61,522 nt of DNA from Gammaproteobacteria bacterium (GTDB lineage: Bacteria; Pseudomonadota; Gammaproteobacteria; GCA-001735895): contig JAIBDO010000001.1 of the NCBI GenBank assembly GCA_024686195.1, forward strand, positions 1-61,522. The letters run 5' to 3'. This document shows, one piece after another, positions 1 to 61,522 of this stretch. Position numbers and translations under genes: made by a program. Position 1 is the stretch's first letter. Each line of letters begins with the position of its first letter. Under the pieces are notes generated by a model. The model searched no databases and was not told where the DNA came from. It was given only the letters and a program-made list of their open reading frames with translations.

Positions 1-504
1 ACTGTCTGTGGCGATTCGGGTATGCGCATCCACCAGGCCAGGCCCGCCACCCCAGGCTTCCAGCGTCAAACCGCCCCAGAACTTGAAACGGCCATCCACC
101 TTGAAAGCCTGTCTGCCATAAATCGGCATGAAACGGATGCCCTTGTCGCGCATCCAGTGCAGGGTATCGCGCGAGGACATCACAAGGCGTTCACAGAGAT
201 CGGGATCAGTCCGATACGACGTCACCCGGAACATATCGTCGTAAAACTGATCCGTGGTGTAACTGCCGAAATCGGTAATGGCGATTTGCTCTTCCGGTAA
301 ATCGGGGCAGAGTGCACGTATGTCGTCCACACCCTCGTAGGCAAAACGAATGGCACCGGCGGTGAAGCGGCTATTGCCGCCATTTTCACTTTGTGGAGCG
401 CGCTCCAGCATCAACACGCTGGCAGCTTTTTCCTGGGCCGCGTGTGCAGCGCAAAAAGCCGCGTTACCGGCACCTACAATAATGACATCTGGGTTATCGC
501 TCAT
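1..504 (-). CDS. FAD-dependent oxidoreductase (fumarate reductase/TcuA-like flavoprotein), 5' part only; the gene continues past the left window edge
   Basis: Absent from the ORF track because no stop lies inside the window. My reverse-strand translation from ATG 504-502 reads MSDNPDVIIVGAGNAAFCAAHAAQEKAASVLMLERAPQSENGGNSRFTAG... It has a GxGxxA dinucleotide-binding motif followed by GGNS, as in FAD_binding_2-type flavoproteins. The start is 4 nt after the stop of the upstream ThDP-enzyme gene. Confidence 0.7.
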   Translation of the reverse strand, partial: MSDNPDVIIVGAGNAAFCAAHAAQEKAASVLMLERAPQSENGGNSRFTAGAIRFAYEGVDDIRALCPDLPEEQIAITDFGSYTTDQFYDDMFRVTSYRTDPDLCERLVMSSRDTLHWMRDKGIRFMPIYGRQAFKVDGRFKFWGGLTLEAWGGGPGLVDAHTRIATDS

Positions 505-507
505 AAT

Positions 508-2181
508 CTATTTCTTGAAAAGGTCCTTGCGCAAAGCACTCAAAGCCTCGGTGTCGACCTTGACATGAATGACCGCGGGTTTGCCGGCTGCCAGTGCTGA
601 CTTCAGGGCGGCCGCGGTTTCTCCAGCCCGGCTTACGCGGTACCCGCGCGCGCCACAGAGTTCAGCGAAGTCGGCGTAGTCGGGGCTGATGATATCAGCA
701 CCCAGCAAGCGGCCACCGAAAAACTCTTTCTGGTAGGCTTTTTCAGCACCCCAGGCGCCATTGTCGATAACGACGACAATAACTGGTAGATCATAGGTAA
801 CCGCGGTGGATAGTTCAGCCATGGTAAAACCAAAACCGCCATCGCCCATGACGGCGATAACGGGGCGGTTTCTGGCCGCAGCCTGTGCGCCGATAGCGGC
901 CGCATAAGCAAATCCGACGAGACCGAAATCGAGTGGCGTGATCAGCCCCGGTGCCTGGTAGTGAGCGAGTCTGTCTGCGGCCTGCAAACAGGCATTACCG
1001 GTATCGATGGTGACGATGGCATCTTGCGGCATAGCTTCGCGGATCTCGCCTAATACTCGCTTCGGCAGCAATGGCATTGATTCATCGAGGGCCTCCTGAC
1101 GTCGTTGGCGGGTCAGCTCGGCCTTGTCGAGCTGAAATTGTTCGAGCCATTCCTGCCAGTTCATCGTTGGCGGGGAAAGGATTATGGCGTCGGTTATGGC
1201 CTCGGTGCTGGCTCTTGCATCTGCCTGGATACCCAGTTCTACCGGAAAATAACGGCCGATGGCGCGGGCTTCAACATCGATCTGAACGATGCGGGCGTTC
1301 GCTGAAATGTACTCGTTGCTGTGAAAGGTGGAGTTGAAGGCGAGCCGATTGCCGATGGCCAGTATCAGATCCGCATTTGCGGTCAATCCACTGGCAACCG
1401 AATTGCCTCTTGGCCCTGCCTGCCCTGCAAACAACGGGTGATCATGCGGCATCACATCGGCGTGACCGGTCGAGGCGACGACCGGAATCTGCAGGGCTTG
1501 CGCCAGCGTTTGCAGCGCCTTACTGCCTTTGGACCATTTCAATCCGCCACCGGCAAAGATAAGCGGAGCGCGACTTTGCGCCAGCAGCTGAAGTATCTGC
1601 AGGATCTGTTGTTGCGTTGCTGCGGCGCCTTCGACAGGCGAGGGTGGCGCAATTGCGTCCATCGCAAAACGATCTGCAAACAAATCGCGGGGCACATGCA
1701 GGACGACGGGTCCCTTGCGTCCGGAATTGGCCAGGCGAACGGCATCATTGAACATTTCCGGCAAGCGCTCGACCTGCGGGACCACGATTGACTGTTTGCT
1801 GATCGACTTGAACAGGCTGACCTGATCAAATTCCTGAAAGGTGTCGCGACCCTGATGCTCGCGCGTGGTCATGCCGGCGATTGCGATCAGCGGCGAATAG
1901 GCGAGATGAGCTTCAACCACGCCTGTGGTCAGGTTGGCTACTCCAGGACCGGATTGCGCGCCGAGCACAACACCGGTCGTGCCGGTAACCCGGGCATAAG
2001 CATCGGCCATGTGCGCTGCGGCGCGTTCGTCCCGGGCACCGATGTAATTCACCGCATCATCCTGGTAAATGGCATCGTATAGTTCGAGCATCGAACCACC
2101 CAGCAAACCAAACACGGTATTGATACCATTGGCTTTCAAGCTGTGCAGAATTGCCTCACCACCGTTTATTAGCTGTTTCAT
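508..2181 (-). CDS. Thiamine-diphosphate-dependent enzyme (acetolactate synthase large subunit-like family)
   Basis: 557-aa ORF. The N-terminal pyrimidine-binding domain reads GARDERAAAHMADAYARVTG...GPGVANL. The C-terminal ThDP/Mg motif reads GDGGFGFTMAELSTAV...VIDNGAWG. Substrate cannot be assigned from sequence. Confidence 0.9.
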   Translation of the reverse strand: MKQLINGGEAILHSLKANGINTVFGLLGGSMLELYDAIYQDDAVNYIGARDERAAAHMADAYARVTGTTGVVLGAQSGPGVANLTTGVVEAHLAYSPLIAIAGMTTREHQGRDTFQEFDQVSLFKSISKQSIVVPQVERLPEMFNDAVRLANSGRKGPVVLHVPRDLFADRFAMDAIAPPSPVEGAAATQQQILQILQLLAQSRAPLIFAGGGLKWSKGSKALQTLAQALQIPVVASTGHADVMPHDHPLFAGQAGPRGNSVASGLTANADLILAIGNRLAFNSTFHSNEYISANARIVQIDVEARAIGRYFPVELGIQADARASTEAITDAIILSPPTMNWQEWLEQFQLDKAELTRQRRQEALDESMPLLPKRVLGEIREAMPQDAIVTIDTGNACLQAADRLAHYQAPGLITPLDFGLVGFAYAAAIGAQAAARNRPVIAVMGDGGFGFTMAELSTAVTYDLPVIVVVIDNGAWGAEKAYQKEFFGGRLLGADIISPDYADFAELCGARGYRVSRAGETAAALKSALAAGKPAVIHVKVDTEALSALRKDLFKK

Positions 2182-2196
2182 TTATTACTTGCTGTC

Positions 2197-4146
2197 CTAA
2201 AGATTCATTGCGGTTTGCATGCCTTCGAAAATGGCTTCTTCCGCGGTGCGTGGTACCACGCAATCGCCTATCGCCAGCGGATCTATGCCCGCTGCGCGCA
2301 ATTCGATTTCAAGCTGTCCGTCTGCCTGCTGACCCATGGCGAGTACCAGCGTGTCGATAGTGTCGAATATAATCGCTTCGTCAGTCAGTGTATTCTGAAA
2401 ATATACGCAATCCCCGTCGCTGCCGTAAAGCCGTGCATGGGTAACCACCTCGACCCCCAGTTTGTAAAGTCGCCCAAGATAATAATTGCGCGTGTAGATT
2501 TGCAACGCCTCGCCGGCCAGTGCCGCATTTACCACCAGTTTTACCCGGCAACCGTCGCTGGCCAGGCGTTCGGCGAGACCGATCCCGGTCCAGTCGCCGC
2601 GCCAGTCGGCCACCACCACGTTGGTACCGATTGAGCAACGCTTAAGCAAAACATCTTCGTAGTCGATGGTGCGCTCTGGATCGAAGCTGCCCGCGGCGGG
2701 GAAGTAAGCTTGCGCGCCGGTGGCAAGAACGATGCTATCTGCCTGCAGGGTCTGCAGCATATCGCTATCAACAGCGCAGTTGGTAACCAGCTGTATGTCA
2801 GCTGCTTCGAGCTCATGCATGAGGTTGGTTACGAGTCCACCGAATTCTTCACGACCGGGAAGCAGCTGTGCCAGCAACGCCTGACCACCGGGTTGGGGTG
2901 CCTTATCGTAAAGCGTTACGGCGTGTCCTCTGCTGGCGGCAACGACCGCACATTTCAGGCCGGCGGGGCCGGCACCGACCACCACAATCCTGCGGCTTGA
3001 TGCGGCTGTTTGCAGACCGTTGAACTTCAGCTCGCGGCCCGACTGCGGATTCTGAATGCAGGAAATTGGCAGGCCTTTATGCGCCCGCCCGATGCAGGAC
3101 TGATTACACCCGATACAGGCACGAATATCGTCATAGCGGCCAGCCTGGGCTTTGTTCGGCATCTCAGGGTCACAGATCATGGCGCGGGTCATGCCGCAGA
3201 GATCCGCCTGACCACGTGAAATCATCTGTTCGGCGACCTGTGGCTGGTTGATGCGTCCGGTGACGATGACCGGAATATCAAGTTTCCCTCGTATCTGTTC
3301 CGAAATGGGGCCGAGATAACCAGCGCTGAAGCCCATTGACGGCGAAATATGCACCGATGCACCCAGGGTAGCGGAGGAACCGGCGACCAGGCTGACATAG
3401 TCGAGTTGCGCCTGCAGCGCCAGGCATATGTCGGTTACCAGGGGTTCTTCCACGCCTTCCGGTTCGTAATCGTTTGCCGACAGGCGCAGACCCAGGGTAA
3501 GCCCAGGGGCCTGCTGGTGAATCGCGGTGATGACATCGCGAGTGAATTTCAGCCGTGAGTCAAAGTCGCCGCCGTAGTCATCGTTGCGTTGATTGACCGC
3601 AGGGCTCAGAAACTGCGCGGGCAGATAGCCATGGCTGCCGACAATCTCGACACCATCGAAGCCCGCTTGTTGCAGGTTTTTCGCGCAGTTTGCATAACCG
3701 TCGATGATTGACTCGATCAACGCTATGTCCATCGCTTTCGGCATGATATGAAAGCGTTCGTTGGGCAGTGCTGATGGTGCATAAGCGATTGCCCCAAAAC
3801 CGTCGGCGGTCGACATAACTTCTCGGCCGGGATGGAACAACTGGGCGAAGATGCGGCAGTCGTGACGATGACAGGCCTCCGCCAGCTGACGGTATGCCTG
3901 TATCGACGAATCGTCAAAAAATGACAGCAGCTTGCTGGAAAAGCCGGCGCTCGGGTGCACGGCAATAATTTCGGAGATGATCAGGCCGGCACCGCCGCGG
4001 GCGCGGGATTCGTGATAGGCAATCAGCTCCGGACCCGGTTCGCGGTCCGCCAGGTAGGTGTGATGTCCAGTCGAAACAATGCGGTTCTTCAGCGTTGTAC
4101 TGCCCAGCTTTATTTGAGAAAACAGCTGAGGAAAATGATTGCTCAT
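2197..4146 (-). CDS. FMN/4Fe-4S/FAD(NAD) flavoprotein of the trimethylamine dehydrogenase / 2,4-dienoyl-CoA reductase / N-methylproline demethylase family
   Basis: 649-aa ORF. OYE-type barrel motif HGYLPAQFLSPAVNQRNDDYGG. Cys cluster RYDDIRACIGCNQSCIGRAHKGLPISCIQNP. Second dinucleotide fold VVVGAGPAGLKCA. The ATG overlaps the stop of the MttB-family gene (ATGA). Confidence 0.9.
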   Translation of the reverse strand: MSNHFPQLFSQIKLGSTTLKNRIVSTGHHTYLADREPGPELIAYHESRARGGAGLIISEIIAVHPSAGFSSKLLSFFDDSSIQAYRQLAEACHRHDCRIFAQLFHPGREVMSTADGFGAIAYAPSALPNERFHIMPKAMDIALIESIIDGYANCAKNLQQAGFDGVEIVGSHGYLPAQFLSPAVNQRNDDYGGDFDSRLKFTRDVITAIHQQAPGLTLGLRLSANDYEPEGVEEPLVTDICLALQAQLDYVSLVAGSSATLGASVHISPSMGFSAGYLGPISEQIRGKLDIPVIVTGRINQPQVAEQMISRGQADLCGMTRAMICDPEMPNKAQAGRYDDIRACIGCNQSCIGRAHKGLPISCIQNPQSGRELKFNGLQTAASSRRIVVVGAGPAGLKCAVVAASRGHAVTLYDKAPQPGGQALLAQLLPGREEFGGLVTNLMHELEAADIQLVTNCAVDSDMLQTLQADSIVLATGAQAYFPAAGSFDPERTIDYEDVLLKRCSIGTNVVVADWRGDWTGIGLAERLASDGCRVKLVVNAALAGEALQIYTRNYYLGRLYKLGVEVVTHARLYGSDGDCVYFQNTLTDEAIIFDTIDTLVLAMGQQADGQLEIELRAAGIDPLAIGDCVVPRTAEEAIFEGMQTAMNL

Positions 4147-5693
4147 GCTGGCTGCATCAGCTTTTCATCGAGCAGGATCCGGTAGCGATCGCGGATCCAG
4201 CGATCCTGTTCAGGGGTGATCAACTCGGGATAGTGGGCTTTCAGAACGTCCCTGGCTGTCATTTTGGCGCGCTGGTATATATCAAGTGAGCCAGCCTGTT
4301 TCCAGTCATCGGGTGATTGACGATTGGCGACCTGTGGGTAGAGGTAATCGCTTTTCATGCGCTGCAGGGTTTGTGGCGCGCCGAGGTAGTGTCCTTCACC
4401 GTTAACCACGTCCTCGATCACGTCCAGTGCCAGCGTCTCTTCGCTGACTTCAATTCCGCGCACACCGCGCAATACTGAACCGATCATGTCGTTGTCGATG
4501 ACATAGCTCTCGAACGATGCTCCGAGCAGGCTGGCCTGCAGGCCGCAACCCTGGGTAATGATATTGGCGCCGGCATGGGCCGCCAGCGTCAAGCCGTGGC
4601 ATTTTTCGTATCCGTGCTGGGCATCGGGTGTCTTGGCATCGGTCATCCCTGCCATTGAGCTGGTGACGAAGCCGTAGTAGCGACCCATCTGCGCCGTAGC
4701 CGCCATCAGTACTCCCTGTTCGCCGCTGCCACCCGACATCGACCCGGTGCGCAGATCCGAGACCAGCGCCTTGGGCGCAAAAATCGCCTTCACCTGCGGG
4801 TCGATCAGGTAACAGAACACCATTCCGGCCAGCGATTCTGCAACTGATTGCACGACCGAGCCGGCGAGGGTGGCGGGGCTGGTAGCCCCGGCCTGTCCTG
4901 CGGAGATCAATTGCACCGGGTAGCCCAGACGGACACCGGCCTCTAATACCTTGCAGGATTCTTCGGCAAAGCGCATCGGTGGCACGACATGGCAACACAG
5001 CAGCGTACAAAACGGTTTTTTACGAAACTCGCCCGCGCCACCGGCAAGCAGATCGAAGTACTCGTTTATTTTTTCCACATGTTCGGCTTCAAAGAAGCTC
5101 ATGCCGATGTGTTTACTGGTGCCGGCGGTAGACACATAGGCCGTGTTCAAATCCAGTGACCAGGCATCCGGGCAATCACGAGCGACCAGTGATCGATTGA
5201 AAAAGTGGATGTTATCCAGCGAGTCGACCAGTCGAGCCGCATCGTAGAGATCTTGTAATAAAGCGTCCCGGTATAGTCCTGTTTCCAGATCGACCATATT
5301 GGGTGAGGCACCACCGGTGCCAACATGAACGCGATCCCCGGATACCTGCAGATCCCGGCCCTCGGCGCGACCGTGTAAGGTGAATGACTTGCAGGTGTTT
5401 GCAATGACGTCGTCCACCAGTGCACGCGGGAAAAGAAGCCGCCCCTGCTCAGTCAGGCGTCCACCTTTGGCGCTCACCAGCTCGATCATTGAGGGAATTG
5501 CCTGGCTCAGCCCGACTCTTTCCAGCAGGTCGAGTACGGCAGTGTGAATGCGCTCCTCTTCTATTATGGACAGGGGCTTGTAGTGGCCGCCCTCAACGCC
5601 TGGCCAAACCGGCGGCTGAGCCATCTCGGCCTGATCCAGTGACTCTTCGAGCCGCCGTTGGCGGCGAGGGTTTTTTCGACTTCGCTTTTCCAT
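4143..5693 (-). CDS. Trimethylamine methyltransferase (MttB) superfamily protein, non-pyrrolysine type
   Basis: Uninterrupted ORF of the length and pattern expected for the MttB family (Arg-rich N-terminus, ...YKPLSIIEEERIHTAVLDLLERVGL..., GTGGASPNMVDLETG). The track starts it at TTG 5750; I prefer the first ATG at 5693 (MEKRSRKNPRR...). The start is uncertain. Confidence 0.85.
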   Translation of the reverse strand: MEKRSRKNPRRQRRLEESLDQAEMAQPPVWPGVEGGHYKPLSIIEEERIHTAVLDLLERVGLSQAIPSMIELVSAKGGRLTEQGRLLFPRALVDDVIANTCKSFTLHGRAEGRDLQVSGDRVHVGTGGASPNMVDLETGLYRDALLQDLYDAARLVDSLDNIHFFNRSLVARDCPDAWSLDLNTAYVSTAGTSKHIGMSFFEAEHVEKINEYFDLLAGGAGEFRKKPFCTLLCCHVVPPMRFAEESCKVLEAGVRLGYPVQLISAGQAGATSPATLAGSVVQSVAESLAGMVFCYLIDPQVKAIFAPKALVSDLRTGSMSGGSGEQGVLMAATAQMGRYYGFVTSSMAGMTDAKTPDAQHGYEKCHGLTLAAHAGANIITQGCGLQASLLGASFESYVIDNDMIGSVLRGVRGIEVSEETLALDVIEDVVNGEGHYLGAPQTLQRMKSDYLYPQVANRQSPDDWKQAGSLDIYQRAKMTARDVLKAHYPELITPEQDRWIRDRYRILLDEKLMQPA

Positions 5694-5797
5694 AGCCGCA
5701 ACAAATGAACCTGAAAGCTCAAATATATTCACTTTACAGGCTTGCGACAAACGAGAATAATCAGCCCGATACCTGAATACAATTCATCTATAGGCGA

Positions 5798-6688
5798 ATG
5801 CGACAGATACGTTCAGTACAGGCGTTAAAAACTTTTGAAGCGGCTGCGAGACACCTGAGTTTCAAGTATGCGGCGCAGGAACTGTGCGTTACTGCCACCG
5901 CGATCAGTCACCAGATCAAAACTCTCGAGGCTCAGCTGGGTTTCGTGCTGTTCAAACGCAAGGTGCGACGGATTGAGCTGACGGACCAGGGGTATGAATT
6001 GTTTAATACCCTGCGCAAAGCTTTCGACGACATAGACGACACCATCAACCAGATTGAAACGCGCAGTAAACGTGATGTCGTGACCCTGGGCCTCGGACCA
6101 ATTATCGGAGCACGTTGGTTGGCACCTCGGCTCGGAGACCTCTGGGAAAGCCATCCCGACATTGACTTGCGCCTGCACCACATCACCTTTCCGCTACAGA
6201 AAAGTGCCGATTTGTTCGACCTCGCGATCGCCTGGGGAGATGGTCACTGGCCACAAATGGAAGTCACGCCGTTCATCGATATCAAGTTGACCCCGGTGAT
6301 GTCACCGCAACTGCCACAACCTGGCCAGGCGGCGGATCTGTTGCAGCAGGTGTTAATTCACGAGCGTAACCGTAAGGGATGGCAACAGTGGTTTGCGCAA
6401 GCCGGAGTCGAATACGATGGAACCGCCGGGACCACCATCGATGATGCCAATCTGGTGCTGCAGGCCACGCTCAATGCACAGGGTGTTTCGCTTGGAATTT
6501 TGCCATTTGTTAGCGAAGATCTGCGCAATGGCAAGTTAGTTCGACCGTTTGACCTTGCCGTCGACCCCGAGTTTTCCTACTACCTGATTTATCGCAAGAA
6601 GAGCCTTAACAAGCCCGCAGTTGAGGCGGTGAGGGACTGGTTGCTCTCCAATATTCAGCAATCGGAGCCGCCTGCACGGGCCCGGTGA
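5798..6688 (+). CDS. LysR-family transcriptional regulator (GcvA-like)
   Basis: 296 aa with an N-terminal wHTH (FKYAAQELCVTATAISHQIKTLE) and a LysR substrate-binding domain. Divergent from the MttB-family operon. Confidence 0.9.
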   Translation: MRQIRSVQALKTFEAAARHLSFKYAAQELCVTATAISHQIKTLEAQLGFVLFKRKVRRIELTDQGYELFNTLRKAFDDIDDTINQIETRSKRDVVTLGLGPIIGARWLAPRLGDLWESHPDIDLRLHHITFPLQKSADLFDLAIAWGDGHWPQMEVTPFIDIKLTPVMSPQLPQPGQAADLLQQVLIHERNRKGWQQWFAQAGVEYDGTAGTTIDDANLVLQATLNAQGVSLGILPFVSEDLRNGKLVRPFDLAVDPEFSYYLIYRKKSLNKPAVEAVRDWLLSNIQQSEPPARAR

Positions 6689-7167
6689 TCTTGAAATGAT
6701 GGTAGTCAGGGACTGTGGACCACAGCGCTTATGGAGCGGTGTAAAGATGTTCTGCATGACTTCATGCCAAGCGTGATTGCTCGACATTTTCCAGTCGTCG
6801 TTAGTCCAGAGGGCTGCAGCGGAACTGTCGACAGAATTTGCAAATGGACGCTGAGGACAGGTGTCGAAGAGTACAAAAATGCCGCCAAAGCGGCACAACT
6901 GGTAAGCTCGCGGCCTTGATAAGCTGGCGGTATATGGCTATACATAGTGGTTCAGGAATGATAGGCAGACAACAGTCTGTAGAGTTTGAGCCTTAATCAA
7001 TGGTTTTCGCTAATTGATCGAAATGAGGCAGGGAACATTTATCGAGAATGCGATACACGATTGATCACCCGAAGACTAGTGATGAACCCGGTCATGGGTT
7101 GAATTGCTCGCCAACGGATTGTTGAGTTTCTCACATTTAACATCTTACAGATGAAAGGAAAAGTTTC

Positions 7168-7908
7168 ATGCGGATTTTAAGATCTCTGGTGGCAACCGTG
7201 ACGTTACTGATTGCAGTGGGCGGACCTGCGCAGGCTCGCGATGTCTCGATGTTAACCGTCGAGTGGGCCCCCCATTATGGTTCAACTCTTCCTGAAAACG
7301 GACTAACGACGGCGTTGGTAAAAGCCGCCTTCAGGGCTGGTGGGCATTCTTCCCAGGTCGACTTTATACCCTGGGCGCGTGCGTTGAAGGAAGTCGAAGA
7401 AGGCAAGGCAGATGTTGTCATGGGGGCATACTATAACGAGGACAGGGCGCAGAAGTATTATTATAGTGATCGCATTTATTCGCTTGATCTGGGTTTGATC
7501 GCGCGCCCCGGGCTCGATGTTCTAAAGTATGAATCCCTGCGCGAATTGTCCGCCTACAAGATTGGTGTATCGCGCGGATTTGCTAACAGTGAAGAGTTTG
7601 ACGCCGCTGATTACCTGAATAAGGATGTGGCGACTTTCCCCAATCTGAATATTCGCAAACTGTTTCGTGGACGCATTGATATGGCAGTGATGAATTTCGA
7701 CCTGTTCAGGTACGAAGCCAAAAAGGAAGGCTTTTGTATCTCCAATGTTACCTTTATGGATCCGCCGCTGAGTACCGAGGGTCTCTACATGATGGCATCG
7801 CGTAATATTCGTGATGGTAAAAAGATCATTGAGGATTTTAACCGTGGCCTGTTGGCGATTCGTCAGAATGGTGAGTTTGACCGCATCGTCAATCGTTTCC
7901 GCAAATAG
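7168..7908 (+). CDS. Periplasmic substrate-binding protein, family 3 (orphan, no adjacent permease)
   Basis: 246 aa with a signal peptide (MRILRSLVATVTLLIAVGGPAQA) and an SBP_bac_3-like layout. A GAAAGGAAAA purine-rich stretch precedes the ATG. Confidence 0.8.
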   Translation: MRILRSLVATVTLLIAVGGPAQARDVSMLTVEWAPHYGSTLPENGLTTALVKAAFRAGGHSSQVDFIPWARALKEVEEGKADVVMGAYYNEDRAQKYYYSDRIYSLDLGLIARPGLDVLKYESLRELSAYKIGVSRGFANSEEFDAADYLNKDVATFPNLNIRKLFRGRIDMAVMNFDLFRYEAKKEGFCISNVTFMDPPLSTEGLYMMASRNIRDGKKIIEDFNRGLLAIRQNGEFDRIVNRFRK

Positions 7909-7943
7909 CATTTGAGTAACCATAAACGCTAGAGAGCAGCTTA

Positions 7944-8672
7944 ATGAGTAGTGTAAATATCCGATGGTATAGAACGATCCGCATGAAGGTGGTAACGGCA
8001 GTTATCGTCTCCTGTACGGTGGTTTTTGGCGGGCTTAGTGCCTTCAACACCGTGACCGAGCAGGATCAGCTGTCAGCCGACCTGCTTAAATTGACCCAGG
8101 TGACGTCGAAACGCTTGTCGAAACACTTGATCGGTCCGATGTGGGATCTGGACAGAGATCTGGTCGACTCGGCACTGGAAGCGGAGATGCTGGAAGAGAA
8201 TGTCGCGGCCATCGTAGTCTGGGATGAGGGTGGGAACATCGTTTTTTCTGCACGTGAGCGCAGTGCTGATGGAAGTCTGCTGGTGTCCAATGGCGCCATT
8301 GCGGGCGACCTGATCAAGGCCAGTGACGAAATCAGCAATGGCGAAAAATCGATCGGTGAAGTTTCAGTGTTTGTCTCCAAGCAACAGTTGAACCAGCAGC
8401 TCGCGGCTTCGACGTTCTCTAATCTGACAACACTGACTGCGTTGATCATTGTTATGGCTATTGTCATGACGATCGTTATGAATCAGGTTATCATCGGCCC
8501 CATCACCCGGCTGGCCAAACATGCCGACGATATCAGCCACGGTGACCTGAAACAGAACATCGTGCCAGAGTCGCATGACGAAATCGGACTTCTGGCGGAA
8601 GCCTTCCACCGCATGCAAAACAGCATGAGGGTGGCCTTTAAGCGACTTTATGCGAAGACGAAATCTGCATGA
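7944..8672 (+). CDS. Membrane sensor with a periplasmic Cache/PDC-like domain and a HAMP domain but no output domain
   Basis: 242 aa: TM1 (VVTAVIVSCTVVFGGLSAF), about 130 aa periplasmic, TM2 (LTTLTALIIVMAIVMTIVM), then HAMP (IIGPITRLAKHADDISHGDL...DEIGLLAEAFHRMQ). The protein ends about 20 aa after HAMP. Confidence 0.75.
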   Translation: MSSVNIRWYRTIRMKVVTAVIVSCTVVFGGLSAFNTVTEQDQLSADLLKLTQVTSKRLSKHLIGPMWDLDRDLVDSALEAEMLEENVAAIVVWDEGGNIVFSARERSADGSLLVSNGAIAGDLIKASDEISNGEKSIGEVSVFVSKQQLNQQLAASTFSNLTTLTALIIVMAIVMTIVMNQVIIGPITRLAKHADDISHGDLKQNIVPESHDEIGLLAEAFHRMQNSMRVAFKRLYAKTKSA

Positions 8673-8720
8673 TACGACTGAGAATTCGATCGTGACATTT
8701 ACGGATCACCCGGAGTCGAG

Positions 8721-9293
8721 ATGAGCGATTGGCTTGTTTACGACGATATCGTTGATCTTGTGCGCAGTCGGCATCATGACGGGTACAGCGGTCTGTTGAC
8801 CGGAGTCACCGAGCGCCAGCATTCGTTCCAGGTCGGTTTCGATAACGGCAATATCGTGTTGTTGTCCTATCGCATCAGGAAGGGCCTGGCAGCGTTGCAG
8901 CTGATCTCACAGATCGAACGCGCGAAAATCTCCGAGTATCCGGTTGCGGCTCCGGTAGAGCTATCAGGTGACGTGCCTGATACCAGCACCATTCTGTCGA
9001 GTTTAACCTCGAATACGCGCGACGACACGACCTCGATTACTGAAATCAGTGACGTCCCCAGTCCGCAGAGTATGAGTAACTCCGGGCAATCAAGCACGGT
9101 GGATGCGAAAATGAAAGCGATTATAGAAGCTGCTGCAATCCATCATTTTGGCCCCATCGGTGCAATGGTTTGTGCAGAACATCTGCATGAGTCGCGTGCA
9201 GATGTGCGTCAGCTTATGCTTGAAATCGTGAATGAGATTGGTGCTAGCGAAGCTGATTCCAGAGCATTTTTTGAATCGATATCCAACGCTTGA
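8721..9293 (+). CDS. Hypothetical protein (two small domains joined by a Ser/Thr-rich linker)
   Basis: 190-aa ORF, 48 nt after the HAMP gene, with no competing ORF. I recognise no family. The C-terminal segment IIEAAAIHHFGPIGAMVCAEHL looks like a conserved helical module. Confidence 0.55.
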   Translation: MSDWLVYDDIVDLVRSRHHDGYSGLLTGVTERQHSFQVGFDNGNIVLLSYRIRKGLAALQLISQIERAKISEYPVAAPVELSGDVPDTSTILSSLTSNTRDDTTSITEISDVPSPQSMSNSGQSSTVDAKMKAIIEAAAIHHFGPIGAMVCAEHLHESRADVRQLMLEIVNEIGASEADSRAFFESISNA

Positions 9294-9446
9294 TCGCGGG
9301 TCCTGAGGGTATTTACCAGAAAGCGGAACTTCAGCACGCACGGGAAAATCAGCTCGCCAACAGCAATACTTTATCTGGCCTATGCGTTTGTGATGCCGAT
9401 AGTTAATGCAGCTGCCTGGGGCCGGTAGCGTTATCGGAAAGCGGCC

Positions 9447-9956
9447 CTAGGCCTTGTCTCTGCGCTTTACTTCGAGTTCAACCTTCAGCGGTTTTCGCAG
9501 ATCGTCGAGCACCGGGCAATGGCGATTGACGGTTTGCCGCAGTCGCTCGATGTCGTCATCGCTGGCATTGCTGACGATGTTGATATCCCCGAAGACTTCT
9601 GAAAAACCGGCATCAACCCCATCATCCACATTGAAAAAGCCCCTGGCGTCAGATACCCCGGTCACGCTCACCGCCACGTCCTGAAGATCAATGTCCATCG
9701 CGTCAGCGTAGAGTCGATAGGTCACTTCATGGCAGGCCGCGAGCGCTGCCAGCAGCAATTCACTTGGGCGAGGGCCGCGATCCGAGCTACCCATATTTTC
9801 CGGTTGATCCAGAACCACCTCGAAACCACGGGTTTTAACATGGCTGCGGAAATCTTCCACCAGGTGGCTGTCGGCTTTGGTTTCGACGCGGCATTTATCC
9901 GGTCGATTACGCAGAAGATCCTGCTTGTGTAGAAATATTTCTTTATATTTGCTCAT
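9447..9956 (-). CDS. OsmC/Ohr-family protein
   Basis: 169 aa with a typical OsmC core (GPRPSELLLAALAACHEVTY... NRHCPVLDDL). Confidence 0.8.
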   Translation of the reverse strand: MSKYKEIFLHKQDLLRNRPDKCRVETKADSHLVEDFRSHVKTRGFEVVLDQPENMGSSDRGPRPSELLLAALAACHEVTYRLYADAMDIDLQDVAVSVTGVSDARGFFNVDDGVDAGFSEVFGDINIVSNASDDDIERLRQTVNRHCPVLDDLRKPLKVELEVKRRDKA

Positions 9957-10149
9957 CGTGTTGTGCCATCGATTTTGTGCTGAAGGAGCGCATAATACTG
10001 CCTCATTGGCAGGTGATCTACTCGGCAGTCAAAAGGCGACGAGTCCTGGCAAGATAATCTGGATGTCCCGCCACTGCGGGGATATCGGCAAGGCTGCTGC
10101 GGGTGGTTGACTAATGATGCGTATTGTTTACGCGAGCTGATGGCAGACT

Positions 10150-11037
10150 CTAATCGAAGAGGTCATCGTCCAGGGCCTGCGACAACAGTTCTATTAGCGC
10201 CCTGGCCATGGGTAGTATGGGATTGCCGGATACCCATGCCAGTCCGAGCTGCTGGGTAACGGTCGGATTGACTAATTGTTTGGCGCGTGTGCCCGGCAAT
10301 TCATTGAAGCGTTTTGGAACAATGGTTGCCAGATCTCCAGCCATGACATGAAAGGCCAGTTGGAAAATCGAATTCGATTCGAGTTGTGGTCTTGGTTTGC
10401 ACTCCACGGTGGCAAAGGCCGCGTCTATCATCTGACGTTCGCGCATCGCTGGTGACAGCAGGCAAAGCGGCAGGTTGGCTGCTTCGGCCCAGGTTACCGT
10501 CGGTTGATCGTCCAGCCAGTCGTTATCGGGCAGCAACAGGTGCAAGGGTTCTTCATACAGGGCAAGAGTTTCAAGCCGGGAGTCGGTGAGCTGTTCAAGG
10601 TCGGTGAAACCAACATCCAGCTCGAAGTTTTTCAGCGCAAGTGTCAGCTGATCGATGCCCATAAATTGAATGTCGACCTGCACGACTGGGTATTCCTTCT
10701 GGAACAGACGCGCCACAATCGGCAGCATCGGCGAACTGGTAGGCATTGCGCCGATTCTCAGGCGGCCGTGCAGATTCTTCTTCATGATCGCCAGCTCTTC
10801 GAGCATCGCCGAGCGATCAGATAGCAGTCGCTTCGCCCATTCTACGACACGCAAACCTTCGTTGGTGAATCCCTGGAATTTCTGGTCACGCAGGATGATC
10901 GGAACGCCGAGCTCCTCTTCCAGCTTTTTGATCGCACTGGACAGGCTTGGTTGAGACACGAAGCAACGTTCAGCGGCACGGCTGAAGTGTCCTTCCTGCT
11001 CGAGTGCGATTAAATACTGGAATTGGCGCAGAAACAT
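10150..11037 (-). CDS. LysR-family transcriptional regulator
   Basis: 295 aa with wHTH LRQFQYLIALEQEGHFSRAAERCFVSQPSLSSAIKKLEEELG. Divergent from the TauE/GcvT-like/PanB-like genes. Confidence 0.9.
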   Translation of the reverse strand: MFLRQFQYLIALEQEGHFSRAAERCFVSQPSLSSAIKKLEEELGVPIILRDQKFQGFTNEGLRVVEWAKRLLSDRSAMLEELAIMKKNLHGRLRIGAMPTSSPMLPIVARLFQKEYPVVQVDIQFMGIDQLTLALKNFELDVGFTDLEQLTDSRLETLALYEEPLHLLLPDNDWLDDQPTVTWAEAANLPLCLLSPAMRERQMIDAAFATVECKPRPQLESNSIFQLAFHVMAGDLATIVPKRFNELPGTRAKQLVNPTVTQQLGLAWVSGNPILPMARALIELLSQALDDDLFD

Positions 11038-11143
11038 GATTGCCCTGAGTAATCAGCTAGGTGCCTATGTTACATTAGTTTGTTGCCGGAATGCTGCTGC
11101 TTAGGTGCCGGTTTTTCGAATTTTTTGTCGCGGATGACTGTTG

Positions 11144-11893
11144 ATGTCGATAACCCTGATTTTAATCTGCCTTATTGTCGGTGTGCTGATCGGTGCAGTG
11201 GGTATTGGTGGCGTGCTGCTGGTGCCCTCACTCAACCTGATTGCCGGCATCGATGTGCATGAGGCCGTGCCCGCCTGCACACTCAGTTACCTGGCAACTG
11301 GGGTCATTGGTGTCATCGTCTATGCGCGCCACGGTTCGATACAATGGCCAAAGGTCTTCTGGCTTTGCCTGGGGGCCATACCGGCGGCATTTCTGGGTTC
11401 GATCTCACTGCTCAGTATCCCTTCGATCGTCGTGATGTCCCTGATTGCCTTGCTGATGATCGTTAGCGGTATTGACGCTCTGATCAAAGCTTATCGAAAA
11501 TCCTCTGACGAGCAGCCGAAGCGCCAGTTAAGCCCGTTGCAGTTTATCGTAATCGGTTTTATCACCGGATTCGGCTCGGCCATAACGGGCACGGGTGGCC
11601 CACTAATTCTCGTCCCGCTCATCATCTTTCTCGGCTTGCCTGTTCTCACCGCGATCGGCCTCAGTCAGGCCATTCAGCTGCCGATCGCGGCGTTTGCCAG
11701 TACCGGTAACTGGATGTCCGGAAACCTGAATTTTGAACTGGCCCTGGTGATTGCGGCGGTGTTAGTGGTCGGTTCGTTCGCTGGTGCGCTACTCATACAT
11801 CGGTTGCCGGCCGAACCGATCCGCAAGATGATTGCCTTCCTGCTGGTTTTTGTCGGTGCCGGTATCGGTATCCAGCAGCTATTCCAGCTGTAG
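11144..11893 (+). CDS. TauE/SafE-family (DUF81) membrane exporter, sulfite-exporter type
   Basis: About 249 aa, multi-TM and Gly-rich, with the internal duplication typical of TauE/SafE. The track starts at TTG 11141; ATG is at 11144. Confidence 0.85.
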   Translation: MSITLILICLIVGVLIGAVGIGGVLLVPSLNLIAGIDVHEAVPACTLSYLATGVIGVIVYARHGSIQWPKVFWLCLGAIPAAFLGSISLLSIPSIVVMSLIALLMIVSGIDALIKAYRKSSDEQPKRQLSPLQFIVIGFITGFGSAITGTGGPLILVPLIIFLGLPVLTAIGLSQAIQLPIAAFASTGNWMSGNLNFELALVIAAVLVVGSFAGALLIHRLPAEPIRKMIAFLLVFVGAGIGIQQLFQL

Positions 11894-11904
11894 GTCCTGT
11901 CGCA

Positions 11905-12918
11905 GTGTTATCGCTGGCGGATCTGGTTCGAGACTATGGCGACCCCCATGCAGAGGCAATGTGCTGTCGGCAGGATTGCGCGCTGTTTGATTTTTCCTTC
12001 GTTTACCGGATACGGGTCTCGGGCCGGAATGCGATCGCAAGGATCGAACAGTTCCAGCCACGAACCGTCAGCGATATGTCGATCGGGCAGATACGTTACA
12101 GTGTCAAACGCAACGCACAGGGCAGGGTGCGATCTGATTTGACGCTATGGCGCTACGCTGAGGACGTCTTCGAGATCATGAGCGGCTGTGCCGAAGATGT
12201 AAGCGATCTGCAGGCTCAGGCGGGCGAGGAGTTCATTCTGCAGAACCTGAGTGAGAGTACCGCTATTCTCTCATTGCAGGGGCCGAACACATTGGCACAG
12301 CTAGCCTGCTTCATGGATGTTACCGAGATCAGTACTCTGCCTTATTTTCACTTTGTCAGGGCACAAATTGGCGAACTACCCTGTCTGATCGGGCGCCTGG
12401 GTTACTCTGGTGAAGCAGGATTTGAGATATTGGTAGATCAGTCTGCTAGAGACTGGTTGTGGGATTTGTTGTCCACCAGGTTTCCACCGGCCGGTTTTGC
12501 CGCGATCGATATCCTGCGAATCGAAGCAGGTTTCTTCCTGTTTACCAATGAATGTCGAATTTCTCCGTCGATTGGCGAGCTCGGTTTGTCGGCTCTGCTT
12601 GGGGACAGGAAGGGAAGTCCGGAAATCAAACTGGTTGCCTTCGAAGGGAACTGTCATCACACACCGAATCCGGTCTTGTGGCAACCGACCAGTTCTGAGA
12701 TTCGACGCCCTGATTCCGGGGAGATAATGATCACTTCGGCCTGTTTCAGTCCACTGTTTAATCGCGTGATTGGACTGGGTTTTGTTAAGTTCGGCCAGGC
12801 AAGTGACGCCATTATCGATCCCAAACGCAAATTTTCCGACGTTAAAATTTGCTCGCTTCCACCCTACGACCCGCATAAAACAAGGCCTCGAAAGGCATGG
12901 AAGGCCGACACAAGGTGA
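11905..12918 (+). CDS. GcvT-family (aminomethyltransferase-like) folate-binding protein
   Basis: 337 aa with a GTG start 11 nt after the TauE stop. GcvT-like pattern: ...AEAMCCRQDCALFDFSFVYRIRVSGRNA..., LGYSGEAGFEI, DILRIEAGF. Confidence 0.75.
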   Translation: MLSLADLVRDYGDPHAEAMCCRQDCALFDFSFVYRIRVSGRNAIARIEQFQPRTVSDMSIGQIRYSVKRNAQGRVRSDLTLWRYAEDVFEIMSGCAEDVSDLQAQAGEEFILQNLSESTAILSLQGPNTLAQLACFMDVTEISTLPYFHFVRAQIGELPCLIGRLGYSGEAGFEILVDQSARDWLWDLLSTRFPPAGFAAIDILRIEAGFFLFTNECRISPSIGELGLSALLGDRKGSPEIKLVAFEGNCHHTPNPVLWQPTSSEIRRPDSGEIMITSACFSPLFNRVIGLGFVKFGQASDAIIDPKRKFSDVKICSLPPYDPHKTRPRKAWKADTR

Positions 12919-13033
12919 AAGCTATCACCCGATAAAGAGAAGCTCTTTGACAGTTTTTCACGGCCCGGCTTAGTATCTCCGGGCTGCAAAATTGACTTTT
13001 GCAATAATAAAATCAACCACCCACGAGGGAGTC

Positions 13034-13912
13034 ATGTCAGAAGAAACGCCTAGACGAAAGAAAGTAACGATACGTGAATTGCAGCGCAAGATGCGTGATG
13101 ACGAGCAGATTGTGCAGATGGCGATTTACGATTACAGAAGCGCAGTAATCGCAGATCGGCTGGGTATCGACATTCTATGTGTCTCCGATACGGGCGGAAT
13201 GATTTTATTCGGTCATCAGTCAACCGTCACCGTGAGCTTTGACGAAGTCATGATGATGTCGAAGGCTATTGATCGCGGCAGCAAGTACGGCCTTAGAATG
13301 GTCGATATGCCTTACTGGAGCTTTCATGTCTCGCCCGAGCAAGCGGTAGAAAACGCCGGCAAGTTCGTGCATCAGGCAAATGCTGAAGTGATGAAGTGCG
13401 AAGGCAATCAACACCACGCGAAGAATATTGAAGCCATCGTCAAGGCCGGCATTCCGGTGCAGGGGCATATCGGTATTACGCCCATGCGCATGCCGCAGCT
13501 GGGCGGGTTCATCGCCCAGGGTAAAACCTCAGATCGTGCCAAGGAACTCATTGATGACGCCTGGGCAATGGTAGATGCGGGATGTTTTTCTATCATGTGT
13601 GAAGTTACCACCGAGGAAGTTTGCGAATATCTGGCCGAAACATTGCCGGTGCCGGTGATCAGCCTTGGAGCAGGAAACAAGGCCCACGGTGTGCACATTA
13701 TAACTTCCGATTTATTGCATCTGTATGAAGAACATGTTCCACGGCACTCGAAAATTTATACCGACCTCATTCCAATCATGGAAGACGTTTTTATTCGCTA
13801 CCGCGACGAAGTAAGAGAGCGAGTGTATCCGGGACCCGAACACACGGTCTATATGCCACCTGAAGAGCTAAAGAAATTTGCAGAGGCGATGGACTGGAAG
13901 TCAAAACTGTAA
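13034..13912 (+). CDS. 3-methyl-2-oxobutanoate hydroxymethyltransferase (PanB) family paralog
   Basis: Colinear with my memory of E. coli PanB. Equivalents of the GDSLGM, VKIEGG and LECVP catalytic segments are present (SDTGGM, MKCEGN, MCEVT), with C-terminal VYPGPEH. ATG 13034 follows GAGGGAG; the track gives TTG 12992. Confidence 0.8.
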   Translation: MSEETPRRKKVTIRELQRKMRDDEQIVQMAIYDYRSAVIADRLGIDILCVSDTGGMILFGHQSTVTVSFDEVMMMSKAIDRGSKYGLRMVDMPYWSFHVSPEQAVENAGKFVHQANAEVMKCEGNQHHAKNIEAIVKAGIPVQGHIGITPMRMPQLGGFIAQGKTSDRAKELIDDAWAMVDAGCFSIMCEVTTEEVCEYLAETLPVPVISLGAGNKAHGVHIITSDLLHLYEEHVPRHSKIYTDLIPIMEDVFIRYRDEVRERVYPGPEHTVYMPPEELKKFAEAMDWKSKL

Positions 13913-13947
13913 GACCTGCAAACTGGATATTCCAGTCTTACCGGCAG

Positions 13948-13990
13948 TAGACCCGGCCATCACACTAGTAAGGCGGGTCTATTGTTTTTA
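13948..13990 (+). terminator. Rho-independent terminator candidate after the PanB paralog
   Basis: TAGACCCGGCC-(13 nt)-GGCGGGTCTA forms a 10-bp stem with one bulged G, followed by TTGTTTTT. Confidence 0.55.
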
Positions 13991-14040
13991 TATTAACGAG
14001 TTGTTTGCAGTTAGAAACGTACGCAGGAGTTTAAATTAAG

Positions 14041-15336
14041 ATGCCAGCCAGAAATCATAAGCAGTGGAGTGCCAAACCCGATCTAGAACTCGGGGAGTGG
14101 GTCGATAGTCGGATTTATTCTGACGAAGAGATATTCGAGGAAGAGCTGGACAAACTCTGGAAAAAATCCTGGATAGCACTTTGCCATGAATCGGAACTCC
14201 CGGAACCCTATGATTTCCGCACCGGGATTATCGCACGTGAGCCGGTTATCATGGTTCGCGGACCGGATAATAAAGTGCGCGCTTTTCTGAACGTTTGTCC
14301 ACACCGTGGAATGACGATTGAGCGCCGGCCCTCTGGCAGCTTCGCGCCGGCTCAGCCGTCAGGTAACCCGAAACACATGACCTGTTTATTCCATGCCTGG
14401 CAGTTTGACATGAAAGGCAACTGTGTTGACATACCGCGCCAGAAAGAGGGCTACCAGGATCGCCTCGACAAATCTTCCCAGGGTCTTCGGGCTTTGCGTT
14501 GTGAAGTCAAATACGGTGGTTTTGTCTGGGTCTGCCTTGATGATCACACGGAGTTTAACGTCGAAACCTGGGCCGCTGGTGCGATGGATTGCATCAAGGA
14601 TTCACTCGATGCCGAGCCGCTCGAACTGATTCACTACCACAAGGCGATCATCGATTGTAATTACAAACTGTGGCACGACACCAATAGTGAGTTCTATCAC
14701 GATTACATGCACTATCACAATCGCATCACCGGCTTCAACGACGACTATTTTCAGCGTGAGTGCTCGGCTTATGACAATGGCCACGTCAATGTTGGCACCT
14801 TCACCGTGAACTATGAAGAGTATGATGTTGCGGAAGATCGCGGCACCCTGTCATTCCCTAATCTACCCCCCGATAACTGGTACATGGTCGACATGTTTCC
14901 GGGATTGAACTTCAACCTGCGTGGTTCCGTGGTGCGCATGGACTTGATGACGCCGCTGAGCGCCAACCAGGTGATGATCGAATTCCGTGGTTTCGGGCTG
15001 AAAAGTGATTCGCCTGAAGATCGTGCGCATCGTATCCAGCATCACAATTCAATCTGGGGCCCACTGGGCCGTAACCTGCATGAAGACCTCATTGGTGTGG
15101 CCGGCCAGGGTACGACAATGACACCTAAATCAGAGCCGCGTCGTATTTTGCACGGTCGTCACGAGGGTGCTTACATACACGACGAAATCGGTATGCGTCA
15201 CTTTTACGAATCATGGGGTAAGAAGATGGACCGGTTGCCCAGTGATCCCGAGCAGAAATACAAAGCCGGCAAGGTAATGGGACCGGAAATGCCGCCCGCG
15301 AAGGGCTTGTCTACTTTCGCTGGCAAAGGTGCTTAA
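14041..15336 (+). CDS. msmA: Rieske non-heme-iron oxygenase alpha subunit, methanesulfonate monooxygenase hydroxylase large subunit-like
   Basis: 431 aa. Rieske ligands are C86-P-H88 and C115-L-F-H118, separated by 26 residues (nt 14296-14394). There is a mononuclear-iron His/Asp region (EFYHDYMHYH). AGGAG lies upstream of the ATG. The symbol rests on the X26 spacer and the operon context. Confidence 0.75.
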   Translation: MPARNHKQWSAKPDLELGEWVDSRIYSDEEIFEEELDKLWKKSWIALCHESELPEPYDFRTGIIAREPVIMVRGPDNKVRAFLNVCPHRGMTIERRPSGSFAPAQPSGNPKHMTCLFHAWQFDMKGNCVDIPRQKEGYQDRLDKSSQGLRALRCEVKYGGFVWVCLDDHTEFNVETWAAGAMDCIKDSLDAEPLELIHYHKAIIDCNYKLWHDTNSEFYHDYMHYHNRITGFNDDYFQRECSAYDNGHVNVGTFTVNYEEYDVAEDRGTLSFPNLPPDNWYMVDMFPGLNFNLRGSVVRMDLMTPLSANQVMIEFRGFGLKSDSPEDRAHRIQHHNSIWGPLGRNLHEDLIGVAGQGTTMTPKSEPRRILHGRHEGAYIHDEIGMRHFYESWGKKMDRLPSDPEQKYKAGKVMGPEMPPAKGLSTFAGKGA

Positions 15337-15485
15337 AGGCGGGTTTGCAGCGGAGAAACTGAACACGGACAACGGGGCAAGAGCTGATGGAGCAACGCCC
15401 TCGTCCAGTGTGATGCCTGCAGCATCGTAAGTTTGATTTAGCAACGCGCCTGCATGGCGTGAGAATATTATTGGAGAAGCTAGGA

Positions 15486-15983
15486 ATGAATGTAGAGGAA
15501 CAGCATATCAAATCGCTGGTCAGGGAAACGATATATGCGGCTGCCATGTTTCTGGACGATCAGAAATGGAATGACTGGATCGATCAGTGCGATGAAAGCT
15601 TCCACTATTCGGTGGTTACCTACAGCCATGAAGTGCGTAAGGATCTGACCTATCTGCTGATGAGCCACAAGGAAATGCATCCCTACTTTGATTTGCTACC
15701 AAAACACAATACGGATCATTCGCCGTTGCGGCGTCATGCCAGCATTTATACGGTAGATGTATCTGAAGACGGTAAAACGGCCGAGGCAGTGACGTCTTTC
15801 ATCATGACCCAGGAAATGATTGATGGCATCAGTGCGCCACTTTATTCAGGCGAAAATCGGTTATACCTGACCGGAAAATATTATGATAAGTTCAAAATTG
15901 ATGGTGAATCAGTGAAATTTACCGAACGGGTTGCACGGGTATACACCCGGCGGTTCGACAAAGGCACTCATTGGGTTTTCTGA
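15486..15983 (+). CDS. msmB: Oxygenase beta (small, NTF2-like) subunit
   Basis: About 165 aa directly after the alpha subunit, with the size and pattern of ring-hydroxylating-dioxygenase beta subunits. ATG 15486 follows GGAG; the track gives GTG 15459. Confidence 0.7.
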   Translation: MNVEEQHIKSLVRETIYAAAMFLDDQKWNDWIDQCDESFHYSVVTYSHEVRKDLTYLLMSHKEMHPYFDLLPKHNTDHSPLRRHASIYTVDVSEDGKTAEAVTSFIMTQEMIDGISAPLYSGENRLYLTGKYYDKFKIDGESVKFTERVARVYTRRFDKGTHWVF

Positions 15984-16093
15984 TTGGCATCTAACCGAAC
16001 TTTAGCCGTCATTGCAGGTTAGGTAAGCTCGAATGGTTGTCGGATGTTTCTCGGCTGCTAGACGAGTCAATAATAAATAACAGGAGTAGAGAG

Positions 16094-16474
16094 TTGAGTT
16101 GGGAAAAAATCTGCGGAGTTTCCGATGTTCCGGAAAACGCTCTGGAAAAGTTTGAAGTAAATGGCATTGAGCTAGTCGTCGCCAATTATGGCGGTGGTTT
16201 CCGTGCCTTTCCCCCGCGCTGTCCACACATGGAAGAAGCGCTTTGCGACTCTGCCGTGTTGTTCGACGGAATGCTGACCTGTACCAAGCACCTTTGGCAG
16301 TGGGATATGGGGTCAGGGGAAAAAACCGGAATAGCCGAAAAGGAGTTGCTGTTTTATGACGTTAAACAGGAAGGTGGCGATCTTTATGCGCAGGTCGACG
16401 AGGCGCTCGTCTATGAAGACGATGACGATGAAGACGAAGACGAAGACGACGAGGATTTTTTCAATGCCGACTAA
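16094..16474 (+). CDS. msmC: Rieske-type [2Fe-2S] ferredoxin with a poly-acidic C-terminal tail
   Basis: CPHMEEALC...(17 aa)...CTKHLWQWD, with the tail YEDDDDEDEDEDDEDFFNAD. I prefer TTG 16094, preceded by AGGAG at 7 nt spacing; the track gives TTG 16037. The start is uncertain. Confidence 0.7.
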   Translation: MSWEKICGVSDVPENALEKFEVNGIELVVANYGGGFRAFPPRCPHMEEALCDSAVLFDGMLTCTKHLWQWDMGSGEKTGIAEKELLFYDVKQEGGDLYAQVDEALVYEDDDDEDEDEDDEDFFNAD

Positions 16475-16628
16475 TGCCCGTGACGCTATCGAAAACGGAA
16501 GTCGGATAAGCATAGCGTCAGAGATGGCGGGTCAATAGAGCATATTATGCGAGTGACACTGGATTTTTTTAGCGGACGTCAAGGCGGGCTTCGGTGGGTC
16601 GCAAATCGACCCTGTGACCTGGATAATC

Positions 16629-17687
16629 ATGATGACCGGTAAAACGTTGAATATCCAGGTTAATGCCAGAAACCGCGCCTATACGCTTGATGGCACCAGT
16701 GATGATAAAATCCTCAACCTTGGCTTGAGTAACGCCATCGACCTCCCCTATGAGTGTGGTAGCGGTACCTGTGGTACCTGTAAAGCACGATTAATATCGG
16801 GAGAGATCTGTGATCGGTGGCCCGAAGCACCCGGGCGCAAGTTCTTGAAGCCTAAGAAAGGTGAGTTCCTGATGTGCCAGTGCGCTGCAAAAACGGATAG
16901 CGTGATCGAAGTAGAAAGTTTTGTGCACACCATGGAGGCCGGTGCCTGTGTACCCGGGTTAATTACTGGCCGAGTCAATAGTTCAAAACTTTTGACCCCG
17001 GATGTGATGTCACTGCAGATAACGATGGATCAGACATTCGATTTCGATGCGGGCCAGTTTATGCTGGTGCAGTTCCCCGAAGTAGTGGGTTTTCGTGGTT
17101 GGTCGATGGTGAATTATGAGCGTCATGCAAAAACCCTGGATTTTGTCATAAAGAAAAAACCTGACGGAGTACTGTCCGAATGGCTGTTTGGTAACAATTG
17201 TGAAGGTGTGGAAGTTGAACTCTACGGGCCATTGGGAAATGCCACCTTTTATTCGAGACTGGCCAAAAACATTCTTTGCATCGCCGGTGGTAGCGGCATT
17301 GCAGGCATCATGTCCATTCTTTCGAGGGCGGCACAGGACGGCTATTTCTCGCAGTATAGCGGGGATGTGTTTTTCGGTGTGCGCACCATGAAAGACGCAT
17401 TCTTTCTCGATGAACTAGCGGCTTTCCGCGCCGAGTGTGGTGAAAAACTGAATATCGTGATCGCTCTATCAGATGAAGACGTCCCCGCCTCTGCGCAGAT
17501 CGATTATCCGCAACTGGCGTTTGACAATGGGTTTGTTCACGAGGTGGCCGGTCGCCATATGGAAGATCGCTATCAGAATGTGAGAGCCTATCTTGCCGGC
17601 CCCCCACCTTTGGTGAATGGCTCGATAGGTATGCTACTGCGGGCGCGAGTGACTACCGATAATATCCGCTATGACAAGTTCAGTTAA
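16629..17687 (+). CDS. msmD: Oxygenase reductase: plant-type [2Fe-2S] ferredoxin domain fused to an FAD/NAD(P)H ferredoxin-reductase domain
   Basis: N-terminal CGSGTCGTCK...C cluster, followed by an FNR-like fold (RGWSMVNY, GGSGIAGIMS). ATG 16629; the track gives GTG 16614. Confidence 0.8.
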   Translation: MMTGKTLNIQVNARNRAYTLDGTSDDKILNLGLSNAIDLPYECGSGTCGTCKARLISGEICDRWPEAPGRKFLKPKKGEFLMCQCAAKTDSVIEVESFVHTMEAGACVPGLITGRVNSSKLLTPDVMSLQITMDQTFDFDAGQFMLVQFPEVVGFRGWSMVNYERHAKTLDFVIKKKPDGVLSEWLFGNNCEGVEVELYGPLGNATFYSRLAKNILCIAGGSGIAGIMSILSRAAQDGYFSQYSGDVFFGVRTMKDAFFLDELAAFRAECGEKLNIVIALSDEDVPASAQIDYPQLAFDNGFVHEVAGRHMEDRYQNVRAYLAGPPPLVNGSIGMLLRARVTTDNIRYDKFS

Positions 17688-17697
17688 GAGTGTCGTC

Positions 17698-18429
17698 ATG
17701 AGCAAGAATATACACATATGTAAGCTGAGTGATATTCCCGCCAACGGAATCAAGGATTTCGTGCTTGAGGGCGGCGAAAAAGTGCTTATCGCTAACTTCA
17801 GCGAGAATTATTATGCCTATAACGGAAATTGCCCTCATCAGGGTACATGCCTTGCCGAAGGTTTTTTCGACGGTGCGGTACTGACCTGTAACAAACATTT
17901 ATGGCAGTGGGATATCACCACCGGAAAGCCCATCGGCCTTGCCGAAGCCCCACTGGAAAGCTATCAGCTCGAGATTGAAGACGGCGAGATATATGTTCGC
18001 AAGGCCAATGCGTTGAAGATGGCCGAGTTATTCAGGGATATTTCAACTAGCACGCAGGACTTGCTGGTGAAACTCACCCGGCGAGAAGAATATGAAGTTG
18101 GTAGCGTTCTATACGATCTGGGTGATCTGACAGACGATCTCTACATTCTCGAATCGGGTCGGGTCGAGTTCGAACTTGGTCGAGACGAACGTACCAGTGC
18201 GGCCGGGTTTATCTTGCGTAAAGGCGAGGTTTTCGGATGGGCCGCACTACTTGAGCATCAACCGATACGTATCGCCCAGGCTGTTTGTGTGGAAAAATCG
18301 GTTCTGTTGCGTCTCAATGGCGAGGAAGTTGTTAAGGTATTAGCAACCGATCCGGCTTCTGGCTACCTGGTCATGCGCCAGTTAGCTACTTTGATCACCA
18401 GGCACTTCACCTCGTCGAGCGAGCAATGA
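17698..18429 (+). CDS. Rieske [2Fe-2S] ferredoxin (MsmC paralog) fused to a C-terminal cyclic-nucleotide-binding-like domain
   Basis: The N-terminal about 105 aa align with the preceding ferredoxin (CPHQGTCL...LTCNKHLWQWD). The C-terminal about 130 aa have the Crp/cNMP beta-roll pattern (VLYDLGDLTDDLYILESGRVEF...RKGEVFGWAALLEHQPIRIAQAVCVEKSVLLRL). ATG 17698 lies just after the reductase stop. Confidence 0.8.
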   Translation: MSKNIHICKLSDIPANGIKDFVLEGGEKVLIANFSENYYAYNGNCPHQGTCLAEGFFDGAVLTCNKHLWQWDITTGKPIGLAEAPLESYQLEIEDGEIYVRKANALKMAELFRDISTSTQDLLVKLTRREEYEVGSVLYDLGDLTDDLYILESGRVEFELGRDERTSAAGFILRKGEVFGWAALLEHQPIRIAQAVCVEKSVLLRLNGEEVVKVLATDPASGYLVMRQLATLITRHFTSSSEQ

Positions 18430-18600
18430 TGAGAGGAGAGCGGCGATTAATAACCGAGTATGAATAACTGAGGATGATTGCAACTCAATGTAAGGAGGTC
18501 ATGATTAAAAAGTAAGGCACCAATCTTTAACCATAAAAAGTTGTTTAGCGCGTTTAGACAATTGACAATTTTAATAATCGAAAATAGTGAGGAGTTATAA

Positions 18601-19755
18601 ATGTTATCTAAATTAAAAAGTATCCAACATCGGGTCACTACCGGTTTCGCTGCGTTGATTGTAGCGTTAGGCCTTACGGCGCCCGGATTAGTGTCCACCG
18701 CATCTGCCGCTGAAATTGATTTTGGCAAGGTCGGAGATCCGATCAATCTTGTTGTAGGTTATCAGCCATATTACACAGAAGCCTGGTCCGGTGTGGTCAT
18801 GAAGAGCCTGAAGCTGTACGAAAAGTACTTGCCGAAAGGGTCGACTGTTGAATTTCAGATTGGCCTGCAAGGCGGTATTATCGTTAACGCCATGCTCGCA
18901 GGAAAGCAACACATCGGCTACATGGGTGACATGCCGGCCATCGTCGCCACCACCAAGGATCGCGTAGCTGACATTCGTATCGTTGCGACCGCAGGTCTTG
19001 GTTTTGATCAGTGCAATAACATGCTGGTCAGAAATGATGCACCGCAGTTTGCCAATGCCGGCGAAGCCATCCAGTGGATGGATGGGAAGGTCGTAGCAGT
19101 ACCGAAAGGCGCCTGTACTGACCGCTTTGCACTGGCTGTTTTCGAGAAAGAAAACATCAAGCCGGCCAGCTACCTGAACCAGAACATCGAAGTAATCACC
19201 AGTGGCTTCCGCGCTGGCAAGCTCGATGCGGCTGCGATCTGGGAACCAACGGCATCACGTCTGGTTGAGGAAGGACTGGCACGTAAAGTTGCTTCTGGCG
19301 CCTCGGTTGATGAGAATGATGGTGGTTTTATCGACATGCGTGGTGACCTGATTGACCAACGTCCCGACGTTGTCAAAGCCTGGCTGAATGCCGAACTCGA
19401 CGCGCAATTGTTCATGGCTGATCCCAAAAACACCATGGCAATCGTGAAGATGGCTGAAGAGCAAACCACTGGCTTCGAATCCAAGGTGCTTTGGAAAGCT
19501 ATGGTTGGTACCACACCGGTACTCCAGGGCGGCACACCGGTTCGAAATGAACTGGCTTTTGCTATTACCCCGAAGGCCCAGGCGCTGATCGACAAAGCAA
19601 CTGTCTTTCTGCACTCCATCAAGACGATCAAAGTGGATACCCTGCGTGACAACGCGATCGAGCGTAGCTTCACCGAAGAAATCCTGAAGGAGCGTGGTCT
19701 GTCAGCACCCGTTGGCAAGATGTGGGCTCAGCCAGATTCTGCTTACGGTATGTAG
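18601..19755 (+). CDS. ABC transporter periplasmic substrate-binding protein, NitT/TauT (NMT1/SsuA-like) family; msmE-like
   Basis: 384 aa with a signal peptide ending ...STASA-AE. GAGGAG precedes the ATG. Sits beside cognate permease and ATPase genes. Confidence 0.85.
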   Translation: MLSKLKSIQHRVTTGFAALIVALGLTAPGLVSTASAAEIDFGKVGDPINLVVGYQPYYTEAWSGVVMKSLKLYEKYLPKGSTVEFQIGLQGGIIVNAMLAGKQHIGYMGDMPAIVATTKDRVADIRIVATAGLGFDQCNNMLVRNDAPQFANAGEAIQWMDGKVVAVPKGACTDRFALAVFEKENIKPASYLNQNIEVITSGFRAGKLDAAAIWEPTASRLVEEGLARKVASGASVDENDGGFIDMRGDLIDQRPDVVKAWLNAELDAQLFMADPKNTMAIVKMAEEQTTGFESKVLWKAMVGTTPVLQGGTPVRNELAFAITPKAQALIDKATVFLHSIKTIKVDTLRDNAIERSFTEEILKERGLSAPVGKMWAQPDSAYGM

Positions 19756-19788
19756 TGCCTGACATAACTTTGTTAGTTCTGTAGAGGA

Positions 19789-19820
19789 CCCCCCGACAGG
19801 AAAATGTCCCGGTCGGGGGG
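19789..19820 (+). promoter_or_regulatory. Strong intra-operon RNA hairpin after the binding-protein gene
   Basis: CCCCCCGAC-(14 nt)-GTCGGGGGG, a 9-bp G/C stem with no downstream T-tract. Confidence 0.5.
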
Positions 19821-19933
19821 CCATCTCTACGCATAGAGCAACAGTTAGTAAATAAATGTAGTTATACCTGGGTGTGCATTCGGCATGGTTGTGCGTGTGC
19901 AGGATACCCGGAACATAAATAGAGGAAGCAGGT

Positions 19934-21286
19934 ATGCCTGACCCGGCAAACAATTCGGAAATTCTAAGCGCCTTGAAAAGCGCGATGCCCTTTCAGATGG
20001 TACCCGGTAATCTGATGCAGGAGATTGCTGCAATCTGTACGCAGGAATCATATGAAGCAGGTGAGAAAATATATGACCTGGGCGCGGTAGCAGACGATGT
20101 TTTCATCGTCGCTTACGGAAGCGTGCGACATACCCTGTCGGCGGATACAGACGCGAGCAAGCATGAGAAAACCATGCGCAGCGGTGATGTTTTCGGCTGG
20201 GCCGCTGTTCTTGAAGGTCAGAGTGTACGTATGGCGGCGACTGCCAGCATCGAGCGTACCCTGGTGCTACGCATCAACGGCAAAAAACTGATCAAATTGT
20301 TTGAGAGCGATCCCGCGGTCGGTGACGTTGTCATGACGCGATTCGCGACCTTGATTAATAAAGAATTCTACGTGCCCAGATCGATTGCCGATCAGGTGCC
20401 GGGCTTCAAGCAAGCCCTCAATGCAAGCAATCTTCAGGGCTCTGAAGTGACCACCATGGCGTTAACCGTCTATCGGATTTCGACCTGGCTGAAAAGCCCG
20501 CGACCGTACCTGATGTTGATCGGTTTTGCACTGTTCCTCAGCTTCTGGATGCTGTCGGTCGAGATTTGGAAATTACCGCGCTTTGTCGATATGCCTGGGC
20601 CGACCGAGGTGTTTACCGAGTGGTTCAGCGAAGATCCCTATTACGGTCTGTCGATCTACACCCCCGAGTATTACAAGCACATTGGCATAAGCCTGCAACG
20701 TATTGCCTTCGCCTTCTTTCTGGCGACTGGGCTGGGTGTGCCACTGGGGCTGTTCCTCGGTTGGTCGAAGAAATTCCGTGAATATATTTTCCCCCTGTTC
20801 GAGGTGTTTCGGCCAATTCCGGTTCTCGCCTGGGTACCACTGGCGATTATCATGTTCAGTGGCTCTGAAACTCCGGTTATTTTCCTGACTTTCCTGGCCT
20901 CATTCTTCGCTACAACGCTGAACACCATGCTGGGCGTAGAATCGATCGACGAGTCCTACAGTCGGGCTGCTCGATGTCTGGGTGCCAGTCGCTGGCAGAC
21001 ATTCGTTCATGTGGTGATCCCCGGCGCTATGCCCTACATTTTTACCGGCCTGCAAATATCCATCGGTGTCGCCTGGTTCTCGCTGGTGGCGGGAGAGATG
21101 GTGTCCGGTCAGTACGGCCTGGGATATGTCATTAACACCGCCTACATGATGATCGAATATCCGAAAATTATCATCGGCATGATCACCCTTGGCGTAGTCG
21201 GCTACATCACCAGCGCCATGGTGCGCATGATGGGTGATTACCTCATGCAGTGGCGGGTGCGTGAACTGGCCCTCGGAGATAACTAA
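19934..21286 (+). CDS. ABC transporter permease (NitT/TauT family) with an N-terminal cyclic-nucleotide-binding-like domain
   Basis: 450 aa. Residues about 12-145 have the cNMP/Crp-like beta-roll (EKIYDLGAVADDVFIVAYGSVRH...SGDVFGWAAVLEGQSVRMAATASIERTLVLRI). The remainder is a 6-TM BPD_transp_1-type permease. Confidence 0.85.
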   Translation: MPDPANNSEILSALKSAMPFQMVPGNLMQEIAAICTQESYEAGEKIYDLGAVADDVFIVAYGSVRHTLSADTDASKHEKTMRSGDVFGWAAVLEGQSVRMAATASIERTLVLRINGKKLIKLFESDPAVGDVVMTRFATLINKEFYVPRSIADQVPGFKQALNASNLQGSEVTTMALTVYRISTWLKSPRPYLMLIGFALFLSFWMLSVEIWKLPRFVDMPGPTEVFTEWFSEDPYYGLSIYTPEYYKHIGISLQRIAFAFFLATGLGVPLGLFLGWSKKFREYIFPLFEVFRPIPVLAWVPLAIIMFSGSETPVIFLTFLASFFATTLNTMLGVESIDESYSRAARCLGASRWQTFVHVVIPGAMPYIFTGLQISIGVAWFSLVAGEMVSGQYGLGYVINTAYMMIEYPKIIIGMITLGVVGYITSAMVRMMGDYLMQWRVRELALGDN

Positions 21287-22149
21287 TGAGTGCAGTAATA
21301 GATGAAAATTTAGGTTCGCTGGCGGACGTCACCGACGGCGCAATCAGCATTAAGGATGTGGTCAAAATATACGACCCGGATGGGGCCGCGGTGATGGCGG
21401 TCGACCATTGTTCGATCGAAATTCCAGCTGGGGAAATCTGTATGATCGTCGGCCCGTCGGGTTGCGGCAAGACAACCCTGCTGAATGCCATTGCCGGTTT
21501 CCACGGCATCACTTCCGGCAGTATCCACCTCGATGGCGAACTGTTGTGCGGCCCTGAAAAGCCACAGGCAGAGCCCGGTTCTGATCGCATTGTAGTGTTC
21601 CAGAACGGCGCACTATTCCCCTGGAAGACCAATCTCGACAACGTTGCTTTCGGGCCGATGATGGCTGGTAAGCTGAGCAAGGAGGAAATCTACGATAAGG
21701 CGCGCAGCATGATGGCAGACGCGGGCCTGAGCGGCAACGAGAACAACTATCCGGGCGAAATATCCTCGGGCTTGCGGCGTCGGGTCGAAATAGTCCGCGC
21801 ACTCATGAACGATCCCAAAGTATTGCTATTCGATGAGCCTTATCGCGCGCTTGATTCTCTCACCAAGTCGGTTATGCATGAAGCCTTGCTGGAAATCTAC
21901 TATCGCAACAAGGTCACGATTTTCTTTATAACTCACGATCTCGAAGAGGCGATCTTCCTTGGCCACCGGTTGATCATCATGTCTTCCCGACCCTGTAAGC
22001 CAAAGAAAATTGTAGAAGTGGATATACCCCATCCACGCGATTACAGCGTGCTGACTTCTCCCCGTTTTCGGGAGCTTATGAACGAAGCCAAAGACGTCGT
22101 GCATGAGGAGGCTACCAAAGCCTTCGAAGCCGGCGAAAAAGAAGGATAG
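21286..22149 (+). CDS. ABC transporter ATP-binding protein (NitT/TauT family)
   Basis: Walker A GPSGCGKTT, signature ISSGLRRR, Walker B LLFDEP. Its start shares 1 nt with the permease stop. Confidence 0.9.
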   Translation: MSAVIDENLGSLADVTDGAISIKDVVKIYDPDGAAVMAVDHCSIEIPAGEICMIVGPSGCGKTTLLNAIAGFHGITSGSIHLDGELLCGPEKPQAEPGSDRIVVFQNGALFPWKTNLDNVAFGPMMAGKLSKEEIYDKARSMMADAGLSGNENNYPGEISSGLRRRVEIVRALMNDPKVLLFDEPYRALDSLTKSVMHEALLEIYYRNKVTIFFITHDLEEAIFLGHRLIIMSSRPCKPKKIVEVDIPHPRDYSVLTSPRFRELMNEAKDVVHEEATKAFEAGEKEG

Positions 22150-22156
22150 AACAGAG

Positions 22157-22981
22157 ATGAGTGTAAGCAATTTTTCAGACAAGCTGTTCAGTAAGGCAGC
22201 GATGCGTGGCATCTTCGCGATCGTCGTTTTCGTGCTGATATGGGAAGTCGGTGCTCGTTCCGAGCAATGGTTTGGTTATCGTTTCCCGTTTATTGGATTG
22301 GTACCCCCGCCCACCGATGTATTCGTCAGCTGGGGAGGATTGATTGCGGATCCCAGTTACTGGCAAAGCTGGTACATGAGTTTCCTGCGTGTTTTCGGAG
22401 GATTCGCGGCGGCCATGGTCATCGGAATCCCGATGGGTTTGCTAATGGCGGTCAATAAAGCCAGTTACGGCATCATTTTTCCGTCTTTTGAAGTGCTGCG
22501 TCCTATTCCACCGCTAGCCTGGGTGCCGGCGTCGATCATCTTCTGGCCTACCCAGGAATTGTCGATTGCCTTCGTCACTTTCCTCGGCGCGTTTTACACC
22601 ATTGTTATCAATGTGCTGGGTGGCGCTAAATCGATCAACAAGCAGTTTTTGCAGGCCGCGCAATCTATGGGAGCGTCACAGTGGGACATCTTCCGTCGCA
22701 TCGTTCTCCCTGCAACATTGCCATCGATTGTGGTTGGTTCTGCAGTTGGTATGGGAATTACCTGGGAGGTTGTGGTCGCCGCAGAAATGATCTCGGGTGG
22801 TGGCAGCTCCGGTGGTGGTGCCGGTGGCGGGCTCGGATTTTTTATCTGGAGCTCTTATGTGGGTGGATCCTACGAACAGATCATTGTCGGCATGATCAGT
22901 ATCGGCATCGCCGGTTATATAAGCAGCGAGCTATTGCGGCAACTCGGTGGTTTGCTAACTCCCTGGCTGAAAACACGGTAA
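22157..22981 (+). CDS. ABC transporter permease (NitT/TauT family), second membrane subunit
   Basis: Permease fold with a Gly-rich insertion EMISGGGSSGGGAGGGLGFF. I use ATG 22157 (MSVSNFSDK...). The track start at 22103 would overlap the ATPase gene by 47 nt. Confidence 0.85.
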   Translation: MSVSNFSDKLFSKAAMRGIFAIVVFVLIWEVGARSEQWFGYRFPFIGLVPPPTDVFVSWGGLIADPSYWQSWYMSFLRVFGGFAAAMVIGIPMGLLMAVNKASYGIIFPSFEVLRPIPPLAWVPASIIFWPTQELSIAFVTFLGAFYTIVINVLGGAKSINKQFLQAAQSMGASQWDIFRRIVLPATLPSIVVGSAVGMGITWEVVVAAEMISGGGSSGGGAGGGLGFFIWSSYVGGSYEQIIVGMISIGIAGYISSELLRQLGGLLTPWLKTR

Positions 22982-22986
22982 CCCAG

Positions 22987-23874
22987 ATGAATACAACTAC
23001 TCAAGATTCGGTTAAGCCAAAAACGGCTTCCTTCGCACAAGCCAGCAGCGAAATTGTGGCGACGAATATTTCCAAGTCCTATGGCGCAGGTCCTTTTGCC
23101 AAGCAGGTTGTCGATAACTGTTCGTTTACCATCGAAAGCAATAAATTGACCGTGATGATCGGGCCATCGGGTTGCGGCAAAAGTACTCTCATCCAGCTGA
23201 TTGCGGGTTTTGAGAGTCCTGATAGCGGTACGATTACGATGAACGGCAATCCGATCACGGGTCCGGGAAAGGATCGTCTGGTACTGTTCCAGGAGTCTGC
23301 ACTTTTCCCGTGGATGACTACCTATGACAACATCATGTATGGTCCTCGAGCGCGCGGTGAAGATAACGCCGAATCGGTAGAGTTGGCCGAGTTTCTGCTG
23401 GCCAAGGTCGGTCTCGAGGCTTTCAGGGACAAGTACCCGCAACAGCTCTCGGGCGGCATGCAGCGTCGAGCAGAACTGGCACGGGCAATGATCAACAAGC
23501 CCGAAGTGATGATCCTTGATGAGCCGTTTCGCGGTCTGGATAACATGTCCAAGGAGTTGATGTGGGAATACTATGCAGCACTCTACGAAGAAGACAAAAA
23601 TACCAACTTTTTCGTGACCACGGACATTGACGAAGCCATCTTTCTCGCCGATCGCCTGTTGATTATGACTAATCTCCCAACCAACTGCCGTTCCGTTATC
23701 GAGATCGATATACCCCGCCCGCGTCGGATCGACGATATCGGTAACAACGCTCGTGCGAATGATATCAAGAAAGAGGTGATGACCTTGCTACACGAGGAAG
23801 CGATGAAATCCTTCTCGGGTGGCAGTAAGGCCGCGGCAGATTTCCTCGATGCTTATTCCAAGCGCGCCGGTTGA
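22987..23874 (+). CDS. ABC transporter ATP-binding protein (NitT/TauT family), second ATPase
   Basis: Walker A GPSGCGKST, signature LSGGMQRR, Walker B MILDEP. The true start is ATG 22987 (MNTTTQDS...). The track's extension back to 22681 is an out-of-frame read through the permease gene. Confidence 0.9.
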   Translation: MNTTTQDSVKPKTASFAQASSEIVATNISKSYGAGPFAKQVVDNCSFTIESNKLTVMIGPSGCGKSTLIQLIAGFESPDSGTITMNGNPITGPGKDRLVLFQESALFPWMTTYDNIMYGPRARGEDNAESVELAEFLLAKVGLEAFRDKYPQQLSGGMQRRAELARAMINKPEVMILDEPFRGLDNMSKELMWEYYAALYEEDKNTNFFVTTDIDEAIFLADRLLIMTNLPTNCRSVIEIDIPRPRRIDDIGNNARANDIKKEVMTLLHEEAMKSFSGGSKAAADFLDAYSKRAG

Positions 23875-23912
23875 GTCAACCTGCCACTGTTAAACAATTG
23901 GTTTAAATCGAA

Positions 23913-24116
23913 ATGCCTGATTGGTTACTCTATCGTCCCACCATTATTGGTCTAGCCGTAGTGGGGGGAATCCTGTCAATAGTGGCATCTTCCTGTCAAT
24001 CGCGGGAATTGCTTCCTGAGCCCGCGATCGGATGGTTGAACAAGGCCTCCTACGCATTCATGATGGTCAGCGTCACCTTGTTTATCTCTGCCGGATTGCT
24101 GGGTGTCGATCCATAA
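23913..24116 (+). CDS. Possible small two-TM membrane protein
   Basis: 67-aa ORF with two hydrophobic helices, 38 nt after the ATPase gene. No clear Shine-Dalgarno sequence. Confidence 0.3.
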   Translation: MPDWLLYRPTIIGLAVVGGILSIVASSCQSRELLPEPAIGWLNKASYAFMMVSVTLFISAGLLGVDP

Positions 24117-24525
24117 TTTGAAGTACGGCACTGTCATTATGTCTATTACCTGCCGCAGGCTACTTAATTAGTATCACGCACCAATGTTGCGCTTGAGCCG
24201 ACGCTGACGATCAAACCGTAAGGCAGCAGAACCCTGCCAGTGATTTACGCGCAGGGATTGTCGCAGGTTTAACAAATCCAACCAGTTCAGCTTATGTTTC
24301 AGACTGGACCTTGCACAAAACAAGGGACTGCTGGTCGATGGCGCAATCCCTGTCCAGTGCTCCGTAGCAATCTGGTCTGGCCAATGCAGGCATTACGCCG
24401 GGAGTCGGGCAGCTCTCTCTGTGTTGTAGTTTCGATAGCGCACACTATTGAGGTTAACGGGACGTTGTCCCTCAGCATCACTCGTCGGTGTCGGGTGAAT
24501 TGGTTTACAATCTCCGTTTCATAAC

Positions 24526-25626
24526 ATGGCTACCGTGGGCTCTGATATTCAAATTGCGCTGATTCAAGGGGATGGTATCGGTGTCGATGTCAGTGATGCG
24601 GCGCGGGCACTGCTGGATGCGGCCTTGCAAAAGACCGGGCAGGCGCCTGCCAGTTATCGTGAGATAGCCGCCGGTGCTGGCTATTTCCGCGAGACCGGAC
24701 GGGATATCGAACCTGGCGGTGAGCAAGCGGCCGGTAAAGCCGATGCCATTTTCCTCGGTGCAATTGGCTTGCCATCGATCCGCCATGCGGACGGCACCGA
24801 GATTTCTCCGCATTTGCGCCTACGCGATATTTATCAACTTTACGCCGGTGTGCGCCCGGTACGCGCCTATCCCAACGCCCCGCAACCTCTGGCCGATCCG
24901 CGCGCTGCGGATATTGATCTGGTGATATTGCGAGAATCGACTGAAGGGTTATTTTATTCGGCTGCAGTGCACGGACGCAGCGAGGTGATAGATAACCGCG
25001 AAGTGCGTGACGTTTTGCGCATCACGCGTGCAACGACAGAAAAACTGCATCGCTTTGGTTTTGAACTGGCACGCAAGCGTAAACAACGCGGCAGCCCGGG
25101 TAAGCTAACCTGTGTGGATAAAGCAAATGTGTTTACCTCGATGGCTTTTTTCCGTCAGATCTACGATGAGATTGCACCCGCCTATGATGATATTGCCACC
25201 GACTATAATTATGTCGATGCACAGGCACTGGATTTAATTCGCCGGCCCTGGGAGTTTGACGTGCTGGTCACCGAAAATATGTTCGGCGATATTCTTTCCG
25301 ATCTGGCCGGTGGTCTGGTTGGTGGCATGGGCATGGCTGCCTGTGCTGAAATCGGTGATGAAACGGGACTCTTCCAGCCAGCCCATGGCAGCGCTCCCGA
25401 TATCATGGGTGAGGACAAGGCAAACCCACTGGCTGCCATATTAAGTGGGGCACTGATGTTGGAGTACCTGGCACAGAAAACAGATTGCCCTGCCTTGCTG
25501 GATGCGGCGGAGCTTATCGACGGGGCGGTTTATAGAGGCTTCGAACAAAAAAGAATCCGCCCAATCGAGTTCGGGGGTGACATGGGCACAGTGGCAGTCA
25601 CTAGAGAGTTGCTGAGCCTGTTGTGA
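24526..25626 (+). CDS. Isocitrate/isopropylmalate dehydrogenase family protein (tartrate dehydrogenase-like)
   Basis: 366 aa with IALIQGDGIGVDV at the N-terminus and NMFGDILSDLAGGLVGGMG. Confidence 0.9.
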   Translation: MATVGSDIQIALIQGDGIGVDVSDAARALLDAALQKTGQAPASYREIAAGAGYFRETGRDIEPGGEQAAGKADAIFLGAIGLPSIRHADGTEISPHLRLRDIYQLYAGVRPVRAYPNAPQPLADPRAADIDLVILRESTEGLFYSAAVHGRSEVIDNREVRDVLRITRATTEKLHRFGFELARKRKQRGSPGKLTCVDKANVFTSMAFFRQIYDEIAPAYDDIATDYNYVDAQALDLIRRPWEFDVLVTENMFGDILSDLAGGLVGGMGMAACAEIGDETGLFQPAHGSAPDIMGEDKANPLAAILSGALMLEYLAQKTDCPALLDAAELIDGAVYRGFEQKRIRPIEFGGDMGTVAVTRELLSLL

Positions 25627-25725
25627 GTTGATTCCTATACGATGGTGAGCAATCCGTGGTTGCAGCTACCCTGGTGCTGGCGGGTAATAAAACTGTTGTT
25701 TTGACTGCGTCAGGCGAGGATTAAG

Positions 25726-26010
25726 ATGTATGTTGTGGTAGTAGAATTTGCGATCAAACCTGAGTTTTGCGCGCGTTTTCGTGAGCGGGTGCAGCAGCAG
25801 GCGAGGGATTCACTTGAGCTGGAGTCTGAATGTCATGTCTTTGATGTGTGCATCGATCCGGAACGCGAGAATTTCGTGTTGCTTTACGAGGTCTACAGCG
25901 ACCGTGCTGCTTTCGATACCCACCTGGCATCAGCGCATTTCATTGATTTTGACAAGATGGTTCGCGATTGGGTTAAGGGCAAGCAGGTAGGCTGTTACAC
26001 GCGAATTTGA
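25726..26010 (+). CDS. Antibiotic-biosynthesis-monooxygenase (ABM) domain protein
   Basis: 94 aa with a ferredoxin-like ABM pattern (VVVEFAIKPE...LYEVYSDRAAFDTHLASAHF). Confidence 0.75.
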   Translation: MYVVVVEFAIKPEFCARFRERVQQQARDSLELESECHVFDVCIDPERENFVLLYEVYSDRAAFDTHLASAHFIDFDKMVRDWVKGKQVGCYTRI

Positions 26011-26130
26011 TGATCGCAATTTGATTCTGCTGTCAAGGCGTGATTCGCGCTGATAACGCGATTGAGACCTGGGTCATAGTCCGTCATTTAGGGGCGGTAA
26101 GCCAAAATTTCTCTGCTAAGCTTTCTTCCC

Positions 26131-27033
26131 ATGTTAGCCAATGCAGAACGTGATTTTTTTGAGCCGGTGACGCTAGATCAACTGGTAGGTGAAGGGCAGC
26201 AACCGCCTAGCTTACCGGGGATCTTTACACGCGTTTGCCAACAGCTCGACGACCCCAATTGCAGTCTTCAACAGATTGCCATAACCATTCAGAACGATCC
26301 CGCGATTACCACGCGCATCCTGAAACTGGTGAACAGTAGTTATTACGGTTTGCCCGGGCAGGTGACAGCGGTGGACCATGCGGTGCGCCTGCTGGGCCGC
26401 GAACGCTGCAAACATACTTTGATTGGTTCCGTGGTCGGAAGCGTGTTCGACACTCACGAGAATCCTGCATTCTCGATACATGCTTTCTGGCAACACAGCA
26501 TCAAGACTGCGCTTATCGCACGCCAGCTGGCCGACTTCACCGATGGCATCGAAGAACCCGAAGCCATGTTTACCGCGGGTTTGTTGCATGATATCGGCAA
26601 GCTGATGTTGATCGAACGTTTCCCTTGCGAAATGTTGGCGGCTGAAGAAACCATGATCCGCCGCCGGGTCGATGAACTCAGCGCGGAGATCTCCCAGGTC
26701 GGCCTGACGCACACCGCGGTCGGTGAGGCGCTGATGAAACATTGGGGTTTGCCCGAAATTTTGATTGATTGTACCCGTTGTCATCATGAAACCGTGCACG
26801 ATGGCCCTAACCGTCGTGCGACACACCTGGTATACCTGGCCAATCGCCTCAGCGAATATGTGCCTCCGCTCGATGAAACTGAAACGCTGGCCATTCTGGA
26901 CGATATTGAAAACTGGGATATGGGTCAGGTGACGGTCGATCAGATTGCAGGTGCCTGTCAAAATGCTGACGACCTGGTTTTCGAGGTCATGGAGTCGCTC
27001 GCCATGATCCCTGCCGAAGTCGACGACGAGTAA
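26131..27033 (+). CDS. HDOD domain signalling protein
   Basis: 300 aa with an HDOD pattern (LPGIFTRVCQQLDDPNCSLQQIAITIQNDPAITTRILKLVNSSYYG...LLHDIGKL). Confidence 0.85.
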   Translation: MLANAERDFFEPVTLDQLVGEGQQPPSLPGIFTRVCQQLDDPNCSLQQIAITIQNDPAITTRILKLVNSSYYGLPGQVTAVDHAVRLLGRERCKHTLIGSVVGSVFDTHENPAFSIHAFWQHSIKTALIARQLADFTDGIEEPEAMFTAGLLHDIGKLMLIERFPCEMLAAEETMIRRRVDELSAEISQVGLTHTAVGEALMKHWGLPEILIDCTRCHHETVHDGPNRRATHLVYLANRLSEYVPPLDETETLAILDDIENWDMGQVTVDQIAGACQNADDLVFEVMESLAMIPAEVDDE

Positions 27034-27284
27034 AACAGCCGCGCCTCATTGCGGGGTCTTGATAAGGACCTGCTGACGCTGCGGATATTTACTCCTGGCT
27101 TTCATCCTTGCCCATTTACCTGCAGTTCCCCGCCGATTGCTGTGGTTTTTGCAGTGATTTGATTCTGTTATGCTGATTTCGGCCATGCTGGTTTCGTTGC
27201 ATACATGATATTTCTTGAAGCCTGTTTGCCAACAACAGAGCCATAACCTGCATTCAACCAAATCCCGTCGAGAGGAGACTATTG

Positions 27285-27764
27285 ATGATCGGTGAACAAA
27301 CACCTGAAGTCGAGGCATTCTGGCAACGCGTCTGCGACCAGCATGCGATTGTTGCCAGTAATTACCATACGCGTACCTTTGGAGATCCACGCTATGCCGA
27401 ATATGGTGATCATGTGACGCAACTGGCCATCGATCAGGTGAAACGCGCCACGGCCCATCTGGCAATGGACTTTGAACTCAACCAGGTGCCGCGACGCGAA
27501 ACCGGGGATTACTGGGTGATTTTGTGGGAAAGTTTCAAACCTGCCTGTGTGCTTGAAATTGTGAATGTCGAGCTGCGCCCCTTTCGCGATGTCGATGATG
27601 CCTTTGCAGCGCGCGAAGGTGAGGGTGATGGCAGTCTGGCATTCTGGAAGCAATGCCATGAGGATTATTTCAAATTGCAGTTGGCTGATTGGGGTAAGCC
27701 CTGGTCAGAGGACTTGCCGGTAGTATTGGAGTCCTTTGAACTGGTCGCGGTAAACGACGCTTAA
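27285..27764 (+). CDS. ASCH domain protein
   Basis: About 159 aa with an ASCH-like pattern (KRATAHLAMDFE...REGEGDGSLAFWKQCHEDYF). ATG 27285 lies 6 nt after GAGAGGAG. Confidence 0.7.
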   Translation: MIGEQTPEVEAFWQRVCDQHAIVASNYHTRTFGDPRYAEYGDHVTQLAIDQVKRATAHLAMDFELNQVPRRETGDYWVILWESFKPACVLEIVNVELRPFRDVDDAFAAREGEGDGSLAFWKQCHEDYFKLQLADWGKPWSEDLPVVLESFELVAVNDA

Positions 27765-27786
27765 TAGAGCGTAATGCCGCGAGGGA

Positions 27787-28185
27787 CTAAATGTCCCGAT
27801 ATCGTTTAGGTTGTTGCATCATTTCAAGGACCAGCTCCTCGGCACCAAAACCGCCACGATTCGGTGTCAAAGCTTCCTGTCCGCTATAGCCCAATGCTTT
27901 TTTGACGCTGCTATCCATCAGGTAAGCGGCGCAAATCAGGGTCATCAGCAGATTGAAATCGGTTTCAGACAAGTGCGCTAAAAAATCTTCCGCGTCACTG
28001 TCAAAGCGATCCAGGATGGTGCAGAAATTGCCGGCAAGTTCGGGCCGGGATTTCAGCGCTCGATCGATTCCGGCATACTCCAGATCAATTTCTGCTGCTG
28101 ACGGTTGGCCATGTGCACCTGGTAGAATGCAACGCGCGAGCAGCGCGATTTTGTTTCTCTGATCTTCTGACAGTTGCAAAATCAT
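27787..28185 (-). CDS. Gluconate 2-dehydrogenase subunit 3-like small protein (partner of the GMC oxidoreductase)
   Basis: 132 aa with the N-terminal pattern LSEDQRNKIALLARCILPGAHGQPSAAEI typical of that family. The ATGA overlap with the upstream GMC gene implies coupling. No Tat or signal sequence is seen. Confidence 0.6.
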   Translation of the reverse strand: MILQLSEDQRNKIALLARCILPGAHGQPSAAEIDLEYAGIDRALKSRPELAGNFCTILDRFDSDAEDFLAHLSETDFNLLMTLICAAYLMDSSVKKALGYSGQEALTPNRGGFGAEELVLEMMQQPKRYRDI

Positions 28186-29795
28186 TGACTGGCCACCCCT
28201 GTGTCATAGCGGGTTTTTATCAGTTGATTCGCGCAGCGCCGCGCCAGAGCCGCGATGGTGGCAGCCGGGTTCACTGATGACGAGGTAACGAAGACGCTAC
28301 CGTCGATAATGTAAAGGTTTTCCACGTCATGACTGCGCATCCATGGATCTACTACCGAGGTCTGTGGATCGCTACCCATACGACAGGTACCAAGGGCATG
28401 CCAACCATTGTCGGTAACCAACCGGCGTGCGCTGGTGTCGTAGGCGCCGGCTTCCTGGAAGGATTCGATGGCACGTGATGTCATAAAATCAAGCATACGC
28501 CGACTGTTTTCCGACACCTGATAGTGAATTCGAATCGTTGGGTCTCCATCAGCATCTACATGATCCCTGTCCACAACCAGGCGGTTGTGCGGGTCGGGTA
28601 GATCTTCCGCGGTTATTCCCCACACGGCTGATCGCCCCAACCACCTGTTGACTCGATGATGCAGGGCATTACCCCAGCTGCGTGCTTCGTCCATTGGATA
28701 TAATGCGGCACCCAATGGTCCACCGGATGGTCCCAGGTTCCACTTGGCGCCGCGTACGAAATCATGTTCCGCCCGGGTCTCGGAAAACTCCATCGAGTAA
28801 ATACTCTGGCCCCAGTGGCCTTGCCAGCTCATCATTGGCTCGTCAAAGAAGCCGACGATTCGACTCAGTGGATGCATCATCAGGTTGCGACCCACCTGGC
28901 CGGAACGGTTAGCGAGACCATCCGGGAACTGCGAATTCGCCGAATTGAGCAATAGCCGCGCACTGCCGATGGCATGGCAGGCCAATAGCACGAGGTTGGC
29001 ATCAACTCGCTGAGTGTTGCCCTCGGCGTCTCGATAAAGTGCTGCCGAGGCCTGACCTTTGTCGTTTAACAGGATGCGGAAAACGCGCGCACCGGTGACC
29101 AGCTTTACCCCATTGGCCAGGGCCTCGGGCCAGTGGCTACGGTCAACCGATGCCTTGGCACCTTCGTTACAGCCCGCTCGACAAGTCGAGCGCTGCACAC
29201 AGGGGCGTCGGTTTCGATAGGGTTGCGAGGCGATGGCATTGCTGCCCGGCCACCAGTGCCAGCCAAGTCGATGATGCGCCTTCGCGACCTTCTCGCCCCA
29301 GGTCTGAATCGGCAGGGGTGGTAATGGATACTCCGGGTGGTCGGGGTAGGCAGGGTCCCCGGCAATCCCCGATACGCCGAACTCCTGGTCGTTGAGGTCA
29401 TAATAAGGTGCCAGATCGCGGTAGCTGATCGGCCAGTCATCTGCGACTCCATCGAGGCTCCTGACGCAAAAATCACCCGGTTGAAACCTCATCCAGTGAG
29501 CACTGTAAAGGATCGTGCTGCCGCCTACAGCGTTGTACAGCATCGGCTTTATCTCGCTACTGTCGTCGAGAATCGGATAGTCAGCCGGTGCCTGGCGGAT
29601 GTTGGGATTGGCGTGCCATGGGCCCATGGCCTGCAATTCAAAATCTGTTTTGTCGCCGGGATAAGCGCCGGGATCGGGCCATTCACCCTGTTCCAGGCAG
29701 GTGATGGCGATGCCGGCGCGGGACAGTTCAAGCGCCGCTACCGCGCCCGATAACCCGGCACCGATAATCAGTACTTCTGTGGTAGTGGTAGACAT
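28182..29795 (-). CDS. GMC-family FAD oxidoreductase
   Basis: 537 aa with N-terminal VLIIGAGLSGAVAALEL and C-terminal GWHALGTCRMG...NLYIIDGSVF. Confidence 0.9.
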   Translation of the reverse strand: MSTTTTEVLIIGAGLSGAVAALELSRAGIAITCLEQGEWPDPGAYPGDKTDFELQAMGPWHANPNIRQAPADYPILDDSSEIKPMLYNAVGGSTILYSAHWMRFQPGDFCVRSLDGVADDWPISYRDLAPYYDLNDQEFGVSGIAGDPAYPDHPEYPLPPLPIQTWGEKVAKAHHRLGWHWWPGSNAIASQPYRNRRPCVQRSTCRAGCNEGAKASVDRSHWPEALANGVKLVTGARVFRILLNDKGQASAALYRDAEGNTQRVDANLVLLACHAIGSARLLLNSANSQFPDGLANRSGQVGRNLMMHPLSRIVGFFDEPMMSWQGHWGQSIYSMEFSETRAEHDFVRGAKWNLGPSGGPLGAALYPMDEARSWGNALHHRVNRWLGRSAVWGITAEDLPDPHNRLVVDRDHVDADGDPTIRIHYQVSENSRRMLDFMTSRAIESFQEAGAYDTSARRLVTDNGWHALGTCRMGSDPQTSVVDPWMRSHDVENLYIIDGSVFVTSSSVNPAATIAALARRCANQLIKTRYDTGVASQ

Positions 29796-29907
29796 CTGCA
29801 GGTAAACTTAGTGGATCGTGGCGTCAGGAACAAGTGCAACATTCTTCGCAATTACACTTTAGTGCTGACGCTGTAAACAATCTCGATGAAGCATCCGGAA
29901 CAAGATA

Positions 29908-30903
29908 ATGGCGCGGAAACGCTGGACAATCGGCATTACCCATTTGATTAAACCGCCGTTTGAGGCTGAACTGGAAGCCTTCAATCAGCAAGCTGATATC
30001 GTGTATTTCAGCGGGCACGATGCTCACGATTACGATGCTGCAGAAATGCAGCGGCTTGACGCAATGCTGGTATGGACCCCGGCTATAGATGAAACGATCG
30101 CCGCGAAACTGGCAAAATGCAAGATACTGGTGCGTTACGGTGTCGGTTACGACAAGATCGATGTTGCTGCTCTTGCACGACATGGCATTGCCTTCTCCAA
30201 TAATCCTGAATACGGCCCCGAAGACGTTGCAGATACTGCAATGGCCATGTTGCTCGCACTGCAAAGGCGCATTGTGGAACACGACTGCAAAGCCCGTGCA
30301 TACCGTGAGGGATGGCAGGAAAATCATCTAAGCCCGATGCGCCACTCGCGCCATTGCCGGGTAGGCATCGTCGGTTTGGGTCGAATCGGTAGCAGTTTGA
30401 GCCTGCGCCTCAAACCTTTCGGTTATAAGGTGATGGCTTATGATCCCTATGTGAGTAACGGCATGTACCGTGCGCTCGACGTGGAACGAGCTGCATCTCT
30501 CGCAGAACTTGTGTCGCAGGTCGATGTACTTTCGATGCATTGCCCACTGACCGCAGAGACGCGCGGCATGATCAATGCTCAGCTGCTCGCCGCGGCCAAA
30601 CCCGGACTGATTTTTGTTAATACCGCGCGCGGACCGCTGATCGATAATCTCGATATCATCGAAACAGGTTTGCGCAGCGGCCAGCTGGCAGCGGCTGGGC
30701 TCGATGTTCTGCCCGCAGAGCCCCCTTTGGATCATCCGCTAATTACGGCCTGGCGGGAAAATGCGGACTGGTTACAGGGACGCTTGTTGATTACACCGCA
30801 TAACGCGTTTCATTCTGATTATGCCTTTGCCGAGTGCCGCTCCAATGCCGCACAAACCGCGCGCCTGTTTCTAGAAGATAATGTGCATCGTAATGCCGTT
30901 TAA
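29908..30903 (+). CDS. D-isomer-specific 2-hydroxyacid dehydrogenase family protein
   Basis: 331 aa with NAD fold VGIVGLGRIGSSL and catalytic-region motifs (NTARG, ITPHNAFHS). Confidence 0.9.
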   Translation: MARKRWTIGITHLIKPPFEAELEAFNQQADIVYFSGHDAHDYDAAEMQRLDAMLVWTPAIDETIAAKLAKCKILVRYGVGYDKIDVAALARHGIAFSNNPEYGPEDVADTAMAMLLALQRRIVEHDCKARAYREGWQENHLSPMRHSRHCRVGIVGLGRIGSSLSLRLKPFGYKVMAYDPYVSNGMYRALDVERAASLAELVSQVDVLSMHCPLTAETRGMINAQLLAAAKPGLIFVNTARGPLIDNLDIIETGLRSGQLAAAGLDVLPAEPPLDHPLITAWRENADWLQGRLLITPHNAFHSDYAFAECRSNAAQTARLFLEDNVHRNAV

Positions 30904-30986
30904 CTTTCAGCGAGGTGTAATCCGGTGTTTGCCCATTGGTGGCAGCGTTAATTTAGCAGTCGTCAGATTCGCACAAGGACGGTGAC

Positions 30987-31301
30987 ATGAGCATAGCGAA
31001 GATCGGGCCTCACGACCTCGGCGGTGATGATGCCGGTAAGGTTTCACCTCTAAGTCGGGATCTGCAATGGTGGGAAAAACGCATCGATGCGCTGTATCGT
31101 TTGCTGGCGGATGATCGACGTATGATTCTGCAAGTGGACGAGTTGCGCGCGGCAATCGAAGCCCTCGGTGACGATGTTTATGCGCGCCATGACTACTATG
31201 AGCGCTGGACCCTGGCGCTGCGTAACCTGCTGATCGCCAAGCAGGTGCTTGATGAAGCGGAAATCGAAACGCGCATATCCCAATTGAAACAAAACCGCTA
31301 A
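30987..31301 (+). CDS. Nitrile hydratase family, N-terminal half of the beta subunit as a separate polypeptide
   Basis: 104 aa: ...GPHDLGG...WWEKRIDALYRLL...YYERWTLALRNLLIAKQVL, which matches the NHase beta N-domain pattern. It ends TAATG, sharing 1 nt with the next start. Confidence 0.85.
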   Translation: MSIAKIGPHDLGGDDAGKVSPLSRDLQWWEKRIDALYRLLADDRRMILQVDELRAAIEALGDDVYARHDYYERWTLALRNLLIAKQVLDEAEIETRISQLKQNR

Positions 31302-31606
31302 TGACGCTGGCGCCGAAATTCAAGCAAGGTGACCCGGTGCAGGTATGCGCACGCGATGTCGCGCATCACCGTCGCACGCCATCCTATGTGCAGGGACGAC
31401 GTGGATACATCGAACGTTTTTGCGGTGCTTTCGCAAATCCCGAACTACTCGCACAGGGCCGGGACGGGTTGCCGCTGATCAATCTGTATCGTGTTCGCTT
31501 CGAGCAGGCTGAGCTGTGGACAACAGCAGAGGTAGATGCCGGCGATGATAGCGTCGATGTTGAAATTTATGAACACTGGTTGAGGCAATGCGATGAACCA
31601 TTCTGA
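31301..31606 (+). CDS. Nitrile hydratase family, C-terminal (SH3-like) half of the beta subunit as a separate polypeptide
   Basis: 101 aa: FKQGDPVQV...HHRRTPSYVQGRRGYIERF...NLYRVRFEQAELW...VDVEIYEHWL, which matches the NHase beta C-domain pattern. Confidence 0.85.
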   Translation: MTLAPKFKQGDPVQVCARDVAHHRRTPSYVQGRRGYIERFCGAFANPELLAQGRDGLPLINLYRVRFEQAELWTTAEVDAGDDSVDVEIYEHWLRQCDEPF

Positions 31607-32261
31607 TCACCCGCCACACGATCACTCATCACATGATCATCAACCCCCACCCGATGAAGGCCGACAGCTCAGTGATGTTCAATACCTGGAAATCGCACTG
31701 CGCGAGTTATTGATTGAAAAGGGCGTTATCAATGCCGATGAAATTCGCGCGGGTGTTGAAGCACTGGATGCGGTAACTCCCGCACAGGGAGCCCGGGTTG
31801 TTGCCAGGGCCTGGTGCGATGATCAGTTTCGTCAACGTCTGTTGGCTGACGGCAGCAAGGCCTGTATTGAGCTTGGGATCGATATCCGCCCGACCCGGTT
31901 GGTGGTCGTCGAAAATACGGATAACTGGCACAACGTGATCGTCTGTACCCTGTGTTCCTGTTATCCGCGCCTGTTACTGGGTTTGCCCCCGGACTGGTAC
32001 AAGTCGCGCGAATACCGCTCCAGAGTGGTGAGGGAACCGCGCAAGGTGCTTGCTGAATTTGGCACTCAATTGCCTGCGGGTGTCAGTTTGCGCGTGCATG
32101 ACAGCACGGCCGACATGCGCTACCTGGTGTTACCGCGGCGGCCGGCGAATAGCGAACACCTTGATGAGGAACAACTGGCAGCGCTGGTGACGCGCGATAG
32201 CATGATCGGGGTAACCCTGGTGCAGACCTCTTTAGTTCGAACCCAGGCAATCCCAGATTGA
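31593..32261 (+). CDS. Nitrile hydratase alpha subunit, cobalt-type active-site motif, with a His-rich N-terminal extension
   Basis: 222 aa. Metal site VCTLCSCYP at nt 31944-31961, followed by LGLPPDWYKSREYRSRVVREPRKVL. The N-terminus reads MNHSDHPPHDHSSHDHQ. Overlaps the previous gene by 14 nt. Confidence 0.9.
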   Translation: MNHSDHPPHDHSSHDHQPPPDEGRQLSDVQYLEIALRELLIEKGVINADEIRAGVEALDAVTPAQGARVVARAWCDDQFRQRLLADGSKACIELGIDIRPTRLVVVENTDNWHNVIVCTLCSCYPRLLLGLPPDWYKSREYRSRVVREPRKVLAEFGTQLPAGVSLRVHDSTADMRYLVLPRRPANSEHLDEEQLAALVTRDSMIGVTLVQTSLVRTQAIPD

Positions 32262-32271
32262 GTCGAACTGG

Positions 32272-33678
32272 TTAGTCGGAACCTGGATAACGCAGTGCGG
32301 GGCACAAGGATTCGAAATGTGCAGCAGTCGATAGTAGAAGTGATTCTTCGAAGGGGCGAGCCACCAGTTGAATGGCGGTTGGCAGACCGTTGCTGTCACA
32401 GCCGCTCGGAATCGAAATTGCCGGCAGGCCGAGATAATTGGCAAATCGGGTCATGGTTGCTACCTGCGAAAAGGCATGGTCAACTTCTCTGGCCTGCAGT
32501 GCATCGGTCGAAAGGAAAGCGGGTGCGACAGGCAGCGATACCGGCATTATCAGTAAATCTGCTTCTCCCATTACCTCTTCAATGAATGATTGCAGCAGCT
32601 GTGGCCGCAATGACAAAGCTTCGATGTAACGCACTGCCGGGATTTCGAGCCCTCCCTCGATAACGCTGCGCACCGCATGAGACATGCACGGGTCGTTATT
32701 GCGCAGGGCCTGTTCATGCATCGCCGCACCTTCGCTCTTAACCAATACCTGTTGCAAGCTGGTATAGAGGTCGAGATCCGGAATCCGGGCAGGTTCAAGC
32801 CCATAACCAGCCCCGCCAAGCAGGTCGAGCGCCTGGCCAAAGTTAGGGTCAGTCTGGCGATGGAGCCGGGTAGCCGCGTCGTCGACAAGACCGATACTGG
32901 GTAGATCAGCCGGTTGGCTGGTCGGCAGATTACAGCTCACAGCAGCGCTGGCCACCGAACTGGCGTCTAGCGGATCCTGCCCGAGTATGGCATTGAACAC
33001 GATGCTGGCGTCGCGGCAACTGCGAGTCAGTGGACCGATACAATCCATCGACCAGGTGCGAGCCATTGCACCATGTCGGCTTACTCTCCCATAGCTGGGC
33101 TTGAGCCCGACAACGCCGCAAAATGCAGCCGGAAGGCGAATCGAACCTCCGGCATCTGAACCCAGTGCCGCATAGGCAAGACCTGCGGCGACAGCGGCGG
33201 CGCTGCCACCCGATGAACCACCGGTATTATGTGCCGTGTTCCAGGGGTTCCGACAGCGACCGAAATGTGCATTGTCACCCGTACCGCCGGCGGCCAGTTC
33301 ATCGAGATTAAGCGTGCCGAGAATAACGGCACCGGCGTCCTCAAGTTTCTGTAGAACGGTGGCATGCTGATTGCTGGTGCTGCGTGTCAGGCTGCTACCC
33401 CCACTTGCGCAATAACCCGGGAAGTCGAAGATATCTTTGATCGCAAGCGGTACCCCGTGCAGCGGCCCACGCCAGTTGCCTGCCTCCAGTTCACGGTCGA
33501 GTTGTTGTGCTCGTAGCAGGGCAGAGTCGTCAAAAATTTTAATGAAACAATTTAGCTTGGGATTTTGTTGGTGGATTCGCTCCAGCATCAATGAAGTCAA
33601 CGCTTTACTGCTGACGTCGCGAGCCTGCAGCATGGCGCTGACCTCACCGAGCGAGCGATAAGCCAGGGCCCTGGTCAT
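32272..33678 (-). CDS. Amidase (amidase-signature family)
   Basis: 468 aa with KDIFD...GGSSGGSAAAVAAGL (Ser-cisSer-Lys signature region). Convergent with the nitrile hydratase genes. Confidence 0.9.
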   Translation of the reverse strand: MTRALAYRSLGEVSAMLQARDVSSKALTSLMLERIHQQNPKLNCFIKIFDDSALLRAQQLDRELEAGNWRGPLHGVPLAIKDIFDFPGYCASGGSSLTRSTSNQHATVLQKLEDAGAVILGTLNLDELAAGGTGDNAHFGRCRNPWNTAHNTGGSSGGSAAAVAAGLAYAALGSDAGGSIRLPAAFCGVVGLKPSYGRVSRHGAMARTWSMDCIGPLTRSCRDASIVFNAILGQDPLDASSVASAAVSCNLPTSQPADLPSIGLVDDAATRLHRQTDPNFGQALDLLGGAGYGLEPARIPDLDLYTSLQQVLVKSEGAAMHEQALRNNDPCMSHAVRSVIEGGLEIPAVRYIEALSLRPQLLQSFIEEVMGEADLLIMPVSLPVAPAFLSTDALQAREVDHAFSQVATMTRFANYLGLPAISIPSGCDSNGLPTAIQLVARPFEESLLLSTAAHFESLCPALRYPGSD

Positions 33679-33890
33679 TTCAATCTGCCGAAGTCGGCGA
33701 GTTGTGCAAGGTACACGGTAAATTGAAACGGATCAGGAAGAGGGGCCGGTTTCGCCGTCGGTAACTGGATATCGAGATATGTAGCAAGACTCACTGGCGT
33801 TGATTTTTCGTCCTGTGGGGCGAATGCCTGAGTTGGATCCGCTTTGTCGCTTTGTGCTGTAAGCGGCGAAGTTTGGTGTTCGTCTCTCAT
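33675..33890 (-). CDS. Small hypothetical protein translationally coupled to the amidase
   Basis: 71-aa ORF whose TGA overlaps the amidase ATG (ATGA). The amidase has no obvious SD of its own, and neither does this ORF. Confidence 0.4.
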   Translation of the reverse strand: MRDEHQTSPLTAQSDKADPTQAFAPQDEKSTPVSLATYLDIQLPTAKPAPLPDPFQFTVYLAQLADFGRLK

Positions 33891-33950
33891 TGAGGTAAAT
33901 TATCCTGCGATTATCGACAATAACGTTATAGGCATCTCCGATCCATCATC

Positions 33951-36005
33951 ATGACCAGTGAAACTAACTCCGTCGATCGGCAAACGGCAACCCAATTGCG
34001 TTCCGATCGCGATGAATTGTACCAGTTGCGGCGAACCCGTGAACAGCTGGTGCAGATCATGGATTCCCTGCCGGGCCTGGTGGGCTACGTCGATCTGGAT
34101 CTTAAAATAGTCTATGCCAACCAACTGATCGAGACCTGGTATCAAATGTCGCGCACTGAACTGGTTGGCATGGAGTTGAAAACTCTTTTTACCGAAGAGC
34201 ATTACAAAACCGTCGAAGCTCTGCTGCAACGGGTCTTGTCCGGCGAGGAGATCAACGACGAACGTGATATCAGCTATCCCGATGGTGTAACCCGGCGGGT
34301 GCATTTGAACTACATTCCTGATCGCGATGAGGCAGGGATAAATGGCTACTTTTTCCTGGTGCGTGATGTGTCGGAGCGTTATGCCGCAGAGCTCGCGCTA
34401 AAGCAGGCCAATGAATTTCTCGACGGTAAAGTGCGTGCAGCTACCTTTGAGCTTGAACAACGCAACGCCGATCTGCAGCGCGAAAATGCGGCGCGGCGAC
34501 AAAGTGAAGAGCGCTATCGGATCGTTTCCGAATTGATGTCTGATCTCATTTACGTTTACCAGATCGATGCCGATGGAGCGATGAAGACGGTGTGGCAGAC
34601 CGGGCGTCTCAGCGAAGAGTTTTCGCCGCGGCATACAGATGATGGACATCACCGGTTATGGCGCCCGATTGTCCATCCGGATGACGAAACGATTCTGGAT
34701 CAGCGTATTAAACGGCTGTTGCAAAATAACAGTTCCATCGATGAGTTTCGGGTTATTGACAGGCAGGGAGTGACGCGTTGGTTGCGTGCCTTTGGCCGGC
34801 CGATCTGGGATGACGATGAGCAGAGAGTCACCCAGATCATGGTGGCCACACAGGACATCACCGAGACCAAGGTCGCCGAACAATTGCTGGAACGTAACCG
34901 GCAGATGCTCAGTGCCGCGCTCGATTCCATGTCTGAAGGGTTCATGCTCTTCGACGAAGATGGCAAGCTGCTCGAGTTCAATGAAAAATTGAAGGAGTTG
35001 TTCCCAAAGACGGCTCACAGTTTTGCCAGGGGTGTCAGTTTTGAGGAATTGCTGCGTATCAGCGCGACTTCGGGTGAAGTCAAAGCCGCGCAGCAGGACC
35101 CGCTGAAATGGGTGGCCGAACGCCTGGAAAAATACCCCAGCGACAGCGGATCGGTCGAGGTGGAACTGAGCGATGGTCGCTGGATGTTGTCGACCGATCG
35201 GCGTACGCGTTTTAACGGTGTCGTTGGCATCCGTACCGACATTACCGAGCGCAAGCGTGCCGAGGAATTACGGCGCCAGCAGGAGGCGGAGCTGGCACAG
35301 GTATTGCGGCGCGCATCGATGGGTGAAATGGCGTCGGCACTGGCGCACGAACTGAGCCAGCCGCTGGCGGTTGTGGTGAATTATGCTAATGGGCTGCTGC
35401 GCCGACTGGATGAATCTCCGGTAAACGTCGATAGCGCCAGTGAAGCGCTCGGCAATATCAGCGAGGCGGGGCAGCGTGCCAAGGACATCATCAATCATGT
35501 AGGTGATTTCGTGCGCCTGGGAACACCGGAGGTCGCTGACGAAAGTTTTCCCAGCCTGGTGAACGATGTGCACGAAATGTTGCGTGATCGGTTACAGCGT
35601 AATCATGTGGAACTAACCAGTAACCTGGACGCTCGCGACATTCGGGTTGAAGTCAATAAGATCGAGATCCGCCAGGTTTTATTTAACCTGATCAACAACA
35701 GCATCGAGGCTCTACAACAGGTGGAGTCTGCAAGACGGGAGATTGATATCGAGTGTTCTATCGCGAACGGCGAGTTTTTGCTGGTTGCGGTCAGTGACAA
35801 TGGTCCCGGGATCGAGTCGCAGGTTGCCGAATCCCTGTTCGAACCTTATGTCACAACCAAGAGCAAGGGGCTGGGTATGGGATTATCGATCAGTCGCACC
35901 ATTCTCGAAGCCCATGGCAGTCGGCTGTGGTATGACCGCGAAGCGGGAAGCGGGGCCTGTCTGCGCTTTCGCCTGCCGTTGGTGGAGGCTGGCGATGACA
36001 GCTGA
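33951..36005 (+). CDS. Cytoplasmic multi-PAS sensor histidine kinase
   Basis: 684 aa with no TM segments and repeated PAS-like segments. H-box MASALAHELSQPL, N-box LFNLINNSIEA, G-boxes DNGPGI and GLGMGLSI. Confidence 0.9.
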   Translation: MTSETNSVDRQTATQLRSDRDELYQLRRTREQLVQIMDSLPGLVGYVDLDLKIVYANQLIETWYQMSRTELVGMELKTLFTEEHYKTVEALLQRVLSGEEINDERDISYPDGVTRRVHLNYIPDRDEAGINGYFFLVRDVSERYAAELALKQANEFLDGKVRAATFELEQRNADLQRENAARRQSEERYRIVSELMSDLIYVYQIDADGAMKTVWQTGRLSEEFSPRHTDDGHHRLWRPIVHPDDETILDQRIKRLLQNNSSIDEFRVIDRQGVTRWLRAFGRPIWDDDEQRVTQIMVATQDITETKVAEQLLERNRQMLSAALDSMSEGFMLFDEDGKLLEFNEKLKELFPKTAHSFARGVSFEELLRISATSGEVKAAQQDPLKWVAERLEKYPSDSGSVEVELSDGRWMLSTDRRTRFNGVVGIRTDITERKRAEELRRQQEAELAQVLRRASMGEMASALAHELSQPLAVVVNYANGLLRRLDESPVNVDSASEALGNISEAGQRAKDIINHVGDFVRLGTPEVADESFPSLVNDVHEMLRDRLQRNHVELTSNLDARDIRVEVNKIEIRQVLFNLINNSIEALQQVESARREIDIECSIANGEFLLVAVSDNGPGIESQVAESLFEPYVTTKSKGLGMGLSISRTILEAHGSRLWYDREAGSGACLRFRLPLVEAGDDS

Positions 36006-36609
36006 TACTGCTGGAACGGTCCATATCGTCGATGACGATCAGACGGTGAGCCAGTCGATGAAATTCCTGGTCGAATCGATTGGCCTGCAGGCGCTGTGTT
36101 ATACCTCGGCTTCCGAGTTCTTTGATCGTTATCGAGACTATGGTGCGGGTTGCCTGATCCTCGATCTGCGCATGCCTGGAATCAGCGGACTGGAAGCGCT
36201 GGAGCTCATTCTTGAAAAACAGATTAATGAGCCGGTGATCGTGGTTACCGGACACGGTGATGTACCTGCTGCCGTGCGTGCCCTGAAGCTCGGTGCAATC
36301 GATTTTGTCGAAAAACCCTGCAACGATAACCTGTTGATCCAGAAAATAAATCATGCCATCGATCTAGACCAGCGAAATCGTGTCAACCGCGCGCGCCGTG
36401 AATCGATAAACCAGGCCTATCTCTCGCTCACCGTTCGTGAACGTGATGTTTTACAGTTACTGGTTAGCGGCAATTCCAACAAGGCCGTTGCGCGGGACCT
36501 GATCTTGAGCCCAAAAACGGTGGAACGGCATCGGGCCAATATTATGCGTAAACTCGATGTCGGTTCTTTTGCCGAACTGGTGCGTGACTTTTCCGAGCCA
36601 GAAAGTTAG
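35995..36609 (+). CDS. FixJ/NarL-type response regulator (REC + LuxR HTH)
   Basis: The true start is ATG 35995 (MTADTAGTVHIVDDDQTV...), overlapping the kinase stop. Receiver Asp in LILDLRMPG. LuxR HTH: ERDVLQLLVSGNSNKAVARDLILSPKTVERHRANIMRKL. The track's longer ORF (35743) reads through the kinase gene. Confidence 0.9.
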   Translation: MTADTAGTVHIVDDDQTVSQSMKFLVESIGLQALCYTSASEFFDRYRDYGAGCLILDLRMPGISGLEALELILEKQINEPVIVVTGHGDVPAAVRALKLGAIDFVEKPCNDNLLIQKINHAIDLDQRNRVNRARRESINQAYLSLTVRERDVLQLLVSGNSNKAVARDLILSPKTVERHRANIMRKLDVGSFAELVRDFSEPES

Positions 36610-36715
36610 ACGATATACGCCCGAAATTACTCAACCCTGCCTGCCGGACTGACGGGATCACTATTTAACCTGTAACAGGAGTTTTACCCTGAATCGCTAT
36701 TTCTCCATCGCTCTG

Positions 36716-37594
36716 ATGTTGTTACTACTGTTGGGTACATTGCGCGGTGGTGCCACCAGTATTTCCAAATACGTATCGATCCATGAAATTCCTCCGCTTG
36801 CCTATTCGATGTGGCAATCATTAATTGTTGCCTTGCTGATGCTACCTATTGCGTTTGCCAGGAGCCGGCAGCTACCCCCACTGGTGCGCCACCCTCGTTA
36901 CTTCATCTTTTGTGCGCTGGTCGGTATCGCAATTCCCAATGTAACCTTTTTTTATGTCGTGCAAACCGTGCCGGCAGGTGCCATGGCGGTGTTGTTGACA
37001 CTGGCACCGATTGTGACTTACACATTGGTGATCATGCTCGGCATGGAGCGCATCAGTCCGCTGCGGATGCTGGGCATTACGCTCGGCTTCGGCGGTGCAC
37101 TGATAATTGCCATGCCATCGGTATCAACGGACATCGCCATAAACTGGTGGATTGTAGTTGGTATGATCTGTCCCTTCGGCTACGCGAGTATGAGCGTTTT
37201 CATATCGCGTTATCCTCTCAAGGGCTACCATCTGTTTCTGCTGGTCGGTGGCTCGCACCTGGTTGCCTTTCTGTTTTTGTTGCCGATCACCCTGGCCAGT
37301 GGTCAGCTGATACTGTTGTGGGACGATCCCGGGCTGGTCGAGGCACTTATCGTCTGCCACGGTTTTATTGCGGCCGTGGCTTATTCGCTATTCTTTAAAA
37401 TCGTGGAGTTGGCCGGCCCGGTGTTCTATAGCTTCAGCACCTACATCATCGCGATAAACGGCATTCTCTGGGGATGGGTAATCTTCGATGAATCACATCC
37501 ATCACATTTCTGGGTCGCGGTAGCTGCGATTTTCCTCGGGCTCGCACTTATCAACTATCGGCGCGCGGCTAAACCCGTTGCCGAAAAAGTATGA
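36716..37594 (+). CDS. EamA/DMT-family transporter
   Basis: 292 aa, about 10 TM, with a duplicated EamA layout. The N-terminus may extend upstream via a non-ATG start. Confidence 0.8.
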   Translation: MLLLLLGTLRGGATSISKYVSIHEIPPLAYSMWQSLIVALLMLPIAFARSRQLPPLVRHPRYFIFCALVGIAIPNVTFFYVVQTVPAGAMAVLLTLAPIVTYTLVIMLGMERISPLRMLGITLGFGGALIIAMPSVSTDIAINWWIVVGMICPFGYASMSVFISRYPLKGYHLFLLVGGSHLVAFLFLLPITLASGQLILLWDDPGLVEALIVCHGFIAAVAYSLFFKIVELAGPVFYSFSTYIIAINGILWGWVIFDESHPSHFWVAVAAIFLGLALINYRRAAKPVAEKV

Positions 37595-37631
37595 GTGGAT
37601 TCAGGTCGGTTTTTTTTGATAAAAAAAGTCT

Positions 37632-38363
37632 CTAAAACAGGGCCGAACTGGCCAGGCTGGAGCCGCCGTCGACAAACAGTGTTTGCCCGGTTATATAACT
37701 GGCGTCATTGCTCAAAAAGAATGCCACCGATTTGGCGATATCGTTCGCATCGGCAAAGCGCCCCAGCGGGATTCTCTGCAGCTTGCGCGTTCGTTCGGAA
37801 CTGCCTTCTGGATTGTTTGAGCGAAAGAACTCTGTATCGACGGGGCCTGGTGCGATGGCGTTTGCGGTGATGGCCGATGGCGCCAGTTCCAGTGCCCAGG
37901 TGCGCGTCATGCTGATCAGTGCAGCCTTGGATCCGCCATAGGCGGTACGAGTTGGCAATCCCAATGCCAGTTCACTGGAAATGTTGACGATACTTCCACC
38001 CCGACGTTGTTTCATCGGCACTATGCAGCGTTTGACGCACTGGATAGCGGCGCCAAGGTTGATCTGGAACACGGCATCAACCGTATCGAGATCGATGTCC
38101 TCGATCAATTCCGGGCCGACAATGCCTGCATTATTCACCAGTCCACTGAATGCGTATTCAGCGCAGAGGGTGTTCAGTAAATCATCAAGTGCCTTACGGT
38201 CACCGAGATCGACGCAGTAGAAATCCCCGGGAAAGCTGTCTGGCTGTTGGCGCGCCAGCCCGACTACCTTATGTCCACGTTCCGTGAGAAGCTCTGCGCA
38301 GGCGCGTCCTATGCCTTTACTGGCACCCGTGATCAAGGTTACCGGTTGTTGAATATCAGTCAC
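37632..38363 (-). CDS. Short-chain dehydrogenase/reductase (SDR)
   Basis: TGASKGIG cofactor motif and YGGSKAA catalytic motif. I prefer GTG 38363, preceded by GGGAGA and forming a GTGA overlap with the upstream stop. The track gives ATG 38405. Confidence 0.9.
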   Translation of the reverse strand: MTDIQQPVTLITGASKGIGRACAELLTERGHKVVGLARQQPDSFPGDFYCVDLGDRKALDDLLNTLCAEYAFSGLVNNAGIVGPELIEDIDLDTVDAVFQINLGAAIQCVKRCIVPMKQRRGGSIVNISSELALGLPTRTAYGGSKAALISMTRTWALELAPSAITANAIAPGPVDTEFFRSNNPEGSSERTRKLQRIPLGRFADANDIAKSVAFFLSNDASYITGQTLFVDGGSSLASSALF

Positions 38364-40450
38364 GGTGAGTCTCCCGTTGAAGTTGGTTCGATGGCATCGA
38401 TGCACACCCGATTGGATTGAAAGCTGCTTTGTCCGGCCACATCGGCGAGTCTGTCCGATGTCGTCCAGTTAATCGTATCCGGTGCATCGGCGCCTGCCCA
38501 GTAACCGTTTATGGCTACCGCAACCCCGCAGCGTATCGCATCACTGATTCTGGCAATGCGATAGCAATGGCCCCGTGCATTGTGCAAGCGCACGCGCTGT
38601 TTGTCCTGAATGCCGCGTGTTGCGGCGTCTGTGGGGTGGAGCAGCACATGCGGTGCTTTCTCGCGATGTTGCAGGCTGGCAAGATTGGCCATGCTCGAAT
38701 TGACGAAATGGTGCGCGGCCGGCGATACCAGTCGCAACATCGAATCGCTGCTGTTTTCGCTGTCGCAGGCATCAGCGCGCCACTCGGGAACAGGCGACAG
38801 ACCGAGTTCCTGGTAGATTTTGCTGTGCAGTTCGACCTTGCCACTAGCCGTGGCATAGTGGCCGTCATTAAAGGGCACTTCGTCCTTATCGGCAAACTCG
38901 AGCCAGGCGTTTGAGCGTAGCTTGTCCAGCGAGATTGCCGACAATCTGTCATTGTCTTTGCGGGTTTCGGTCAGCACACCATCGATCACTTCGTCGGCGG
39001 TTTCAAACAGCCATGGTTCGTTAAAGCCCATAGCCCGCGACAGCAACTGCATCACTTCCCAGTTGCTCTTTGACTCGCCCAGGGGTGCAATCGCGGCATG
39101 ATTGTACCCCAGCAGCGTGTGACCATAGCCCCGGTGCAGGTCGACCTGTTCAAGCTGCGATGTAGCTGGCAGGACGATATCGGCCTGTTTTGCGGTGTCC
39201 GTGAGGAACAGGTCATGCACCACGGTAAACAGGTCTTCACGCTGCAGGCCCTGCAGCACCCGGGAAGTGTTCGGTGCCGACACCATCGGGTTCGCACAGA
39301 AAACAAACAGGGATTGAATCGGCGGACCGTCCAGTTCACCACATAGCGCTGCACCGATACGGTTCATATTGATGCTGCGACCGGGGGCAGGGCAATCCTG
39401 CCAGTGATTGATGGCTTCATCGTTCCACTGGAAATAATCTCCGGTTGAGCAACTCATACCTCCGCCTCGAATACCGTACTGACCGGTGAGGGCGGGCAGT
39501 GAAGCGATGGCGCGAACCGTCTGACCACCCTGGCAATTGCGATTCACAGCGTCCCCCAATCTGATCATGGCCGGCTTGAGTTTGCCGTACAGATGGGCAA
39601 ATTCACGTATTTGCTCGGCGTCTACACCAGTAATAGCGGCCACGCGCTCGAGATCATACCGCATTGCCTGTTGGCGAAACTCCGCAAACCCGTGTGCATG
39701 CTGTTGCAGCCAGGCATCGTCGCACAGGCCCTTATCGATGAGTTCACGAGCAACCCCAAGTGCGAGTGCCGCATCGGTGCCGGGCAGTGGCTGCAGGTGC
39801 AGGTCAGCGCCACGTGTCGAACGCGACTGCAGGGGATCGATAACTACCAGCTTGCAGCCGCGCTGTTGGGCGCGTTTCACAAACGGCATCAGGTGCGGTG
39901 CGGTGCTGACCGGATTGTGACCCCAGAATATCAGCAACTTCGAATCCAGCACGTGATGATAAGGCGGACTTTTGCGCGCACCGAGGGTCGCACGCACGGC
40001 GTGCCGGGTGGCCGCCATGCAGATTGATCGTTCCAGCTGGCTGGCACCAAGGCGGTTCCATAAACGAGCACTGGCAACCGTCATTTGCACCAGTCCCAGG
40101 GTGCCGCTGTAACTGTAAGGCAGGATCGATTCTGCACCCTGTTGCCTTATTATGGTGCGCCAGCGCGCTGCGATTTCATCGATAGCCTCATTCCAGCTCA
40201 ATGCTTGCCACTGATTTGAGCCTTTTGCACCGATTCTTTTCAGTGGTGTCTGCAGGCGTTGCGGGTGATAGACCCGTTCCAGGTAGGGTGCCACCTTTGC
40301 ACATAGCCAGCCAGCAGTCAGTGGGTGCTCAGCCTGTCCGCTGATTCCAACCGCACGGCCAGCGCGTACGCGGGTTTGCATGCCGCAGGCATCGGGGCAG
40401 TCATGCGGGCAAGTGCCATTGATGACGAACTCCGTCTCATTCTTTTTCAT
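38360..40450 (-). CDS. Molybdopterin-dependent oxidoreductase (DMSO reductase superfamily) with an N-terminal 4Fe-4S motif
   Basis: 696 aa with the N-terminal motif CPHDCPDACGM...C. Length and pattern fit the bis-MGD catalytic subunits. No signal or Tat motif, so presumably cytoplasmic. Confidence 0.9.
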   Translation of the reverse strand: MKKNETEFVINGTCPHDCPDACGMQTRVRAGRAVGISGQAEHPLTAGWLCAKVAPYLERVYHPQRLQTPLKRIGAKGSNQWQALSWNEAIDEIAARWRTIIRQQGAESILPYSYSGTLGLVQMTVASARLWNRLGASQLERSICMAATRHAVRATLGARKSPPYHHVLDSKLLIFWGHNPVSTAPHLMPFVKRAQQRGCKLVVIDPLQSRSTRGADLHLQPLPGTDAALALGVARELIDKGLCDDAWLQQHAHGFAEFRQQAMRYDLERVAAITGVDAEQIREFAHLYGKLKPAMIRLGDAVNRNCQGGQTVRAIASLPALTGQYGIRGGGMSCSTGDYFQWNDEAINHWQDCPAPGRSINMNRIGAALCGELDGPPIQSLFVFCANPMVSAPNTSRVLQGLQREDLFTVVHDLFLTDTAKQADIVLPATSQLEQVDLHRGYGHTLLGYNHAAIAPLGESKSNWEVMQLLSRAMGFNEPWLFETADEVIDGVLTETRKDNDRLSAISLDKLRSNAWLEFADKDEVPFNDGHYATASGKVELHSKIYQELGLSPVPEWRADACDSENSSDSMLRLVSPAAHHFVNSSMANLASLQHREKAPHVLLHPTDAATRGIQDKQRVRLHNARGHCYRIARISDAIRCGVAVAINGYWAGADAPDTINWTTSDRLADVAGQSSFQSNRVCIDAIEPTSTGDSP

Positions 40451-40649
40451 GGGTGGCGCATACTGCTTTGAGGGTTGATGTCAGGCACGCGGCTATTATT
40501 GCAGAGCCTCGCGAGGCAAGGTAATGAGGGAAAGTACCCATGGAGCAGGGGGAAACCCCGTGGTTGCCTGAAGGTATTGCCCAGTAGGCAAGTGCGATGG
40601 GGAAGATTATCCTTACGCCTCGATAAGTATCTGTTGTTGGAGATAGTCC

Positions 40650-42032
40650 ATGTCGAGTGACACGACATTCAAGGCATACGCTGAACTGGCCAAACAGCGC
40701 AGAGGGTTACAGCAGGGTTCGTTTCGCGGCTATGAACGTGCGCAGCGGCCGCCCGAAGACACAGAGCTGACACATGTGGGCCCCGGCACTCCCTGTGGCG
40801 AGTATTTTAGACGCTTCTGGATCCCGGTGGTGATGACCCAGGAACTGACCGACGTGCCGAAGCGAATTCGCATTCTCGGCGAAGACCTGGTGGCCTACCG
40901 CGACAAGACAGGACATTTCGGTTTGCTGCATTTGCACTGCAGTCATCGCAACGCCTCACTCGAGTTCGGCGTTATCGAAGATCGCGGTTTGCGTTGTTGT
41001 TATCACGGCTGGTTGTATGACCACGACGGTACCATCCTGGAGATGCCTGCCCAGTCGATGGAGGGCAAATCCGATCTTTGTCACGGTGCTTATCCGGTGC
41101 AGGAGTATCATGGATTACTGTTCGCCTACATGGGGCCGCACGAAGAACAGCCGGATTTTCCGCGTTACGATACCACCCAGTTACCCGACGTCGAACTGGT
41201 GCCTTACTCAATCGATTACCCCTGTAACTGGTTACAGATCTGTGAAAATACCATGGACCCATGGCATACCGTGTTTCTGCATGCACGGGTTACCGACATT
41301 CACTTCGGCGATACCTGGGGCATCGCTCCGGTGACCAAATTTCACGAAATGGACCACAAGGTTTACGCGACTTTAACCTATCGTGTCGAAAACATGATCT
41401 GGGTGCGCTCGCAGGAAACACTGTCACCTTCCTTCAGTCAGGTGGGCGCCTGGTGGGAGACCGGTCGCGAGGAAAAGTATTTCAAACGCGCCAGTATCAC
41501 CAAGTGGACCATTCCACACGATGATGACCATTGCATGATTATCTCCTGGCGCAGTTTTGGTGATGGTATCGATCCTGAAGGGCATGGTAAACGCGAAGAA
41601 TGCCACAAGAACAGTGTCGATTTTCCCGGACAGACCGGCGTCGAGCCATATGAGTATCGACAGCGTCATCCCAATGACTACGAGGCTCAGGTATCGCAGG
41701 GGCACATCAATGCGCATGCTGCCGAAAACCTGGGTTCCACCGACAGGGGCGTGGCCATGCTCCGCCATAAGTTACGCCGGGGCATACGTCTGGTACAGGA
41801 AGGGAAACCGCTACCGCGTTCCGAAAGGGTTGGCGATGAGTGGTTGACGCATTGCCAGGACACCGTATTACCGATTCCCCCACATCCCGAGGATGACGAA
41901 AAGCTACTCGAAGAAGTGACCGACGCGGTGATGAAAATCGTTTTTTCGGGGGATCAGTATGCTGGCGACGAACGCGCTAGTTACATCGAATCAGAATTGA
42001 AAAAAATAAATCAGGATCCGCGTTTCAAGTGA
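40650..42032 (+). CDS. Rieske non-heme-iron oxygenase, alpha-only type (paralog 1)
   Basis: 460 aa. Rieske CSHRNASLEFG...CCYHGWLYD. Iron site NTMDPWHTVFLH. GGAG precedes the ATG. Confidence 0.9.
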   Translation: MSSDTTFKAYAELAKQRRGLQQGSFRGYERAQRPPEDTELTHVGPGTPCGEYFRRFWIPVVMTQELTDVPKRIRILGEDLVAYRDKTGHFGLLHLHCSHRNASLEFGVIEDRGLRCCYHGWLYDHDGTILEMPAQSMEGKSDLCHGAYPVQEYHGLLFAYMGPHEEQPDFPRYDTTQLPDVELVPYSIDYPCNWLQICENTMDPWHTVFLHARVTDIHFGDTWGIAPVTKFHEMDHKVYATLTYRVENMIWVRSQETLSPSFSQVGAWWETGREEKYFKRASITKWTIPHDDDHCMIISWRSFGDGIDPEGHGKREECHKNSVDFPGQTGVEPYEYRQRHPNDYEAQVSQGHINAHAAENLGSTDRGVAMLRHKLRRGIRLVQEGKPLPRSERVGDEWLTHCQDTVLPIPPHPEDDEKLLEEVTDAVMKIVFSGDQYAGDERASYIESELKKINQDPRFK

Positions 42033-42089
42033 GACGGGTGAGAGCCGGGGTTGTATTGATATTATGTATATTGAACATCAGGTGAAGCG

Positions 42090-42944
42090 ATGAATACGCG
42101 TTGGGATCTGATATTGCTGCCAAGCTTCGTCATTATCGGCATATTGATCGTGGCTTCGCAATTCATTTTTCTGGAAGGCAGTTTTTACAAGGACCTGGGT
42201 CTCGGGCGCACGGGCACGGACTTACAACTGACCAATTACATTCGATTCTTTACCGATTCGTTCTACCTCAACACCTTGTGGATTACCGTCAAGACGTCGG
42301 GACTTGCGACGATATTTACCCTGTTGCTGGGCTTCCCTGTGGCCTACCTGATCGCGCGCATGCGTTCGCGTTGGTCGATGCTTTTGCTGGCTGGCATCGT
42401 CGTGGCGACCTTCGTTACCATTGTTATCAAGGTGTTCGGCCTGATCATCATCTTTTCCGCTGATGGTTTGATTAACAAGGTTTTGATGGGTATCGGTATT
42501 GTCGAGACACCCTATACCATCATCGGTAACCAGACTGGTGTGGTCGTCGGTCTGATGCACTTCACGCTGGGTTTCGGCGTGCTGTTACTGTACAGCGTCA
42601 TTCAAACCATTCCACGTTCCTATGAAGAAGCCGCGCAAATACATGGTGCAAGCCGCTGGCGCATGCATTACCGCGTGCTGCTGCCACTCAGTTTGCCGGG
42701 GCTTACCGTCGGTGCGCTGATGATTTTCAACATGAGCATGGGCGCCTTTACCTCGGCCGCACTGCTTGGTGGGGGTAGAGTATTTACCCTGCCGGTCCTG
42801 ATCCAGCGCACGGTAATGATGGAGGTTAAATATTCGATGGCAGGCACCCTGTCAGCGGTGCTGCTGGTAACGGTTCTATTGATCAATCTTTTCTCGATTA
42901 TCCTGATACGGCGGTTACGTTCCGCAAGGCTGGTGATCGCATGA
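42090..42944 (+). CDS. ABC transporter permease (PotB/spermidine-putrescine type)
   Basis: 284 aa with a 6-TM BPD_transp_1 pattern (EEAAQIHGASRWRMHYRVLLPL). Confidence 0.9.
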   Translation: MNTRWDLILLPSFVIIGILIVASQFIFLEGSFYKDLGLGRTGTDLQLTNYIRFFTDSFYLNTLWITVKTSGLATIFTLLLGFPVAYLIARMRSRWSMLLLAGIVVATFVTIVIKVFGLIIIFSADGLINKVLMGIGIVETPYTIIGNQTGVVVGLMHFTLGFGVLLLYSVIQTIPRSYEEAAQIHGASRWRMHYRVLLPLSLPGLTVGALMIFNMSMGAFTSAALLGGGRVFTLPVLIQRTVMMEVKYSMAGTLSAVLLVTVLLINLFSIILIRRLRSARLVIA

Positions 42945-43852
42945 CTACGCCCGTGGATAAAGCAGCAGCGCGCCATGCCAACGAGGCAGCCATCATCGCG
43001 CTTCGACCGAAGGGGCCACCGCCAAGACGAGGACTGCCATGGGGCAGATTCCTTCATTTATTCTATTGCAGCCTGTCCTATATTTTCCTGCTGTCACCGA
43101 TGATTGTAGTGATCGGCGCGTCATTGCATGGCGGCGAATACTATACCGCAATCAAGTTTCCTCCAGACGAGCCGTCGTTCCAGTGGTACTGGAAGATACC
43201 GGGCGATCAGTTGCGAGCCCTGGGTCTAAGCTTCCTGTTGGCGGGTGCGACCGCGCTCGGTGCCTGTGTACTCGGTATCCCCGCGGCGCTTGGAATTGTG
43301 CGCGGTAAAATACCCGGGAAAACGTTTATATCGACGGTTTTTCGTGCACCTTTGCAGATTCCCGCGATCGTCACCGGCATTGCTTTCCTGCAAATGTTTT
43401 ACCTGGTTGGCGATGCCACCGGTTTTTATCTGCAGGGGACATTCTGGGGCTTGTACATGGGACATGTATTTGTCGCCACGCCCTACGTCGTCGGCACTGT
43501 AACCGCGATCCTGCAACGGTTCGATATGCGTCTCGAAGAGGCAGCCTTCAGCCTTGGTGCCAACCGTTGGAGTACCTTTCGTCGCGTTACCTTGCCGGTG
43601 ATCAAGCCTGGCGTCTATGCCGGCGCATTGTATGCGTTTATGGTGTCATTTGGTGATGTGCCCATTTCAATTTTCCTGACTGCACCCGGGTATGTTACTT
43701 ACCCAATCGAGTTGTTTTACGGTCTGGAAAACGATTTCGACCCGAGTATTCTGGCGTCGGCGTCACTGGTTATATTCTTTTGCTTGATCGCCTTGCTGGC
43801 GATGCAAAAACTTGTCGGACTTGATACGTTATTGCGATCCGGCAGCCGCTAG
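42941..43852 (+). CDS. ABC transporter permease (PotC type)
   Basis: 303 aa with an ATGA overlap with the previous permease gene and the motif EEAAFSLGANRWSTFRRVTLPV. Confidence 0.9.
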   Translation: MTTPVDKAAARHANEAAIIALRPKGPPPRRGLPWGRFLHLFYCSLSYIFLLSPMIVVIGASLHGGEYYTAIKFPPDEPSFQWYWKIPGDQLRALGLSFLLAGATALGACVLGIPAALGIVRGKIPGKTFISTVFRAPLQIPAIVTGIAFLQMFYLVGDATGFYLQGTFWGLYMGHVFVATPYVVGTVTAILQRFDMRLEEAAFSLGANRWSTFRRVTLPVIKPGVYAGALYAFMVSFGDVPISIFLTAPGYVTYPIELFYGLENDFDPSILASASLVIFFCLIALLAMQKLVGLDTLLRSGSR

Positions 43853-43884
43853 TTAATTCAATAATTCATAACGAGGAGAAGACA

Positions 43885-44961
43885 ATGAAACATCGATTAA
43901 AACTTAATCGCGGACTGCTGGGCGCAGCCGTGTTAACACTGGGTGTTGCCTTCGCGACATCATCCACCGCTGGCGAGTTTGACGGCGTCACCCTGAAGGT
44001 CGCTACCTGGGGAGGTTCCTGGAAGAAAAATATCGAGACGAAGATCGTCCCCAAGTTCGAAGCTATGGGTGGCCAGATAGAGTTCGTTACCGGCAGCCCA
44101 CAGTCCAACCTGGCCAAGCTTATCGCCGCACGTGGCAAGGCTCCTTTTGACGTCATGGAAGTGCTGGATGCTCAGCAAAAAGACTTTTTCGTGACCAACG
44201 ATTTTATTCAGAAAATCGATACCGCCAGTATGCCCAACAAGCAGTACCTGGAAGACTGGCAATACAACGACTGGCGTATCGCGTCCTGGCACACACAGGA
44301 ATCGATTTGCTACAACCGCGACAAGTTCAAGGAGCTTGGCTTGCCGGACCCGATAACCTACAACGATCTGTCGCATCCGAAGCTCGCGGGTCGCCTGTCG
44401 ATTCCTGATATAACTTCGGGTGGGGGACTGGCGAATGTTGGTGCGATGGCGCATGCGGCCGGTGGTAATGAAGCCAATATTGGTCCGGGGCTTGAAATGA
44501 TCAAAAGGCTCAATGCGCTCAAGTTCTGGTCGCGTGGTGGTGAAGTCGTCACCCAACTCCAGTCTGGTGACGTCTATGCCGCAGTTGTACATTCCGGCTG
44601 GTGCGTGCGAGCGCGTAATGCCGGCGCAAACGTGATGACCGCGCATCCAAAGATCGGCAGCAAGGTCGGTGTGCACAAGCATGGTTGGCTGGTGATCATG
44701 AAGAGCAGCGAAAATGTGAAGGCAGCCAACTGGTTTCTGAACGAATACAACGATGCGGATTTCCAGCTTGAATATGCTCGTAACAGTGGCGTCGTGCCGG
44801 TTAACTCGAAAGCGATTTCGATGCTGAAGAGCGATCCGGTGCTGGCCGAAATGCTGCAACTGGATCCGGAGTTGATTGCCAATGAGTTACGCGTCGACTA
44901 CTCGAAGGCGGATATCTCGGATTGGAACGATAAGTGGAATCGTTCGGTTTCCGGGCAGTAA
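43885..44961 (+). CDS. ABC transporter periplasmic substrate-binding protein (PotD/PotF-like, family 1)
   Basis: 358 aa with a signal peptide (...LTLGVAFATSSTA). AGGAGAAG precedes the ATG. Confidence 0.9.
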   Translation: MKHRLKLNRGLLGAAVLTLGVAFATSSTAGEFDGVTLKVATWGGSWKKNIETKIVPKFEAMGGQIEFVTGSPQSNLAKLIAARGKAPFDVMEVLDAQQKDFFVTNDFIQKIDTASMPNKQYLEDWQYNDWRIASWHTQESICYNRDKFKELGLPDPITYNDLSHPKLAGRLSIPDITSGGGLANVGAMAHAAGGNEANIGPGLEMIKRLNALKFWSRGGEVVTQLQSGDVYAAVVHSGWCVRARNAGANVMTAHPKIGSKVGVHKHGWLVIMKSSENVKAANWFLNEYNDADFQLEYARNSGVVPVNSKAISMLKSDPVLAEMLQLDPELIANELRVDYSKADISDWNDKWNRSVSGQ

Positions 44962-44991
44962 TCGTTCGCCTCTAATGCGATAACCTTTAAA

Positions 44992-45031
44992 GGACCACTC
45001 CACTCACCGAGGCTGGTGGGCGGAGTGGTCC
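44992..45031 (+). promoter_or_regulatory. Strong intra-operon RNA hairpin after the binding-protein gene
   Basis: GGACCACTCC...GGAGTGGTCC is a perfect 10-bp outer stem. It extends inward (CACTCACC/GGTGGGCG with 2 mismatches) to a 6-nt loop, followed by GACTTTAAAAATTT. Confidence 0.5.
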
Positions 45032-45062
45032 GACTTTAAAAATTTAATAACCCGGGATTAGC

Positions 45063-46130
45063 ATGTCTGGTGTCAAAATAAACAACGTGGTTAAGCGTTT
45101 CGGTGATTTCACCGCGCTGCACGAACTCAATCTGGAAATCCAGGAAGGTGAGTTTTTAAGCTTGTTGGGTCCTTCGGGATGCGGTAAGACGACTACCTTG
45201 CGTCTGATTGCGGGCTTCATTCAACCCACCCAGGGCAGCATTATTCTGGGTGATCAGGACGTTACCCAGGTGGCACCGCAGCATCGCGAAATCGGTATGG
45301 TGTTCCAGGATTACGCCCTGTTTCCGCACATGACGATTGCCGATAATATTGGTTTTGGGTTGCGCGAGCGTGGCTATCCTAAAGAGCAGATCAGAGCTCG
45401 TGTTGGCGATTTGCTGGATTTGATTCGCCTGGCGGAAGTTGGCGAGCGCTATCCCGCCGAAGTCAGCGGTGGCCAGCAACAGCGTATCGCAGTGGCGCGC
45501 GCGGTTGCCTATCCACCAAAGGTCCTGCTGATGGACGAACCACTGGGTGCGCTCGATCTCAAGTTGCGCGAGACCATGCAGGTCGAGCTGCGTCGAATCC
45601 AGCAAGAACTGAAAATTACTACTGTCTACGTTACTCACGATCAGACCGAGGCAATGAATATGTCCGATCGTATCGTGGTGATGAATACCGGTCGGATAGA
45701 ACAAATCGGCAGCGCTGAGGGTATCTATGATGACCCGCGCACGCGCTTTGTTGCTGATTTCGTGGGCCAGATCAATTTGCTCGATGCGGAAGTTACGGGC
45801 GCCGATGGAGACTTCCTGATCGCTGAGACCCTGGGTAGCCAGGTACGAGTGCCAAAAGGCGAGGGTGAATGCAGCGGAAAAGTATCGATTGCGGTACGAC
45901 CCGAACACCTGCAATTAGTAGACACGAGCTCGAGTGATAACGCTTTAAACGTTATCAGTGGCAAGCTGTCGGGGCGAACGTTTGCTGGTAATCTGACGCG
46001 CTTGTTTGTTGATGTCGGTGCGGAATCGCCAATAGTTGTCGAAGCCCGGCCACAGGATGCTCCCAGTGAAATCGGTGTGAGCATCAACATCGGCTGGAAG
46101 GTGGAGAATTCGCGAGTTTTGACCGAGTGA
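45063..46130 (+). CDS. ABC transporter ATP-binding protein (PotA type, with C-terminal TOBE-like domain)
   Basis: Walker A GPSGCGKTT, signature VSGGQQQR, Walker B LLMDEP. Confidence 0.9.
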   Translation: MSGVKINNVVKRFGDFTALHELNLEIQEGEFLSLLGPSGCGKTTTLRLIAGFIQPTQGSIILGDQDVTQVAPQHREIGMVFQDYALFPHMTIADNIGFGLRERGYPKEQIRARVGDLLDLIRLAEVGERYPAEVSGGQQQRIAVARAVAYPPKVLLMDEPLGALDLKLRETMQVELRRIQQELKITTVYVTHDQTEAMNMSDRIVVMNTGRIEQIGSAEGIYDDPRTRFVADFVGQINLLDAEVTGADGDFLIAETLGSQVRVPKGEGECSGKVSIAVRPEHLQLVDTSSSDNALNVISGKLSGRTFAGNLTRLFVDVGAESPIVVEARPQDAPSEIGVSINIGWKVENSRVLTE

Positions 46131-46422
46131 CCGACTGTTGTCAGCGCATTTCGCCTGTTTCGAGATACGTAGGATCGGGATAGTTTTTAGCAACGGCAAG
46201 CTGCTTTTCCAGAGGTAGTAAAACGGGCTTGATTCGATTACCCTATCACATTAATCGAGGTATTTTTCAAGCCGATTGCATTTATATTATGTATGATCTT
46301 ATCCTTTCACTGGCCATTGCTGGCAGCCGTTCGCTATTCGACGCTCTAACTGGAAAGATCCTTTTTACCTCAGACATAGCTGCTTCGTTGATGAGTACCA
46401 GGACTGAAAACCGGGAATCCTG

Positions 46423-47904
46423 TTGAAAAAATATGATCACTTCATCGACGGCGACTGGTGTGTTCCCGATTCAGGGGATTACCTGGAGTCGATTGATCCC
46501 GCCCATGCAACGCCATGGGCAAGTTTCGCACGCGGCAATGCCAGTGATGCGCAAGCTGCTGTCAATGCCGCTGATCGCGCCTTTAACGAAGGACCCTGGT
46601 CTCGCTACTCGATGCCGCAACGCTGCGAATGCCTGATCGAAATTGCTGATCTGCTCGAACAACGCTGGCCCGACCTGGTTGAAGCGGAAATACGGGACAA
46701 TGGCAAGCGTATCAGCGAAGTGAATGGTCAGTTTGCCGGTCTGCACAGTTGGTATCGGTATTTCGCGAAACTGGGTTTGGAGATCGAATCACAGCGTCTG
46801 GATAACCAGGTGCCCGGTGTGATCAATCACGCGCATTACCAGCCTTATGGTGTGGTGGTGGCGATTACACCGTGGAATTCACCCTTGATGATCGCGGCAT
46901 GGAAACTGGGGCCGGCGCTGGCAGCTGGCAACACGGTGGTGATCAAGCCTTCTGAATTTGCCTCCGCTTCTACGCTGGAGTTCGCCCGCTTGTTATCAGA
47001 AACATCCCTGCCGGCAGGTGTAGTCAATGTTGTGACAGGTCTTGGACAGGAAGTTGGTGAGCCACTGGTCACGCACCCACAGACGCGCAAGATCACCTTT
47101 ACCGGATCGGATTTCGGTGGTACCAAAGTGGCCGAGGCCGCCGCCAGAGGCATCAAGCCGGTGACGCTCGAGTTGGGCGGAAAGTCACCCCAGTTACTGT
47201 TTGCCGACGCTGATCTCGACAATGCGTTGAATGGCATTATCTCCGGAATTTTTCTCTCCAATGGCCAGACCTGTGTGGCCGGATCTCGGTTAATTGTTGA
47301 AAGTAGTATTCACGATGAAGTGGTGGCGCGCATTGTTGAGCGGGCCAGTCGTTTGCATGCTGGCGACCCGCTTAGCCTTCGGACCGAAATTGCTCCTCTT
47401 GCCAATAAGGCGCATCTAGACAAGGTGCTGTCGATGATCGCCGAGGCCAGATCGCAAGGAGCGCTTTGCGTGCACGGTGGTGAACGGCAGTATCCGGCCG
47501 AGTGCCCCGAGGGTTTTTATGTTCAACCGACAATTTTTACCGAGGTGACGGCGCAGATGACCATCTGGCATGAAGAGGTTTTCGGTCCGGTGCTGGCAGT
47601 GATTCGTGCCGCAGACGAAGATCATGCGATCGCCCTGGCCAATGATTCCAAATATGGGCTCGCTGCCGGCATCTGGACTACGGACAGCGAACGAGCCGAG
47701 CGTCTGGCGGCGAAGCTTGTGGCCGGTACCGTCTACATCAATCACTATCGCAGTGTTGATCCGGGCTCGCCCATCGGCGGTTTCAAGTCTTCAGGTTACG
47801 GTCGTGAACTCGGGCCGGATGCGGTGCGGGATTTTATGCAGATCAAATCGGTTTGGGTTGGCAGCGCACCCTGTGCGGACCCGTTTCCGGCGCAGTCAGC
47901 TTAG
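46423..47904 (+). CDS. NAD(P)-dependent aldehyde dehydrogenase
   Basis: 493 aa with VTLELGGKSP, catalytic Cys in NGQTCVAGSR, and EEVFGPVL. TTG start as given by the track. Confidence 0.9.
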   Translation: MKKYDHFIDGDWCVPDSGDYLESIDPAHATPWASFARGNASDAQAAVNAADRAFNEGPWSRYSMPQRCECLIEIADLLEQRWPDLVEAEIRDNGKRISEVNGQFAGLHSWYRYFAKLGLEIESQRLDNQVPGVINHAHYQPYGVVVAITPWNSPLMIAAWKLGPALAAGNTVVIKPSEFASASTLEFARLLSETSLPAGVVNVVTGLGQEVGEPLVTHPQTRKITFTGSDFGGTKVAEAAARGIKPVTLELGGKSPQLLFADADLDNALNGIISGIFLSNGQTCVAGSRLIVESSIHDEVVARIVERASRLHAGDPLSLRTEIAPLANKAHLDKVLSMIAEARSQGALCVHGGERQYPAECPEGFYVQPTIFTEVTAQMTIWHEEVFGPVLAVIRAADEDHAIALANDSKYGLAAGIWTTDSERAERLAAKLVAGTVYINHYRSVDPGSPIGGFKSSGYGRELGPDAVRDFMQIKSVWVGSAPCADPFPAQSA

Positions 47905-47952
47905 TGTGAATCAGTTTATTGTTTATACTTTATAACTTATGGGAAAGCGGCC

Positions 47953-49311
47953 ATGACAGCAGATATTAATGTTCCACGGGGCAATTTTCAGGGCCATGAG
48001 CGGCAGTTTATCTGGAATGCCGAGCCCGATACAGAACTGACTGAGGTTGGTCCGGGCACGGCCTGTGGCGAATACCTGCGGCGCCACTGGTTGCCGGTGG
48101 CGATGACCGATCAGGTAGGGGATTTGCCCTATCGTATTCGTATCATGGGTGAAGACCTGGTGCTGTTTCGTGAGACCGGCGGTCAACTTGGACTGGTACA
48201 CCTGCATTGTGCGCATCGCAACATGTCGCTCGAATTCGGTATCATCGAAGCCGGTGGCATTCGCTGCAGCTATCACGGCTGGAAATACGGTATCGATGGT
48301 CAGATACTTGAGCGACCCTGTGAACCCGAGGGCAGCCGTCTCAAGGAAGGCACCTGTGTCGGTGCTTACCCGGTCGTCGAATATAAGGGATTGGCATTTG
48401 CCTACATGGGGCCGGCAGAACATAAACCGCCGTTTCCGGTGTTCGATACGATGGCGGAGGAGGGTGACGAAATGATTCCATTTCTGATCGAGTCCCCCTG
48501 TAACTGGCTGCAGATCATGGAAAACGCCTGGGATCCCTTCCACACGGTATATCTGCACACCAAGGCGGTGCGCTCGCAATTTACTGATGCCTTTGCCGAG
48601 ATGCCGAAGATCGAATACTTCGAACGCGACTACGGCGACTTTTATACCAATACGCGCCGTGTTGACGATATTATCTGGCTAAGAATCCACGATCAGATGC
48701 TTCCCAGTTTCACGCAGAATGGCGGGCACTTTCCATTGCCGGAAAAATCACTTTATTTCGGTCGCTGCGGCCTGTCGCGCTGGATAACGCCGATCGACGA
48801 CACTCACGCCATGGTCGTCGCCTGGCGTCACTTTCGTGATGCCGATGAAGACCCTCGCGGGCTTACCGACCGCAATGAAGTCGGTTTCGGCAAAACCGAT
48901 TTCTACGGCCAGACAGCCGACCGACCTTATGAACAGCGCCAGCGTGACCCCGGTGATTACGATGCCTGGGTATCGCAGGGGCCCACAAACGTCCATAAAC
49001 GCGAGCACACCGGATTTTCTGATCGCGGTGTATCGCTTGTGCGACGCCGGTTGCGTAAGTTGATCCGCAAGGTAATGGATGGTGGGGCGGTGACCCACTC
49101 GACCGATGGCTTTAAAGGCCTGATTCCAACCTATGGCGGTGATACCATGCTGCGTATTCCACCGCAGCCAGGTCGTGATGATGACGATTTGATCAAGGAA
49201 GTGGCGCATAAGGTGGCCGCGATTTACATGGCACACGATGACCTGCAGGGCCAGCAACGAGTCGACAGCCTGCGCCAGGCACTACGCGAATACGAGGCCA
49301 GTTGGGCATGA
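47953..49311 (+). CDS. Rieske non-heme-iron oxygenase, alpha-only type (paralog 2)
   Basis: 452 aa. Rieske CAHRNMSLEFG...CSYHGWKYG. Iron site NAWDPFHTVYLH. Colinear with the 40650-42032 product. Confidence 0.9.
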   Translation: MTADINVPRGNFQGHERQFIWNAEPDTELTEVGPGTACGEYLRRHWLPVAMTDQVGDLPYRIRIMGEDLVLFRETGGQLGLVHLHCAHRNMSLEFGIIEAGGIRCSYHGWKYGIDGQILERPCEPEGSRLKEGTCVGAYPVVEYKGLAFAYMGPAEHKPPFPVFDTMAEEGDEMIPFLIESPCNWLQIMENAWDPFHTVYLHTKAVRSQFTDAFAEMPKIEYFERDYGDFYTNTRRVDDIIWLRIHDQMLPSFTQNGGHFPLPEKSLYFGRCGLSRWITPIDDTHAMVVAWRHFRDADEDPRGLTDRNEVGFGKTDFYGQTADRPYEQRQRDPGDYDAWVSQGPTNVHKREHTGFSDRGVSLVRRRLRKLIRKVMDGGAVTHSTDGFKGLIPTYGGDTMLRIPPQPGRDDDDLIKEVAHKVAAIYMAHDDLQGQQRVDSLRQALREYEASWA

Positions 49312-49940
49312 CACGACAATCGATTAACCCCGGCCGGGTAGACTGGACCGGTGAAAATCCAGGGATTTATCTGAAGCACAGCGCAGACGATGAATCCTAT
49401 TGCCTGCTGTCGCTGTTCTTCCGTGTGGCCCTGTCACCTTATGGCAAGGGGCATGCCGCCATCGTTCTGGGCGCTCCGGATGAAGCTAAAGGCTGGCCGC
49501 AGGCAAGCAACTTTATCATGACCGATAATCAGCGCATGATGCGCTGGATCATCGATGGCTGGGTGACCCGTATGCCGACCTTTGTCGGGCGCGCGGGTTT
49601 GCAGCATATGAGCTGGCTGAATCTTGATTCAGTTCAACGCCAGCCCGGCGATCTGAAAACTGATTACCGGGAAATACTGCGTGGCTCAGGAGTAACGCTG
49701 GAAATGCTCTGGTCGAATATGGGCGATCCCATACCGGTCGAGGTCACGGTCGAGAACTCGGCCACCAAAGCCCATGAAATGTACTCGGTGTTCCTCGAGG
49801 CAAAATCGGCCGCGGTCAGCGTCAATGGCACACAGTTGCCAGGCAGCGTGCAGTCGCGCCAGTTCTTCGGGCGCACCATGAGCACCGCTTTCCTCGCCTT
49901 TTCCGAAACCTGGGTTACCCCCGTCAATCTGCAGGGTTAG
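49308..49940 (+). CDS. Hypothetical protein, tandem paralog A
   Basis: About 210 aa. ATG 49308 overlaps the oxygenase stop (ATGA). Shares VDWTGENPGI.LK, LFFRVA.SP and FSETW..P with the next gene. No recognisable family or cofactor motif. Confidence 0.65.
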   Translation: MTRQSINPGRVDWTGENPGIYLKHSADDESYCLLSLFFRVALSPYGKGHAAIVLGAPDEAKGWPQASNFIMTDNQRMMRWIIDGWVTRMPTFVGRAGLQHMSWLNLDSVQRQPGDLKTDYREILRGSGVTLEMLWSNMGDPIPVEVTVENSATKAHEMYSVFLEAKSAAVSVNGTQLPGSVQSRQFFGRTMSTAFLAFSETWVTPVNLQG

Positions 49941-49944
49941 AACT

Positions 49945-50571
49945 ATGCCACTATCCGAACCCATCACTCCCGGTGTTGTCGACTGGACTGGCGAAAACCC
50001 CGGAATCCTGCTGAAAAATGACGACGACAGTTTCGCGGCGATGGCTCTGTTTTTCCGCGTAGCCTGGTCGCCGGTAGGCCAGGGCCAGGTGCTGCTGCTG
50101 TATGCATCGCCCAATGAAGAGAATGGCAGTGCCGAAGCACCCAATATTATATTGAGTGATAACGAAGAATTGAGTCACTACCTGCTGGAAAATTTTATTG
50201 GCCGTTTAGCTGCTTTTCGCGATGCCCCGGCGTTTAAGAACCTGACCCATCTGGTCGCCCAATCGGTGCACAGCGACGGTGACCCGATGAGCCATCGATA
50301 CAGTGAAACGATTGCCGGTGAAGGCTATACGGTCGAGCTGGTCTGGGAACAATTGGAGGCCCCGCGCGCGCTCGAGCTGATGCCGAACCAGGTCGGCTCC
50401 GGCATACACACCATGTATACGGTGCTGGTGCCGGCGCAACAGGCACAGATCATCGTCAATGGAAAGTCTCTGCCGGGCAAACTCGGTACGCGCGTGCAGG
50501 CGGGTTTCGAGACCACCACGGCCTTTCTGTATTTTTCGGAGACCTGGATCATACCGCCCGGAGACGATTGA
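49945..50571 (+). CDS. Hypothetical protein, tandem paralog B
   Basis: 208 aa, starting 4 nt after paralog A and colinear with it. Confidence 0.65.
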   Translation: MPLSEPITPGVVDWTGENPGILLKNDDDSFAAMALFFRVAWSPVGQGQVLLLYASPNEENGSAEAPNIILSDNEELSHYLLENFIGRLAAFRDAPAFKNLTHLVAQSVHSDGDPMSHRYSETIAGEGYTVELVWEQLEAPRALELMPNQVGSGIHTMYTVLVPAQQAQIIVNGKSLPGKLGTRVQAGFETTTAFLYFSETWIIPPGDD

Positions 50572-50572
50572 T

Positions 50573-51787
50573 ATGAGCGACTCGAGTATGCATCACGCCG
50601 ACAAAGCAGCTTTTGCTGCGGCACTCGAAGCGCAACCGGTATGGGACCGGATTGAAACCGGCGTGGATGCTTTCGGCCTTCCTGAAAATATGTTACTGCA
50701 CGCAGGCCCGGCGTTCGCCTCGGTGAACATGATTGCAAAGCCAATTCTGAACTCGGCCTGCGTGGCGGCCGTATACGAGGGTGTTGCCACCGATTTCGAA
50801 CAGGCTGAAGCGATGATTCGTGCAGGTGAAATCAAACTTGAGCCGGCACAGGATCACGCCACCGTCACGCCGCTGGCGGCTGTGGTGAGTGCATCTATGC
50901 CACTGCATCGTGTGGTCGATGCGAATAATTCCCAGAACGTCATCTATTCACCGATTAATGGCGGCGGACGCCCGGCGATGCGCCTCGGGTTGCGCTCGCA
51001 GGCAGTGCTTGATCACATTCGCTGGCTCAATAGTGATTTCCGTGACTTATTGGAATCGGCTTTGACGACGCCAGTAGATCTGTTGTCGATAGCCTGCGAG
51101 AGTTTGCGGCATGGCGATGATTGTCATGGGCGTACCCCGCATGCAACACGCGTGCTGATGGCTGCGTTGGAGCAGGGGATAAACGGTGGTATCCGCGATA
51201 CCAATATGCGCGACTTTATTGAATCGTCTCCAAGCCTGTTCCTCAACCTGTGGATGGCGGCCAGCAAGTGCATCATGATGAGCGCCTCTGCTATACCCGG
51301 GTCCAGTTTTGTCACGGCCGCCGGCGGCAATGGTGTAGAGACCGGCATTCAAATCTCGGCCCTGCCGGGACGCTGGTTCAGCGCCGCAGCAAGGCCCCCT
51401 GATGGGCGTATCGACGTCGATCTGCCACCAGAGCGGGCATTGCCTGCAATCGGTGACAGTGCCGTGGTCGAAGGCCTGGGCCTCGGAGCGATGGCGATCA
51501 ATCTGGCGCCTGAGCAGTTAAAAGGCCTGGGTGAGTTCCTACCTGCTGATTATGCCGAGCGCAGTGCGCGTTTGCTGGCGGGGTCGCATCCGCAACTGGC
51601 TGGTCTCGATTGTCGTGTTGGACTGCTCGCGCGCGCGGCACGCGAACATCAGCAGGGGCCGATTATTGGCCTTGGCATGCTCGACATCGAAGGCGACAAG
51701 GGCAGACTGGGTGGAGGTATCTATGATATGCCGGCAACCGTGTTCAACGACGCCATGACCGCTCTTGAGGCAGCCGGGGAAAACTAG
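50573..51787 (+). CDS. DUF1116 (YlbE/AllG-like) protein
   Basis: The true start is ATG 50573 (MSDSSMHHADK...), 1 nt after the previous stop. Segments NMLLHAGPAF, LFLNLWMAASKC and IGDSAVVEGLGLGAMAI match my recollection of E. coli YlbE (LLHAGPP, FFLNLAMA, MGDSAITETFGIGGAAM). This assignment is from memory only. Confidence 0.7.
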   Translation: MSDSSMHHADKAAFAAALEAQPVWDRIETGVDAFGLPENMLLHAGPAFASVNMIAKPILNSACVAAVYEGVATDFEQAEAMIRAGEIKLEPAQDHATVTPLAAVVSASMPLHRVVDANNSQNVIYSPINGGGRPAMRLGLRSQAVLDHIRWLNSDFRDLLESALTTPVDLLSIACESLRHGDDCHGRTPHATRVLMAALEQGINGGIRDTNMRDFIESSPSLFLNLWMAASKCIMMSASAIPGSSFVTAAGGNGVETGIQISALPGRWFSAAARPPDGRIDVDLPPERALPAIGDSAVVEGLGLGAMAINLAPEQLKGLGEFLPADYAERSARLLAGSHPQLAGLDCRVGLLARAAREHQQGPIIGLGMLDIEGDKGRLGGGIYDMPATVFNDAMTALEAAGEN

Positions 51788-51811
51788 CGACATGCCTGCG
51801 ACATTCTGTCT

Positions 51812-53113
51812 GTGACTGTTAAACCCAATCAACTGGGTATGGCCGAACTGGCGCACCGAATTCGCGCTGGGCAGTTGACAGCCGAAGAGGCCATGCACAG
51901 CTGCCTGCAAAGGATTGCCCTGCGCGAAAATGAAGTGGGTGCCTTTGTCAGCATAGATGAAGCGGCCGCGTTGCAGGCGGCACGCACAGCAGATAGCGCA
52001 GGGTTGGGCGGTCCCCTTCATGGTGTGCCGATCGGGGTTAAGGACATCATCGACACCCGGCAGTTCGCCACCGCATGGGGCACCAGTTTCTACCAGGGTC
52101 ATCAGCCGGGGCGTAACGCGAGCTGCGTCGAACTCTTTCTGCAGGCAGGTGCCATTATTGTCGGTAAGACGGTCACCACCGAGTTTGCCTATTTCAAGCC
52201 CGGTAAAACCGCAAATCCACATAATCTTGCGCATACTCCCGGTGGGTCATCGAGTGGATCGGCAGCAGCGGTCGCCGATTGCATGTTGCCATTTGCTTTT
52301 GGTTCACAAACGGCCGCCTCGTTGATTCGTCCGGCAGCTTACTGCGGCATTCCGGGTTACAAGGCCAGCCACGGCAGTTTTGACCTGCAAGGTGTCATGG
52401 GCCTTGCACCCAGTATGGATACGCTTGGATTCCTGGCGCGTGACATTGAAGATTTCGAACTGGCACGTACAGTACTTTGCGGCAGTAAGCCCGCTATTGC
52501 CGACTTTGACGATACTCCTTTACGGGTCTCGTTGTTGCGCGGAGCGCACTGGTCCGAGGGCTCTCTGGAAATGCGCGATGTCTGTCAGCGAGCCCTGGCG
52601 GCACTGGCTGAGGCCGGTGCACAAACCGGTGAGCTCGCCTGTCCGGAGGTATTCAAGGTGCTGACCGAATGCCAGAAAACGGTTATGGCCTACGAGGTTG
52701 CGCGTGCGCGGATATTTGAATACAGCCACTATCGCGAGCAGATTAGTTCCGCTTTTGTCGATCTCGTGGAAAGCGGTTTGCAGATCACGCGCGCGGCTTA
52801 CGAAGACGCCTGCAGTACCCGTGACCGGGCCATGCGTGTGTTGCAGAGCCTGTTTGTCGATACCGATATCATTTTGGCGCCCGCGGCTTCCGGGGAGGCG
52901 CCCGCGGGACTGGATGCGACAGGTGACCCTTTGTACAGCCGCAGCTGGAACCTGCTGCAGGTGCCCTGTATATCCATACCCTTCGGCCATGGCCCGCAGG
53001 GTTTACCACTATCGGTGCAGATGGTGGGGCCGATGAATGCTGATGACTCGTTGCTGGCAGCGGCTAAATGGGTCCACAGTCAGTTCAAACGCCAGCTGGA
53101 GGCTGGCGCTTGA
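51812..53113 (+). CDS. Amidase (amidase-signature family), second copy
   Basis: 433 aa with VKDIID...GGSSSGSAAAVA. GTG start from the track; an alternative ATG is at 51839. Confidence 0.9.
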   Translation: MTVKPNQLGMAELAHRIRAGQLTAEEAMHSCLQRIALRENEVGAFVSIDEAAALQAARTADSAGLGGPLHGVPIGVKDIIDTRQFATAWGTSFYQGHQPGRNASCVELFLQAGAIIVGKTVTTEFAYFKPGKTANPHNLAHTPGGSSSGSAAAVADCMLPFAFGSQTAASLIRPAAYCGIPGYKASHGSFDLQGVMGLAPSMDTLGFLARDIEDFELARTVLCGSKPAIADFDDTPLRVSLLRGAHWSEGSLEMRDVCQRALAALAEAGAQTGELACPEVFKVLTECQKTVMAYEVARARIFEYSHYREQISSAFVDLVESGLQITRAAYEDACSTRDRAMRVLQSLFVDTDIILAPAASGEAPAGLDATGDPLYSRSWNLLQVPCISIPFGHGPQGLPLSVQMVGPMNADDSLLAAAKWVHSQFKRQLEAGA

Positions 53114-53144
53114 ATCGCTGCAGTCATCAGCAATCTCGCTGCGT

Positions 53145-54497
53145 CTAAAAGAACTTCAGGTAGCGGTCGCGCTCCCAGTCGGACACGTGGTTGAGATAAC
53201 TAAGCCATTCCGCGCGCTTGAATTCAACCCAGGCATCGAACATCACATCACCGAAGACTTCCCGGCTGAGCGGATCTTCTGCAAATGCCGTTACCGCTTC
53301 TTCCAGCGTGCGCGGTAACCAGTTAACGCCTGCCGCGAGCCTTTCTTCGTCCGACTTGTAGTAGAGATTCTCACGATGCGGTTCACCCGGATCGAGCTTG
53401 TCCCGAATCCCTTCAAGTCCGGCCGCGATCATCATTGCCATGCCGAGGTAGGGGTTGCAGGCACTGTCTGCCGAGCGCAATTCAACGCGCCCGCCACCGC
53501 CCGGAATGCGAACCGTGTTGGTGCGATTGTTGTTACCATAAGACACGAAGCAGGGCGCCCAGGTGTAGCCAGAGGTACTGCCCTTGACGATAAGGCGTTT
53601 GTAACTGTTGACGGTCGGAGCCGATACCGCCTGTATTGCCGGTAAATGCTTTAGCACGCCGGCGATAAACTGATAGCCGATCTCGGACAGTCCACAGCCG
53701 CGCGGATCCTCCTTGTCAGCCACGAACAGATTGCTGCCGTCGACACCAGCCAAAGACATGTTGTAATGGGCGCCGTTACCGGCCTTGTCACCGTAGGGTT
53801 TGGGCATGAAGCTGGCGTAGGCGCCGTGCTTACGCGCCATTTCATGGGTTAACACGCGCAGGAACACGAAGCGGTCAGCCATGGTCAGGGCTTCAGCATA
53901 GTCGAAGTCAATTTCGAACTGACCGATACCATCCTCGTGATCGAATGAATAAACATCCCAGCCAAGTTCATTCATTGCGTCGACGGTTTCACTGAGCCAG
54001 ACGTCGAGATTATCCATCAACCGCACCGAGTCGTAGGCGGGTTTCTCGAGATGCGGTAAGTCGCTTAACGGATCAACCTTGTTTTCATTGTCGTCGAAGA
54101 CGTAAAATTCGGCTTCGATGCCACAGTTGACCCGGTAACCCATGTCGGCAGCCTGTGCCAGCACCTTCTTCAGAATGCCGCGATTGCAGGGTTCGAAGGG
54201 TTTACCCTCGGTCCACAGGTCGCTGGAAAACCAAGCACAATCGTCGCGCCAGGGCACGACCATGCAGGAGTCCGGGTCTGGATGTGCCGCTACTTCTTCA
54301 TCTGATACGTCTTGCGGAACGCCATCCAGCGCAGCACCGGTGAACAGTTCGGAACCCCCCATCATTCTTTCCATATGGGCAATCGGCACCATTTTGGTTT
54401 TCGGGACTCCATGCATGTCGACATAGGTCGGCAGCAGGTACTTGATGTTGCGCGCCAGCAGCGACTGCTTCAGTTGGTCGAGATCGGTTGTGCTCAT
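53145..54497 (-). CDS. Glutamine synthetase family protein (GlnT/GmaS/PuuA-like gamma-glutamyl-amine ligase)
   Basis: 450 aa with the GS catalytic-domain pattern (CGIEAEFYVF, SFDHEDGIGQFEI, GNGAHYNMSL, PTVNSYKRL, RVELRSADSACNPYL). Confidence 0.9.
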   Translation of the reverse strand: MSTTDLDQLKQSLLARNIKYLLPTYVDMHGVPKTKMVPIAHMERMMGGSELFTGAALDGVPQDVSDEEVAAHPDPDSCMVVPWRDDCAWFSSDLWTEGKPFEPCNRGILKKVLAQAADMGYRVNCGIEAEFYVFDDNENKVDPLSDLPHLEKPAYDSVRLMDNLDVWLSETVDAMNELGWDVYSFDHEDGIGQFEIDFDYAEALTMADRFVFLRVLTHEMARKHGAYASFMPKPYGDKAGNGAHYNMSLAGVDGSNLFVADKEDPRGCGLSEIGYQFIAGVLKHLPAIQAVSAPTVNSYKRLIVKGSTSGYTWAPCFVSYGNNNRTNTVRIPGGGGRVELRSADSACNPYLGMAMMIAAGLEGIRDKLDPGEPHRENLYYKSDEERLAAGVNWLPRTLEEAVTAFAEDPLSREVFGDVMFDAWVEFKRAEWLSYLNHVSDWERDRYLKFF

Positions 54498-54514
54498 GTG
54501 CTTCCTCCTGGGAA

Positions 54515-55545
54515 TTAACGGTACTCGGATTTAAGGTGTTCAAGGGCCGGCAGTAACAGTTGCCGGTCTGGTGGTATTTGATAATCGGCGCAGTGTTGCA
54601 ACTGATGTTCGAGAGTATCCCATTGAATAGCGTCTAATTGTTGCTGATTGAACGCATTAAACACTTGAGGGTCACCCATTTGTGCGACCGGGTTACAGGT
54701 GCCGTCGGCAAAGGCGATGGCGATAGCAGTTTGCGGTTGCAGCATGAAACGTAAAAACGCCCCGGCATCAGAATGTGGCTGTCGAGGTTTGAGCAGCGAG
54801 GTTATTTCGCTGAATGCTATTCCACCCTTGCCGTTAATCGGACCGCTGGACGGAGTGACCGCAAGCAGGTTGCTGTGCCCTGCAAGTCGTGCCGGCGACA
54901 CCGTATAGATACCGCCGCTGATGTAAAAGTCGATATCACCTGCGAGCAGGGCGCGGTTCAGCCGACGATGATCGGCGTCGAGCATCTGTGCATTCTGTAA
55001 CCAGGCAGAAGCTTTGCGTTTGAAGTTTTCAATATCATCGACGGATAACGGTTCAAAGGGATTGATACCGGCACCGATACAAACATGGAACAGGTTGAAG
55101 TCGGGGTAGTCCAGGATGGCATAGCGATTCCGCAAAGCTGGATCATCCGCCAGCCCAAAACCCTGATCCTCGGCGCTCTCACGACTTATGGCGTCAGTGT
55201 TGATCACCAGGTTGAAAGGCCCGTAGCGCTGGCCGATGCCGATCAGTTCACCATCGGCATTGTAGCTCCAGGGCAGGAAGCGCTGATAAAGCGAATGAAT
55301 CCCGCCGCGATAAAGTTCGTTCAACTCACCATCGAGCGCGCGCACCAGACCAGCAGGTTCGAGACAGTCACGGATGTAGGCATTGTTGATGTTCAGAATG
55401 TCACAGTCTGGATGACGTCCGGCGAGTAGTTCGTCGGCGATGGTGGCATCGGACAGCAAAGTCTCAGCTTGCAATTGCAGACCAGAATCACGCTTGAACT
55501 GGCGGGTGATGGGATCGGCCTCGTAACCTTCCCAGCAAAGCATGT
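54515..55545 (-). CDS. PotD/family-1 binding-protein-like protein without a signal peptide
   Basis: I start it at ATG 55545 (MLCWEGYEADPI...). The track's 76-aa extension overlaps the ATPase gene out of frame. The SBP-like sequence has no hydrophobic leader. Confidence 0.65.
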
Positions 55546-55613
55546 TGATTGGTGTTGCGGCGGAACGGTTCAAGGTTGCATTTATCTTGATCAGTGATCG
55601 AAGCGGGTTGCTA

Positions 55614-56381
55614 TCAATGCCCCAGCAGCTGACTGAGAAACAGTTTCGCGCGCTCGGTCCGGGGTGAATTAAAGAAAGTTTCGGGCTCTGCGACCTCGAC
55701 GATTTCACCAAAGTCCATGAATACGATGCGATCGGCCACACGTCTGGCAAAGCCCATCTCATGGGTGACACAAATCATCGTCATACCGCCCTCGGCAAGC
55801 TCGATCATCACGTCGAGCACACCGGCAATCATTTCAGGATCGAGTGCTGAAGTGGGTTCATCGAAGAGCATGATCTTGGGTTGCAGGCATAAGGATCTTG
55901 CGATCGCCACACGCTGTTGCTGACCGCCGGAAAGTTGAGGCGGATACTTGTCGGCCTGTTCCGCGATGTGCACGCGTTCGAGGTAGTGCATGGCGCGTTC
56001 AGTAGCTTCGGTTTTCGAGACGAGTTTGTTACGGATCGGACCGATGGTTAGATTCTCAACCACGGTCAGATGCGGGAACAGGTTAAAGCTCTGAAACACC
56101 ATGCCCACATCGCGGCGCACTTCCTCGATCTGCTTCATGCCGGGCATAACTTCACGACCATCGACCTTGATGGTGCCAGCCTGGTGTTCTTCGAGTTGAT
56201 TGATGCAACGGATCATGGTCGATTTGCCGGACCCGGATGGACCGCAGACGACGACGCGCTCGCCTGAGTTGACCTGCAGATTGATGTCGTAAAGCGCGCT
56301 GAACTCGCCGAACCATTTGCACAGTCCCGAGATTTCGACCAGTGGCGGCGTATGGCTGGATTCATTCATTGCTGGATTCAT
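55614..56381 (-). CDS. Polar amino-acid ABC transporter ATP-binding protein
   Basis: Walker A GPSGSGKST, signature LSGGQQQRVAIAR, Walker B MLFDEPTSALD. Confidence 0.9.
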   Translation of the reverse strand: MNPAMNESSHTPPLVEISGLCKWFGEFSALYDINLQVNSGERVVVCGPSGSGKSTMIRCINQLEEHQAGTIKVDGREVMPGMKQIEEVRRDVGMVFQSFNLFPHLTVVENLTIGPIRNKLVSKTEATERAMHYLERVHIAEQADKYPPQLSGGQQQRVAIARSLCLQPKIMLFDEPTSALDPEMIAGVLDVMIELAEGGMTMICVTHEMGFARRVADRIVFMDFGEIVEVAEPETFFNSPRTERAKLFLSQLLGH

Positions 56382-56421
56382 TTTGGGGTGGGCTCATCAA
56401 TTAACTCATTATTTTTGGGGG

Positions 56422-57327
56422 TTAACGCTGGCTGCGCTTTGCGCGTCGTTCCAGGTGGGCGAACAGCAGCGCGAAGCTGTAACAGAGCACGAAATACATC
56501 GCACCTACCAGGATCCATGTTTCGAAAACCCGGGTCGTGGTAGCGGCCACTTCGTTGGCGACAAAGGTTAATTCCTGAATCGAAATTAACGAAATGATGG
56601 CCGAATCCTTGATCAGGGTGATGAACTGTCCCGCCAGCGGTGGCAATATCTTGCGCACGGCCTGGGGGAGGATGATATCGCGCAGTACATTGAAGGGAGA
56701 GAGTCCGATCGAGCGTGCGGCTTCCCACTGACCTTTTGGTGTCGATTGAATACCTGCGCGCACAATTTCGGTGATGTAGGCGCCTTCAAATAGCGACAGG
56801 CAGATCATGCCGGCAAGGAAATTATCGAGCAATGCCGGGTCACCGAACAGGAAGGCAAACACCTCGTTCGCGACCCAGGGATTATCCCGGTCAATATTAT
56901 AAATGCCGATGGCCGGGAACAACTGGCTGGAGACGAAGAAATAGAAAATAAAGATAAAAACGATCGGCGGAATATTGCGGATCAGTTCGACATAGCAGCG
57001 ACTGATGATGCGTAACGCCAAATTCTGGCAGGTCCGCCAGTAGCCCATAACAACCCCGACCAGGGTAGCGAAAACGGTTGCCCATATAGCCAGTCGCAGC
57101 GTGGTTGCCAAACCCTGCAATAACAAATTGGCAACCCAGGATTCTGACTCCTGGTCATACTTCACCAGAAATCCCAGCACTCTCGACCAGTTCCAGTGAT
57201 ATACCAGCACGTCATTGACGCGATAGCCTGCATAAAGAATCAGGGCCGCCAGGGCGCTGAACAACAGCAAATCAACGAGCGTAAATCGCTTCTTTCTTTG
57301 TTCGGGAGGAGGGCTGTTTCTATCCAT
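56422..57327 (-). CDS. Polar amino-acid ABC transporter permease
   Basis: 301 aa with the His/Glu/Gln/Arg/opine permease pattern (EAARSIGLSPFNVLRDIILPQA). Confidence 0.9.
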   Translation of the reverse strand: MDRNSPPPEQRKKRFTLVDLLLFSALAALILYAGYRVNDVLVYHWNWSRVLGFLVKYDQESESWVANLLLQGLATTLRLAIWATVFATLVGVVMGYWRTCQNLALRIISRCYVELIRNIPPIVFIFIFYFFVSSQLFPAIGIYNIDRDNPWVANEVFAFLFGDPALLDNFLAGMICLSLFEGAYITEIVRAGIQSTPKGQWEAARSIGLSPFNVLRDIILPQAVRKILPPLAGQFITLIKDSAIISLISIQELTFVANEVAATTTRVFETWILVGAMYFVLCYSFALLFAHLERRAKRSQR

Positions 57328-57384
57328 CAGGATGGGAGCGTAGCCGGGTTCCGAGAGGTTCGAACCCGGCTACTGATTGATGGT

Positions 57385-58212
57385 TTACTGAGGAGCAACC
57401 ATGTCTTTCCAGGCAGATTGATCCTGGAACCAGTAGTCATGGCGTTCCTGCAGCCAGCCGTTACTGGTTTTAACCACGATCCAGTTGCTGAAAAAGTTAA
57501 GCGCATCGGGATCACCCTTGCGTAATGCAAAAGCCTCGTCACCCTTGGTCAGGTTTTCGTCGCCGAACGGCAGGAAAACCTTGGTGGGGTGTGCATCTGA
57601 CCAGAAGCGCGGCTTGGGTGCGCTTGAGATCATTCCGTGTGCGTTACCGTTAACGACTTCCTGGAAAGCCTGGGCATCATCGTCGAAGCGACGTACCGTT
57701 GCTTTAGGGAAGAGTTTCTGTGCGGCTTTACAAGGAGTTGCACCGCGACGACAGGCAATGGTGACATCGGATGAATTAAAGTCTTCACGCTTTGTGAAGT
57801 CGCCCGCCAGTTGCATATTGGCCGCCATTTGCTGCCCTGAATGCGCGTAAGGCGTGGTGAAGTTAACCGTCAGATTGCGCTGCGGTGTAATCGACATACC
57901 ACCGATGATAATGTCGAACTTCTTGGCGATGAGGGCAGGAATAATTCCGCTCCAGGCCGTTGGAACGAACTCAACCTTGACGCCCATATCCTCGGCGACC
58001 TGGGTGGCCACGTCGATTTCAAAGCCGATCAGGTTGCCGTCTTTGTCGCGCATCGCCCAGGGCACGAAGGTCGCCATGCCGACGCGCAGTGTTCCGCGCT
58101 TCTGCACGTCTTCGAGCATTCCCGCTGTGGCAGTCGAGATGGTAAAGATATTACCCGCTACTACCAGCAATGCGGCCAGTAACAGGGGCTTGAGTTGTTT
58201 ACTAAAAGTCAT
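57385..58212 (-). CDS. Polar amino-acid ABC transporter substrate-binding protein (family 3)
   Basis: 275 aa with a signal peptide (...GNIFTISTATA) and an SBP_bac_3 pattern. Confidence 0.9.
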   Translation of the reverse strand: MTFSKQLKPLLLAALLVVAGNIFTISTATAGMLEDVQKRGTLRVGMATFVPWAMRDKDGNLIGFEIDVATQVAEDMGVKVEFVPTAWSGIIPALIAKKFDIIIGGMSITPQRNLTVNFTTPYAHSGQQMAANMQLAGDFTKREDFNSSDVTIACRRGATPCKAAQKLFPKATVRRFDDDAQAFQEVVNGNAHGMISSAPKPRFWSDAHPTKVFLPFGDENLTKGDEAFALRKGDPDALNFFSNWIVVKTSNGWLQERHDYWFQDQSAWKDMVAPQ

Positions 58213-58226
58213 GAGTAGTGATCTCC

Positions 58227-59093
58227 TTAGGTGTTATTACTTTTACGTGCAACGTTCATTTTCTTTTCCAACTGTCCCACTGCCATCGATAGTGAGATAG
58301 TCAGAACAAGATAGATTCCGGCTATGATAAACCAGATTTCAAACGCCATGAAGGTGTCTGAGATCAGGTTCAAGCCGGTGGTGGTCAGCTCGGATACGGC
58401 GATGACGCTGACGATGGCCGAGTGTTTGATCAATGAAATCAACAGTCCGGTTAGTGGTGGCAGGATAAGCGGCATGGCCTGCGGTACGATGATGTAGCGG
58501 TATTTGTTTTTAACCGTCAATCCGACAGAATCACTCGCTTCAAATTGCCCGCGATCGACACCCTGAATACCACCTCGGATAATTTCGGCTGCGAAAGAAC
58601 CTTCAAAAAAGGCCAGGCAAAGCACCCCGGACCAGAATCGATCTATGCCAAAAATGGGTGCCAGCACAAAATAGAACAGGAACAACTGCACCAGCAGCGG
58701 CGTATTGCGAATGGCTTCCAGATACCAGGTGGCGATAAGACCACCTCCCCGCGAATTCGACATGCGTGCAAATGCGGTGATGAAGCCGATCAGGATCGCC
58801 AGTATGCCACTTACAATGGCAAGCTTCAGGGTTTCCAGCAGACCCCAGTAGAGCGGTCCCCAGATGAACTCACCATCAACAATTCGATAGAAGAATGGGT
58901 GTACGCGATACCACTGCCAGTTGTACTCCATTGCCGCCGCACCGCGCCAGATGAGCCAGCCTATAACCATAAAGGTCAGCACAGCCGAACCAACCTGGCG
59001 GGCATTGCGCATGAAGTCTCCCCAATGGAAACCTTCGAGCGGACGCTGGCGTCGTTCAACCGGGTTGTTATCGCTTGTGGTATCGATAGACAA
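58227..59093 (-). CDS. Polar amino-acid ABC transporter permease
   Basis: 288 aa with the permease motif (EASDSVGLTVKNKYRYIIVPQA). Confidence 0.9.
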   Translation of the reverse strand: MSIDTTSDNNPVERRQRPLEGFHWGDFMRNARQVGSAVLTFMVIGWLIWRGAAAMEYNWQWYRVHPFFYRIVDGEFIWGPLYWGLLETLKLAIVSGILAILIGFITAFARMSNSRGGGLIATWYLEAIRNTPLLVQLFLFYFVLAPIFGIDRFWSGVLCLAFFEGSFAAEIIRGGIQGVDRGQFEASDSVGLTVKNKYRYIIVPQAMPLILPPLTGLLISLIKHSAIVSVIAVSELTTTGLNLISDTFMAFEIWFIIAGIYLVLTISLSMAVGQLEKKMNVARKSNNT

Positions 59094-59335
59094 GTGTGCT
59101 TCCTTAGTTTTTCTAGTAAGCGGAGGTGGTTAACCGCCGTGGACACTACACTAAATAATCGATTCAGTTTGCGCAACACATATAGCTTTGTCAACATTAT
59201 CGTCAGTGCAGGTTTATAAAATATTATATATAATTCCGGAGTTAGACTAAGGTTATTTGCCTGTTCCAGGTGGCTGGTAATCAAGTAGCAGCGGTTTGAA
59301 ATCGAGCCGCGCAAATTCACTTCAAAGAGGTATCA

Positions 59336-60400
59336 ATGGCCGGTTATTCGCGACAAAGCATCAACCAGGAATCGGAATTTCTCGAGAACGCGTGGTACGT
59401 GGCTGCCCAGAGTCATGAGCTATCTGGTCAGCTCGCCAGTTATCGCATTCTTGGTGACGACATCCTGTTGTATCGCGACAGTAACGATTTACCGGTCGCA
59501 CTCGAGGATGCCTGCCCGCATCGCAAGCTGCCTTTATCGATGGGGACCTTGATCGATGATGTCGTGCATTGCGGCTACCACGGTCTGCAATTCGACGGCA
59601 GTGGTAAATGCGTCGGCGCACCGACACAGTGCAAGATTCCGTCAAACGCCTGGGTACGCAGTTATCCGGTGGTTGAGCGCTATCGACTGATCTGGATCTG
59701 GATGGGCGATCCCGAACTCGCCGACGCGGCCGATATATTGCCGGTTGCCGATTATGACGATCCCGACTGGGGACTGACCGATGGCGGTGTGCTCGAGTGT
59801 TCCTGTCACTATCTGTATCTGCTGGATAATCTGCTGGATCCGTCGCACGTCGCCTGGGTTCATCAAAGCTCGTTTGCCTCTGCAGGAACCGTTGATGTGC
59901 CGCTTGAGTTACAGGAAACCGCTCAGGGCGTTCTGGTTTCACGCTGGATCAAGGATATCGATCCACCGCCTTATTATGCCGACATGTTGCCATTTTCGGG
60001 GAAGGTGGATCGTCTGCAATACTACGAAGCAGTCGCCCCGTCGATTGCCGTTAACATGAGTACTTATACCCGCGCTGGACTCGGCGGTAACGATGTCGAG
60101 TTGCCGGCGGATACCTATCGCATGCGCTCTTATCATTTAATTACCCCGGTCGATGAAAACACGACCCGCTATCACTGGTTCCAGCATTACAACTGCAATA
60201 CGGATGACGAAGTTATCCGCGAGCAACTCAATGAGGGTGCACGCGGTGCCTTTGAAGAAGACCGTCTGGTGCTCGAAGCGGTGCATCGGGGCATGGGTGA
60301 CAAGCGCAGCCCGAATCTCGACCTGCAGCTGGATATCGGGTCGCGTCTGTTTCGCCGCAAGCTGAGCGCTATGATCAAGGCTGAAAAGGCGCTCCCATGA
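59336..60400 (+). CDS. Rieske oxygenase, VanA/phthalate-family (class IA-type) monooxygenase/demethylase component
   Basis: 354 aa. Rieske CPHRKLPLSMG...CGYHGLQFD. Iron site DNLLDPSHVAWVH. AAGAGG precedes the ATG. Confidence 0.9.
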   Translation: MAGYSRQSINQESEFLENAWYVAAQSHELSGQLASYRILGDDILLYRDSNDLPVALEDACPHRKLPLSMGTLIDDVVHCGYHGLQFDGSGKCVGAPTQCKIPSNAWVRSYPVVERYRLIWIWMGDPELADAADILPVADYDDPDWGLTDGGVLECSCHYLYLLDNLLDPSHVAWVHQSSFASAGTVDVPLELQETAQGVLVSRWIKDIDPPPYYADMLPFSGKVDRLQYYEAVAPSIAVNMSTYTRAGLGGNDVELPADTYRMRSYHLITPVDENTTRYHWFQHYNCNTDDEVIREQLNEGARGAFEEDRLVLEAVHRGMGDKRSPNLDLQLDIGSRLFRRKLSAMIKAEKALP

Positions 60401-60473
60401 TGATTCCTGTAATCAGGGGCCTGCCATTTTATCAGTGTTACACTGCTGCGGCTTTTGACCACGAGGGTGCATT

Positions 60474-61358
60474 TTGAAAATTACCTTTCGCCAGATTGAT
60501 GCGTTCAAGACCGTCGTGCAGACCGGCACGGTTACCGAATCAGCGCGCATGCTCGGCATATCACAACCGGCGGTGAGTCGACTGATTTCTGACCTGGAGA
60601 GCGAAGTCGGATTTCAGCTGTTCGCGCGTTCGGGGCGCAATTTGAAAGCCACGCCGGAAGCCATGCTGTTGGTCGAGGAAGTGCGGCGCGCGCTCAGCGG
60701 TCTCGAACAGATCAAGCATACCGCCACCGCGATAAAGCACTTTCGCCATGCCCAGTTGCGCTTGATATCGACCCCGGCATTTTCCACCCTGATTGCGCCC
60801 GCACTGATCAGGAAGTTTGCCGAGCGTCAGCCCGAGGCGATGGTGTCGCTGGAGGTTCAGTCAACCGATGTCGCGGTCGAGTGGATGGTGTCGCAGAATA
60901 TTGATTTCGGTATTGCGCCCGCCACACTGGTCAACCCGACGATCAGCAGTCATCCGTTAACCGAGACTCACTCACGTTGTGTTTTTCCACGTGGTCACCG
61001 CCTGGAAGGGAAGGCCATGGTGACACCGCAGGATTTACAGGATGAGAGTTTTGTGTCCTATTTGCCCGATTCCCAGTTTCGCTTCGAGGTCGATCAGATT
61101 TTCAAGAAGGCAAAGATTGACCGCAAAATGCAATACGAGGCGCGCACCACTGATGCCATCAGTCGATTGGTGGAGCAGGGTCTGGGTGTGTCGATTATCG
61201 TTTCCATAGAAGGCATGCCGGGCGAGGCCAGGGATTACTCCAGCGCTCCGTTCAAGCCCGAAATCCCGTTTAACGGCGCGTTGATCTGGTCGCAGCAACG
61301 AACCATGTCGGCGGTCGCACGGGATTTTCTGAAGATGGTTGAAACCGAATTCAGCTAG
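60474..61358 (+). CDS. LysR-family transcriptional regulator
   Basis: 294 aa with a TTG start after GAGGG and wHTH FRQIDAFKTVVQTGTVTESARMLGISQPAVSRLISDLE. Confidence 0.9.
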   Translation: MKITFRQIDAFKTVVQTGTVTESARMLGISQPAVSRLISDLESEVGFQLFARSGRNLKATPEAMLLVEEVRRALSGLEQIKHTATAIKHFRHAQLRLISTPAFSTLIAPALIRKFAERQPEAMVSLEVQSTDVAVEWMVSQNIDFGIAPATLVNPTISSHPLTETHSRCVFPRGHRLEGKAMVTPQDLQDESFVSYLPDSQFRFEVDQIFKKAKIDRKMQYEARTTDAISRLVEQGLGVSIIVSIEGMPGEARDYSSAPFKPEIPFNGALIWSQQRTMSAVARDFLKMVETEFS

Positions 61359-61379
61359 AGATTCAGCTGGCACCTGGAT

Positions 61380-61522
61380 TCAGTCGGCAGCGAGTGCCCG
61401 CCTGAAGCTTTTGCGCGCCGCGGCGCTGTGAATATAAGCGTAATCGCGCGGATAGGCTTCACCCGCTTCGATGTGCATGACCGCCAGAGCCGGACCGGGC
61501 CGGGCGAGGAAATCGGCGACAC
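61380..61522 (-). CDS. 3' end of an unidentified gene entering from the right window edge
   Basis: My reverse-strand reading is open from the window edge to TGA at 61382-61380: ...VADFLARPGPALAVMHIEAGEAYPRDYAYIHSAAARKSFRRALAAD*. No family recognised. Confidence 0.3.
   Translation of the reverse strand, partial: VADFLARPGPALAVMHIEAGEAYPRDYAYIHSAAARKSFRRALAAD

What the first reader, a model, noticed from the sequence alone, without database searches (positions are those of the whole stretch)
30987..32261. Three-polypeptide nitrile-hydratase-family enzyme with the beta subunit split into two translationally coupled genes
The usual NHase beta subunit is encoded here as two ORFs. The first covers the N-terminal helical domain (104 aa, PHDLGG...YYERW). 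The second covers the C-terminal SH3-like domain (101 aa, GDPVQV...LYRVRFEQAELW...EHWL). They are joined by a TAATG stop/start overlap and followed by an alpha subunit with the cobalt-type VCTLCSCY site.

The order beta-N, beta-C, alpha matches what I recall for thiocyanate hydrolase (scnB-scnA-scnC). A split beta is also known for toyocamycin nitrile hydratase. Those enzymes have substrates other than simple nitriles, so the substrate here is open. An amidase is convergent immediately downstream, which would fit a nitrile to amide to acid route.
Basis: partly seen in the sequence, partly recalled or inferred. Interest (0 to 1): 0.6.

Follow-up and report, generated by a model that had tools for sequence, protein, structure and literature searches.

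The report
Three-gene split-beta cobalt nitrile hydratase
Three overlapping genes encode a cobalt-type nitrile hydratase whose beta subunit is permanently made as two small proteins, a layout already characterised in Streptomyces and common in environmental bacteria, so this is an uncharacterised member of a known enzyme type with an unknown nitrile substrate.

Summary
The window holds betaN (30987-31301, 104 aa), betaC (31301-31606, 101 aa, TAATG overlap) and a Co-type alpha (31593-32261, 222 aa, VCTLCSCY).

The split is not a recent nonsense mutation:
- Relatives with 90% and 66% identical betaN keep two beta genes, each with a different stop/start junction.
- 79 further loci from at least seven phyla show betaN, betaC and alpha as separate genes.
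- At least 7,960 clusters of stand-alone betaN-like proteins exist in public data.

The catalytic residues are all present: the alpha Cys-Cys-Ser-Cys claw, both beta arginines and the beta Tyr/Trp.

On an alpha-subunit tree, thiocyanate hydrolase sits as a long branch inside this split-beta lineage. Both share a CYPR motif. The window's enzyme fails every thiocyanate-hydrolase-specific test.

The architecture is published for S. canus AnhD-AnhE-AnhA, for ToyJKL and for thiocyanate hydrolase. This scan has already noted it in more than 100 other genomes.

Specific to this locus is a cassette conserved in relatives:
- GMC oxidoreductase
- D-2-hydroxyacid dehydrogenase
- the three hydratase genes
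- an amidase with a small partner ORF
- a two-component sensor

No activator gene is present. The substrate is unknown; a hydroxylated nitrile is my guess.

Verdict: new member of a known kind, modest interest.

The parts
30987..31301 (+). betaN: the N-terminal helical half of the NHase beta subunit (104 aa, 12.1 kDa). Key residues are the HDLGG motif, R54 (31146-31148), E58, Y70, Y71 and W74. By analogy with AnhD it is probably also a self-subunit-swapping and cobalt chaperone.
   Evidence: - Pfam NHase_beta_N, 1.6e-15.
- The family profile aligns to residues 1-95 of classical beta and to 44-142 of SCNase beta.
- AlphaFold model: pLDDT 82.6, all-helical, TM 0.77 to SCNase beta and 0.70-0.75 to most NHase betas.
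- Residue conservation.
- An AGGA Shine-Dalgarno-like site lies 9 nt upstream.
31301..31606 (+). betaC: the C-terminal SH3-like half of the beta subunit (101 aa, 11.6 kDa). H23, R25 (31373-31375) and W93 are invariant or nearly so in the family. Its start overlaps the betaN stop (TAATG) and it has no Shine-Dalgarno site of its own, which points to termination-reinitiation coupling.
   Evidence: - Pfam NHase_beta_C, 8e-20.
- The family profile aligns to P. putida beta 129-219 and to SCNase alpha 34-126.
- AlphaFold model: pLDDT 89.8, TM 0.87 and rmsd 1.6 to SCNase alpha 2dd4_A, TM 0.86 to Co-NHase beta.
- Junction sequence.
31593..32261 (+). alpha: the catalytic cobalt-type subunit (222 aa, 25.0 kDa). 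It overlaps betaC by 14 nt, and a GAGG site lies about 8 nt upstream.
   Evidence: - Pfam NHase_alpha, 7.5e-80.
- NCBIfam TIGR01323: 251.8 bits against a cut-off of 249.85.
- 189-227 bits to solved Co-NHase alphas.
31593..31643 (+). His-rich N-terminal tail of alpha (MNHSDHPPHDHSSHDHQ, 6 His in 17 residues). It is a possible metal-capture tail.
   Evidence: - 82% of 78 split-family alphas have at least 3 His in this tail, against 19% of 16 classical alphas.
- Eukaryotic beta-alpha fusions carry a His-rich linker at the same place (PMC3323583).
31941..31970 (+). Metal-binding claw V117-C118-T119-L120-C121-S122-C123-Y124-P125-R126. Thr119 and Tyr124 mark the Co type. Arg126 is the lineage marker shared with thiocyanate hydrolase.
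   Evidence: - Read directly from the sequence.
- The CYP(R/K) motif occurs in 75 of 78 split-family alphas with a readable motif (three Chloroflexota rows read CHSR) and in 6 of 6 true SCNase gammas.
- The 16 classical alphas have W, F or T at this position.
32272..33678 (-). Convergent amidase-signature enzyme (468 aa). It is the probable second step, amide to acid plus ammonia.
   Evidence: - Pfam Amidase, 1.9e-96. The best NCBIfam match is the AtzE family, but at 311.9 bits it is below the 461-bit cut-off.
- Conserved in the same position in L003 (46%), L111 (90%) and L113 (65%).
33675..33890 (-). 71-aa ORF whose stop overlaps the amidase start. It is a possible small partner subunit.
   Evidence: - No Pfam or NCBIfam match.
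- A homologous ORF is kept upstream of the amidase in L111 (54% identity) and L113 (37%).
29908..30903 (+). D-isomer-specific 2-hydroxyacid dehydrogenase (331 aa), 83 nt upstream of betaN on the same strand.
   Evidence: - Pfam 2-Hacid_dh_C, 7e-45.
- Conserved directly upstream of betaN in L111 (95%, partial) and in L113 and L114 (75%).
- 2-HADH genes also lie near the three hydratase genes in Chloroflexota loci L057, L063, L070 and L079.
27787..29795 (-). GMC flavoprotein oxidoreductase (28182-29795, 537 aa) with a coupled 132-aa small ORF (27787-28185). It is divergent from the hydratase operon.
   Evidence: - Pfam GMC_oxred_C and GMC_oxred_N.
- 80-82% identical copies lie in the same position in L113 and L114.
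- 41-44% identical GMC genes lie beside the Chloroflexota loci.
33951..36609 (+). PAS sensor histidine kinase (33951-36005) followed by a LuxR-type response regulator. The regulator lies in the ORF that ends at 36609; its start was not fixed. This pair is a candidate regulator of the cassette.
   Evidence: - Pfam PAS, HisKA and HATPase_c.
- The same kinase, plus a Response_reg/GerE gene, follows the amidase in L113, and the kinase is also present in L003.

Best explanation
The three genes encode an active cobalt-type nitrile hydratase built from three polypeptides. By analogy with S. canus AnhD2E2A2 and the ToyJKL (alpha-beta-gamma)2 hexamer it is probably a dimer of trimers.

Roles of the parts:
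- Alpha carries the Co(III) site: Cys118, Cys121 (to become sulfinate), Ser122 and Cys123 (to become sulfenate).
- BetaN supplies Arg54, Tyr70 and Trp74.
- BetaC supplies Arg25.
- Together the two beta pieces replace a normal beta subunit, minus its linker of about 30 residues.

Expression: the genes are read from one mRNA. BetaC is translated by reinitiation at the TAATG overlap.

Maturation: no activator gene accompanies the operon. Maturation therefore probably relies on betaN acting as a self-subunit-swapping and metal chaperone, as shown for AnhD, helped by the His-rich alpha tail.

Pathway: the enzyme hydrates an organic nitrile to its amide, and the convergent amidase releases ammonia and the acid. 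The conserved neighbouring 2-hydroxyacid dehydrogenase and GMC oxidoreductase suggest that the substrate carries a hydroxyl group, for example a cyanohydrin or another hydroxynitrile. In that case the product hydroxy acid would be oxidised onward.

Shown here: gene structure, homology, folds, residue conservation, conservation of the split, conservation of the cassette. Inferred: activity, metal, stoichiometry, chaperone role. The substrate is the weakest inference; I put about 0.25 on a hydroxynitrile.
For: Homology and folds:
- Domain assignments and the NCBIfam nitrile_alph equivalog score just above its cut-off.
- Best solved relatives are Co-type NHases.
- Models of both beta halves superpose on NHase beta and on SCNase beta and alpha, TM 0.77 and 0.87.

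Residues:
- Invariant or near-invariant: betaN H9, D10, G13, R54, E58, Y70, W74; betaC H23, R25, W93.

The split is maintained by selection:
- 79 sets of betaN, betaC and alpha genes in other loci. In 45 the betaN stop and betaC start overlap, and in only 13 are the two genes in the same frame.
- Close relatives have different junction sequences.

Activator:
- The only TIGR03889 accessory protein in the genome lies beside the second, classical NHase on contig C139.

Cassette:
- The GMC, 2-HADH, three hydratase genes, amidase, small ORF and sensor kinase are conserved in L113, where betaN is 66% identical. L111 (3.4 kb, betaN 90% identical) holds the part from the 2-HADH to the small ORF.

Precedent:
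- AnhDEA is an active Co enzyme without an activator, and AnhD acts as chaperone (PMC7329996).
- ToyJKL is a heterohexamer of 21.2, 10 and 11.4 kDa subunits (PMC8574189).
Against: - No activity, metal or expression data exist for this protein.
- BetaN and betaC score far below the NCBIfam beta equivalog cut-off (49 and 62 bits against 152). This is expected for halves but is formally not met.
- The alpha score passes its equivalog cut-off by only 2 bits.
- The window's betaN has Ala55 where 74 of 78 family members and all SCNases have Arg, so its pocket differs from the family norm.
- Across the 80 family loci the neighbours vary (SDR, luciferase-like oxidoreductase, hydrolases). Context therefore gives no family-wide substrate clue, and the hydroxynitrile idea rests on this sub-clade alone.
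Confidence: 0.82

Rival explanations
1. It is a thiocyanate hydrolase (SCN- to COS + NH3), as the scnB-scnA-scnC gene order suggests.
For: - Same gene order and three subunits.
- It shares the CYPR motif (Arg126) with true SCNase gammas.
- SCNase nests inside the split-beta lineage on the alpha tree.
- The best fold matches of both beta halves include SCNase chains.
Against: - Alpha scores 211.6 bits on the SCNase-gamma equivalog TIGR03887. The cut-off is 291.45 and true SCNases score 380-397 bits.
- On the tree the window groups with L003 and L004, far from the SCNase clade.
- It lacks the N-terminal extensions of about 40 aa on SCNase beta and about 30 aa on SCNase alpha.
- At SCNase-specific positions it keeps the NHase residue: betaN E58 (SCNase N) and E72 (G); betaC H23 (Y), P27 (Q/M) and H92 (R).
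- It has no 126-140 aa gene downstream of alpha of the kind seen in all SCNase loci whose contig reaches that far.
- An amidase partner makes sense for an amide product, not for COS.
Confidence: 0.03
2. The split is a recent nonsense mutation or an assembly error in a normal beta gene, leaving a decaying or inactive operon.
For: A single stop codon separates the two halves. The genome also has a complete classical NHase that could make this copy dispensable.
Against: - There is no linker-coding remnant. The two ORFs together cover both Pfam domains and nothing more.
- The stop is kept in relatives whose betaN is 99%, 90%, 66% and about 35-53% identical, with different junction sequences.
- 66 of 79 loci have betaC in a different reading frame from betaN.
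- The functional residues are invariant.
Confidence: 0.01
3. ORF1 (betaN) is only an activator or chaperone of the NhlE/P14K kind. The working enzyme would then be alpha plus betaC alone.
For: - BetaN gives a weak match to the accessory-protein model TIGR03889 (18.7 bits, E 0.0013).
- NHase activators are known to resemble beta.
- AnhD acts as a chaperone (PMC7329996).
- Earlier notes of this scan report natural operons with alpha plus betaC only (e1-1436552, e1-907467; not checked here).
Against: - BetaN keeps the catalytic-site residues of a true beta: R54, equivalent to betaArg52 of the Pseudonocardia and P. putida enzymes, plus Y70 and W74. It also keeps the HDxGG N-terminus.
- The genome's genuine accessory protein lacks these residues.
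- In S. canus both AnhD and AnhE are required for activity (PMC7329996).
Confidence: 0.06

Closest known systems
Three-subunit Co-type nitrile hydratase of Streptomyces canus CGMCC 13662 (AnhD-AnhE-AnhA; Guo et al. 2019, 2020; PMC7329996)
   Same: - Gene order: beta N-half, beta C-half, alpha.
- Subunit sizes: 10.4, 11.4 and 21.3 kDa there; 12.1, 11.6 and 25.0 kDa here.
- Co-type alpha.
- No activator gene.
   Different: - The organisms are an actinomycete and a gammaproteobacterium.
- AnhDEA was found through its hydration of acetamiprid, a pesticide. Here the genes sit in a conserved cassette with an amidase, a 2-HADH and a GMC oxidoreductase.
- I do not know whether AnhA has the CYPR arginine.
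Thiocyanate hydrolase ScnB-ScnA-ScnC (Thiobacillus thioparus, PDB 2DD4)
   Same: - Three subunits in the same gene order.
- Same lineage on the alpha tree.
- Shared CTLCSCYPR motif.
- Shared betaN R73 and, in 4 of the 6 SCNases sampled, betaC W93.
- Often a His-rich alpha N-terminus.
- Best structural match for both beta halves.
   Different: - The window fails the SCNase gamma equivalog score (211.6 against 291.45).
- It lacks the N-terminal extensions of ScnB and ScnA.
- It lacks the SCNase-specific substitutions.
- It lacks the gene found downstream of alpha in SCNase loci.
- It is paired with an amidase.
Toyocamycin nitrile hydratase ToyJKL (Streptomyces rimosus)
   Same: It has three polypeptides, 21.2, 10 and 11.4 kDa, forming an (alpha-beta-gamma)2 hexamer (PMC8574189, PMC12648386). 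It shows that split-beta enzymes can have dedicated natural-product substrates.
   Different: ToyJKL sits in a 7-deazapurine biosynthetic cluster, and no such genes are present here. Sequence comparison was not possible with these tools. From memory, not tested, the toy gene order puts alpha first.
Classical two-subunit Co-type NHase with activator (e.g. P. putida NRRL-18668, PDB 3QXE; Pseudonocardia thermophila, PDB 1IRE)
   Same: - Same catalytic claw, the same two beta arginines and the same Tyr and Trp.
- Highest alpha sequence scores (189-227 bits).
- A classical copy exists in this same genome on contig C139.
   Different: - The classical enzyme has one beta polypeptide of about 220 aa with a linker.
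- It has Trp, Phe or Thr in place of Arg126.
- It needs an activator gene.
- It forms a separate clan on the alpha tree (SH-aLRT 99).

Membership tests
Nitrile hydratase, cobalt type (EC 4.2.1.84) | Alpha subunit with the C-(T/S)-L-C-S-C metal claw, with Thr and Tyr marking cobalt (VCTLCSCY) | tested here: met
   VCTLCSCYPR at alpha residues 117-126. Pfam NHase_alpha, 7.5e-80.
Nitrile hydratase, cobalt type (EC 4.2.1.84) | Alpha passes the curated equivalog model TIGR01323 | tested here: met
   251.8 bits against a cut-off of 249.85, so it passes by only 2 bits.
Nitrile hydratase, cobalt type (EC 4.2.1.84) | Beta subunit passes the equivalog model TIGR03888 as one protein | tested here: not met
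   The halves score 49 and 62 bits against a cut-off of 152. Together they cover model positions 3-98 and 136-225, so the failure is due to the split.
Nitrile hydratase, cobalt type (EC 4.2.1.84) | Two beta arginines that hydrogen-bond the oxidised cysteines, plus the catalytic Tyr | tested here: met
   BetaN R54 and Y70 are invariant in the split family, SCNase and classical sets. BetaC R25 is present in 76 of 77 split-family rows and in all SCNase and classical rows. They align to betaArg52 and Tyr68 and to the GH(T)R motif of solved enzymes.
Nitrile hydratase, cobalt type (EC 4.2.1.84) | Cobalt content, Cys-SO2H and Cys-SOH modification, and nitrile-to-amide activity | not testable with these tools
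   This needs expression, ICP-MS, mass spectrometry and enzyme assays.
Three-subunit (split-beta) nitrile hydratases (AnhDEA type) | Separate genes for the beta N-half and C-half, followed by alpha | tested here: met
   The arrangement is conserved in 79 further loci and in close relatives.
Three-subunit (split-beta) nitrile hydratases (AnhDEA type) | No activator or accessory gene with the operon | tested here: met
   No TIGR03889 match lies in the window apart from an 18-bit echo inside betaN. The only true accessory gene is on contig C139.
Three-subunit (split-beta) nitrile hydratases (AnhDEA type) | Sequence orthology to AnhD, AnhE and AnhA, or to ToyJ, ToyK and ToyL | not testable with these tools
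   Neither set of sequences could be fetched. The single genome-contig scan returned no actinomycete locus among its best 80.
Thiocyanate hydrolase (SCNase) | Gamma subunit passes the equivalog model TIGR03887 | tested here: not met
   211.6 bits against a cut-off of 291.45. Nine true SCNases in the same class score 380-397 bits.
Thiocyanate hydrolase (SCNase) | Gene order scnB (beta N-like), scnA (beta C-like), scnC (alpha-like) | tested here: met
Thiocyanate hydrolase (SCNase) | N-terminal extensions on ScnB and ScnA, and SCNase-specific residues | tested here: not met
   The family profiles align to ScnB 44-142 and ScnA 34-126 only. At betaN positions 58 and 72 and betaC positions 23, 27, 46 and 92 the window has the split-family residue, which at betaN 58 and betaC 23 and 27 is also the classical NHase residue, and never the SCNase one.
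Thiocyanate hydrolase (SCNase) | Placement inside the SCNase clade on a tree | tested here: not met
   SCNase is one clan (SH-aLRT 100). The window lies in a different clade with L003 and L004 (SH-aLRT 96).

The most novel reading that the evidence does not exclude
The conserved cassette (GMC oxidoreductase with its small subunit, D-2-hydroxyacid dehydrogenase, split-beta NHase, AtzE-like amidase with a small partner, PAS kinase and LuxR regulator) is a dedicated, regulated pathway. In it marine Gammaproteobacteria would use a natural hydroxylated or otherwise polar nitrile, such as a cyanohydrin or hydroxynitrile, as a nitrogen and carbon source. The lineage-wide Arg126, shared only with thiocyanate hydrolase, would mark a branch of the family tuned to polar or anionic nitriles and matured without an activator.
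Probability: 0.25. Interest if true: 0.5.

Novelty: new member of a known kind. Interest (0 to 1): 0.25.

Why it matters
For enzymology the case is ordinary. Split-beta, activator-free cobalt nitrile hydratases are already described, and they are common in environmental genomes.

Three points have modest value:
- Thiocyanate hydrolase appears as a specialised offshoot inside this large split-beta lineage. The shared active-site arginine (CYPR) is therefore a lineage marker, not evidence of thiocyanate use.
- This genome carries a classical, activator-dependent NHase and a split, activator-less one. That makes it a natural pair for comparing maturation routes.
- The conserved cassette with an amidase, a hydroxyacid dehydrogenase and a GMC oxidoreductase gives a concrete, testable lead to a natural nitrile substrate in marine bacteria, where the sources and sinks of nitriles and amides are poorly known.

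Tried and rejected
- Recent nonsense mutation: rejected by close and distant relatives.
- Thiocyanate hydrolase: rejected on equivalog score, tree position, missing extensions and signature residues.
- Family-wide gene context as a substrate clue: clustering the neighbours of 80 loci gave mostly lineage-specific partners. In Binatia these were an SDR, a luciferase-like oxidoreductase and an MBL hydrolase, with the SDR inserted between betaN and betaC. There was no universal partner. My naive ORF calling was noisy in high-GC loci.
- Horizontal-transfer signal: GC content across 22-40 kb shows no sharp step. DNA-level synteny with five same-genus genomes extends only to the genes at about 24.5-27 kb, at 70-75% identity, which is too divergent to say more.
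- Promoter and terminator scans: no more hits than in shuffled sequence.
- Two literature searches for the role of SCNase gammaArg136 returned nothing usable. That role is recalled from memory only.
- The AnhDEA and ToyJKL sequences could not be obtained for a direct comparison.
- The 71-aa ORF has no Pfam or NCBIfam match, so an AtzG- or GatC-like identity is not shown.
Full report
**Observation.**
- 30987-31301 encodes 104 aa.
- 31301-31606 encodes 101 aa.
- 31593-32261 encodes 222 aa.

The first stop and the second start share one base (TAATG), and the third gene overlaps the second by 14 nt. Pfam assigns them to NHase_beta_N (1.6e-15), NHase_beta_C (8e-20) and NHase_alpha (7.5e-80). BetaN has an AGGA site and alpha a GAGG site at Shine-Dalgarno distance. 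BetaC has none, which fits reinitiation at the overlap. A 468-aa amidase converges on alpha with 10 nt between the two stops.

**Is the split real and old?** Yes.
- A word-indexed search with betaN found stand-alone proteins of 103-111 aa at 99, 90, 67, 63 and about 50% identity.
- One scan of species-representative genomes found 162 relatives. In 78 of the best 80 loci, betaN, betaC and alpha are separate genes in that order. They come mostly from Alphaproteobacteria and Binatia, and also from Gammaproteobacteria, Nitrospirota, Chloroflexota, Methylomirabilota and Myxococcota.
- Counting the window as well, that gives 79 sets of the three genes. In 45 the betaN stop overlaps the betaC start, most often as ATGA.
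- In 22 loci, almost all Binatia, a whole short-chain dehydrogenase gene sits between the two halves.
- In only 13 are the halves in the same frame.
- Contigs carrying the 90% and 67% identical betaN proteins (66% by tblastn) keep the split with different junctions: TGATG and ATGA against TAATG here.

**What the pieces are.**
- Profiles of the family align betaN to residues 1-95 of solved beta subunits and to 44-142 of thiocyanate hydrolase beta.
- They align betaC to residues 129-219 of P. putida beta and to 34-126 of thiocyanate hydrolase alpha.
- Only the linker of about 30 residues in a normal beta is missing.
- The AlphaFold model of betaN has pLDDT 82.6, is helical, and matches 2dd4_B at TM 0.77.
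- The model of betaC has pLDDT 89.8, is a barrel, matches 2dd4_A at TM 0.87 and rmsd 1.6, and matches Co-NHase betas at TM 0.86.
- BetaN R54, E58, Y70, Y71 and W74 correspond to betaArg52, Glu56, Tyr68, Tyr69 and Trp72 of the P. putida and Pseudonocardia enzymes. BetaC R25 corresponds to the second active-site arginine.
- R54, E58 and Y70 are invariant across 78 family members, and Y71, W74 and betaC R25 are kept in all but one.
- Alpha carries VCTLCSCY and passes the NCBIfam nitrile hydratase alpha equivalog by 2 bits.

**Relation to thiocyanate hydrolase.** I retrieved true SCNase operons from the same class. Their gamma subunits score 380-397 bits on TIGR03887, the cut-off is 291, and the window scores 211.
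- These gammas read CTLCSCYPRP. The arginine three residues after the last cysteine is also present in the split-family alphas (Lys in two; three Chloroflexota rows read CHSR), whereas 16 classical alphas have Trp, Phe or Thr there.
- On a 100-sequence alpha tree the classical enzymes form one clan (SH-aLRT 99).
- SCNase forms a long-branched clan (SH-aLRT 100) nested among split-beta enzymes (a clade at 97).
- The window sits elsewhere, with two gammaproteobacterial loci (SH-aLRT 96).
- Residues shared by the split family and SCNase but not by classical enzymes include betaN R73 and betaC W93.
- At positions where SCNase is unique the window keeps the split-family residue, which at betaN 58 and betaC 23 and 27 is also the classical one: betaN 58 (E, not N) and 72 (E, not G), and betaC 23 (H, not Y), 27, 46 and 92.
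- The window also lacks the N-terminal extensions of ScnB and ScnA.
- It lacks the 126-140 aa gene that follows scnC.

The gene order is therefore a lineage trait and not evidence of thiocyanate use. One caveat: the classical sample comes from a single class, and the tree was a quick search and is unrooted.

**Maturation.**
- The genome has a second, classical operon on another contig: alpha of 212 aa, an intact beta of 222 aa, and an accessory protein that passes TIGR03889.
- That accessory gene is the only one in the assembly. None accompanies the split operon.
- For the S. canus three-subunit enzyme, cobalt enters without an activator and AnhD (the beta N-half) acts as a self-subunit-swapping and metal chaperone (PMC7329996). 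I infer the same here.
- The alpha N-terminus has six His in 17 residues. Such tails occur in 82% of split-family alphas against 19% of classical ones.
- Eukaryotic beta-alpha fusions have a His-rich linker at the equivalent place (PMC3323583).

**Context and substrate.**
- Across the family the neighbours vary.
- In this sub-clade a cassette is conserved. In L113 and L114 the GMC oxidoreductase is 80-82% identical, the D-2-hydroxyacid dehydrogenase 75%, the three hydratase proteins 66-70%, the amidase 65% and the small ORF upstream of the amidase 37%. A PAS kinase with a response regulator follows.
- L003 shares the amidase and the kinase.
- Four Chloroflexota loci with very divergent hydratase genes also have a GMC oxidoreductase (three of them, 41-44% identical) and a 2-HADH nearby.
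- This suggests, but does not show, a route from nitrile to amide to hydroxy acid to oxo acid.
- Twenty-four other species of the same genus lack the split betaN, so the cassette is an accessory trait.

**Novelty.**
- The architecture is published for S. canus AnhDEA (PMC7329996), for ToyJKL (PMC12648386, PMC8574189) and for SCNase.
- This scan has already recorded it in more than 100 genomes, with the same conclusion.
- I therefore file it as a new member of a known kind.

**Limits.**
- The structural role of Arg126 rests on my memory of the SCNase structure paper, not on a test.

Noticed in passing
L090:3596-4254 and L095:1435-2089 (probably also L094 and L099): Alpha-first, activator-containing operons of the classical clade in other Gammaproteobacteria also encode beta as two overlapping ORFs: 103 + 115 aa in L090 and 108 + 118 aa in L095. 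Splitting of beta has therefore arisen more than once and is not confined to the CYPR lineage.
   Followed up: partly
P0010 and P0012 (about 200 aa; Burkholderiales metagenome proteins); also a second betaN-like copy upstream in L026, L031, L041, L048, L066 and L078: The top hits of the betaN profile are proteins made of two tandem betaN domains fused in one chain. Each domain keeps HHDMGG, DE(H/R)R and YYE(K/R)W. Some loci carry an extra stand-alone betaN paralogue. These may be dedicated swapping chaperones of the AnhD2A or NhlE2 kind.
   Followed up: partly
L012, L015, L017 and other Binatia loci, about 6300-7150: In about 20 Binatia genomes a complete short-chain dehydrogenase gene (261 aa) is inserted between betaN and betaC. 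The two halves of one subunit are therefore separated by an unrelated enzyme gene.
   Followed up: partly
G000 contig C139 (L001:414-2115, - strand): The same genome has a classical Co-type NHase operon: alpha of 212 aa with CYPF, an intact beta of 222 aa, and a TIGR03889 accessory protein of 128 aa. Same-genus genomes share this operon but not the split one.
   Followed up: yes
window 31146-31151 (betaN residues 54-55): The residue after the invariant Arg54 is Ala in the window. It is Arg in 74 of 78 family members and in all SCNases, and His, Phe or Tyr in most classical betas. The window's sub-clade has lost one of the lineage's pocket arginines.
   Followed up: partly
window 33675-33890 (-): The 71-aa ORF coupled to the amidase has no family match, but it is conserved upstream of the orthologous amidase in L111 (54% identity) and L113 (37%). 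It is likely a real small protein. L003 has no room for it.
   Followed up: partly
window 27787-29795 (-): The GMC flavoprotein with a coupled 132-aa ORF has no cytochrome subunit gene nearby. It is conserved next to the cassette in L113 and L114. GMC genes 41-44% identical lie beside the Chloroflexota split-NHase loci.
   Followed up: partly
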